Source: Octopus vulgaris (Eukaryota). From it: 64,000 bases of DNA. A program made the translations under genes and the position numbers. The stretch is from NCBI GenBank assembly GCA_951406725.2, contig OX597826.1, forward strand, positions 57,846,001-57,910,000. Reading direction: 5' to 3'. Under the pieces are notes generated by a model. That model made no database searches. It had not been told where the DNA came from and saw only the letters and a program-made list of their open reading frames with translations. How positions within the stretch are numbered: the first letter of the stretch is position 1; the number at the start of each line of letters is the position of its first letter. Of this stretch, positions 1 to 64,000 are shown one piece after another.

Positions 1-534
1 GTTTGGCTATTATCTTCGGTGAGACACATGTAAGATGGCGTTATTAAACATAATTTATTTGTTTAACCGACTTTGAGTTTTGTTTACACACACATATGCA
101 TATACGTCTATCTCTCTCTTCCTCTCTTTCTTGTTAACTATTTATCATGAGATAAGTTATGGCTATGAGAAAGAAAAGGTAAATTTCAGTTGGTTCAAAC
201 TGTTAAACTACTTATGCAACAAATGTTATTTCTCAAAGAACTATATATGTAATCAAAAGGCTATCAAGAGATTTGAAACAGATAAATATCATGTCAGTTC
301 GATACACGTTGACAGCAACAATTGTCTTTCTTCAACAATTACATTTCCTGTCAGTAGAATATTGTTGTAAGACACTTATTAATCAATATTTATTTATTCA
401 GATATGCAAATATGCAAATTAATTTACTGATCCTTGATAAACAACTGCATGGATCTGCATGAAATCACTCTTCTTTTCCTTTTTATTGACGTTCATCGAT
501 AAACGTAAAATAGAAAACCTTTATGCGATTGCAA

Positions 535-720
535 AATCGCTAGAAATAGAAGCCAGATCTCACTAAAATCACACACTTCCACCTTTAAAAAACACAATGG
601 ATGGTTTAGTCTTAAAATAGCTATATTTGAGAAAAAAAGGTAACGGACAAAATTCGAAGGTTTTAAATAATATATACATGTTCATTCAATTTTAGGGTTA
701 ATCTAGGTCTAAACAGCAAC
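535..720. repeat. Dispersed unclassified repeat (ctagaaatag..gcca.atctc family)
   Basis: Similar degenerate sequence recurs at about 34220-34430, 37800-38000, 43410-43620, 47960-48130 and 56900-57070 in both orientations. Confidence 0.45.
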
Positions 721-724
721 TCCC

Positions 725-761
<37 letters not shown>

Positions 762-854
762 CCACACACACACCATATTTGATGGCATAAAAGACACACA
801 GATATATCAGACGTACAGGTATATTAGACGTATCCAAATTTTAGCAGTGAATAG

Positions 855-1078
855 CCTTTTAGCATTCAGGTTACTCTGTCAAATGGAACACTTAATTATT
901 AACATTGTTTCTAATGAATCGTGCATTATCTCATAGCTTTGAGATTTTGGAGACGTGATTGTATATTTTTAGAAGGATGTTGAAGGTTGGCTGTGAGAAG
1001 TCAGATCTGACCGGTTCGAACATAAAACAAGGAGAATATTTGGGCCGGATATAGTCTATTTAGATGCTAAAGAATTAA
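855..1078. mobile_element. Degenerate MITE, possibly piggyBac-like
   Basis: Ends ccttttagcat ... atgctaaagaa(ttaa) form an imperfect terminal inverted repeat with TTAA at the right end. Confidence 0.4.
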
Positions 1079-1233
1079 AACTTATATAGAAGGCCCACTT
1101 TTGCATTTAGGATCCGGTGTGGGGGGTTTTTTTGTGTGTTTTGCACACTTTTGTAGGAAAAAAAGTGTCTTATACGCCATCAAATTCGGTTATAAACACG
1201 TACTTACTGCGCTAGCACGCGCGCACACACATA

Positions 1234-1385
1234 CAGAGCCGGCGACCCGGGCAAGCTGAACTTCGGCTTGTACAAGCTGATGGTCGTGGAAATTTCCTTG
1301 TCCTTGTCACTCCCACCTTGGCGTCCCCTAGCATATGGCGCCCCGGGCGACTGTCCAAGTTGCCAGTACCTTGAATCGGTTCTCT
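1234..1385. mobile_element. Short GC-rich insert, possible non-autonomous hAT element
   Basis: GC island starting cagagccgg and ending atcggttctc, with internal ccgggc(a/g)a motifs. No clear TSD. Confidence 0.3.
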
Positions 1386-1395
1386 CTCTATCTCG

Positions 1396-1429
<34 letters not shown>

Positions 1430-1431
<2 letters not shown>

Positions 1432-1628
1432 AAATGTGACCGCGTGTGTACCGTTGGCGATTTTTTCCTCCGTCTTCCCTTCTTTGGATCTTTCCTTTTC
1501 CTCTGTTTCTGACGAAGAGCTCCGCTCGAAACGTTAAACCCTCCTTCTTTCCTGAGCATCCAATAATACTATACTTGTTCCACGTCCTCGCGTTGTTGTG
1601 CTTTCTCTTTGTGTTTTCATGTTTGGAT

Positions 1629-1633
<5 letters not shown>
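1430..1633 (+). mobile_element. Penelope-like pseudo-LTR fragment, family 1, inserted in (TA)n
   Basis: About 200-bp insert flanked by (TA)n on both sides, near-identical copy at 14723-14922, contains a minimal hammerhead motif. Confidence 0.7.
1505..1539 (+). ncRNA. Minimal type I hammerhead ribozyme, canonical C3:G8 core
   Basis: GTTT-CTGACGA-A-GAGC(TCC)GCTC-GAAA-CG-TT^AAAC: stem I GTTT/AAAC, stem II GAGC/GCTC, palindromic stem III ACGT, predicted cut after 1535. Confidence 0.75.
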
Positions 1634-1668
<35 letters not shown>

Positions 1669-2802
1669 CACACACACACACACACACATTTAATAATCCC
1701 TTGTCAGAAATTCCTAAATCTGATAACTTCCAAATTCTGATTTATTTTTCCAAAGGACAGGCCCCACAAAAGCAAAAATTCCAGAAAGCGCTTAGAAGAT
1801 TATCTGAAAATTAGCCCGACGAGTTGTCAGCCGTCGTAAGTGACGTGATCTGCCCTGGGTTGAGTGAAAACGTAATACACGGATTTGTTTTCGATTAAAC
1901 ATGAAATGTTTTATAAGTAAAATTGTTATAAATGTAAAACTTGACAAGTGTCAAATTTATATAAAACTACCTCCACGTTCTATGGATGGACTCTTTTATG
2001 AATATAAAAACATAACATGTTTAAATTTAGATTCCATATACATGCTGTCCCTAATGTGCGGTTCGTGTCGATCCATAAGTGCTTTGGTGACTAGCGTCAA
2101 ACGCACGAAAACTTGAAGCATGAGGAAAATAATGCCGTTTACCAACACAGTTATGACTGTGCACGCATTTTAGCCGCTCTCGGCATTTCTTTTTGCTTTA
2201 TCAATTTGCGATAGTGAACAAATTATAGTAAAAAGCCAATTACTTATTGTAAGGTCGGCATATCGTTCTTGATATCTAGTTATAACCACTCTATTTATTT
2301 AATATCTGTCACATTTTAAGTTATTGGTCCTGTTTATAAAGACACGAGTATTTCATTCTTTCAACTGAGTGGCTTTTGTGTAACATAAGATATCTAATTG
2401 TAAAACTTATTTTGTTGAATAATCAGAATCTGCAAAACTATTCAATTATTAGAAAGATGTCTTTTTAATATACGCAAAAGAATAGAAGAAACTCGGCTGT
2501 AGTTTGAATGTGAGACTATTAAGTGGTAAATACATAGCATTTCTTTCATTCTGTAATATACTTGAACCAATTACGACCTCGATCTATAGCCGGAAAAAAT
2601 GTCGCTAATCATTTTGCCCGGCATGCTTAACAATTCTGGCAGTTGCCGCCTGAACACCGAGTTAATTTCCTTGTAGTATATAGTCACATCCTTTCACGTT
2701 CCGGATTCGATATTGCTTTGGTTGATAATTTGCCTCTCACCTTTCATTAGAATTTGTGGTCTCATGCGAAAGTTAGTAATCCTCATTTTTTTAGAAAGCG
2801 AT

Positions 2803-3440
2803 TAGTTTTGGCACAATAATAACCTGAAGAACAAAATAAAGATCAGCGTCTACAGGGCCGTGGTTCACACCACTCTTCTCTATGGCTCAGAGACCTAGAT
2901 CACTTACCGCAGTCACATCCGTCTCCTCGAGCGCTTCAACCAACGATGTCTCCGCACCATCCTCAACATACACGGGTGTGACTTCGTCACAAACATTGAA
3001 GTCTTGGAGTGGGCCGAGATGCCCAGCATTGAAGCCATGCTACTGAAGTCCCATCTCCGATGGGCAGGGCATGTCTCCAGATTGGAGAACCACCGCCTTC
3101 CTAAGATCGCCCTGTTTGGCGAACTCTCCACCGACCACCGAGTGAGAGGAGCTCCGAGGAAGCGCTACAAAGACTGCCTCGAGAAGTCTCTAACAGCAAG
3201 TCATGTTAACCACCAGTGCTGGTCAGACCTGGCTGCGGACCGTGATGTCTGGCGCCACACGATCTTCAACGCGCTCAGCAAGTTTGGGGAACAAAGAAGA
3301 GACGCGCTTAAAGACAAGAGACGCAGGAGGAAGGCGCAAGCCGCCTCTGTCACCACACCGGATGTTACCTACGTCTGTGGACACTGCTCACGGACCTACC
3401 TTTCCTATATCGGACTTGTCAGTCATGAGCGTGCATGCAC
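2803..3440 (+). mobile_element. RTE/BovB-clade LINE 3' fragment (post-RT region with C-terminal Zn knuckle)
   Basis: Translation KISVYRAVVHTTLLYGSET*...LRWAGHVSRLENHRLPKIALFGEL...CGHCSRTYLSYIGLVSHERAC. In-frame stop; GC-rich relative to flanks. Confidence 0.9.
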
Positions 3441-4976
3441 GCAAAATAGTCCAGTATCAAACGAAGATGTTTTACGGCATCTTTTAATTTTGTATTCAAA
3501 TTCGGTTTGGAATAAACTTTGCCTTTTATTCTTCAGGTAGCAGCAGAAGTCAATATAATGATTACCAGTAATATGCTAAGGTTGATTCAATCAACTGAGC
3601 ATACGAATCCAACAAAACTGAACTTACGGATAATCAAAAGAAATCATTTTTACAAGTCTATACTCTTTACGTTGTTATGGGTTAAACGAGTTTGACCTGG
3701 GTTTCAAATGTTTTAGGAAACCAATTCAAGACAATAATTGGTTGATTCTTCTGAAAAAAAAAAGGCTAAAAGAAGGAAAGAAAATATACATAAAAAATGT
3801 TATCGAATAAAAAAAATCAAGAGCTTTTATCTATTTTAGACAAATAGTGAAATACCAGTGAATGCAGAAATACAAGGAAGTATTGATTTCTAGGTAGAAA
3901 TACTGGTTTAAACCCCTATTTCTTTAAACTACAATCAACAGTCTATGTTTTGTTAGCAACTACTTATCAAGGCTTTGTAGATGTTGATATTTACAACTGG
4001 TTCTAAAAATATTTCCTCAGAATTGAAAATGTCAGCTTCCTTTTCCAAAGTCAAAGCAATTAGATCCTTAAAGAGTAAAATACTGGGAACAAAAAATCTT
4101 TTTTTAATATTTAAACAAATAAATAAAATTTGAAGTATTTTGTTGAAATCAAATAATTCTTAAATATAAGTAATAAAGACACATCTGATAAAAGTTACTT
4201 TTCGATAATAATCGTAAAGTGTATTATTAGAAGCGTACTTTTTTTTTTTTTTTCAGTTCGAAAAGAAATTAAATTTTTCGAAATTTTTCCTCAAAGCACT
4301 TTCTCTTTAAAGTAAAAATCTGTGGTTCCTTAGAAAGATGATGAAATATTTACTGATGGTTGAAGAAAAGTGGTTATGTAAAGTGTGAACTGTTAAACTG
4401 GCGAACCTGATACATAAAGTTAAATCATAAAGTTTTGGGGGCTTTTTTTTAATCCCTCGGGTGATGGACAATGAAACAAGCATTAGGATGGCGTATTTGA
4501 ATTTGAAGAGCAATCATCAACGTAGTACAAAATTTGTAAAGAAAACTTTAGCTTTGTTGAAATTTTCTCTACAAATTCTATATTGTGATTAGCATTCGGC
4601 ACGTGAAGCAATTAAGATTACAGGTACCCATACGAATATGATACCCTTTAAATATGGAAATACGATATTTATTGTGGTATATAACTGAAAAGAGACAGAA
4701 TGGAAGAATAAAATAAGGAGGAAAGCAAGAGCTTGATAAGTGAAAGAAAACGAAGAATGAAAGATCCAGTCAGATTGGCGAAATAGAACAAAAGCGCGAG
4801 GTAGCGATACAGGACGACAGAAAGAGTGAGAAGGAACTAATTAGAACTCCAGAGACAAAACGAAAGAAATAAGAGAGCGAGACGGAACGAAAGAAAGAAA
4901 GAGCTAGAGAGACGGAACAACATAGAACGTTAGAGAGAAAGAACATAGAATGCAAGAAAAACGGAAAGGAAAATAT

Positions 4977-4979
<3 letters not shown>

Positions 4980-5073
<94 letters not shown>
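4980..5073. repeat. (GA)n(GT)n compound microsatellite
   Basis: Direct reading. Confidence 0.95.
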
Positions 5074-5075
<2 letters not shown>

Positions 5076-5642
5076 CAAACAAAATGAAAAATAAATAAAA
5101 ATTATGAAGAAAAAAAAGGCATCAAAAGTTGAAGGGGAAAAGTGAGATAAAAGAATATCTTCCACTGAAAAATGAAAATGCAAAATGTAAAAAGGACCAC
5201 AAAAATGAAAAAATGGGGTGCAAAATTAATAGCATTTACTTCATACATAGACTACAGAGATGAAACAGCTACTGTTATCACCACCACCACCACCACCATC
5301 ATACATATTTTTTTCTTTTCCCCTCATTAATTCTAAATAATAAGGTAACCTGTATAGAAAAATAGAACCCTAAAGGATCTTTAAACGCACGCGTACATCT
5401 GTACGTACACACATAAATCTGATTATATAAATACATATGCATCTGTATAAATATATGTATACATAAATCTGTACACACAAATCTCAGATTGTGTATGGTG
5501 CGTGTGTGTGCCTGTAGAATGTATGTACGTGCTTGCGTGCTTGCATGCATACATCTGTATAAACGCATATATACACCTTTATATATATATATATATATAT
5601 ACAGGTACATATCTGTATGCACACACAATTATTAAAAAAAAA

Positions 5643-5850
5643 AGGGGGTGATTGGTAGGTGGGGGGGGGGGGGAAGAAAACAGCAGTAAGATATAACAAG
5701 TTCCTCTCGTTGCTAATAACATGGAATGCTAAGGGAGACACGAGCTTGTACATGCGAAGAAGGTAGAAAAACAAAGATTAAAGCGCAACAACTGCAAGAA
5801 GAGAACAACAGCAACAACAAGAACTGTTGCTATTACTACTGCTACTACTG

Positions 5851-5882
<32 letters not shown>

Positions 5883-5902
5883 ACACCTTCAACAAGGTAA
5901 GA
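5643..5902 (+). promoter_or_regulatory. Possible promoter and 5' first exon of an unidentified host transcript
   Basis: G-rich tract with reverse CCAAT (ATTGG), then non-TE sequence with CAA/CTA/CTG triplets ending in the strong donor AAG|GTAAGA at 5896/5897. Confidence 0.35.
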
Positions 5903-6705
5903 AGGAAAAGACAAAAAAAAAAGACAAGTACAAAGAAGAAAAAAAAATACACAGAAAGAGTGTGGAAGGCAAGACAAGACAAGACAAAGAAGGAAAAACA
6001 AGAAAAGTAGGAGAAAGCAAGAGTCTCCCAATTTTGAGTCGGTGGGATTAAGGGAAATTCTATTCCAGAGTGAGTCATCAAAAGTTGCCCTTTGGGAAGT
6101 AGTAGAGATATTCGAAAGACAACAGCAGCAGATAGGAGAAATAAAGAAAGAAAGAAAGAAGCAAGACAAGGTAGTAATGGTGGTGGTGGTGGTGGTGGCG
6201 ATGATATTGGTAACGCAACACCAGCACCGATGATTGTGGTGGTGGTGGTGGTGGTGGTAATGGTGATGAACAGTTTGGGTTGGTAGGGGGTATCCAACAA
6301 GTTGCCGTATCTTCGTTTCGTTTCGTTTCTAAGGAGATGCGAAAAGCAGAAAAACAAAAACAAAAACAAAAAAAAAAAACAAAAAAAAATAAAATAAAGT
6401 CTGAACAATGTCAACTTGTTAGATCTCTTAGAGTGAGTGGAAGCTAAGAGATTTTTCTCATTATCATTATTATTTTATCGTCATTTATTAATATCATTCA
6501 TTTTATGATAACAAACAGAACCACCACCACCACCATCAGCATCATTATCACCAGTATTCCTCCTATGAAGCAATACAAATGCGTACAATGCATATATCGC
6601 TGTGTGTGCATATCTTTGAATGAAGGCGTATATGTGTGTGTATCTTTGTTTCTGTGTATGCATAATCATTGTATAAAATATAACACGTTTTGAGTATAAT
6701 TGTTA

Positions 6706-6764
<59 letters not shown>

Positions 6765-7075
6765 ACGTACGTATGTAGACACATACACACATTTACAAAA
6801 AGCATGCAGCTATAAATGCCTATTGTAGTGGCATGTGCAGGTGTATAGAGGAAGAATGATAATATTAGTGAAACTTGATAGGTGATAAAGAAAGATGTAT
6901 ACTTGAAGTTATACAAAGCAACGAAGATATTCCGACAGGCGATGTGTGTGTACAAACACACATGGCCTGTCAGAACATCTATATATATATATATATATAT
7001 TCATAGCCATACAAACAGCATGAACACAGGCATTACACACATACGCATACACTGAAACATGCGATAGGTCTGTAG

Positions 7076-7515
<440 letters not shown>

Positions 7516-7860
7516 GAGAGAGAGAGAGAAGATGAAAGGTAGTTTAGCAACGAGCATATCTGACACTGTATGCTGAAGATGTTCTGACAAAGAGTGCATT
7601 CATGTTAGGAATGCAACAGCCATGTGCATATTTCAAAATTTTAACAAGATACACTTGAAACGTCGTCGTCATCATCATCATCATCGTCGTCATCATCATC
7701 ATCATCGTCGTCATCATCATCATCGTCATCATCATTATCATTATAAATATCAGTTTCATTACCCTTCATTTTAGCATAGTTAAAACTCATGCTGAAAGAT
7801 AATGACTGAAAGTATATCCTAGCGCATTATAGAATCCATGATATATTCAAAGTTGTGTGC

Positions 7861-7892
<32 letters not shown>

Positions 7893-7898
7893 CACACA

Positions 7899-9400
7899 CA
7901 GATCATCGGCATATAGATGTTCACAGTGACAACTGCTCTTAAACTCCGGTGTTAACAATCAACACTAATATACACAGGAGCAGATGGAGATCAGAGCTTC
8001 GATGTCCATCTAAACTATACGCTAAACTTGTAGCTAATACTCACCTTACTGACATCATCTCTATGTATGGCTTGCGCAGCCCTGACAATCCATTCATCTA
8101 CAAGCTAGTTTCCTTAGCAACCACCACACTACAGAACGTGGTACTACTCTGTCAAAGGCATTCACCAGTTTAACGAATTCTAGGCATAGTGACTTGCTCT
8201 TTGCGAAAACCTCCGTGGTTGTCCTACGAGAAAGAGAACATCTATGATCGCCTCTTCTGATACAAATCCGGGCTGCGCCTCATCTAGGCTAATTTTTGTC
8301 CAAATCAAACGTTTTATCGTTGTCTATTACTTGGTCTACCTGTTAGATGTATCTGTAGTTGTTTTTTTAAAGAGCATACCTTTCGACTTACTAGCAGCTG
8401 ATTCAACGCCAAATAAATCATTAGAAATTACTCATTTCTGTACTACCGATTTGACTATATAAGTAATTAGCTTGTCACCTTTCGTAGGATATTTTCAGCA
8501 TCTCAGCGACAACCCAGATGGTCCGGCTTCTTTATTTGGCTTCCTATCTTTAACATCAATACCAGTGCTTTTCAAACTTTTTGCTGGAGCGGAACCCCAA
8601 GGAAACATTCCACTGGCTTGAGGAACCCCTGTGCAATAATTTAATAGTTTTATGCACACTTATCTGCAAAGGAGAATTAAAAATTACTGCCGATTTTAGC
8701 AATTTTGTAACTTCTTGCGGAACCCCTGGACTGTACTGGCGGAACCCTGGTTGAAAACCACTGGTCTATACACACCATGTACTTGTCAATTTCAGTAGCT
8801 GATCTTTTTGTTGGATTTACTTGAGGTAGCCAACCTCTCTCCCATTTTTGTTAACACTTTCATGCCCCTGTCTTAGTATCGTTAAGAGCAAGTGCACTAT
8901 CATTATGCACATACTATTAACCAACGACATCCAGAACAACTCACGCTTGCGATACATTGCAGACACTGGTAAAAACTCTTATTTTCTGTTTTTTTCCCTT
9001 TTTAAGTGTATCTGACGAGTAAGCTTCTCTTCTCGCGGTCTGGTATTGTCCCTTCCCTTTTCCTTCTATTCTTTCCAGGCCCGTCTCTTAGTTTTTATGG
9101 TCATCTATAATTATACAGCAGTGTAACTTTCCTCTTGGCTAGAACCTTGATCCATTCACAGATCGAGTTTGTGGCTCATTTTAAAGTTTTGTAGAAACTT
9201 CTTTATTATAAATTAATTTTTCCTCTCCTCCTCAACATAATACTTTGAACCCATACCTCGACATGGATTCTTTCAAGTTCCATGCCTTCTTTCTCCAGTC
9301 TATCTGATGTTCTAAGGTCTGTCGGGCTCTTATTCTAACGTAATTTAATCACGAAGTTCTTTGAGTCATAACATAGGAGTTCAAAACAAGACGTATGTAG
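7899..9400 (-). mobile_element. RTE-clade LINE, inverted 5' segment (linker and RT N-terminal half up to YADDL)
   Basis: Minus strand gives degenerate AEMLK, ISLDEAQPGF, NAFDRV, VDEWIVRAAQA and LYADDL; interrupted by the hAT MITE at 8563-8763. Confidence 0.8.
8563..8763. mobile_element. hAT/Charlie-type MITE
   Basis: TIR CAGTGCTTTTCAA...TTGAAAACCACTG, repeated GGAACCC subterminal motifs, 8-bp TSD atcaatac/gtctatac (6/8). Confidence 0.8.
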
Positions 9401-9429
9401 AAAATTTTGTATGCTATCGGCATACAAAA

Positions 9430-10355
9430 GTTCTCTTTGCTGAGTCTGTCAAAAATTCAGAGAAGAAATTCCAAATCCTGAAACAAAACCTAACAGAGTG
9501 AGATCTTAAAATAAACCATCTGAAGACGAAAGTATTAGCGGAAAGAAGACAGAACTCTACTACCATTTCAGAAGTGATCAATACACACACACACACAAAA
9601 GGAGTAGGTGGAAATGCCTTACGGTGTACCAAATGAGAACATAAGAGATTAAGTGGAATCACAAACAGGCTCACAGAGAAGGACTTCGTATGGAGATGAA
9701 CAGGAAGTAATTCTTCCAAATGTTAAGAAAGCTCCTTAGAATTAGAGGATAGCTTCCGTTATTGACATGATCTAATTAGCAATCGACTGAGGTTATTCTA
9801 AAAGCACTTTATTCAGTTTAAGAACAGAGCGAAGAAAGCTCGAGAGCTTTCACATCAGCTGGAAACAAAGAGATTCTCTTTCAGGGTGAAGAGCAGATTG
9901 CGAGGTGCTTGTGAATAAAGTGCGATGCTGCATTGTAGAGAAACATGAGCATCGAATACAGAGGATGTGCAAAGACAGGAAAGAAATGGGGCTCCGCTGG
10001 ATGTTTAATGTTAGCGTGCATAACAAGAGGGCACAAATGAGTAGGGGTTTGAGAGGGGTAGGATGAAGTGTAGAAGACAAATGCAATGTGCGTGGAAGAT
10101 GACAGTCAAGATAAAGAAGAGTCAAGTGATCCAAGTGGAAGGAAACTGCAGAAAAGAAAAAATCCCTCAAAACACAAAACTGTGATGAAAGCTGATCACA
10201 AGAGGCTAGACCCGACGAAGGAGTTAACAAAAACCTATAAGTGATGAGATATTGCTGGAAGTTACCTGTTTAACCCTTCTATGTTTGGAAAAACAGACTT
10301 ATGATGAAGATGACAACGACGATGACAAGAACGAGAATAAGGATGATGATGATGA
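9430..10355 (+). mobile_element. RTE-clade LINE, sense 3' segment of the same insertion
   Basis: Begins VLFAESVKNSEKKFQ, the sequence right after YADDL in the copy at ~17080; continues FSFRVKSRL...AMLH; GAT-rich tail. Confidence 0.75.
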
Positions 10356-10494
10356 AAGATTTAAAACACGATAAATCATGTCGATATATAAGACTGGGAG
10401 AGGGTCACAGTTGAATGCATATCTTTAGACTGTGTGTGATGTCCATGATCAATTTTCTTTTCTTGATAAATTCTGAGATTATAATATCTCTCTT

Positions 10495-10909
10495 TTCTCT
10501 TTACTCTTTTACTTGTTTCAGTCATTTGACTGTGGCCATGCTGGAGCACCGCCTTTAATCGAGCAACTCGACCCCGGGACTTATTCTTTTTGTAAGCCCA
10601 GTACTTATTCTATCGGTCTCTTTTTGCCGAACCGCTAAGTAACGGGGACGTAAACACACCAGCATCGGTTGTCAAGCAATGCTAGGGGGACAAACACAGA
10701 CACACAAACATACACGCACACACACACATATATATATACATATATACGACGGGCTTCTTTCAGTTTCCGTCTACCAAGTCCACTCACAAGGCTTTGGTCG
10801 GCCCGAGGCTATAGCAGAAGACACTAGCCCAAGGTGCCATGCAGTGGGACTGAACCCGGAACCATGTGGTTGGTTAGCAAGCTATTTACCACACAGCCAC
10901 TCCTGCGCC
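10495..10909 (-). mobile_element. tRNA-derived SINE family A (octopus-type), full length
   Basis: Head GGCGCAGGAGTGGCTGTGTGG...GGGTTCAGTCCC (Pol III A/B boxes), central microsatellite, AAAAGAGT-type tail; many copies in window. Confidence 0.9.
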
Positions 10910-11476
10910 TATAGTTGTTATGATATATAGAATAATTATAATATAATCATTATCATTAGTAATATTTAGCAAATTTACTAAATGATCTTCATGTCAGGCA
11001 TTAGCTTTCATCCACATGATTTCTTTAATAAATAAATATTGTTCCGTGGCATGAAGGAAATTCCTTTGTAATTCTAATCTGTTCTTTATGTCATATCAAC
11101 TGGCCAAAGTATATTCTAATGTCATCTGTAATAGACTTCATATAAAAAGTATCCTTGATTAATATACTTAATATGTTACTGCATTCTTTAACATGAAAGT
11201 TGTCTGTTAAACACGAACTTATTTGCATATATCACTACATTATACATATATGATGAATATTTAAACGCATACATGGGCCAAAGTGTATGTGTGTATGCAT
11301 GCACACACGCACACACGCGCGCGCCCACACACCCACACCCAACCACACACACATAAAGACTTTTCTTATGGAAATATCAATTTTCCTTTAACCATGATTT
11401 ATAGAATAGTGATATTTTCGTATTGCATCACAATGCTATTCTCATGCAAGATGGTAAGAGGAAGAATATAAAATTC

Positions 11477-11511
<35 letters not shown>

Positions 11512-11660
11512 ATAGGAGAGGGTGTTTATGATTACACATACATATTCATCTATGCTTCAGAATATTAATGTTTGACAATTACAGTTAGTTGTTACCTGAG
11601 ACATAAAAGAAGGCATAATAAAATTAAGTTTCGCTATATATTTGAAGCCAAAGGTGACAG

Positions 11661-11703
<43 letters not shown>

Positions 11704-11944
11704 AATGCAGCACTCAATCACAAGTCTTGACAATCTATACTCTCTGGAATATCGAGAAAAATTTGAAGACCAATGAAGCAGAAATTCCAGGTACATCACA
11801 CTAAGACCTATATGTGGGTCTTACAAAAAGTAACGGATCTTTTCCTTTTGAACGGCAGATGTCACCCATAATTATGGCCCTGGTATCGATCTATTGCATT
11901 TCAATCTATTTTAGGATTAGGGTGAGGGGTGGGGGAAGGGTATC

Positions 11945-11972
11945 TAGGGGGACAAACACAGACACACAAACA

Positions 11973-12010
<38 letters not shown>

Positions 12011-12186
12011 CATATACATATATACGACGGGCTTCTTTCAGTTTCCGTCTACCAAATCCACTCACAAGGCTTTGGTCGGCCCGAGGCTATAGTAGAAGAC
12101 ACTTGCGCAAGGTGCCACGCAGTGGGACTGAACCCGAACCATGTGGTTGGTAAACAAGCTACTTACCACACAGCCACTCCTGCACC
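11945..12186 (-). mobile_element. SINE family A, 5' half
   Basis: High similarity to 10683-10909. Confidence 0.85.
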
Positions 12187-13816
12187 TCCCATATATATGT
12201 AAATATATTACAAGTTACCAGCAGCATTCACAGCAAACCTGAATTTTCCATAGTTTCTTCACAGGTGAGGGCACATAATGAATATATAAATGTAGTATAG
12301 GTGGCAGTAGTCGTTATTCTCCAGTCGTCTACCTGGTTGCATTCTACATTACTGCAGTTGCACAAGGACATGAGTTCACATACACATACACACATACACA
12401 CAATGGTTTTATGCCTACTTTTCTATATTGGCATGAGCAGGATGGACTTTTGAGGCAGTGTTTTATGGTCAGATGCCCTCTCTAATACTAACTCATTTAG
12501 TTGTCACCTATGACATGCTGGAATGTGGAGCGCCTCTTCTAAAAATCAGGATACACCTGGAATGTGTGGATGTTGGCGTGTGTGTGTAACTAAATAGAGA
12601 CAGACAAGATAGAAATAAGCAATATTCAGTATAGGACTCTAGGATGTTTCATTTACTTTTCCTTTCTTTTACTTTTCATTTTCCTTTTCATCTCTAGGCC
12701 ATCCATATTTGTTAAAAAAAACAAAACATTATTTTGAAGCAAATTTTCTCTTTTGCTGTCAACAATTCCCTTTTTAATAAATTAACTGCAGCTGAATTGC
12801 AATCTATGAAAAAAAAAAAACTGTTATTCTACTAGACCCCCACACACCACACATATTTAAAATATGCACAATGTGGAATTAAATAGAGGTAAAATAAAAT
12901 ATCCAAATTAAAAAAAGAACTGTTTAAATTTTCATGATCAAATCAAAACAAAAACCATTATGTACAAACATATATGCAAGTCTCTATGCTCTGTTTTTTA
13001 AATTGTAAAATATTCTAAATAAATTGACATTTTCTAATTAAATATACATACAAAGGAACTGTATGTGATAACCATATCAGTATGTGCAAAATCCATAATG
13101 GCAGGGATTTAGCAAAGGAATAGTTTGTTTTTTCCAGCTTTATTTCTGCAGCAATTAAGCAGGGTTAATTATTAATTACTAAAAATCATTTTAAAGAGGA
13201 AAAATGATTAATTAGGTAATCAGAAACCAGAATTATGAAAAAAAAAAAAAAATCATTAAATTGCTCCAGATTAGGTAAGGCATTATTTTGAAATACTGAA
13301 TACAAGTTCAGTAATGATTTTGCCTGATATAACATGTCAGTGGGTTTTGGGTGGTATTAAATTAATATATAAATTTTTAAATGAATAACGATATAAAGAC
13401 AGAATCACAGACATACACAAAAAAAAAAAAAACCCATTTAAATACACACAAGCTTACACATACAAATAAACACATAGAAATATAGACACATTAACACACA
13501 CACAAATACAGACATATACACAAACTCCAAAGCTTGAAATGTCAATAAACACAATATTTGATCATCAGCAAATAAAAAAAAAATACATTAATAAAAGTAC
13601 TCTGGATTAACTGACATCCAACAGACTGTATATTAATTACACTTATTTGATTCATTGTACATCAAATATAGGCCTTTCCTTCAACTATATGATTAAAAAA
13701 CATAGAGAAATGGAAATAAAATACTAAAAGCAAAAGCAAAAACTCTAAATGAAGGTTAACAAAAGTAAATGATATAGTTGACTATGTTCTGTTGTCAAAA
13801 GTTTTGAGACCAGTAA

Positions 13817-13818
13817 TT

Positions 13819-13876
<58 letters not shown>
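13817..13876. repeat. (AAT)n microsatellite
   Basis: Direct reading. Confidence 0.95.
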
Positions 13877-13879
<3 letters not shown>

Positions 13880-14722
13880 TATTTGATTTAAAACCAAACC
13901 ATTGAGAAGAAAACAGTGTTAAAAGAAGAGGCTTGTATCTTGACTGGTATTTTGAATGAAATGCTTTTAATGCTAAAACATAACCATTAATACAGTTTAA
14001 TGGAGATAGAAAAACAGGCAATTTAGACAGGAAAAAAAAAACCCATCATCCTATATTAGTTGTAGAAAATAAATTCTCGTTGCACCTGGCAGTAAAAATT
14101 AGTCAAGAGAAAAAAAAGAGAAGAGTGTGTATGTGTTTGTATAACCAGAGTTAAAGGACAGGAAAAGGTGATGAATGATCCATCTATGTTTTAAAAAAAA
14201 ACTGAGGTGATGAAAGCCTACCAAAAACACACCTGTATGTATGTAGCTGTAGGTGGATGAGTATCATACAAGGTGGGTGGGATTAGGTTGTAATTGACAC
14301 AAAATAGTTTGTGTTTGTTTCTCTAATTATTATTTCCTTTTTTTTTTTTTTTTTCTGTGTATCTCTGTATTTCTCGAATTAGACACACACATCTATACCT
14401 TGGTCCACTCTTGTAGCAATTAGCCAAGTCTAAATATTGTCGTGACAGCTTGTCAGGTACAATTTGACAGACCATCATCACAAACTTCAGCACCAACTTA
14501 CAATAACAGACTGCCTGCTGTCACACTCTTCAAGCTCAGCAGTCTGGTTCATGCTTGTTGAAAGAAACAGGAAGGAATCAAACAAACAGAGTTGAAGTAA
14601 TTAACAGTAAAAATTATGTACTTCCTAACTCTGAATAATTTACAAGCATAGATATGTGTGTGTGTGTGTAGGTGTGTGTATGCATGTATGTGTGTGCATG
14701 TATAAATATGTTATGTATGAGT

Positions 14723-14917
14723 ATGTGACCTCGTGTGTACCGTTGGCGATTGTTTTTCCTCTGTCTTCCCTTCTCTGGATCTTTCCTTCTCCTATGTTTC
14801 CGACGAAGAGCTCCGCTCGAAACGTTAAACCCTCCTTCTTTCCTGAGCGTCCAGTAATACTATATTTGTTCCACGTTCTCGCGTTGTTGTGTTTTTTTTG
14901 TGCTTTCTTGTTTGGAT

Positions 14918-14922
<5 letters not shown>
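14723..14922 (+). mobile_element. Penelope-like pseudo-LTR fragment, family 1, second copy; hammerhead at 14796-14830 has core CCGACGA
   Basis: Aligns to 1435-1633 and is followed by (TA)n. Confidence 0.7.
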
Positions 14923-14988
<66 letters not shown>

Positions 14989-16794
14989 TCTATAACTGGT
15001 TTTAGTCATTTGACTGTGGCCATGCTAGAACATCAGGTCACATTTCTGCTCACTGATAACACCATAACCTACTATTAATATTCTAATCCTGATAAAAAGC
15101 TGTTTTTTGATAATATGCTTAATATAAAAGAATTGTACTTAGTCTACATATTTCAGTATGTAAAAATCACAACAGCTCAAAACACATAGAACCTCTCATA
15201 TGCCTACCCTTCATAGTGCCACCTAACATTACTTGCCCCTTTATGAGCTCACAATGCCCTAAAGGAGGCATTGTCACTCAAGTTAAAAATCACTGCTTTA
15301 TGACAATCGCAAAAAGTTTTATTGATATTTTATACTAAAACTTATAAATCAAGCTTAGTTTTACATTTTTAGGATATTAGACTAAATATTATTGTTAAAT
15401 TGCTAAATGCTAAAAGATAGAAGTGAGTATTACATTTTATTTTTAACTTCAACCCAAGGAGAATTACTGTAATAGCTATAATTTTATTGTGTTTAAGGGG
15501 TTTTGAACTCAGATTCATGCTAGAAAAACAGCAAATATTTCCAGCACAATATTTTGTCTATACCAAATTCATAGATGTATAAAATAAATTTTATAGTAAT
15601 AATAATTTCATACAATATGAAAACATTTTCAGATTTACAGTGAAAAAAGAAAATTATCCATTTCATATTAGCTGTATCTTACATCTGCTAGTGCTCACAG
15701 AATGAGAAGAATTATCAACATAAAATTACTGGATCTACAAGTCACATATCTTTGAAGTACTTTTAGAGCAAGTGTTTTATAGGGAGATGTCAAAACTACA
15801 ACTAATTAATCAACCATTGAGAAAAGTACTAACGAAAATAAAAACAGTAAGAAGCTAGTAAGTCGATTACTACAAGCAAGATAATCTTATCACATAAAAC
15901 TTCCTCCTAGAATTTCATCTCATTCCCTATTCTTGTTACCTGTAACTTGCATAAATCTTTCCATTAAAAGTTTTAATTTGACAATTCCACTTAACTAAGA
16001 TACTAGCGCCACTTTAGAAAAAGGAAAAGTCAAAAAGAAACAAAGGCAAACATTAATATTTTAGTAGCAAAGAGCACTTTAAAAGAATTCCTACTTTATC
16101 CAGAGCGACATATCAAACAAATCTTTCTGAATCTCTGCAAGTAACTAGCTCTGCATAGTTAAGGTGCACAGCTTTCGTATGTTTTATAGTACCTTTTCAT
16201 CTTCAATGTAGATAGATAGATATTTCATACAACCAAAGCATCAGATACTTAATTAGAAACTCACATCTCACAAAGCTTTGTAATGTCAGAGGCAGCTGGT
16301 TGGTGGATTCCAAAAGAAAGAGCAGCTACGTTTAAGAAAAACAGAATAAACAAATCAGAATCAACGAAAATGATGAAGAAAACACTGAAGATAATCTGAT
16401 CAAGTCTGGTTTTATGTGATGCACATTCACATTACTTTTATTCAGACTCAATTTAGAGATAGCATGTTTCCGTTATGAAAATAGAACTATATATAATAAT
16501 AAGAGAGCTTATCAATTTTTAACTAGCCATCTTATAACTTACCAAACATCAAAACATAGGACCCACTTTGCAAAATTGCAACTCCAAATGATATATAGTT
16601 TCTATATTAGAAATCTAAGTTTATAGTAAACATTTAACTTTATTCCCATTATATAGAAAGACATATTAAATTTAGAGATGCAGGCATTATTTAAGAGTCA
16701 CTTCATTTTGAAACCTGCTGGAAGTCAGGGGCAATTCTAAAAGAAGGACTTGTCACTTAACCTGTTCTATGTAGCAACAAAATCTGCTGCACTT

Positions 16795-18005
16795 GACATT
16801 TGTGAATATAGAGAAAGATCTTGGTAGGATCTTTCACTGCCACTTCTGGTGGTCACTGTTGAAGCTAGGGATAGATGAGTGGCTAGTGAGAGCTGTCCAA
16901 GCCATGTACAGGGACTCAGTCAGTAAAAGTGAAAGTCAGTAATGAGTATAGCAACGAATTTAGTATGCAGGTTGGAGTTCACCAAGGATTAGTTCTCTGT
17001 TTCCTCTTGTTTATCATAGTCCTCCAGGTGGTGATAAACAAGGAAATTAAAATTGGTTACCCATGGGAGCTTCTCTATGCTGATGACCTTGTTCTTATGG
17101 CTGAATTTCTAGAAGAATTAGAGAAGAAATTTCAGGTGTGGAAGCAAGGCCAAGAATCAAAGAGCTTTAGGGTTAATTTACCAAACACCTAAATATTAGA
17201 AGCAGGAAAGCAGGCAAATTACTAATCCCTTCAAAGAAACGTTTCTGCTCGATATGTAGAAAATGTGTACATAGAAATTCCATAGTGTACCCAGTGCAAG
17301 CTATGGACACATAAGAGGACCAGTGGAATTGCAGGAAGGTTAACAAGAAAAGTAATCTTTGTATGAGGCAGATATGCAGGAACAAGAAACACTAAGAACA
17401 TATGGGAAACAGATTTCCTCAAAGTTTCAGGAATATCCTTAGAAGTAGTAGTTGCTTTCTATACATATGTGACCAAATTAGCAGTGGAGGAGGATGCCCT
17501 GAAAGCATAGTTGCTAGAATAAGAACAGGCTGGGCAAAGTTCAGAGAGCTATTACCTTTGTTGGTAATAAAGGGCTTCTCTTTCAGAGTATGATACCTGT
17601 GTACAAACAGCTAGTTTACAGGGTAGTGAAAATGGGCTATGAATGCAGAGGACATGCTGAGGTTGAAAGAAATGAAGTGCAATATCAGTATGCATGTATG
17701 GCAAAGTGTGTTTATGGATAAAATTCGGTATAAAAGGCATTACATGTAGTGTGCAAGAGAGAAGACTGCATGTGAGATCATGTGATGCATATGAACGAAA
17801 GACAGTTGCATAAAGAAGTACCAATTTAGTCTTCATAAGAATGTGCCAATCTCTAAATGTGGAAGGAAACTGTGGAAGATAAAGAGCTGGGAAGTGATGG
17901 ATGAAGGGGTGAGAAATGATCATCAGATGTTGAGCCTCACAGAGGAGATGACAAAGGACCAAGACAATCAGCAATTTGCTGTGCTTGAGAAGACCTGACC
18001 ACCTA
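16795..18005 (+). mobile_element. RTE-clade LINE RT and 3' region, decayed
   Basis: VGVHQG...PWELLYADDLVLMAE...ESIVARIRTGWAKFRELLPLL; frameshifts and stops. Confidence 0.9.
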
Positions 18006-18084
18006 AATAAAATTCAGGCCAAAATGCTGTATCCTTTTTGTCCACGCTCCCACACACAATCTGCCCCTGACAATTGTATGTGTG

Positions 18085-18123
<39 letters not shown>

Positions 18124-18733
18124 ACTTCACATGCCATCTTCCCAAAACCTTCCACCTACCCACGTCTACTACTTGTTGGATTCTTCCTTCTATCTTCTCA
18201 CTCCCCACCCCACAAGTCCACCTGCACACTATATCCCTGTCATATTTCTTTCTCACATTATCCTCCTAACCACCCCTCCCCCTATCTGTGCCATATCACT
18301 ACATTCTCTTGCCCTCCATTTCCCACTCTCCTTTTGCAACCTTATGAGCTTACATGCCTATTCCCTGAATTCAAATCCCAACCCATCAGATCTTCACCAT
18401 CCTGTCTTTCTCCTCTCTTTCCAACTGAGGTAGCCATGTATCTCCTCTGCAGCAACACACCTATTCCTGTCCCTCTTTTTAAACTCAAAGTTCTCATCAT
18501 CTGGCACAAGGCCAGCTCCTCTCATCATCATCCTCATCATCATCATCATTATTATTTAAATACAGCACAGCCACAATAAAGACATAAATAATCAGAGCTA
18601 CAATACAAATGTTTGATACAAAATATGCTGAATACTTTTACCCTACTTGTCTTAAGTGCCATATCTATGAGTTACTGCTAAAATTTTGATCTGTTGTCAT
18701 TGCACTGTTACTTCCTTCTTTGGGCTCTTAATT

Positions 18734-18858
18734 CCCAAAAGAGTTGTAGGAGTGCTGTCCCAAAGAAATTGCTGGAGCACTGTCCCAAAGGAGTTGTAAG
18801 AATACTATTCCAAAGGAGTTGTAAAAGCTCTGTCCTCAAGGAGTTGCAGGAACACTGA
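18734..18858. repeat. 25-bp minisatellite x5
   Basis: Consensus about CCCAAAGGAGTTGTAGGAGCACTGT. Confidence 0.8.
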
Positions 18859-20369
18859 TATGGCATATAGCATGTTTTGAACACTTTTTAAACCTGGTGG
18901 AACCCATCACTCACTAGGTCAGAACACAACTAGTTTCTTCCAAAAAGAAAGGAAGTCAGAAAAAGAGTAAAAAAGAAGTCAACTCCAGTACTAAACTAGT
19001 GCTTTATTCATCAACCCCAAAATTAACCTAGGCAGGATTTGATCTTAGAGAGTAGAAACTTACAACAAATATCAGAATGTAATCTATCTGATTGTTCTGA
19101 TGATTCTGCCAAAATGACACCTCTATTCTGCTACAGGCTTGCAATAAAACCCAGCATTAAAAACAACCCAACTACAATGAAATTACTAAGAGCTTAATTT
19201 ATTGAACATTTGAAGCTAAAATATAAAAAATGTCAATCAACACATTAAACAAATTAAAAAATGTTGTACACACTTTGTTATACTCAGTATAAAGATTGTG
19301 TGCACAAGATAAAAAAGGACTAAATTTTGAAAAAAATTTTCATAATTTAGTCATAATCTATTTGGCATGATATTTTCAAAGTGGAAGATTAAGTTTGGGA
19401 AATCTTACTAATGGAGTTGTTACACTTAAAGAAATCACAATCCATCTTAAACCACCCAACTAGTCTGTCAGTTCCGCTACTTCTGCAATATGTTTTCTAC
19501 ATTCACATTGTTTACTATTACCAATATTAAGTTGGCACACTAAGGAATTCAATCTTCAGACAAGTTTCATTACCATTTCTTTGTATTTGTTCTCTAAGCA
19601 CTGTCTCATCACTTTTTCACATGATTTACAGTATATTTTTTTTACAAAAAGCAATTGACTTATTTTCACTTTTATCATTCATGGCTGTTATCAAATTTTC
19701 AATAGACTATCAAACTATAAATTTTAGCAAAAAATAATACATAACCAAGCTAAATAAGAAAAAAAAGACACCCACCAAAAAGAAAAAAAAAAACATTTCA
19801 AAATATCCATTGTATTTCATTTAATAATAAAATCTGATGCTTTTTATAGGTTATACTCGAAAAGTATAATCTAAGGTTTTAAAAGTACATTTTACAAGAT
19901 ATTCTATATCTACTTCATTTGCCTCTAGTTGCTATGAAAAAGAATTTTCTAAGAATAAGATTTACCTAATGATGAGGAATGTGAATATGGAAAAGAGATA
20001 AATTTATTATATTGACTCAACTTAACTTCTTGTTTGTTGGTTTAAATTGAACCAGCAGTGCTTATTAGCTCTTTAAACCTGTCTAGACAGAGAAATGGTT
20101 AGTTCTAAGTGAAGTTAAGTGGATGTAAACTGGTACTGCTAAAAATGAGTAAAAATGCTTAATGTTGTCTGAACTGAGTCAATGTAAAGATGACAAACAG
20201 AAGAGTAGCAACTGGAATTGAACAACATTAAATGGAATGTAATAAGAACCAGTATGTCAGAGGAGGAGTAAATTAAATGAGCAGACAGTAAGTAGAAATG
20301 AGTGTATAGCGAATAGCAAATGTAGTTTACTTTGGCGCAGCAGTCTGAGTAGCACATCTTTTATCATCT

Positions 20370-20735
20370 ACTCGTTTTAGTCATGAAACTGCAGCCATGC
20401 TGAAGCACCACCCTGAATTTTTAGTAGAATGAATCAACCCCAGTACTTATTTTTCAAGACTCTATCAGTCTCTTTTGCTGAACTGCTAAGTTACATGGAT
20501 GCAAATACACCAACACCTGTTGTCAAGCAGCGGTTGGGGAACAAATACAGAGACAGAAAGACACACACACACACACACACACACATAAATATACATATGC
20601 ATATATATATGTACGATGGGTTTCCTTCAGTTTTCGTCTACCAAATCCACTCACAAGGCTTTGGTCAGCCTGAGGCTATAGTAGAAAACACTTGCCCAAG
20701 GTGCCATGCAGTGGGAGTGATCCCAGAACCATGTA
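20370..20735 (-). mobile_element. SINE family A, diverged
   Basis: Similarity to 10495-10909. Confidence 0.8.
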
Positions 20736-23082
20736 CAGTCATGCCTGCACGTACAGAAAGACATGAGTGAAGGTATATATCAAAAGTTGATCTCATTGAC
20801 TGTAAAGTTATGATTATGGAAGGCTAACAAATTACAGGCAAAAATACCCTTTTTCCTGTAGAAGTAGTATCTGTTTTTTTGCTAGCATGCAGAAGCAAAG
20901 AGCATAATCATATCTACTTTATGTAGAAATTAACACTTCCCTAATTTTACATTTTTTAATTCTTTATTTTTCTTTCTTTTTTTTTATTGTTAACAACAGT
21001 CAGGAATTCTGAAGCAGTGTAAATGTAAAGGAAAAAAAGTCTTGTAGTGTATCACTTTGATAAGTGTATATCAAAAAGAAAGAAAAAACAAAAGAACATG
21101 TATTCTGATACTTTGTACATGAACCGTTGGAAAGATTTCTTGTGAACAATAAAAAAAAAAATATATTCTAAAGAATAGTTATATATAAAACAGATTTTAT
21201 ATCTAAATAAACAATAGTGTTGGCATGTACTGGGATCTTTAATTATAGACAGGATAAACTGACACAATTTAATTTAATACTTATAATGAACAAGGGGGGA
21301 AAAAAGAAAGGAAAAAAACAGTGAAATAACTAAACTTGTCACAAGATCGTTTTCATGTCGAGGAATGAAGCAAGCTGCATTTTTGTTATGACCATGGGTG
21401 GGGCTGTTGACAAGTTACATGCAAGCATGCATCACAAATTCAAACCATATTTCTTCTTTATTGACAGAGCATTCAGAATCCTATATTGGAGATTTTAGCA
21501 ATCGTCATTCTTACCATAGCTCTATTGCTATATTGAGATATTATAGCCATCACTACTAATACTGCTTGGGTTACTATACTGGAAAACTTAATGGTAGACT
21601 TAGTCACAACAAGCACCATTTCAAAAATTTAAAACGAACTTATATGTGGATTTGACAGACTTTCTTTTTTTTTTTCTATTATATTGGAGTGTTGGATTCA
21701 AACATTGCAATTCTATATCATTCTTTCTCTAGTTTGACAGTTAAGAAAAATTGTCATAGTTTTAACTTTTTGAAACTGTTTTGTTCACTCTAGGGAATTT
21801 ATTATTGGACTTAGTAACTTGTTCATAGTAACACAAAGAAATATCTTTTTATCTGATTTCACAAACATTTTATAAATGTTTAAAGAATTTTATTTTTTCC
21901 AACACATTTAATAAAAGAAATAATAATTTTTGAAGTGCATGTCTTTAAAACATTTCTCAGCAATGTTTGGCAGGCTTTTGCAGTTTCTATCTACCAAATT
22001 CCACTCACAAGGCATTGTTTAACACCACACTGTAGAAGAAGGCATTTGTTCAAGGTGCTGAGCAGTGTATTCGAACCTGGAACCACATGTTTACTAAGCA
22101 ACTTTCTCGATCACACAACCATACCTACATCCACAAGCTTCATTTCAGTTTCCAAACAGAATTTCCTCTACATGTAAGATGCTTCATAAAAATATTAAAT
22201 TGAAGCCCACGACCTAGAACTCGACTGGCATTTTATTTTTTTTTCAAATTAGAAAGGCTGAAAGTAGAGTTGACCTTAGTAAGATTTGAACTGAGAATAT
22301 AAAGGATAACTAAATACCAAAAGTATTTTAAGTGATGCTGTACAGATTCTCCCCTCATGAAGTGAAAAAGTGCAGGCTGCTGTTACTGCAGTCTATATTA
22401 TTTCAACACAGGTTTGTTTCAAGTTGAAAGTGCAATGTCTTAAAAGTAGAAAGAACAAGAGAAAAAGGACTCAAAACAAAATGTATATAACTTAAGTGTG
22501 TATATACATGACAGTGTATTATATGAGTGATTATATACACTATGTGTGTGACTGTGAGTGTATATGTATGACTAAGTATGTGTATATGTACATTACAATA
22601 GAGTGAAGAGTAGTAGCGTACTCAATTTTCTGCACACAAGATTTGATAAAAAATTATTGTAAACTGCATGCAGGTAATGTATTTATAATGAAAACACATT
22701 TATTAAAATATTATTATAAACATTGTTCTGCATTCCGTAAGCCGTGTTAGAAGTGCAATACACACCTATCACAGCATATGTAGCTATCCCCTAAATTCTT
22801 AAGACACAAGAGAACGCCTTCCAGGAAATTGATTAAGACGAAGGGTGTGATAGTAAAATGTAAAGAATATCATTTAATTTGAAAACATGTCAACAAATGT
22901 TACAGTATTTTCTCACTAGAAATATAAGAAAACAAAAGATTTTCAGAATTTTTCATCGGAACATTAGTCATAATAAGAATCTAAATTAGCAACCAAAACC
23001 TTGATAGCATTCTGAACGATGGCTTCATTACATATGTTTGAGACGAGCAAGCTGAGACAGACAGACAAACAGACATACAGAC

Positions 23083-23128
<46 letters not shown>

Positions 23129-24416
23129 CGCAATAGGGGAGAGAGAATAAAAACATTGTGGGGTGGCTAGATGAGAATGAGAAGGAGAAGGAGAAAACCT
23201 ATAGGGAAAATGAATGAGAGGAGAAAGAGAAAAAAAAGGTAATTAAATAATTTTGCAGGAATCAAAAGTGAAAAGTGTATAAAGCAAAAGTGTATAAAAG
23301 GAGTTTATGAATATGCAAAAAAAAAAAAAATTTTTTGATAAAGAAATAAAAAAAATAGAATTAAAAACAAGATGTGCCATGCTTTTTGTTGTAGCAGTTC
23401 TCATTTTTGTATTTCAAATTGGAAATGTTGATATCAATTATATTTTGCACATGCATGTGTGTGTGCATATGTGTGTGCATATGTGTGTGCATATGTGTGC
23501 ACATTTCAACCTTTGTTTCAATTTGCAAGTGGATGCTTGAATATGTATGTACAAACGTATGTATGTATTTATGTTAGCATGTATGTACATGAATGTGTGT
23601 TTGTGTGTATGTGTGAGTGGTCTTTCAAATAATCCCTTTAATTAAGAGGTTGAATACACTCCTTTCCTGCTTTCTGTTTTCTTTTATTTGTTGTTGTTAT
23701 TATTATCATTGTTGTTGTTGTTGTTATTATCATTATTTTATTTTATTTTTTTTCCTATGGTTTTTCCTTTTGGTGAAGGGGGTGGTTAACCACAAGACAG
23801 TGAATGTGAACGGATGGTTAGTAGCTATTCAAAATCTTTGATCCGAACGCTAACTTGGAAGCTAATGCAATATCTGAAATCGATTCCATGTGCATCATCA
23901 AGCAAAACATTACCTCTTCTATGTAACAGGTAGAGAGTGAGAGAGAGAGAGAGAGAGAGAGATTGAAAGAGAAAGATAGACAGAGGGACAGAAGAGGGAG
24001 GAAGGGAGGGAGGGAGGGAGAGAGAATGAGATGGCAGATCACAAAAATAGAAGGAAATGGAGACTTCAAGAAAGACAGAAACAGGAAGCTGAGAAAAGGG
24101 AATAAAAGCAGGTATTCTTTACAATCACTATTACTACTACTTCTACTACTACTTCTACTACTACTACTAGTACTACTACTCAGAAAAAGATAATGAAAGA
24201 ATCCATGATAGAAAAACATAAAATAAAATGATTGGAATATACTACAAAGATCATAAACATCATTGAAGGAAGTTCAAGAACATAGCTTAGAATATAAGAA
24301 AACATGGGTGTGTTGTGATAAACACACAGACAAATACAAAACACACAGACAAGCTTAATTTCATAAATATATGTATCTGAGTGAGACTGTATATATATAT
24401 ATATATATATATATAT

Positions 24417-24735
24417 GAGGGCGCGTGGCTTAGTGGTTAGGGCATTCGGCTCATGATCGTAAGGTTGTGAGTTCGATTCCCGGCGACGCGTTGTGTCCTT
24501 GAGCAAGACACTTTATTTCATGTTGCTCCAGTCCACTCAGCTGGCAAAAATGAGTTGTACTTGTATTTCAAAGGGTCAGCCTTGTCACTCTCTGTGTCAC
24601 GCTGATTATCCCCGAGAACTACGTTAAGGGTACACGTGTCTGTGGAATGCTCAGCCATTTGCACGTTAATTTCACGAGCAAGCTGTTCCGTTGATCGTAT
24701 CAGCTGGGACCCTCGTCGTCGTAACCGGCGGAGTC
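24417..24735 (+). mobile_element. tRNA-derived SINE family C
   Basis: A box TGGCTTAGTGG, B box GTTCGATTCC, then GTGTCCTTGAGCAAGACAC; diverged antisense copy at about 41215-41500. Confidence 0.85.
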
Positions 24736-24794
<59 letters not shown>

Positions 24795-24871
24795 TGCAGC
24801 GTGGGAGGTGTTTATAAGCCATTTAAGAAACACACAAAAGCCGTTCGATTCACTCCAACATTTAAGTTTAA

Positions 24872-24921
24872 TTTGTCAAAATATTTTCGTCGCTAAAATC
24901 CGCGACCTGTTCACTGACAAA
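24872..24921 (-). ncRNA. Hammerhead fold, G3:C8 core variant (copy 1)
   Basis: Exact reverse complement of 24951-25000. Confidence 0.65.
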
Positions 24922-24950
24922 GTCCGTGCTGCATCTGATGCAGCACGGAC

Positions 24951-25000
24951 TTTGTCAGTGAACAGGTCGCGGATTTTAGCGACGAAAATATTTTGACAAA
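24951..25000 (+). ncRNA. Hammerhead fold, G3:C8 core variant (copy 2)
   Basis: TTTGTCA-GTGAACA-G-GTCGC(GGATTTTA)GCGAC-GAAA-ATAT-TT^TGACAAA: 7-bp stem I, 5-bp stem II, palindromic stem III AATATT. Confidence 0.7.
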
Positions 25001-25071
25001 TTAAACTTAAATGTTGGAGTGAATCGAACGGCTTTTGTGTGTTTCTTAAATGGCTTATATGCAGCACGGAC

Positions 25072-25121
25072 TTTGTCAGTGAACAGGTCGCGGATTTTAG
25101 CGACGAAAATATTTTGACAAA
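25072..25121 (+). ncRNA. Hammerhead fold, G3:C8 core variant (copy 3)
   Basis: Identical to copy 2, offset +121. Confidence 0.7.
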
Positions 25122-25767
25122 TTAAACTTAAATGTTGGAGTGAATCGAACGGCTTTTGTGTGTTTCTTAAATGGCTTATAAACACCTCCCACGCTGCAAT
25201 TGTTTTCGTTTCAGCACACGATCTCAGATCAAATTACTTGCTATGCGAGTACATCTCCGTAATATATATATATATATATATGTATAAGGGTGAAAAGGAA
25301 CACACGAGTTGATATATATGAAAAAACAAGTAAAAAATAGAAAATGTCGTCATAATCATCACCACCATCACCATCATCGTCATCTTCTCCTTCTCCTTCT
25401 TCTTCTTCTTCTTCTCCACCCCCTACCCCTTAAGTTTGTCACTAATGTTTTTTAGTATAACACCTACGCTAATTCTATAAACAAGCCTGTCAATATAAAT
25501 ATTCTCCTGAATTGAACTGAGACTGCCAGCCGCCACTGACCATTCAAAATACGACCATCAGGGCACTCCCAGATTCTCCCACCCCCTTTCCTCACCAGCC
25601 TTCCCTCTACTACCCTACCAAGAACTCACAAGTACCTCGAACACACAAGTGCAAACAAGGGAGTCAGAGAAAGGCAGAATGTCACTTAAATCTGAACACT
25701 ACTATAGAAATATTCTTTTAAAAAAACTTTTCTTCTAATTTTTCTAAATTTAATTATTTAATCGTTA

Positions 25768-25805
25768 CAGTTGAAAAGGTCTCAAAATGACCGAAACCGG
25801 TACTG
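25768..25805 (+). ncRNA. Hammerhead fold, U3:A8 core variant (family 3)
   Basis: CAG-TTGAAAA-GGTC(TCAAAAT)GACC-GAAA-CCGG-TA^CTG; lies about 55 bp before a (TA)n tract. Confidence 0.65.
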
Positions 25806-25854
25806 AAATGTTCACTATAAAATTATTTTAGCATTTTCTATTTTTTACTTGTTT

Positions 25855-25900
<46 letters not shown>

Positions 25901-26124
25901 ATGAAAGAGTGACAGTGTGACAGTGAGTGAGGGACGGAAAGTGATAGTGAATGGAAAAGAAAGGAAGAGAGTTAGTGAGAGTAAGATAGAGAATATATCT
26001 GTGAGTGTGCTTGCAAGCAGAAAGTGTTATCTATATGTGCAGCTCCATAATAGTGCATGCATTTTCATATTTAGTATTTGTAAGACAGATTTATAAATTA
26101 GATGATATGTATATCATCATCATC

Positions 26125-26375
26125 ATCATCATCATCGTTTAACGTCTGCTTTCCATGCTAGCATGGGTTGAACAATTTGATTGAGGTCTGGCAAACCAGA
26201 TGGCTGCACCAGGCTCCATTCTGATCAGGCAGAGTTTCTACAGTTAGATGCCTTTCCTAACGCCAACCACTCCGAGAGTGTAGTAGATGCTTTTACGTAC
26301 CACCGGCACGAGGGCCAGTCAGGTGGTACTGGCAACGCCCACACTCAAATGATGCTTTTTATGTGCCACCTGCAC
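26125..26375 (-). mobile_element. Dispersed retroelement family D with (GAT)n tail
   Basis: Conserved GTTGG.GTTAGGAAGGGCATC motif; relatives at about 31920-32220, 34580-34770, 48340-48490 and 63060-63270. Confidence 0.6.
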
Positions 26376-26698
26376 AGATATATACAGATATATATAGCCA
26401 CACCATTTGAGTGTGCAGCTAGAGAAATAAAACCACACCCCTATCTATCTTTCTAAGGCAATCTGTGAGTAAAGCATGCCATTGGCTTTTTACCAACTCT
26501 GTTTACCACTCCCCATTTCTAATTCTTAAAATGTACATCTCTCTCCTAGCCTGGTTTATTTTGCACTATTCATTATAGCAGATGATCTTCCACTGAACTG
26601 CTTCATGTACTTGAAGAGAAAGGACACTAGCTTGTTGCAAATCATTCATAATTTTATGTAAAAGGGACCCAGTATTTAAAAAAAAAAAAAGCTGTATA

Positions 26699-27057
26699 GG
26701 CGCAGGAGTGGCTGCGTGGTAAGTAGCTTGCTTACCAACCACATGGCTCCGGGTTCAGTCCCACTGCGTGGCATCTTGGGCAAGTGTCTTCTACTATAGC
26801 CTCGGGCCAACCAAAGCCATGTGAGTGGATTTGGTAGACGGAAACTGAAAGAAGCCCATCGTATGTATGTATATATATGTGTGTGTGTATGTCTGTGTGT
26901 CTGTGTTTGTCCCCCTAGCATTGCTTGACAACCGATGCTGGTGTGTTTACGTCCCCGTCACTTAGCAGGGTTGATTTGCTCGACTAAAGGCGGTGCTCCA
27001 GCATGGCCGCAGTCAAATGACTGAAACAAGTAAAAGAGTAAAAGAGAGTAAAGAGTA
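26699..27057 (+). mobile_element. SINE family A with internal deletion
   Basis: Matches 62363-62750 but lacks about 60 bp after cttagc. Confidence 0.9.
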
Positions 27058-27393
27058 ATCAACTAATTCTTCTATTCCTTTCATTTACATTCTTGATTAT
27101 TGCATAACAAGCAACATTTGTTGCTTTTTGCAATGGAGTCAAATAGCATATGTCATCTTATCGGAATTTACTGTCTGATCTTGATATGGGATGAAGTGTA
27201 TTTGATGCATTGATTGATTGATTGATAAACTTCATTTATCAATCATCAAGTCGACTGTGTTTTTTTTATACAAGTATTGTTTATACTGCAAACTAACCAA
27301 CTGTTTTTATCAAGATCACTGGACAGATACTGCAACATTATCATTATGATGTATACATAAACACACACACACACACACACACTCGTGCATGCA

Positions 27394-28249
27394 TGAAGTG
27401 GTATCAAAAAGTTCTTGGACTAGTTATGTTTAATAAAAACAACTTATTTACCTATGTTTTAACATTATCTTCGAAATGATCACCTAGCTCAGCAATACAC
27501 CTGTCCCAGTGTTTCTGCCACTTTTTGGAATCTGACCTGAAAGTCGTTTCCATAAGCAAGTTGTGGACCTTCTGTGATTCACTCAGGATCTTGATAATGG
27601 TGTTAAAACAATGATCTTTGAGCTGCATTTTCATCTTGGGGAAGAGAGGGAAGGCTGCTAAATCTGGTGAAGAGGATGGGTACAGAAAGAAGTGATACCA
27701 TTTCGTTTTTGGCGAAAAACTCATGAGTGAGGAGAGATCAATAACGGGGTGCATTTTCACTGTGAAGAATCCAGTTCTTCATGCTCTACAGATCCAGTCA
27801 CTTTCGCCAAATGTCCTCAAACACTCTAAAACATCGTAGCAGAACTTTTGATTAACACTCATATTAAAAAAAAAGAAATTGATGAGCACGTGCTTCATTA
27901 AACTGCAGCTTTGTCATGTGCTTTTGAAGTGTCCAAGCCACTCAGAACAATGTGTGCAACACGTTGCGACATCACTGTAAGCTTACCAAAACAGGCTTAA
28001 TGTCTCTGTAATGCAAAATTTCAAGTTGGCTCTTAGTTCCAACTTCCTATCCATGACAAAAGTTGCAGACTACAGCATACACGTGATCACAAAAATACAA
28101 ATTTCATAACTTGCGAAGTAAACATGGTGATGTCACTCAACACACTGCCTCATGAAGATCACTGCTAGCTCTCACTGTGCACTCAACTGTGTGCTGCCAT
28201 CTGTTGGCATGCTACAGAACTAGTCCGGAAACTTTTTGATACCACCTCA
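27394..28249 (-). mobile_element. Internally deleted mariner transposon
   Basis: About 30-bp TIRs (tgaagtggtatcaaaaagttcttggactagtt / aactagtccggaaactttttgataccacctca), TA at the right end; minus ORF has SSPDLA...LFPKMKMQLK...WDRCIA...GDHFE. Confidence 0.9.
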
Positions 28250-28339
<90 letters not shown>

Positions 28340-30389
28340 CACACACACATACACAAACACACACACACACACACATATATATTGCATTCTGAATTATTCA
28401 CATAGATACGGTCAAATCTCTAATTAAATTAAATTTGGACTTCTTATTGAATACTTTCACTGAAAAGTACCTCATGTTTAAATGGCTTCAGATATGAATT
28501 GTGAAGCACATCTGTATTATTTATATTATGTATCTAACTACATATACAGATGTAATGATATAGTTGTAGATATATAATGTCAAAATTATTTCTATATTTA
28601 GAAGAAAGACTTTTATCATATAGTCTGCCAGAATACCTTATATAACTGGTGATGTATATTAAAGCTGGTGTCTTGAAAAAACACAAACAATTTTTCCATT
28701 TACATTTTTTTTTTTGTAAAAAGAAAAAGCAAGCTTTTTTTCTTTTAACAAACTGAGACTAAATATATTTCTTTAAAATACAATTTTCAAATGTCAATCT
28801 TTTCTCCATAATTTCAATATTTTCACATTACAGTAACAAACAGAAAGCAATGATACAATAGTTTTCTAGTGGGAAAATAACATCAGTGACAAGGCAAAAT
28901 TATATAAGGATAATTGTCCAGAAAATGAAATTGAACCAGCTACTGTCTTTATAAGATATAATTTAAGAAGTAAATTTGGTATCAAATTTTGTATGCATAA
29001 CCTCTCCACTGGATATAATGTTGTCTACTGCAGGCTATTTAGCTCTAAGACATTGTACCATTAAAGTATTCTAGTGGTGTGTACCTTGGACTACATCATC
29101 AAATGTGTCCTTTGATTTAAAATGGTAAGCCATAATGTGTGAAAAGGTATATGTCTGCTATTTGTAGCAGGTTGAGCAATTTCATTGAAGTATCCTACTT
29201 GACATATTTATTGCAGATGATATTCTTAGTTGGTCTGGTACATATTTCAGACAAGGTAAAATGGAGTAGTGGAAGATGAACACTAAAGTGTTCTGATCAG
29301 AAACAACAAAACACATACAGAACATTTGAACACCCGAATATATTGCAGACTTCAATTTTGTTTTGAGTGTTTTTTGTTTTTTTTAACTTTAACTTTCATG
29401 CTCTTACACAAATCACAAACTTTTAAAACATTTCTAAAATATGATTAAACTGCTATATAGCACTGATAAACTTGTATGTAAGTAATAAAGATGAAAACAA
29501 TAATAACAATATCGACAAGTAATACAGAAACGCAAAAAGTGAATAAGTAAAGTTTTAAAGGTGAAAGTGAAATTTGAAAAGACAATAAAGTACAGTTGCT
29601 GTGTATTATTATTTCAGAGACTACAATTAAATAAACATTACTACTGATTAAGCAGTGCAGCAAAAAATAATAAAATAATGAAAAACACACTTAACAAATG
29701 CAACAGACAAAATCTTCACAGTCTATTCTATATGCAGTATTGTTCACACAGGATGCCACACATTGTCGATGCTAGCTTAAGTACAAAGACTAGACATATG
29801 ATAAACTTTCTAAAAAATAAACAAAAATAAGACTTAAAAATTATGAACAAAAATTACAAGATTTTCCCGGAGACAATGAAATCTTTAAAATCACCTATTA
29901 ACACTAATATTTAATTTCTTTTATTGCTATTGTTTAATTTTTAACTCTTTTGAAAATGCTTTGCTTATCTTCTGGCAGACAAGATGAACAGAAACTCAAA
30001 AATATCTATGTTCTTCCAGAATATTCAGTAATCATTTGGAACTTCAAACCTGTACAGCCAAGATAAGAGGGTTATTTTTTTTCTATTTTCTTCGTTTAAA
30101 AAAAATATGCAATGTAAGAGATAAGAGAAACTGTTTAACAAAACTGAAATAAAGTTTAAAAAGAACTTGTTAAAAACATTTGAATTGAATTTAATTAAAT
30201 GTCATAAAATTACATCTTTGTTATCAAGTCTTTCATCACTACACATTATCAAGTCTAAAATCACTTTGATTGCTTATATTTTATGTAAGTGTTGCTATGA
30301 GAGGCTTCTGAATATGGAGAATGCATGGAAGTCTGCCCAAAGTTGAAAACAATAGAGGGACCAGCCGTACTGTTCACAGCAGTATTCAC

Positions 30390-30975
30390 AGCAGTATGGA
30401 AGACAGAGTGACAAAAAATATGAAAGCAGAGAAAGCATCTGGTTAATCAGGATTTGTTACTCAGATGCTTAAAATATCTGGAAGAGTAGGGCACAGGATT
30501 GTCCCCCACATAGTCATTCATGTTATACAGGAAGGTATTGTGCACAAGGACTAAACATAGCAGCTGTAAGGACAAGGAGAAGCATTTGAGAGAAAAAATT
30601 ACATCTATCAAATTGTTGGAGTGTTATGAAAGTTATTGAAATAATCATAGCTTAATTGATTAAGGAGAGAATTAGCCTAGGTAACGTGCCATTCAGTCTT
30701 GTACCAAGAAGTACAATAATTGCCAACTTCTAAGCGACACAACTGCAGGAGGAATTCTAAACAGGAATTAAAAGTCACTGTACTAAGCAATTTTTCAATA
30801 TGAAGAAGACTTTTGACAAGATTCTACGTTCTACATGCATAGGGAGGATGACAGTTGAATAAAATGCACAGAGCTCAAAGTGGATGGAATGTTTGAAAGT
30901 GAGAGACCAAGGAAGGCAAAAGATAAAACCATGAAGACTGATTTCAAGATGCTGAGATGGAAAAGGACCAAGACA
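30390..30975 (+). mobile_element. RTE-clade LINE fragments, highly decayed
   Basis: Degenerate QMLKISG, ISLG and KTFDKI motifs matching the other RTE copies. Confidence 0.6.
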
Positions 30976-31039
30976 ATGAGAAAACTCAACGTTTCAGAAC
31001 GGCAAACACAAACACAGAAAATAGTTGCAGTGGCATGTA

Positions 31040-31236
31040 TTTACTCTCTTTTACTTGTTTCAGTCATTTTGACTGCAGCCATGCTGGAGCACCGCCTTTA
31101 GTCGAGCTAATCGACCCCGGGACTTATTCTTTGTAAGCCCAGTACTTATTCTATCGGTCTCTTTTGCCGAACTGCTAAGTGAAGGGGACGTAAACACACC
31201 AGCATCGGTTGTCAAGCAATGCTAGGGGGACAAACG

Positions 31237-31273
<37 letters not shown>

Positions 31274-31293
31274 ATATATATACGACAGGCTTC
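31040..31293 (-). mobile_element. SINE family A, 3' half
   Basis: Near-identical to 10500-10757. Confidence 0.9.
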
Positions 31294-34080
31294 TGTATGC
31301 TGAGAAGTGTAATAAACACACACACATATTTGGTTCCCTCTCTTAATATGTTACTCTTAAGCTTACATTAACTGCCTCCCTGCCTCCTTGACACCTTCTC
31401 ATCTCTGCTATTCCTCCTCTTAGTAACTACCAGTGTTACTAAAGATGACATATTTCTCTTATTCACTGTACCATATTACCTGCATAACCAGGGATGATAT
31501 TGGACCTATTTGTATTCAATTCTCACCAACATTGCCACCCTTCTTATTTGACTCAATTATCATAAAATCCATGTATAAAGGTTTGCATTAGATTTTTTAG
31601 TACCATCATATACTCTACTATCATCATCTTTGTATGCCAGTCATCACTCCCTCTCATCCAGGCCACTTGTAATGACTAACTCTTACCATTGTCTACTTCT
31701 ATTACAATTGAGTACTCCCTATCCTTCTATACTACAATCTCCAATTACTGTCTTTACCATCATACACTTTCTCCTTTCACTTGCCCATCCTAGTTTTTCT
31801 ATCATTGCTCTCTCTCCCTCTATCTTCTAGGTCAATAGGTCAATAAAGCAGCAAAAAGAAACACATTGAGGAGTAGTGAAGTCACTTTAGTTTTACAGGA
31901 TACAAGGTATCTTCACTAGAACTGGTACCACAGTACATTCTGTAAAGTGGCTGGTGAACAAGTGGTGACAATGTAGGATTGAGAAAACCATATAGTCTTG
32001 CCAAGGACCAGACAACACTTCTACCAGTAGTACCACAATAAAACGCACCTAGTAAACTCAAAGTAGTTGGTGTTAGGAAGGGTATCCAGACATAGAAAGC
32101 ATGCCAAAATAAATATACCATTGCTCGTACCTAGGAAGTTAAACCCTGATAATCTAGAGACTCAGACTGTGACATCCAGCCCAAGCAAGCAAGGAATGCA
32201 AACATACAATGATGATGATGACAATGATGATTGTGATGATGGCGGTGGTGGTGGCAGTTTTGGTGGTGATGATGATTATTATTATTATTATTATAATGGG
32301 GTCGATGAAATAAGTACCAGTTACTTACTGGGGTCAATGTAATCGACTAGTCCCTGACCCAAAATTTCAGGCCTTGCGCCTATAGCAGAAAGGATTATTA
32401 TTATCATTATGATGATGATGACAATGACAGTGATATTTTTTTAATTTTTAATTTTATCTAGTTTCAGCTCACGAGCTGTGGCCATGCGTAAATATATATA
32501 TGTACATACACATGTGTATGTGTATGAGTGTGTCTGTGTGTGTGTATCTACAATATCCCTCTGTGTGTGTGTGTTTATAAACAAAGCAAATGATAAAGCT
32601 ATATGAAAAACTATTACAAGCAGAAACCAAAATATACACCCTCTGTCCAATCTTTTCAAGCAAAACAAAAATTAGAAAAATATAAAGTAATAAATAAAGC
32701 AGTGAAAGATTAAAGAGACCATTCCATGTTTCTCATGTACCTAACTTCAGGAAACTAGGCGCCAGACAGTACGAAATTTGAAAATCACTGACAACATGAA
32801 CAGAAACAAAAGTCGGGTACATAAAAAGCTAACCAATAAATGTTATTTGATTGGATAACTGGAAAATTTATTCACAAAGTGAGGTCAATTAGAAGTAAAA
32901 GTCAATGGAAAATTACAGAAATGGAATCAAAATGAAAAGAGACCATTTTCAAAATGAAAAACTTACTGACACCTTAACAAGGGTAATTCTAAGTAATTAT
33001 TGTTTCACCAGCTGCTTCACATCTCGTCCCACAACAACAGACATAGACTAACATAAGTACCATTAGTACCATTAGTTTCATCAGAGCACATTATTTTCAA
33101 CAGACAGCCTATTATTTTAAAACTACATTTGTTTAGATATTTGGGGTCAGGAAGAGAGATATCCTTTTAAACTTTTATTATCCTTTTTTCTTTTTAATTT
33201 TGAACCGGTTAAAGTATTTCTGCATTTAGCAAATTACTCAAAGTTTCAAGACTAACCTAAATATCTTAAATAGATCATGATATATAAATAAAAAAATAAA
33301 TAAAATTATAGTTTAAAATCTTGATGGTCAAATGATGCTTGAAAGGCAATAGAAATTGTTAGGATTCAATGAAATTCTAAACATAATCCATATCTTGAAT
33401 ATAGTAAATTCTTCAATACTTACTAATCTTTTTTCTCTCTTGTACATATAAGAGAGTTAAGGAGAAATGTACAAGTAGACAGGGGAAAACTGAAGAGTAT
33501 GATAAATAGAGAACTCTATATTAAAAACCTCAAATGAAATTGGATATTGACCATTTGCTACAACTTAGATAAATGTTTGCAGTTGAAAATAAAAAAAGAA
33601 AGAAAAGATAACTCCAAATTTTTCAGAAGTATATATACATTTAATGTTTTGATGTCATTTGAAGACATAAGTAAATTTACTTTCAAGTAAATTTTAAGTT
33701 CAAAACTAAAATATATATAGTAATGTCAACTAAGTAAATAAATGTGAGCAGCATGTAGTTACAGTCATTTTATGTTTTGTGTTCAAATTATACCATGGTT
33801 AACTTTGTCTTCAATTTTTCACTGGTCAATGAAATAAAGTGCCAGTCAAATTAATACTGATTTACAGTCTTTCCCAAATTATGTGCCTTTGTGCCTATAC
33901 TAGAAAACAACATAGTTTAATAGAGATATGTACGGTGGTGGAGCAATAGAGTGGTTGTATACTGTCAACTTATAATTCAAATATCTGAGAAAAGAATATT
34001 AACACTTGTGCAATTAATTGATAATACTCCCTCGAAATGAACTGCAGTTAAACAAGTCAACAAGAGGAGTTTCTGCTTAG

Positions 34081-34218
34081 TTACTCTTTACTTGTTTCAG
34101 TAATTTGGCTGTGGCCATGCTGGAGCACCACCTTTAGTCAAGCAAATCGACCCCAGGATTTATTCTTTGTAAGCTTAGTACTTATTCTATCGGTCTCTTT
34201 TGCTGAACTGCTAAGTTA
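34081..34218 (-). mobile_element. SINE family A, 3' fragment
   Basis: Similarity to family A tail. Confidence 0.8.
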
Positions 34219-34315
34219 GTTGCTTAACTTACTAAAAGCAATAGCTAATTCTCCCTCCGGTTATGTTTCATCATTTCAAAAACTGAATAGTTCTAGATAC
34301 ACTATGCCTAGAAAA

Positions 34316-34346
<31 letters not shown>

Positions 34347-35129
34347 AAATAAAAGGGGAAGGTTATAGGTGGATACCTTTAATCAAAGGTCAGCTCAATG
34401 CTTGAACTGATCTAGGGCTCACAGCAAGAATAGAAACTAAACCAATAAAAAAAATTGATTAATCTACATTCTTTGCATGCATTTAAACTCCCCACACAAA
34501 CACAAACAAATTCTATAAAAATGAACTCTTACACATAGACACACATACACACAAATATATATTGGTAGGTTTCACTAGTACTGGTATTATGGGAAAAAAA
34601 TGTACTCAATATACTCTGTTAAGTGATTAGCATTAGGAAGGGCATCCAGTTATAGGAACCATGACAAAGTGGACATGGACACTTAACACAGTCTTTTGAC
34701 TTCTTGGAGCCTGTTGAACCATCCACCCTGTAGCAGTATGAAAGATGGATGTTAAATGAAGATGATGATATAAGTATTATCTACCTTTTCATGCATGCAG
34801 ACAGAAATTGTTAAGGCAAATTTTCTCACATTGAATACTGTTCCTGGTACCACCCTCACAACTTTCCAAGTTAGTAATATTTACTCAAGTCATGAACAGC
34901 ACAATGGCCAAACGTTTTCATAGAAGATTACAAATGAACAACACTACTAACATGACAGAGATGTCTTTTTTTATTATTAGTGTGTAACATCAAAACAAAA
35001 GACATGAACATACACACACATACACACACGAGAGAGAGAGAGACTTCTTTCAGTTTCCATCTACCATTTTCCGTTCTTCTTTCTAAATTCCCTCTAATCA
35101 CAATTAGAGAAGCAGGAAGCAAAACATAA

Positions 35130-35985
35130 AATCCAGTGTTCTCAAAGTAAACCTAGCAAATACAGACATTTTAGTTGGCTGGAAAGAAGAGAGGACTACC
35201 ATTTAAAAAAATAACCATGCTCAATATGCAGAAAAGGAGTAGAGCAAAATTCTATAAAGTGTAACTAATGTAAACAATGGATAGAGAGGAATCACAAGGA
35301 GGATGACAGAAAGAAGAATACTGTATGAAGCAAATACAGGAGTAGTTAACAATAAGAGTACCAATGAAATATGAATTCTTTCAAATGTTTGGTGGGCTCC
35401 TTAGAAGTAGTTGTGAGTTTTTTGTGAACTATGAGATCTAATTAAATGTCAAGAAGGATGTCCCAAAAATACAGCAGGCAGAATAAGACAGGAATGGTAA
35501 AATTTCAAGAGCCATTACCTCTGCTGGCACCAAATTCATATTCTCTCCATGTGGAAAAAAGCTCTTGTGTGAAGTGCTTTGTCACATGATCGTAAACTAT
35601 GAACATCAAACAAGGAGGAAGTGCAATGGCTGGGAGGAAATGAGGTGAGAATGCTCCACTGGGTGTATAATATTTAATATACATGAACCTCAAAACACAA
35701 ATAAGATAAGAAGGAAACTGGGTATAAGAGGAATCGTAATATAATTTGCAAGAGAGAGAACTGAACTGGTTTGGACATGTGAAGCAGATGGTAAAACAGA
35801 GCAAAGTGATCCAAGTAGAAGGAACTTCTAAAAGAGAAAGAGCAAGAAAGACACGAGAAGAATTGGTAAATGATGGTCTCAGGAGGCTGAATGTCATGAA
35901 GAAAATAATAAATGGTTGCAACAAGTGGTGAAATGCTTTATAACACATGTGAGAATAAATGGGGACATAAAAATGATAATGAGGA
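35130..35985 (+). mobile_element. RTE-clade LINE 3' region, decayed
   Basis: LKVNLA...CSICRKGV...QERELNWFGHVKQM...VEGTSKRERARKT. Confidence 0.7.
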
Positions 35986-37136
35986 TAATTGAGCCTTGAT
36001 TAAAACTATAATCTCATAAACTGCTGTGATAGCACTCCAGTTTATATATATTTATAACAGTGTTGCTTAGATATATATATATACCATGATTTTAACAAAA
36101 ATATAATCTATCTGACGAGTGGTAAACAAATTAACTATACAGTGTCATACAATCAAAAAGTACAATATTACGTAAGTACAATGCTTGATAGCAATTGTTT
36201 GACAATATGTTTCGAGTATAATATCAATCATGCTATAAATTGAAATTCCTTACAATAATTGAATTATTAATGGCAAATAATTCTTTAGAGTAATTCAAGA
36301 CACGACTTTAGATACCATTATTAATGTCAACTAGCACCAACCCATTTTATTCAGATGTAAGCATGTACCCACAAACGAAGCTACACACACACACACACAC
36401 ACACTATAAGTATGATATGTACATGTTTCTGTATGCATTTATGTATGTATACACACATTTATATATATATATATATACATACACATCTTTAGGTCTTGTT
36501 GAATGTCTTTGTTTGCAGTTCTGCTCAAATGGGGACTGATTTAGGGCTAAACAAAAATACACTCCTTTCCATGTATATACATGTTAATGCTGTGTGTTTA
36601 CAAACATGAGTGTGTATGTGTGTGTATGTTGTGTGTGTGCATGTGCATGCGTGTGCGCCTGCCTATGAGTGTTATATAAATTTAGATATCAAATTTTTAA
36701 TGTTTCTAGAGAAAACTGTCTTTATGCTTGTTGGGAAAACTTTCAAGTCTGCCCCCAGTGGTTTTATTTTCGAAATTCCATAGTAGACCACAGGAGAGCA
36801 GGACTTGCTATCAACAACTGAAAAAAATTAACCACCATCTACAAGTTTTATTTTTACGAGCACGAATGAAAGAAAACAGTAGAAGCAAGTGTTTTGCCAT
36901 CAAATATGTACAAGGTTTTAAACACACATACACACACACAAGCACATACACAAGCAAGCATCAGAATTGCTTAGAAGTTGTACAGAAACACTGCTGAGTC
37001 TGCAGCTTCCATAGTTACAGATGCAATAACATTATAAAGAATTTACTTTAAGGAAAAAATTACAGCTACATATACATCCATACATACACATACAAAATGT
37101 TCTGTGATATTTTCTCTTTCTTTATCGGTTTTAGAT

Positions 37137-37268
<132 letters not shown>

Positions 37269-38438
37269 CATACATACAGACATACATATATCACCTGTGC
37301 CTGTATGTGTACCCATATGTATACATGTGCATGTGTGCGTTCATAAATGCGTGTATTTGTATAAGTATAAATGTACGCAAGTGGCATGTGTTTGCATATA
37401 CATGTGCTGCATGCACGTGATGTGTATCAGTAAATGTGGTGCATATATATATATATATATATATACTCATGTTTAAACATACACATATGTGTTCATGTCC
37501 AACCATTGCTGCAGTAGTGAAGTATAATAAGATTCATGGCAGGATGAATGTGCATACTTATTGCCTGCATTGTCTGCATGTAGGTAACTGATAAAAAGAG
37601 TTATGAAACAATCTATACAACCAGCATAATGAACAAGCCACACTTCAGACAGCATTGCAGTGCACATTTCATTATGCAGTGTTTGGTGCAGTGAATCAGG
37701 TGGCATATGTCGCAGTAAATTTGCTGAATATGATTTTTTTCCTTTTGGTATAATATTGTTTTTTTTTTTTAATGTTAGGATAGAGGGATGACAAGTCATT
37801 ATTGTTGTCAGTATTTAACCCAAGGTCAGCTCTGAATGAGCTCACCTGTCATCAAAGGCATTCTTGTTATGATCATCCTATTTTATTTTCACATAGTTTA
37901 TCAACACTACATTATCCAGTGTGTCCTTTCTTTAATAATCTGGTTGGGTGTTATTTGATGGAGATTTAGTAGCTAAATTTAGCAGGTCAACAGATCACAT
38001 TTAAGGTGTCTTTCTTGGCTGAGGTGATGCAGGCAAAGTGAAATTGGACATAGTTGGACATCATAAATCCTTCAAGATTTATTAGAAATAATTAAGGAAC
38101 CCAGCACAGAGATCAGTGATTTAAAGAAGGCAATTGCTATGTGCATATCTTCGTGTATCTACCTGTGTAGGACAAGAAGGTTAACAAATTAAAGGACAGG
38201 GCTTATTGTAACAATGATCAATGAACAGTGATTAATAAACATATGTAGCCATTCATTAATCTAAGCTAGTTAGAAATGTCTTTGTAACCTATGAGTGATT
38301 TTCTTTTATTGCATGAATTACCCATCAGAGAAGTGAACATAATCTATGTAGATATGCATGCACATGCAAGATTGCACTCCATTATGGCCTTAAACATGAT
38401 GGCTAAAAGAAACTAAAACATTAAAACAATAGACATAC

Positions 38439-38476
<38 letters not shown>

Positions 38477-39175
38477 TGTGTGTGTGTGCGTGCGTGCGTG
38501 CGTGTGTGCATGTCTTTGTGTTTGTCCCATACCACCACTACCACTCCACAACTAGTGTTGGCTTGCTTACTCCCCCCTCATAACTTAGCGATTTGGCAAA
38601 AGATATCAACAACATGGAATTTGGCTGCTATGTCTACCAGGTCAGGCAACTACATACCATACCTTTGGTAGAAAATGTCAAGAATTATAGTGATGAAGAC
38701 AACAAATACATTGACAGTGAGGTAGCTGATGCAATCATTTTATGATGATGAGAAAATATTAGGTAGAAACAGGTCAAGGGTTGCATCTCTTGTGTAATAA
38801 AGTATTATTACCTCTCTTCCAACAGTTTCTCCATACAAGGATAAGAAAGTATAGTTGACAAAAAAAACAATTCAACTATATATAATACTATCAGTACTTA
38901 CTTAAATAAATCACAATATAAAATGTTAATACTTAACTTCTTATGTTTCAATATATATTTTTCTAAGCTAGATAGGCCAGGTAGACATCAGAAGTATCTA
39001 ATTTTTAATACTCAATTTTCTTTTTTGTAACTACACTCAATTTAGTACTGTTACATATCCCAGTGAAATTGTTTTTCATGTTATTCTCTTACAGTATCTA
39101 TACAAATTAAAATGCAGAAAAAGAAAAAAAGTTAAGATAATCTTTTGCTGCCATGCACTATCTTTTCTGTCTTTT

Positions 39176-39206
<31 letters not shown>

Positions 39207-39666
39207 CTCTCTCCCTCTCTCTCTCTGAAACACATACACAAAGAGTAAACCAACCTTCTGTAAAAAGAAAGAGTTTCTTTGAAGTCAATAGAAATAGAAG
39301 TTCTTAAAACATTTTCCAGCTAATACAAACTCCAGTTACAATGCAACCATCATTGCCATTCAATGCATTATGTTGACTAGATAACTGAACTTATCTATTA
39401 ATTCAAGTGAGATATCACACACAACATTCCATAGTGTCTGAGCATTGGCTACAGGCATTTCATAACATAAGACATTTTTAACTGATAGAAGAAAATAATC
39501 AGAATGAAACAACTTAGAATCACCAGAAGTTTAGATTCAGGAACAGGATGGCTAAATTTTAATTACTTAGATTCACAATGCTTGAATGAATAAAGTATAA
39601 AGTATCAACAAATTGGATTTGTAAATAATCACTGGGCACATGTGCCATGAATAAGGCACATAAGGC

Positions 39667-40117
39667 ACAGAAGCTGGCTACCCGCATGGTTCTTGGTCTC
39701 AAGCATTTGTCTTATGAAGAAAGGCTGAAGACGCTCGACCTTTATTCTCTAGAAAAACGATGACGCCGTGGTGATCTCATTCTTGCTCACAACATCATAA
39801 GCGGAAAGTGTAACCTCTCGAAAGATCTGTTCTTCACTCCTGCTCTAGAGCGTCGGCTGCAGGGTCACTCCGAAAAGCTCTATCTGTAACGATTTCATCT
39901 CAATCAAAGGAGAGGGGCTTTCTCCGTCCGGGTTGCGGATCCGTGGAAAAAGCTGCCGGACGAGATAGTGAAGATGCTGACGACCGCTCAGTTCAAAGTC
40001 TCCCTTGACCACAAGTGGCCTGAACTCTTTATATGAACACCACCCTGTACATAACTCCATGTCCCCCTACATGGCCTTGCTTTTTGCTTTTTGAGCCAAA
40101 AAATTAACTAACTAACT
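39667..40117 (+). mobile_element. CR1-clade LINE 3' end
   Basis: [37 protein letters not shown]...FSVRVADPWKKLPDEIV; short (AACT)n tail. Confidence 0.85.
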
Positions 40118-40279
40118 GACATTAAGGGGCTCACTTATGCCAGAAATATAGGTAAGGATATTCTGTGTGTGTGTGTAAGTGAGAGAGAGAGATGCACAGA
40201 CAAACAAATAGAACAACTTTGGTAGAGTGTCAAACAAGCTAGAAACTGATCAGTAGTTTCATCAGTAGTTTGGTATCTT

Positions 40280-41100
40280 TTATTTTTTACTTGTTTCAGT
40301 CATTAGAATGTAGCCAAGCTGGAACACCACCTTGAAGAATTTTAGTCAACTGAATTGATCTTAAAACTATTTTTTAAGCTAGATACTTATCTATCAGCCT
40401 CTGTTCCTGATCTGTTAAGTTACGAAAATGTAAACCAGGCACGTGCCATCAGTAATTACTCAGGGTAGGCAGTTGGTGACCTTCATGTAGTAAAGCACAG
40501 AAAAAATAAGCAAAACACAGATGTGAAACTGAGTTGAAGGCAGATTTACTTCTGCTTTTATAGCAGGTAAAGAAGACAGTGTTGTAGGAGTATATGCAGC
40601 ATGTGTACTACAGCAGTACTCTGTGTAGCTTAAATACTGAGATTGAAGAGCAGGGATAAATTATGCCTACCTAATCTACAAAAAAATCAAATATTTTGAA
40701 TTTTATGCATATTAATCAGTGTAACCTTCATAATTTTATTGAATTTGGTGCATATTTCGCCATAAAAGGAAAATGCTGCTATCGATCTATTTTATTCCAG
40801 GTAGGCAGTGCTTACCTTGCCTACTTAAGAGGTACGTTCCTGATATAAATGCAGCAACATTGATTGTTAGGCAGTAGAAGGGGACAAACACAAATACAGA
40901 GACGCGCATGCACAAGCACACACACACATGTATACATATACAACATGCTTCTTTCACTTTCCATCTACTACCAAACCCACTCAGAAAGTTTTGGTCAGCC
41001 CAGGGATATAGTAGAAGACACTTGACCAAGGTGCCATGCAGTGGCACTGAACCCTGATTCATATGGTTGGTAAGCAAACTTTTTGCTACACAGTCACATC
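40280..41100 (-). mobile_element. Old SINE family A copy split by a hAT insertion
   Basis: SINE homology at 40280-40435 and 40843-41100. Confidence 0.75.
40436..40842. mobile_element. Non-autonomous hAT element
   Basis: TIR CAGGCACGTGCC / GGTACGTTCCTG (10/12), 8-bp TSD atgtaaac/atataaat, GTAGGCA subterminal repeats. Confidence 0.75.
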
Positions 41101-41214
41101 TGTTAGGATAAAATTCTGAGAACAAATTTTTCATGTGAAAAATACATTGGAGCGATTTCACATTGGTTTCGAAGTCTATAGCCTGGCTCTTTGTTACAAT
41201 GAGTGTTTTAATTG

Positions 41215-41500
41215 ATATCATCAACTGAAGAGCTTTCTCATGAAGTTATTGTTCCAGTGGCTGAGCACTCCACAGACACGCATACCCATAATGAAATTCT
41301 CAGGGAGATTCAAATTGACTCAGAGTGTGACAAGGCTGACCCTTTGAATTACATGTACAACTCATTTTTGCCAACTGAGTGGACAGGAGCAACAAGAAAT
41401 AAAGTGTTTTACTTAAGGATAGAATACACCACCAGGAATCGAACTTATGACCTTACAATTCATGACCAAATACCCTAGCCACTAAGCCACATGCCTTCAC
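41215..41500 (-). mobile_element. SINE family C, diverged
   Basis: Reverse-complement similarity to 24417-24700. Confidence 0.75.
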
Positions 41501-43957
41501 ACTCTATACTGCAAACTAATGAAACAGCGAACGATTTTTTTGTACTGCAGCTTACATCAATGACTTATATACCCTACATTAGATTAACTTCTTAGCACTA
41601 GTTGAATTTAACCATTTAAAATAAAATGTCTTCTTCATTAGTTCAACATAACAGTGAGAGGATAGAAAATACTTAAAAACCAAGAATAGCCATTAGGAGT
41701 TTCTTAGCAAGTAACCTGCAATAGATTAGTATCTTATCCAGGAGAAATATTGGTCTCTAAAAGAGTAGAATATTTATTTCAGAGCTTTACTTTGTACCTT
41801 TTGTTCCTTTAAGTTATAAATATTCTATGAAACACTGTAGTTATAAGAGATTAGCTGTCGATTATTTCTCAATACTTTGTTACAAATTTAATGTCTCATC
41901 CCACCCCCACACATACGCATGTGCATGCAGCATATATACAGATAAGTACATTACATTGTGCTCTTTCTAATGCAAGACAGATTAGCTGCCTCAATAGATT
42001 TTACTGAAAGTAGGCACTTGTTCAGAGTTGGGAAGCCAACTTTTAAGAAAATCATCCATTTGTAAAACAACTGGATCAAATAATTCATTAAAATTTCGAA
42101 ATTTACGAAGCATTGTAACTCATGCAAAACCAAAACTGAACAACAGAAATATTTACCAATGTGGTGACTACAGAGATTTAACCATTGAAATAATAACAGC
42201 ATGTAAACAAACAAATAATCTACAATGAGTTCATTAATGATATAGTAAAATGTCTTCAATGATTTTCTTTAATGATTTCCTTCAGTTCAATCATCATATA
42301 AAGTATAGGCTGTTAAAAATTTAAAATTTCCCTTGAGAGTAGGAAGAAAAGTGCCACATCTTTTTTTAAAATATGTAGTTAGTTTTATGTATCTTAGATC
42401 AAAAAGGACAAAGTAAGATTCAGTACCACCAGATTAAAATAAAGACATTCCATCAAATTTTTTTAGCCTTTTCTTTTTGTTCTTCCTTATGAGATACAGC
42501 AACAGAAGGAATACAAACCCATAGCCTGAAAGCATATAAAACATTGCTTACAGCACAGGACCAAAAGGTCAGAGCTGGTTGAATAATATCAGTATTTCTT
42601 GAGAGTTAGTAAAAGCAAAATCTGAATAGTCTATAATTGCTCATAGAAAACTGTAAGTTGCTTGGCTTAGTACACCAAACAACAAGGCTGAACTATAAAT
42701 CAACATATAAACTATTTTAAGAATAAAAAGCTGAGGTATTGTTCTGTTGCCATGAAATGTTTTTCTTAAATTTTACTAAGCAGAGTTTCAATTATTGTAA
42801 TTCATTTATATTTTGTTGTCCCAGTGTTCAACTGTGGTTGCTACAAATGTGCAAAAAGCTTGAGCTTTCAATCATCATTTAATACTGAAGTTTTCTTTAG
42901 AAAATTATGTAAAGAAATATTAACAATTAATTATGTTGCTCTATGACTGAGAATTGCAAACGGGGCTTTGTAATCACCTTAATGAGTTCTTTTCATCTCT
43001 CAAGTCTGTCTAGCCAGGTGACAGCTACTTTTATGCTCTACTAAGCTGATAACTCGGTGATTTTCTCTCTTTGTAGCAAGTTCATCTTGCATAAACAACC
43101 TGGTTATTCCTTGCTACCATACAGTTATGCACCAAGGTTGATGGGATTTGTAGAAGCTATTCTAGTTTTTTAAACCTCAAATCACCAGCCTTTTTACTAG
43201 TTTCACAACTTTAATCCATGCCACATGCTTTATACTATTCATTTCAATATGTTGCTTTTCTTAATTGAAATCCTGTAAGTATAAGTTCTGCTCATTATCA
43301 GCCCAAAGTTAAAAGAACAACTAATAGCATACTAGAATTCTTCAACCTTACACAAAAATAATTTTTTGTTCCTGCAACAAAAGCTTCATTGAGCATCTCT
43401 GGTATGATTATTTAGCTGTTGGTCAACTCTGATAGAGCAGGTAGATCTAAATATAAAACCAAAGGCCATTCCACTCATGACCATTTAATATTTTCCTCTA
43501 ATATGCTGAACCCTGGGTAATATACATTGAATCATTTCTTTTATAAAACAGTAACAAGAAGTTTGAGAGAGAATTTTTTACCAGATTGGCTAGCAAGTAG
43601 GTCAAGTGACTTATAGAGGATTCCTCACTAACTCAATAACATTTTTCTATTTTACTAACACCCACCTAATGTCTGGCTTATAAACAATGTCTGTTCTATT
43701 AATAAAAGTAAAAATTGATCCAAACGTGAACTGAACTTAAAACCTATGAACCACAAAACTATCTGATAGTACAAAATATCTAGTCTGCGACGTTACATAG
43801 ATTAAACATTTCACAAAAGCTGAGAAATCAAACAATCCCAAACAATTGAAACAATTTCATTTTCTTTTCGATTTTGTGCATTTGTTGGAGAGCTGTTGAT
43901 TTATTGATTGCTCTTGCTAACTCATTTGGACAGACTATTAAGAGACTACATACACAC

Positions 43958-44042
<85 letters not shown>

Positions 44043-44892
44043 AACACACGTATGTCTATGTGTTTGAAGTGTTTATATACATTCCATACTGAAAAGCAAT
44101 CATCATCTCTGCCTGGACATTATCTATATTCAGTTATGTCATGAATACAAAGTCATTCTTTTACCTTCAATTCAGAAAGGATTCAATTAAGAAAACACTC
44201 AGCATAAGCAAACACTAAATCCACTTCAGAACCTTGGAAAGAAATTATTAATGAACCTGCATCTATCGGTTCAATACATGTAGCTTAGATTTCAGAATAT
44301 TAAAGTAGATAGTAAAATTGTACTTGCTAGGCAAGTGACTTGGTTTGAGATTGTGTGTTGAAATTGAAACTTATTGCAGCAGTGTAGAATACTGCTATCC
44401 ATTTAAAATATACATATACTGCTATATTCAATTTTGTTTATGTTTTCTAATAGTATTATATATTCTACTTAGTGCAAAAGGAAAAAAAAATCTACCCAAG
44501 AATTAATAACCAAGTCATAGATATACAACATTTTTGGCACTTAAAAGAATGTAAAAAGCTATTAGAAGATAAGCAAAAGTGGATATATAATGGAATATTT
44601 GTATTTTAGATGGCTATAGTGACTTACATGACACAATTATTAAAAGTGATTGAACATATATAGATATATTTAGAATTTTTTTACAATGGCCATTGTTTCA
44701 AGTGGCAACCAAAGCACCTGAAGGATCACAAAGAGCAAGAAACTCCGAATGCAAGTTGGGTCCATCATCAGGTTTGAACAAATAAAGTCTTTCTCTTATT
44801 TGTACATACAAATATACATGATTACATATATACATACAAACACACAGACAGACAGACAGATACTCAAACAGACAGAGAGACAAATATATATT

Positions 44893-45285
44893 CTTTTATT
44901 CTTTTACTTGTTTCAGTCATTTGACTGCAGCCATGCTGGAGCACCACCTTGAAAAGTTTTAGTTGAACAAATTGATCCCAGGACTTATTTTCTTAAGCCA
45001 AGTACTCATTCTATCAGTCTTTTTTGCTGAACTGCTACATTATGAGGACATAAACACTAGTTGTCAGATAGTGATGGGGGTACAAATACAGATACGATGA
45101 TAGACACACATGCACACACATACACACGATGAGCTTCTTTCAGTTTCTGTCTGTCAAATCCACTCACAAGGCTATGGTCAGCCCAAGACTATAGTTGAAA
45201 ACACTTGCACAAAGTGCTATGCAGTGGGACTGAACCTGAAACCATATGGTTGGGAAGCAAGTTTCTTACTACACAGCCACACCTA
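44893..45285 (-). mobile_element. SINE family A, diverged full length
   Basis: Similarity to 10495-10909. Confidence 0.8.
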
Positions 45286-47682
45286 TAAATTTGTAGTGTA
45301 ATATACGGATTCATAGAATCGTGTGGCTATCACAGAAAGCTCGTTATAGTAATCCCAGACAGAAGAGTATAAAGCAGAGTTCGATGCAGCTGAAATCCAG
45401 AAGGTCCGGTCAATGAGATTATTTCATGGGGAGTAGATAAAACATAAAAAGGCAGGAGGTATGAGAAGCAAATATAGTTATTTAACCACTTGTCATCCTT
45501 AGGATTATGGCTGTTTCATTTAGAGTCGAAACATTGGTGTAATCATGATGTACTGGAGATCTGATGAGCTAGCTTTCTTTATCTGCACTGATTTGTATAT
45601 ATACAATTGCATTATATAATGCATAACATGCATATTAGTGCAGACGTGTAAACATAATATATCATACACTGACATTATTATACAGTGTAAAATACATGAA
45701 GAAAGTTGTGAAATGGTTATAATCCTTATGATGAAAACTAGTTGAATAATTATATTTATCTCTGATACTTACTAACCTTTTATATATATATTTGTCCCAC
45801 ATCTGTTTTTTCATAGTGTTATGGGTTGGGTGAAGAGTAATTTGAGGCAGTATTCTATGGCCAAATACTCTGTTGGTCACCAATCTCCACACGTTTTTCA
45901 AGTAAAGGAATATCTTATTCCACAGGCTATCACAAGTCAAAAGTGCAAGTGCTGCAAGACATATTCTTCACAAGGGATATGAGCAGGACAGCATTCTTTT
46001 GTTCAAACATTGTAAGGCAACATCACGTGGATGTCAACATACTCTTACACACACACACACACACATACACACACACAAAGGACTTCCGTATACTTTGTGT
46101 GTACCAATTTCACTCACAAGGTATTGGTTAGCTCAAGGCTATACAGTAACAGACACTTGCCCAAGGTGCACTGTAGTGGGATAGGACTTGAAATCAGCTG
46201 GCTATGAGGCAATACTTTGTATCCATTCAGTTATGCCTGTAGCAGCCATTCCTGCTCCTCACCCATTACACACACACACACACACACACACAATGACAAC
46301 TTACTATTTGTCCTAAATTATACATACATACATATATATATACACACACACACAGACACACACATATATACATGCACACGCATACATATATACACACACA
46401 TATACACACACACATATATACATGCACATACACATATACATACACATATATATACATACATATATATATGCACACACATATGTGTGTGTGTGTGTGTAAT
46501 ATCATTTGGGATCTATTTTCTATGCTGGTATATATTGGATGGGTGTCACAAGTTCTTGCAACTTGTCATGGTGCTTTATTGTCTGGGAATACACAGAAAA
46601 CGGAGAAAACTGCCAATATTTATTGTGCAATATATACATACATATATATGTGAAATTCTAAACATCAGATACAAAACAGGAATTCAATCTCAACAACAGA
46701 GTAGAACTGAACCTGCTCTCTTACTTACAAATATAAAACTATCCAAATAGTTTATTGACTAAGACACATCAAGATCCAAAAATTGGGAAGAAAATAACAA
46801 ATTATAAAAGTACTAAAGAAACTTGGTTTTCTTCCTTCTGAACAGCTAAGAGAAAATCTGAACTTGTATGTTTTCTTGTAGAAACCAGCAGCCAAACAAG
46901 TGAACCATGCCATATCATATTATTAAGAAAAAGATATTGAATAAGAAACGGTATGATTAATTATCTAGAGGTTCATTTTGTTACAATGGAGTCAATAATA
47001 TATCACCATGACAACAGTTACATTGTGACTACTACAACCAAGTGAAATAGAGAAGCTATTATTATGGACACCAGCACAGATATTCCTCTCCCCAACAATG
47101 TAGTCTATACAACAAGTAATTGTATTTAGAATAAGAAAAATGACATCTGTAAACAATGAGATGTACAGTTAGTGAAGTCAAGACAAACTGGAAAGAGATA
47201 TGAAGAAAGGGACAAAAACAAGAGGGAAACATTGACAAGATAAGTAAAAAAAAAAAAAAAAAAAAAACAGCGTGAGAAAAATATATGAAGACTAAGATAA
47301 GGAAAAAGAAAAATGTAAAGGGAAGATAAATAAAAAATGTGAAGTCAAGGAAAAGAGAGAAGAGAAAAGGTGAAGGAAATGAAAAAGAGAAACAAAGATG
47401 AAACTGGGAGAAGACAGGGAAAAGAAAAAATAAATGAAAATGTAAAGCAGGGAAAGAAAGAGAAAAGAATGACAAACTTATCAGGTAACAGGAAGCGATA
47501 GAAAAGTACAGGTATAGATCAAAAAGCAGTGGAGATAATAAGGAGAAAGAAGGAGGAAATAGGTAGTCACACTAAGTAGAAGGTAAGTGGAAAGAGATGG
47601 TGAGAGCAGTAAGAATGAAATTTAGCAAGTGATGGAAATTTAACTGATTTTAAAAGAACTCAATTTAGATTTTCACTTTATT

Positions 47683-47917
47683 TTTTTTATTTCTTTATTG
47701 CCCACAAGGGGCTAAACACAGAGGGGACAAACAAGGACAGAGAAACGGATTAAGTCGATTACATCGACCCCAGTGCATAACTGGTACTTAATTTATCGAC
47801 CCCGAAAGGATGAAAGGCAAAGTCGACCTTGGCGGAATTTGAACTCAGAACGTAACGACAGACGAAATACAGCTACGCATTTCACCCGGCGTGCTAACGT
47901 TTCTGCCAGCTCGCCAC
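47683..47917 (-). mobile_element. SINE family B with 15-bp TSD
   Basis: Head GGCGAGCTGGCAGAAACG...GAGTTCAAATTCC, core GCCTTTCATCCTTTCGGGGTCGATAAATTAAGTACCAG; TSD gattttcactttatt at 47668-47682 and 47918-47932. Confidence 0.9.
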
Positions 47918-50139
47918 GATTTTCACTTTATTGTTAAATAAGAGATGGTAATGTTTGTGAGTTTTGTTTCATCTTAGATCAGTGCTGATTGAACAGATGT
48001 ATGATCAAAGTGTCCCAGCAATGAGCAGCCTAACTATGGGTATTTCTAGGACTACAATGTCTAATGTGTCCCTCTTTTTACAAGAGGAGAGAAATCTGGT
48101 AATTTGGTTTCTATCTCTAGCAGGTTGAGCCACCATGTAGGGGAGGATGAAACACAGAAAGGAATAAAAGAAAGCTTTTACAAAAAGAGTGCAGTTTTCA
48201 AATGAAAGAATCAGAGATTTCATGTACTATAGTTTACTCATCATAATCTCTCTTTGGTCACCCTGTCAGTTAGTTATGTTACCCAGAGAAAATGGAAAAC
48301 AGAGATGACACTTTAATTTTGCTGGAGACAACACAGCCTCTCTGATGCTGGTAGCATAATAAAATGTATCCTGTAGACTCTATAAAGTAGTTGGTGAATG
48401 GAACTATCTAATGCCAGTACCATGACAAAATGCATCCAGTACACTGTATACAGTTGCTAGGAAGGGTGTCTAGATATAGAAATATGTAAAAAGTGAAATA
48501 CAAGTAGGTTGTGATCCATGATCCAACTAGGAGAGCAACAACTCCAAATTACAACAGACTCAGATTGTAACAACTCTTCCAACTTATGCCACCATGAAAA
48601 GTAAATATAAAATGACAAATTATTTACTGGAAGCTGAATCTCCACTAATCATTACTCACTGCCATCTTTAGACAATATGTCCTGAGAACAGTACTGAGAA
48701 ACTCAATTGCTGGCCTTGTGCCAAAATTAAAAAAGGTTACTTATCTAAATATGAACCAGTACGAGTCGGTATATGGGGTTTCTCAATCCCAGTCTTCAAG
48801 CAACAAGATTCCACCTCGAGACTCTTGCACACTCAGTTTTGCATGCATCATCATCTCTCTTTCTCTCTCTCTCCACACACACACACACACATATATATAA
48901 TCATGAATAATTTGGACAAATAAGTGTAAGTCGATAAATGTGTTTAAATGCTGAGTAGAGCACTGACGCAGTTTAGGCTACCCGCTGTCATCCGCAGTTG
49001 TGGTACACTTCCGTTGGATATACTTCAGGAACTCCGCAGTAACATTTAGGGTAATAATATTAATTAATAGAATATAGATTCGGTATTAAATCTTTATTGG
49101 GTACAACATATGTTTTGAACCATCAGTCTGGGTCTCATCAAGTATTTTGATAAAGATATGGGTCAAAACATAAAATTTAAATTCTAAATGCATCTCCTGT
49201 TAATTAATATTACACACATGAATATTTATATATACGCATACACACATCATATATACATATATACACATACACATATGTACACACACACACACACACCTAC
49301 ATAAAACAAGTTGACTCAGGCCTACATTACTTAGAATTTTGTAGAGATTCTGTAAAATAGATACAGACACACATTTACATTTACAAAACTGAGTTACAGA
49401 AAGCTGATCCAATTTGTTATGAAATACAACTTCAAATACATGCATCGAGTGCTACTTTCTTTTGTTTGTTCCTTCATCTGTAATAGATGTATGAATGTAT
49501 GTGTGTATAAGTGTTTGTGTGTGTGTGGAGAGAGAGAGAGAGAGTGTGTGTGTGTGTGTGAATAAGAAAGAGTGACAAGGTGGAATTATTGGAAAAGCCT
49601 TTTCTTTACTGAGCTGGTAATCATCAATACCATCCATAAAATTTTCAAGAGTGATAATGTCCAATGCACTTATTCTTCATTTATATCTTATATCTTGCAA
49701 GATAGGACCAGAAGAGCAGGCAGCAGGAGTGATTTTTCTAAAGGGAATTATTTAGATCCTCTCAAGAAGAGCAAAGTGTGGGCTGTACAATAAAAGTAAC
49801 ATTTGAAGAAAGATTGAAGCATATGTCAAAATTCTTTTTCTTTCATATGTAGTGGAAGCCTCTTAATTCACTTTAACTCTCTGACAACAGGATTTATAGT
49901 TGAAACAGTTATGTGAAAATGAAGACAGAACATGTGCTGCCAGCAGCTGTGGAACTGAAAGATTAAAAAGGACCTCTGAAAAGAGAAATCACATACAGTC
50001 AAAATCTTATATAACTTAAATAGACTCAAAGGGATAAGCAAGAAGGGAAAAAAAAAAATTATGTAACCTGAAATATGAAAAGGAATGATATAAAACCCAA
50101 GAAGTGCACACAAAAGCATACAAATATTTGTAATACATG

Positions 50140-50189
<50 letters not shown>

Positions 50190-51168
50190 TATGCAGACAC
50201 ATTGACCATACAACTTACATACCCACAATAATTGATTAGTCAGTAGCTCTGTCATCACCTAAGTGATATTAGATTACAACTCTATACATTATTGGCATCA
50301 GAATATTATTAGAAGAAGCCTGTATTTGAAAACTAATGTTGGGGAAGGGATTAAGAGCTGAAAAGTGTCCCCCAAAAGGATGATAAGGATGTCAACATAA
50401 TTTAATAAAGTATGGTGCAGAGCAGAGGAAACAGGTTCGATGCCAGCTGGAAGTGAAGATCTCACTTTACTCCAACTGTCAGTTAGCTGTTAGTGATGTG
50501 GTGTCCAATGTCATAAAACAACAAATGACCTTAATGAAATTATTAAGAAGCTAAGAAGCAAACAACCAATATAATAATAATACCAATAACAACGACAGTA
50601 ATAATAAGAGGAAGAAGGAGGAGGAGGAAGAAGAGGAGGAGGGGGAAAATGACAATTTGCACCGAGGACAATAGAAAATATATTACCAAGATAAAGTTCC
50701 TAGTTTGATGTATTTCATGTTCGGCTCAAATAGAATAGTGTTACTTAAATTGGGTTGGTTCAGATATAGAGAACTACTATACTTGATGTAACCTCTACTC
50801 TCTACTATTCGAGAAGACATTCTATTATCACTGTTTTCAAAACAGAACTTACACACTCCCATAAAGGAGTTACAATAACAATTTTATACCAAAACGGTTC
50901 CTCTGAAAGAACAAAGAAGCTTTAGCAAAATATAAGAGAAAGAGATAGAGAGAGAGTGAAGGGGAGAGGCAGATAAAAAGTAAGCTGTGCAGCTGAGCAT
51001 ATATGTACCAATACCAAAGTATACAAAGTTGCAACGGGTTATTAAGCACATGTTGTAATGTACTTAAAGGAAAGCAAACCAGAACAACAGATAAGTATAT
51101 ACACACCACGCATGTGTGTGTGTTTGTGTGTGTGCGTGTGTTTGTGTGTGTGCGCGTGTGTGTGTGTA

Positions 51169-51207
<39 letters not shown>

Positions 51208-51744
51208 ATGTGCGTACTACTACGACTCCACACTATTTTGGTTGACACAGAGCTGAAGGGATAAAAATGAAATCTGAAAAGGCAAGAGTGCTGACCCAAC
51301 TAACATACAAATATTTGACTGCATATATGCATGTGTGTGGGTACATGTATGTGTATGTATATAATTATGTACATAATTATGGTGTATAGCTATGAGGTTA
51401 GCAGGGGTTATTTACTGTATGTAAGGTAGAAGACTGATATAGAACTCAGGAGAATCACTTGACATTTGAAAAGAACTGCAGCAAGATTTCCCTAACTTTT
51501 ATGATTCATGGTGAGTTAGGAATGTGTGTGAGAGTTCACCCAACCCCATGCATACTTACACACAAACATCATGTGTGTCTGTGTGTGTGTGTGTGTAGAA
51601 GTGGGCATATTACTGTGTATCTGTATGTGTGCATATGTGCATTGGAATTAGTGTACATACATGGACGACTACATAACTGAATATCATAAAGCTGTTTGTC
51701 CGGGGTTATACCACCACCACCACCAACACCACAACCACCACTGA

Positions 51745-51757
51745 TAATAATAATAAC

Positions 51758-51829
<72 letters not shown>

Positions 51830-53532
51830 CATAATCCTTTCTACTAAAGGCACAAGGACTGAAATTTTGGGGGAGGGTACTAGTCTATTACACTGATCCC
51901 AGTGCATGACTGGTACTTATTTTTTATCAACCCTGAAAGGATGAAAGGAAAAGTCGACCTCAGCTGAATTTAAACTCAGAACATTGTGACAAATGGAATA
52001 CCACTAAGTATTTTGCCTGGCATGCTAATGATTGTACCAGCTCACCACTTAGACAATAATAATAATAAAGGTTTCAAATTTTGCCACAAGGGTAGTAATT
52101 TTAGGGGAGAGGATTAGTCGATTATATCAACCCTAGTGTTCAACTGGGACTTATTTTATTGACCCCGAAAGGATGAAAGTTAAAGTCGACCTCAGCAGAA
52201 TTTGAACTCAATAATAATAATAATAATGATAATAATAATAATAATAGTCCTGAAGTTTTGGGGGAGGGGACTATCAATTACCTCCACCCCAGAATTTCAC
52301 TGGTACTTAATTTGTCGGCCCCAAAAAGATGAAAGGCAAAGTCAACCTAGGCAGGACGAAATACTGCTAAGCATTTCACCCAACATACTAACTATTCTGC
52401 CAGTTCGCTGCCTTGCTCTTACTACTACTACTAATAATAATTTTTTCTACCATAGGCACAAGGCCTGAAATTTTGTGGGAGGAGACTAGTCAATTGCATC
52501 AACCCTAGTATTTCACTGGTACTTAATTCATCGACCCCCACACCTGAAAAGATGAAAGGCAAAGTCAACTTCTCAGGAATTTGAACTCAAAACATAAAGA
52601 CGGATGAAATACTGCTGAGCATTTTGTCTGGCGAGCTAACATTTCTGCCAGCCTGCTACCTTAATAATAATAATAATAATAGTAAAAATGATGATAGCGA
52701 TGATGATGATAATTTTTCATGTAGAAGGCTAGCGGTTTTAGAGGGAACAGCCAATAATATTAACCTAGTTTTGACTGCTTCTTATCTTATCAACTACTGA
52801 AGAATGAAAGTCAAAGTTAATTTTAGTGTGATTTGATCACACTAAGTAAAAGGACATGACTACTGCAACGTTGAACATGTTAATTATCAAAGTACTCTAT
52901 CATCCTTAATAATAATAATAATAATAATAATACTTTCTACAAAAGGCACAAGACCTATGATTTCTTTATTGACCACAAAGGGTTTTTACATTAAGAAAAA
53001 TATTATGGACACTACAGGTCAAAACAAAGAATATGTGCACGTATATGTGCGAGCGTGTGTTTGTTTCAAGTTTTGGCACAAGGCCAGCAATTTTGAAAGC
53101 AAAGATGCAAACCAATTGCATCAGTCCTAGTAATTGACTGACATTCTATTTTCTCCACCCCAAAAGAATGAAAGGTAAAGTTGACTTCAGCTGATTTGAG
53201 CTCAGAATGTAAAGAACCAGAAGATACACTGCTAAGCATATTTTCCGATAATCCAACAACTCTTATTTCTTTATTGCCCACAAGGGGCTAAACACAGAGG
53301 GGACAAACAAAGACAGACAAAAGGATTAAGTCGATTACATCGACTCCAGTACGTAACTGGTACTTAATTTATCGACCCTGAAAGGATGAAAGGCAAAGTC
53401 GACCTCGGCGGAATTTGAACACAGAACGTAGCGGCAGACAAAATACCACTAAGGATTTCGCCTGGCATGCTAACATTTCTGCCAGCTCACCGCCTAATAA
53501 TCCAACAAATCTACCAACCCAATTCCTTTTTG

Positions 53533-53572
<40 letters not shown>

Positions 53573-53800
53573 TAATAATAATAATGGTTTCAAATTTTAG
53601 CACAAAGCCAGCAGTTTTAGGGGAGGGAGTAGACAATAACATCAACCCACTACTTGACTGGTACTTTATTTCATCAACCCCAAAAGGATGAAAGGCAAAG
53701 CTGACCTTAACAAGACTTGAGCTCAAAACATAAGGAGTTGAAAGAAATGCCACTAAGTGCTCTTGTCCTATGTTTTAATGAATACGCCAGCTCACCACCC

Positions 53801-53847
<47 letters not shown>

Positions 53848-53860
53848 TAATAATAATAAA
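51745..53860 (-). mobile_element. Cluster of about 8 SINE family B copies separated by (AAT)n
   Basis: Repeated aaaggatgaaaggcaaagtcgacc core near 51940, 52170, 52330, 52555, 52805, 53170, 53385 and 53690. Confidence 0.85.
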
Positions 53861-54302
53861 CTATAAATTACATTAAACTAATACTGGAATACATTAGGAA
53901 TGAAATATATAGCATCAATTGCTAATAACTCCTTGAAATATTTAAAAAACACTAACAAAAATGATTGATATGGTCATTTATTAAATATATTCCCAACCTG
54001 TTGATACCACTTCCGCTCTCAATACTCATGGAAGGATATTTAAAAGGAAAATATCGTTAATTTATTTATTCAAGAAAGGGTAAACTGTTTTGAATAACTA
54101 AGAATCAAATAGTTATGAGAAATCAAATTACAAGTTGTACTTTGAAACTAATATTCTTATTTTGTGCTTTCCAGTTTGGACTTGCTCTAATATGCAGCCT
54201 TACAGCCTCACTACTTTAGGACAGAAAAAAAGAAAGAAAGAAAAATACTCCTAACAACATTTACAGTATTTAGCTTTGGCAAATCAAGACATTATATAGG
54301 AG

Positions 54303-55282
54303 TTTTATTGAGACACATTCTCTACAGCCAGATTGCCTTTCCTGCCACCAACCTTCAACTGTTTCCAGGTCAGGTAATATGGCCAGAAATATTTTACAGG
54401 GAAGACTGGAATTGAACATATTTTGTAATACAAGTTTAAAACCATTATGTGATGTCAAGACAAGGGTATGCACCTATGGTCTAGTTGTGTCTAAATTCTC
54501 TCTCTCTCTCTCACACACTGTGACGAATATCAGTTACCAAGTTTTGAACCCGACTAACTTATCAGCTCAGCCAAGGGATCTGAGACCTGCTTCTGATTTA
54601 CACAGCATGAGACCGATGGCTGGTAGACAACAATCTACAATATTAAGTATATTATTCAATCTCAAAGTGTTCTATGACAATGACATTAAACATCACTATT
54701 ACGACAGTTCATTTTCCTTCAAATCATAGTAGGGCAGCAGTTGTCCCTACTACACAAAATAATTTCTAACAAAGACACAATCCCCTAACATTTAGGTAGA
54801 AGAGTATTTGATTATATTTATCTAGTATAAGACTGGTAGTTATTTTTATCAGCTCTAAGAGAATGAAAGACAAAAATTAACCTCAAGAGGATTTAAACAA
54901 AAGCAGCAGAGTATTATACCTTAGAGGTGCAGATGTGACTATGTGGTTCAGAAGCTTGGTTCCCGACCACATGGTCTTGAGTTCAGTTCCACTGCATGAT
55001 ACTTTGGGCAAATGTTTTCTGGTATAAACCCCAGGCTGACCAAAGCCTTATGAGAGGATTTGGTAGAAGAAAACTGAAAGAAGGCCACTGTATATACACA
55101 TATATGTGCATTTATGTATACCCTTGTCTTGACATCACATAATGGTTGTAAACTTGTATTACAAAATACGTTCAATTCCAGTCTTCCCTGTAAAATATTT
55201 CTGGTCATATTACCTTACCTGGAAACAGGCGAAGGTTGGTGGCAGGAAAGGCATCTGGCTGTAGAGAATGTGTCTCAATAAA
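54303..55282. repeat. Inverted repeat, ~165-bp arms (54303-54469 and 55117-55282)
   Basis: Arms are highly similar reverse complements; ORFs 54379+ and 54948- share RNILQGRLELN.FCNTSL.PLCDVKTRV. Confidence 0.9.
54923..55110 (+). mobile_element. SINE family A head, diverged
   Basis: Similarity to family A 5' half. Confidence 0.7.
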
Positions 55283-56687
55283 CTTCATTTAACCTATTAA
55301 ATGATGATAATGAGGATAATTCATTGCTACTTCTGTCAATTTCCAATCTGATGCTTGACCAATTTTGTCATGTCACCATCCTAGCACTCTACCAGTTTTA
55401 CCAATACACCACTCTGGTGCTCCACCAATCCTGCCAATGCACTACCCTCTTCTTAGTCAGAAATAACAGGTTCTGTCAAATAAATTTTTCAATATTTAAA
55501 AGAAAAATCTTATGGACAGAACCTACTTCAACTGCTGAGCAGTTCTTGATTTGAAGAACTTCCTGGGCAGCATTAAGTATTTAATTTCTTAGAATACCTG
55601 GTATTGGTTTTGCATTTGTTGTTAGGTGAAGATAGGAGAGGTGTTCTTATGTCTGCAGTTAAAGCTAGAAGAAATCTAAAGAGAAACACTGAATCTTTTC
55701 ATATAAGAGATTGACACAGATAACCTCTTGGTATTTATTAAGATCTCTATAGAAATGTCATCGGAAGTTGCTATTTATTTCTCATACCGTGTAACGGGAT
55801 CTCATTCATGAACAAGGAGTCAGTTTACTGAAAAAGAGATAGGGAAGGGAGAGTGAGAAAGAGAGAAAAACAGAGACAGCAGAGAGAGAGAGAGAAAGAG
55901 AAAGAGGGCAGGAGAGAGAAACACACAGAGAAATGAATGCACACCTGAGTGCATGTTTAACAAGTACAAACATATCTTTGTGAAACAAGCAACAAACAAT
56001 GAAATCTTAAAGATCACAATAATATTTTAAAGAAAACTTGAACAAAGCATTATGAACATAATTTTCGCATTTTTCTTTTTGTTATATATAATTTTATTTC
56101 TACCTGATGGAATCAAATCTAATGCCATAATTTGTGGAAATTATTTCTACAGTCTGCTGAAAAATTTACAAGAAATTCTAAGTTATTAAATGAAGTAATG
56201 GAGCTGAACATGTAAACAAAGTTGATATTAGTTAATAATTTTTAGACAGGAAGACTCCAACCACATAGCAATATTCTTTAGGGATTGCTACATCAAAGAA
56301 GTGTTTTATGACATTACTAGCATGCAATTTATTGCTGATACTGGTAATACTGCTACTACTACTGCTACTATTACTATAATTACAACAATATCTTTTGGTG
56401 TTCCTTTTGTCTTTTTTTTTTCTTTTAATTAGTTACACTTTGTGAGAAGCATGAAACACATTTTTCAGAGACTTATAATACTCAAGGTAAAAAGCTTAAA
56501 TTACAGGCTTAATAGTAGCTGCCATCTTTGAATAGTAGGCACCAGGCTGACTGGTAAACTTGAGGAGGCAAAAATGACATCATTAGACAAGAGGATGACA
56601 GTCAGATATAATTTAAGGATTGAAAAAAGAAATGTCTCAAGAAGTGGAAGTCAAAGATGGTATAAAATAGGTGAAAACAGACTTTCG

Positions 56688-56758
<71 letters not shown>

Positions 56759-58177
56759 ACACAAACACACACACATACACACACACATGCTTTGATTAAT
56801 ATAATTATCAGTCATCTTCAGGTATAAGACAATTCAGTGCTACAGGTGAAAATGATCTTGTAAATTTTATGAACACCTGTTAAGCTCATCTAGCTGCTGT
56901 ACCTCAGATTGGTCTGAGTGAAAACATATGATCAAGGGCATTCCAGTCATGACCATCCAATTCTTTTTTCCTTTTAGGCTATATTATCAGGAATCAGATC
57001 CTGTGTCAGGCCTTTTTAAGATAGTAGAATGAGGGAAGTGAGATTTAGCCACTATTTTTGGCAGTGACCATATTTCTTCGCAAAATCTCAGGTAGTATTC
57101 ATTTGTGAATTTAAAAACCCTTAAGTAAAAAGAAATATTATTCAATAAGTTACGGAGTTAGTTAGCTTAGCTCTAAATTGTGAAGCTTTAAATATACAAA
57201 ATATCCCTCTAGTTTGGTTACTAGTCTATAAGTAGCTTTTCCTAAAAATGTTGATCCTAAATTCAGATAAAAATAGAGAATCTTTTACCATAAACAAATA
57301 AGAAAAAAAATCTGCACTTTAGAAATAGCAGACTACCAGGTTAAATAAGAAAACAAAGAATTTCACAAACAAACACAGAGTTCAGATAAGTAAATTGCCT
57401 TTCTTGCGTAACTCCAGTATGATATACACAACACAATCAGGAAAGACAGGAGTTTATACAATAACTACTCAGCTATTGCAACTCTCTAAGTAAAAGAAGA
57501 ATTGAAACCAACTGATAAAATTTAGCCTGCAAGAAAGATGAAAAGAAACTGTCCTACAAATTCATCTGATATATGGAAAAACAACCATTAAACCAATAAT
57601 TATATTAGCTGATATTTTTTAACTTCCAATTACCATAAAACATTTTTGCAGATAAACAGACTTAAATCTAGTTAAATATTGGCAATAAATATTTTCATCT
57701 TGTTATCAAATAGCTACAGTGATATTGCAATTTAATTCTGAATATTGTGTTGTTTATTATTATTTCTTTTTTTCTGTGATAAAGGGGATAAGACCTTATC
57801 AACAAGCTTGCAATTGGGAAAATTTAATCAAGTTAGATGTACTACATCAGTAATCATTCCTAGCCAAGGTTGCCAATTACAGCTTTGCCTACAGAGTGTA
57901 CAAAATATATTGAAATGAAGTTACTGAAGATATTATATATATATATATGCATAAGGTATGTGTGTATATATATATATGTATATATAATTTATATGTCCAC
58001 TTTTCCATGCTTCCATGAAATTCTGTGGAGGTGGAGCTTCTATTGCCAAATGCCCTTCATGTTGGCAACTCTCACTACTTTCTAAGTAAGGTAACAGAGA
58101 TCACTTCTTGCATGATAGATACATTTCTTTAAAACAATAACACAATGTCAAAGAAAGAAGACAGTAACTCCACCTCT

Positions 58178-58225
<48 letters not shown>

Positions 58226-58323
58226 CAACAATTGAGGGTAAAATTAATTAATTATTAATCAATTTCACCAAGTATTCAGTATGCAAGGGACCATTTAAGG
58301 CGAATTATTTTACTAAGCCCTTT

Positions 58324-58373
<50 letters not shown>

Positions 58374-58399
58374 ATATATGGTGAGAGTTGTGTATATAA

Positions 58400-58565
58400 T
58401 TGTATACAATAGGCTTTTTTCAGTTTCTGTCTACCAAATCCACAAGGCTTTGGTTGGCCTGGGGCTACAGCACAAGACACTTACCCAAAGTGCCACAGAG
58501 TGGGATTGAACCCAGAACCATGTGGTTGGCAAGAAGTAAACCTCTTACTACACAGCAATGCCTAC
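58400..58565 (-). mobile_element. SINE family A head, diverged
   Basis: Similarity to family A 5' half. Confidence 0.7.
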
Positions 58566-60054
58566 CTTTTATGCATAAGTACATACATGTGCAACTCCAG
58601 AATTATCTGTATACAAAATAATATGGCATATAAAAATAAAACAAATATAATAGTCACATTCCAGCTACTTTCATCGCCTATGCTTTTGACCATGTATCCA
58701 AATTCAATAGCTAGTCCCTCCCTCTCCAACACATTTCCCATTGAGTAATATTTTCTTGTTTCTTTCTTCTCAGCATCAGTGATGGCACATGTACCGATGT
58801 CATTCTATGCACACTTTTCCCCAGTGATATCTTGCTTTGCACAGACAGAATACCTTGTAATCTGAAAGACCTTACACCTCTGATCTTGTTGAATAGCATT
58901 GACAAAATCTCTTACTTTCTGCTTCTCTTCTTCTTTCTAAGTATATTTGATGACTAGCTTCTCTCTTAACAACCTGCTATCGTTTTTTGATTTTTCCACA
59001 CTTTCCCAGTCTTCACATGCTTACCTTCTTTTGTAAGACAGCCTACCTCACCACACCTCAGCTCCAACATCTTAATCATCTCTCCAGGTTTACTTATTAC
59101 TTTTCCAAGTGTTAACATTGATGGTGGCAAACCTATAGTTTTGTACTCAACACAATAAGGGACAAGGCAAACTACAGTTTCTGTCTACTAAATTCCACTC
59201 ACAAGATAGGCTATAGTAGAAGATATTTACTGAAAGTGTCACGCAGGAGAAATGTATCTAGAAGCAAAATGATTGCAATAGTCTTCATAACCAAATAGCT
59301 GTGCCTATGCATCACTACGTGGCACAGCTGGTTTGCTGCCAACTATCAAACACTGATAGTTACTTAAAATTAATTTGTTTATAATGTAAGAAGCAATCTA
59401 AAGCAATATCAACAGCCAAGTATTGTTCAAATTTATAAAGAAATAACTAATCTCTTCTTGAAAGATTCATTATGTTTAGATAGCTGTAATTTGAAAGTAA
59501 CACTTATTCACAACCTCATCATAAGATCAACTTTGAATAGGATGTCATTAAGCTTGTCAGTCATTCTCAAGTTTAAAGCTCTAATTGAAAAACAAATAAA
59601 TGATGCTTGTGTGGAAGTTAAAAACAAATTGAAATATGTGAAAGTCTTATGATTATTTAAATGTAGAGTATATAGAATTGTTGCAAATAAGGTGAAATTG
59701 TCATAGGAATTGTAAAGGAAAGTAAAAGAAAAGCTGCAATAAGCATCATTCACACACACACACACACACACAAGCCATTTACTACATATGGTGGTGCCCC
59801 AGCATGGCCACAGCTTGTGAGCTGAAACTAGATAAAAATAAAAAATAAAAAATATGTATTTTAGGTCACTTTGAGTGCTACAGGTAACAACAGGCTATAA
59901 AACTGAACCATCAACAACTCAACTGGCACCCACATCAGGTTAGTCTGGTGACAGCATTTGTGAGAAAACCCAAGAGGAGAAAATCAACATCTTTAAAATG
60001 ATCAAATGAATCTAGTATAGGATCATCAACTATCTAACTATAGTGTACAGGAAT

Positions 60055-60280
60055 ACAGGATACTTGAAATGGTGATTTGGTCTCCTGCCAAGCTTTACAA
60101 GAGTCAAGGCTTATAAGTGTTACAGTAAATCTCCATCTGCCTTTAATACCTTAATACCATTGGTGGAAGAGTTTAAATTAGCAAGAGCTGGCTGCTACAT
60201 GACGCCCAGGAATTTGGTAGATTTTATTGTTCATGTGTGCTAGCCTGTGCTCTCAGCAGGAAAGAAATGGGATGTGATGG
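60055..60280 (+). mobile_element. Fragment of a restriction-endonuclease-type non-LTR element (HERO/NeSL-like)
   Basis: Degenerate GYLKW*FGLLPSFT..GLY...LVEEFKLAR...PVLSAGKKW, resembling the post-RT EEFK...GRKW motifs. Confidence 0.5.
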
Positions 60281-60344
60281 AGATCACTTTGGAATGGAAG
60301 AGGTGATAGGAACAAATGGATAATTCATCTTCATCCGCATCAAG

Positions 60345-60850
60345 TCCTTACCAGTCTTCTCTTTTGCAAACCTACATCTGACTCCTCTACTACATAGTTT
60401 CCTTTCAACTCATTTTTTGTACAATCGTTCATATACATTAATGTTATACATCCAGTGGAGCAGGATCCCTTCATTTTTTACTAGCTTCCACACATCTCCT
60501 TACATTTGCTATCCATGTTTTCCTCCTAAGTAAAATCACACTTTTGTATGCAAACATCATACTGTTTACTCTTCATTGATAGGATCTTCTTGTTGACAAT
60601 ATTGGTGACAGATTCCTAAATTTCTCCCTTCTAGTTTCTATTCTGGCGACTATGCTTTCAGAACACTATCTATCTATTTCTAAACTGGTCATCTCTGTGT
60701 ATTCAACAGAATTTTCTCCATGTCTGTTCCTGTGCATCTGCCACATTTAAGGTATTTCTTTTTTGGCAACCTGGGTACCCTCTATGCAATTCCCACCTAC
60801 TCCATTTCTGCATAACAAGGATGACTACTTCCTAGATGACAATACTGAAA
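60345..60850 (-). mobile_element. RTE-clade LINE 3' fragment
   Basis: Minus strand SESIVARIE...KFRNL matches 17500-17560. Confidence 0.6.
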
Positions 60851-60998
60851 TCTTGGCTGCTTTGCTGTATAACTAAAAACATTGTATTTGCCCCATTTGC
60901 TTTGCGGTTTCTCAATTCTAGGCTTCAGTTCCTTGAAATTTCTATTCTATATCTTCTTACACAGGTTGCAACATACATAGTAAATAGCCTTAGACGCA

Positions 60999-61034
<36 letters not shown>

Positions 61035-61493
61035 TGTACATTTACTGAAATGCACACACATCTATCCATTTTTGTGAGAATCAACAGGTGCCTGCCAATG
61101 AGTATGTGTTGCCATGCACAAGAGCTGAATCAACAAAGTGTTTGAAAGAGAATCTGTCCAAATGACAAATTTTCAAACCAGAATCTCTGCAAAAGATGAT
61201 TTACTTTTCAAATCAGGTTTGCAGTATGAGAAAAGTGTTTTAGAGCAGCAGGTGTTGTTTATTCCAGCATTCACACAATATTTCTTATCACTTGAGTTTC
61301 AAGGGGGGGAAAAAAAATCTCTATTTCAGATCAAATATACAAGCAGTTTTTTTTTTCTTAATAAGTCACACAAAACAGGTAAAAACTAACAGAACAAGAA
61401 AAATAATGATTAATAATAATAATAATAATACTAATGATAGTAATATTTAATGGTCAATTAAAAATATACACATAAAGTAATTAGTGTGTTAGA

Positions 61494-61543
<50 letters not shown>

Positions 61544-62362
61544 ATGTGTGTGTATACATGCACACAAATCCATATTTTGTAAATATGTATAAGCAGATGT
61601 ATTTATGAAGGTATGTGACTTTCTGTACAACAAATATATGACTGAATATATAAGAATGTATACATGCAGAGGTGTTCATGGACAAATGCATGTGAATGCA
61701 ATACATATCAAGTGCACATGAACATGTGTATACAACTATGCATGTTCATAAATTGCATAAAAGCATAAGTATGTGTACCGAGAGAATTATATAAATACAT
61801 ATACACATATATTTATATATATATATGTTATAAACACACATATGTATTTGTGTGCACAGGCACACATAGAGACACACAAGCTTCAATAAAAGTAGGAAAA
61901 GATTTTGAAAAAGAATGTTTTAAAGAAACCTCAATAGATGTTTAGATATTTTAGCAGGAAAAAAGAGATAATGCTTTCCTAAAAGCCAGTATCTTGGAGG
62001 TTAGAGGAAGAAAGAACAAGAAATGTTTTTAATAAAGAACCTTGTTGAATTCAAAGATCAAATATCAGTTCTTGTGAAAGTAAAAGGAGCGGTACTTTTT
62101 CAAAGACTCTAGTGTCTTAGACAATCATTTACAATTTCATTTGTTCTTGCTCTGCCAGGTTTTATCTCTATTGTTAAGTGTTTATGTGAATGCATTGTGT
62201 TCACAGATTTATATGTGAGTTGGTGTATCTAATTCCTTATATAACATGTGTGTAAATGTATAAATGTGTTTACACTGAAGATATGTATGTGTGTTGTATA
62301 TACAGATTATCTTTATCATACTGCATCCCAATGTGTTATATATATATATATATATATATATA

Positions 62363-62750
62363 TGCGTAGGAGTGGCTGTGTGGTAAGTAGCTTGCTTACG
62401 AACCACATGGTTCTGGGTTCAGTCCCACTGCGTGGCCCCTTGGACAAGTTTCTTCTACTATAGCCTCGGGCTGGCCAAAGCCTTGTGAGTGGATTTGGTA
62501 GACGGAAACTGAAAGAAGCCCGTCGTATATATGTATATATATATATGTGCATGTGTTTGTCCCCCTAGGATTGCTTGACAACCGATGCTGGTGTGTTTGT
62601 GTCCCCGTCACTTAGCAGTTCGGCAAAAGAGACCGATAGAATAAGTACTAGGCTTACAAAGAATAAGTCCCGGGGTCGATTTGTTCGACTAAAGGCAGTG
62701 CTCCAGCATGGCCGCAGTCAAATGACTGAAACAAGTAAAAGAGTAAAGAG
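62363..62750 (+). mobile_element. SINE family A, full length
   Basis: Complete head, body and AAAAGAGT tail. Confidence 0.9.
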
Positions 62751-63332
62751 TATATATAGGTATACACACTGAGAACACAATGTGTTCAGCATATCTACTA
62801 TGTTCAAGTATATATAGAAGGTCTACATTTATGTGTGTAGTATGGCTGTGCATGTGCGTGTAGGTGTGTGTGCCTCTACATGCATATGCCTGTGTATGCA
62901 TGCAGTGGTGTATTAAGATTTCTATCTACATGCATGTGTAAGTGTCACCCGAACTTTATAAATTTTTGCTATGTATGTCTGACCTAGCACGACTATAAAG
63001 TTTCATTTCCTTTATTTCTCTGTAGGTTAACACATACTTTTGAGTATATATCATGAACATCATTATTTTTTGCCTACTTTCCATGCTGGCATGAACTGAA
63101 TGGCTCACCATAGTCTAAGCCAGTTCTTATTTGGAACTACTGCCTTTGTAGAATCTAAGAAGACTCCATCAGACTCATACGTTTTCATTGCTGGTTTGGT
63201 TTCTATGGCTGGATGTCCTTCCTATCACCAACCAATTAACAGAGTGTATTGGATGCATTTTATCATGGCACCAAAAATAGAGAGGTGTTTTGTGACTCGG
63301 TATGACTAAAGATTAAAGGTATGATAAAAGAA

Positions 63333-63563
63333 GGCGGCGAGCTGGCAGAAACGTTAGCACACCGGATGAAATGCTTAGCGGTATTTTGTCTGTCATTACG
63401 CTGTGAGTTCAAATTCCGCCTAGGTTGACTTTGCCTTTCATCCTTTCGGGGTCGATAAATTAAGTACCAGTTCCGCACTGGGGGTCGATGTAATCGACTT
63501 AATACCTATGTCTGTCCTTGTTTGTCCCCTCCATGTTTAGCCCCTTGTGGGTAATAAAGAAAT
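63333..63563 (+). mobile_element. SINE family B with ~14-bp TSD
   Basis: Matches 47683-47917; TSD aggtatgat(a/t)aaag at 63317-63330 and 63564-63577. Confidence 0.9.
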
Positions 63564-64000
63564 AGGTATGATTAAAGGTTCCTCTTACTCTATAATGTAT
63601 TTGTTCATTCAATGCAAATTGATAAAGAAGGCGAAGTGGAGAGAGAGTGATTGAAGAAGAAGCAGGATGGATGGTTGAAAGGAGCAAGATTTTAATGATA
63701 CAAACAGTGAGTGGAGTGGGAAAGTGGTTGATAAGGAGAGAGATTGATAGATAGTTTTAGAAGTGGATAGTGGTAAGAATGTGTGATAGATGTGAATAAC
63801 AAACAACCCCGTAGACAGAAAATGATGACTGGAGGTACAGAAAAGGTGATGGTAAAATATAGGAAATACAAGCAGATCTAATGCAGTACATTATACATAG
63901 ACATCAAACAAATAGTAAAAGAGGTAGAGTGATAAGTATGGTAGGAGCATTGTAACGAATATGAGAAAGGTCCAATACCTATTTCTTTATTACCCACAAG

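Follow-up and report, generated by a model that had tools for sequence, protein, structure and literature searches.

Three identical copies of a high-copy hammerhead repeat with a G3:C8 core in a (TA)n microsatellite of Octopus vulgaris: a likely Penelope-like insertion

Penelope-like retroelements leave insertions with a recognizable signature: partial tandem copies, an adjacent inverted copy, a tail at one end only and a bias toward (TA)n (as summarized in PMC8557442). In D. virilis, the commonest form of Penelope has two tandem copies flanked by inverted repeats, and the element contains an internal promoter and a tail at the start of its ORF (as described in PMC2377424). Minimal hammerheads of Penelope elements occur by the thousands, mostly as single copies and sometimes as opposite-strand pairs 100–700 bp apart; the consensus given for these min-HHRs has a base between 9 and 10.1, a G10.1–C11.1 pair and a palindromic 15.2–16.2 segment (main account in PMC4209133). 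For the Poseidon element of Anolis, the purified protein is reported to nick AT-rich DNA, to extend both DNA strands and to use uncut RNA, and it starts reverse transcription internally at two RNA sites that define the tail; these start sites lie 111–118 nt into the ORF, with the hammerhead cut at nt 26 (PMC11167929).

The DNA analyzed here, called the window, is a stretch of 64,000 nt (64 kb) of Octopus vulgaris (assembly GCA_951406725.2, contig OX597826.1, forward-strand positions 57,846,001 to 57,910,000), and all coordinates refer to it. A preliminary description, made from the letters of the sequence, had pointed to a palindrome followed by a direct repeat, with three hammerheads of G3:C8 type and a 121-nt unit expected to excise itself. 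The features of the locus are the following.

24740..24789, no strand: left (TA)n target microsatellite, directly 3′ of the end of a tRNA-derived SINE
24790..24936, minus strand: repeat unit in inverted orientation, spanning the family 5′ end to the proximal 3′ end (25203 equivalent)
24872..24921, minus strand: minimal type-I hammerhead, copy 3 (G3 24914, N17 24879)
24937..25058, plus strand: middle copy, 5′-complete, ending 24 nt before the proximal 3′ end, with a junction microhomology of 1 nt
24951..25000, plus strand: minimal type-I hammerhead, copy 1 (G3 24958, C8 24963, stem III 24987–24992, N17 24993)
24994..25114, plus strand: predicted 121-nt double-cut unit, weakly paired as a circle (−17.5 kcal/mol)
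25059..25261, plus strand: right copy, ~203 nt with its tail, from sequence comparison and family contigs
25072..25121, plus strand: minimal type-I hammerhead, copy 2 (G3 25079, C8 25084, N17 25114)
25171..25260, plus strand: 30 open codons from an ATG to the element end, possibly the start of the ORF of a parent element (no homolog found)
25204..25261, plus strand: 58-nt tail at one insertion end only, abundant in the family, with contig depth continuing to 25254
~25262..25281, no strand: right (TA)n target microsatellite

The order of the locus is thus (TA)n, inverted copy, middle copy, right copy with its 58-nt tail, and (TA)n. The anatomy given by the preliminary description stands: the 247-bp palindrome (24813–25059) has 123-nt arms with 100% complementarity around a 1-nt centre at 24936, the direct repeat 24938–25058 = 25059–25179 has a period of 121 and an identity of 100%, and (TA)n lies on both sides (24740–24790 on the left, ~25262–25281 on the right). 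The longest inverted repeat is instead the 145-bp pair 24790–24934 and 25059–25203, with the second plus-strand copy, a pairing that had been overlooked; because of it, the inverted arm is able to pair with either plus-strand copy. The single base at 24936, the spacer of the palindrome, may itself belong to the minus-strand copy as its first base; three of the four sequencing runs discussed below have that base at this place. All three copies begin 56–58 nt upstream of the hammerhead cut site. Counted from the cut, the proximal 3′ end lies at 89 nt, the end of the tail at 147 nt and the start of the 30-codon frame, the only open frame that reaches the element end, at 57 nt.

Three identical hammerheads can indeed be drawn, as had been claimed, with position 3 at 24958 (+), 25079 (+) and 24914 (−) and N17 at 24993, 25114 and 24879. 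In each fold, stem I has 7 bp and stem II has 5 bp closed by G10.1–C11.1, an extra G sits at 9.1 (between A9 and 10.1), stem III is the palindrome AAUAUU alone, the core pair is G3:C8 and the triplet is UUU. The elements N3-UGAN-N8-A with a Watson–Crick 3:8 pair, GAAA, an NUH site and stems I and II are present in all three, and so are the min-HHR traits (the base between 9 and 10.1, G10.1–C11.1 and the palindromic stem III). A strict descriptor recovers the three folds from the window and finds nothing in any of 30 block-shuffled versions of it, while a loose descriptor gives one match in 10 of the 30. A second descriptor finds six folds, from three families, in the 64-kb window and none in 50 of 50 shuffles; both hammerhead descriptors were composed after the motif had been seen. 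Rfam gives no match at gathering score over the 64 kb, and its hammerhead families give none over the three G3:C8 folds at E up to 10, so that the assignment of the fold rests on the descriptor and on the published features of minimal hammerheads. Matches to miRNA families of Rfam (the best at 104.7 bits for a cut-off of 105) were dismissed, as they reflect only the perfect hairpin. Since descriptors with a fixed CUGANGA and the Rfam models miss G3:C8, hammerheads are probably undercounted in such genomes.

The repeat belongs to a large family. Contigs from four public runs (of 24 listed) were compared with 25035–25340 at 88% likeness, with 25254–25340 omitted as repeat. Family contigs number 13,194, 7,749 and 3,671 in three DNA-type runs and 1,020 in the fourth run, X13, which is RNA only by guess and whose contigs show neither strand nor level, so that these 1,020 are not counted as evidence of expression. 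The ratio of peak summed depth to the median depth of eight listed pieces is ~8–9 × 10^4 in the three DNA-type runs; depth being no copy number, the ratio is taken as "very high copy" only. The family has a fixed 5′ end: loose ends occur before 25072 in all four runs (36, 28, 30 and 6 contigs), with the same first unit bases across runs and discordant bases between runs further upstream, and the three copies of the window begin within 1 nt of this end. A proximal 3′ end is likewise common to the family, with loose ends behind 25200/25205 leading into AT-rich DNA in X1 (15 + 33) and X2 (22 + 44), one loose end at 25202 in X13 and long X7 contigs that stop there; the family loose ends behind 25205 are TA-rich. 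By this comparison, the end of the inverted arm is a true family end, and the 58-nt tail is, judged by the high depth up to 25254, common in the family.

At 25079 (G3), 25084 (C8) and 25114 (U17), no variant of at least 3% is present in any of the four runs, and G3:C8 and UUU are therefore traits of the family. Two other positions set the window copies apart: 25138 is G in all three copies and A in 91–100% of the family, and 25188 is C in both copies that reach that position and T in over 99% of the family. These shared rare alleles support a single template for all the copies. Between the copies of the window there are no differences in 411 site-lineages (95% bound, 0.73% divergence per copy); in contrast, two SINE copies of the window are 81% identical. 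The view of the preliminary description that the insertion is young thereby gains support, from copies that are identical and have family-rare alleles in common, and the comparison supports a recent event unless conversion or polishing homogenized the arms; the identity could also stem from later gene conversion or from polishing of the assembly. Among the family variants listed, several change C to T or G to A within CpG sites (25104, 25150/25151, 25192/25193 and 25207), a pattern which suggests that the family is methylated and not uniformly young.

Two joints in the family contigs deserve mention. Two contigs of X1 and one of X2 have a joint at 25116, which lies two bases away from the predicted cut; this joint might stem from rare copies of cut RNA or, joints being many, be due to chance. 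Another joint leads from 25129 to 25072 with one extra T, at a depth of 431 in X1 and 3,227 in X2, and could reflect an inversion at stem I or, alternatively, an array in which bare hammerheads of ~59 nt follow one another head to tail at some other place in the genome. Such an array, if true, would be a better retrozyme candidate than the present locus. Outside these runs, a 17-nt unit pattern occurs at 120 loci of metagenome contigs, all at chance level (best BLAST match, 37 nt at 81%), and longer unit patterns occur neither in viral contigs nor in prokaryote genomes (0 in both).

A Penelope-like origin had been put forward, and the architecture does fit PMC8557442 and PMC2377424 in the features they describe, as the motif fits PMC4209133. 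Tandem and inverted copies with a one-sided tail, a sense hammerhead upstream of the 3′ end and (TA)n are all found here. Of the analogy with pseudo-LTRs, the layout of inverted plus tandem copies holds, and the random 5′ truncation of extra copies does not: in its place is a 5′ end fixed throughout the family and shared within 1 nt by all three copies. This shared 5′ end fits a short non-autonomous unit or the 5′ end of the transcript itself. There is no RT or GIY-YIG ORF at the locus. A Pfam search of 150 of the 412 candidate frames of the window gave one RVT_1 match, 8 kb away and of LINE type, and no host exon was recognized; the 30-aa frame (25171–25260) has no match among 1.84 billion representatives and no usable match in the protein atlas. 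Membership in the Penelope group rests on anatomy, since these frames yielded no autonomous RT/GIY-YIG partner. Other points count against this reading: the middle copy is 5′-complete and 3′-short, the reverse of the textbook partial tandem with its truncated 5′ end; the 3′ end of that copy is not among the family ends listed; the tail has 58 nt versus 30–40 nt in print; and a target-site duplication is unreadable in (TA)n.

Taken together, the three identical copies of a ~200-nt, high-copy hammerhead repeat in (TA)n are likely to derive from one recent insertion, made by the enzyme of a Penelope-like retroelement from uncut RNA, at a locus that is probably no source of a 121-nt RNA. We infer the repeat to be either the 5′ segment of a Penelope-type transcript or a short, non-autonomous element with the same layout. 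The transcript segment would hold the start site, the hammerhead, the ORF start and the internal start sites of reverse transcription. A GIY-YIG nuclease would nick both (TA)n strands, and each end would prime a cDNA, the left one starting at the proximal site (25203 equivalent) and the right one at the distal site 25261, which would give the tail. Both cDNAs would run to the fixed 5′ end of the RNA; the right one would then re-prime internally (25179/80 equivalent) and run off again, and the joining of the two cDNA ends head to head would produce the palindrome. The template RNA was likely uncut, because every copy extends 56–58 nt upstream of the cut site. Read-through transcription of the locus, if there is any, would likely give a perfect hairpin of 123–145 bp and not a cleaved unit. 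Two other origins were considered and rejected. In a rolling-circle origin from a 121-nt circle, the right copy should not continue, as it does, into 82 nt absent from such a circle; as for self-copying of a hairpin as the source of the inverted arm, the arm carries normal downstream sequence and not the tandem junction.

Among the rows listed for the four runs, no contig spans the tandem junction at 25058/25059 and no joint leads from 25179 to 25059; the run contigs may come from other individuals, so that a junction missing there proves nothing. The mean contig depth over 25035–25045 is 3, 121.7, 0 and 0 in the four runs, and the value in X2 was discarded as proof of the junction, as 55 of the 121.7 come from one contig that is more plausibly a normal copy, diverged in sequence and misplaced on the duplicated stretch. 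Retrotransposition might have made the inverted and direct pair only, the 121-bp tandem being added later at the DNA level, when the tip of the hairpin broke or slipped and sequence was copied again from the palindrome centre. Breakage and template switching are known to occur at long perfect palindromes, the duplicated block does begin at the palindrome centre, and its end is not among the family ends listed. That centre is, however, also the fixed 5′ end of the family, so that reverse transcription explains the start point equally well, and tandem plus inverted forms are routine in Penelope-like elements; we regard a later duplication as unlikely. A slightly smaller chance is given to an artefact of assembly, whereby the palindrome of a very high-copy repeat would have given rise to a false 121-bp duplication, or to arms that match perfectly. 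The 100% identity of the copies and the lack of any listed contig or joint at 25058/25059 would agree with this, and such structures are said to trouble assemblies (PMC8557442). On the other hand, the 64-kb window contains no N and an intact (TA)n of 434 nt, as would be expected of long reads, a simple collapse would not create a new joint of sequences such as this junction, and the inverted arm terminates at the true family end.

The remaining alternative is that of the preliminary description, in which an internal promoter fires at the palindrome centre, a double hammerhead cuts after 24993 and 25114, and a 121-nt linear or circular RNA accumulates, as in a newborn retrozyme. The fixed 5′ end makes such a route conceivable, as it allows a promoter at that point and fits a start site; Penelope has an internal promoter (PMC2377424), a G3:C8 core is reported to keep partial activity, and animal retrozymes, which derive from pseudo-LTRs, are defined operationally as at least two tandem hammerhead units. 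A double hammerhead is also topologically possible, with a 6-bp stem III shared between 24987–24992 and 25108–25113, and in an RNA that starts at 24937, free of the inverted arm, it costs 5.4–10.7 kcal/mol over inactive monomer folds. For an RNA starting at 24790 or 24400, on the contrary, the cost is ~74 kcal/mol, because the inverted arm zips one plus-strand copy into a helix of 123 or 145 bp, and the outer stem I of the double fold has in the read-through plus-strand transcript a probability of ~1e-48 or lower. Over 20 combinations of start and end, the shared stem III has a probability of at most 9e-10 from 24790 and of 2e-6 to 4e-3 from 24937, with a best case of 0.05 for a trimmed RNA (24950–25125). 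Nearest-neighbour folding models ignore tertiary and protein help, and the hammerhead of Poseidon is protein-assisted (PMC11167929). In these models, the double hammerhead is open only to transcripts whose 5′ end lies at the palindrome centre or downstream of it. The claim that the tandem supplies a stem III partner in cis is thus not borne out as an effective one, the inverted arm burying one partner, and release of 24994–25114 appears unlikely; the caveats attached to it were a weak UUU site and a long hairpin that competes with the fold. UUU is called a poor substrate (PMC6908138), dimers and trimers of Penelope min-HHRs cleave at a low level in the assays given in PMC4209133, eight of nine Xenopus dimers left no product (bioRxiv 10.64898/2026.07.22.740005), and in the data given for Anolis no RNA-seq read ends at the cut site (PMC11167929). 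Demonstrated retrozyme circles have 170–400 nt, are highly self-paired and mostly contain canonical hammerheads. Among the loose ends listed for the four runs, none cluster at the cut site 25114/25115, and the 121-nt unit depends on the 25058/25059 junction, as it carries that joint, for which no support was seen elsewhere. Accumulation of a 121-nt RNA is, on balance, very unlikely. Read-through of the locus would more likely yield a long perfect hairpin, and through it small-RNA processing or editing, than cleavage.

A bolder form of the same idea, to which we attach very little probability, would see here a nascent retrozyme: one insertion would have duplicated a solitary unit of Penelope type, with its internal promoter and a natural G3:C8 hammerhead, and a 121-nt circle would now be cut out of the resulting dimer. 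If it were true, the circle would be smaller than any demonstrated animal retrozyme circle, and the fixed ends of tens of thousands of copies would map the start site of the parent and both its reverse-transcription starts; a real 121-nt circle would mean that the passage from pseudo-LTR to retrozyme is possible in a single step.

The window holds other repeats besides this locus. A second Penelope-type relic (25312–25866) lies 50 nt to the right, with 35-nt perfect inverted ends in (TA)n; a minimal hammerhead at 25771–25802 has U3:A8, a stem III ACCGGU and a GUA site, with a weak match to Rfam HH9 (19.7 bits). A ~200-nt unit with C3:G8 is present at 1434–1632 and at 14723–14924 (91% identical, same ends, (TA)n terminus), each with a minimal hammerhead, the second of which has U4C, and with a 3′ end that follows the predicted cut by 97 nt. 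A tRNA-derived SINE-like element (24416–24737, +) immediately precedes the insertion, with an 81%-identical minus-strand copy at 41213–41499; the tRNA model scores 25.1 bits at 24421–24490, below cut-off, and read-through from this SINE would take in the inverted arm. A LINE-type fragment (16890–17189) has the RVT_1 match (E 4.8e-05) and is LINE-like by its motifs, and an RTE-like C-terminus was recognized by eye at 2899–3540, without a Pfam match. Penelope-type hammerhead relics are ordinary in this window, and the locus is one more example of a described pattern.

Both the architecture and the motif class are already in print, and the natural G3:C8 core is the sole mildly unusual trait, for which novelty is not claimed. 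Lunse et al. 2017 reportedly lists 104 Penelope hammerhead motifs. A natural G3:C8 may be contained in that work (cited via PMC6765202); in the publications consulted, G3:C8 was found only in engineered rescue mutants, and it restores activity only in part. The text on core variation in PMC3088659 names U3:A8 as the sole natural covariation. The residue G3 completes a pyrimidine tract followed by CAG (25070–25079, and in the other two copies) that resembles a splice acceptor at the border of stem I and core. In D. virilis Penelope, the intron ends at stem I (PMC4209133). As a reason for the swap to G3:C8, this likeness is speculative. The family retains G3:C8 at very high copy number and is a natural case in which to ask whether cleavage is required of Penelope hammerheads at all. 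The locus itself is a clean fossil: a single 5′ end, upstream of the cut, is common to its three copies, and this makes it consistent with the in vitro model of 2024 (both strands primed, two internal starts, uncut RNA).

Among known systems, the non-LTR retrozymes of animals (Cervera and de la Pena 2020, PMC7229834; Li, Clavereau and Pollet 2026, bioRxiv 10.64898/2026.07.22.740005) resemble this locus in their non-coding tandem units with a type-I hammerhead each and in their derivation from Penelope pseudo-LTRs. The assembled sequence contains two units in direct succession, each with a complete hammerhead, and the tandem falls under the operational definition stated in the 2026 preprint only if the descriptor accepts G3:C8; genomic units from 51 bp are listed there. 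The locus differs in having only two units, at one locus, sequestered by an inverted arm, and the 121-nt unit departs in size and self-pairing from demonstrated circles: its circular fold is weak (−17.5 kcal/mol) and leaves long unpaired stretches.

With the min-HHRs (Cervera and de la Pena 2014, PMC4209133), the hammerheads share type I, the 9.1 base, G10.1–C11.1, a short palindromic stem III and thousands of dispersed copies, and a UUU site is shown as well for a Penelope-linked hammerhead of Crassostrea gigas (Fig. S3 of that paper). Unlike the motifs of that figure, where C3:G8 and U3:A8 are the only pairs and none of 56 has G3:C8, the core pair here is G3:C8, and stem I has 7 bp versus the 4–5 bp given for S. 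mansoni.

The closest likeness in architecture is to the insertions of EN+ elements as described for Penelope/Poseidon, Neptune, Nematis and Hydra (Craig et al. 2021, PMC8557442; Schostak et al. 2008, PMC2377424), with an inverted copy on the 5′ side, a partial tandem, a one-sided tail, a (TA)n target and a hammerhead in the repeat. The differences are that here there is no ORF body, the 5′ ends are fixed, the upstream tandem copy is 3′-short and the tail has 58 nt. The Poseidon element PAc of Anolis carolinensis, in the account of PMC11167929, is autonomous, has C3:G8 and places the ORF start in stem II, whereas here the only open frame that reaches the end starts 57 nt after the cut. In both, two 3′ ends define the tail, with the proximal one ~90 nt after the cut, the target is AT-rich and the RNA template is uncut, as is likely for the octopus insertion.
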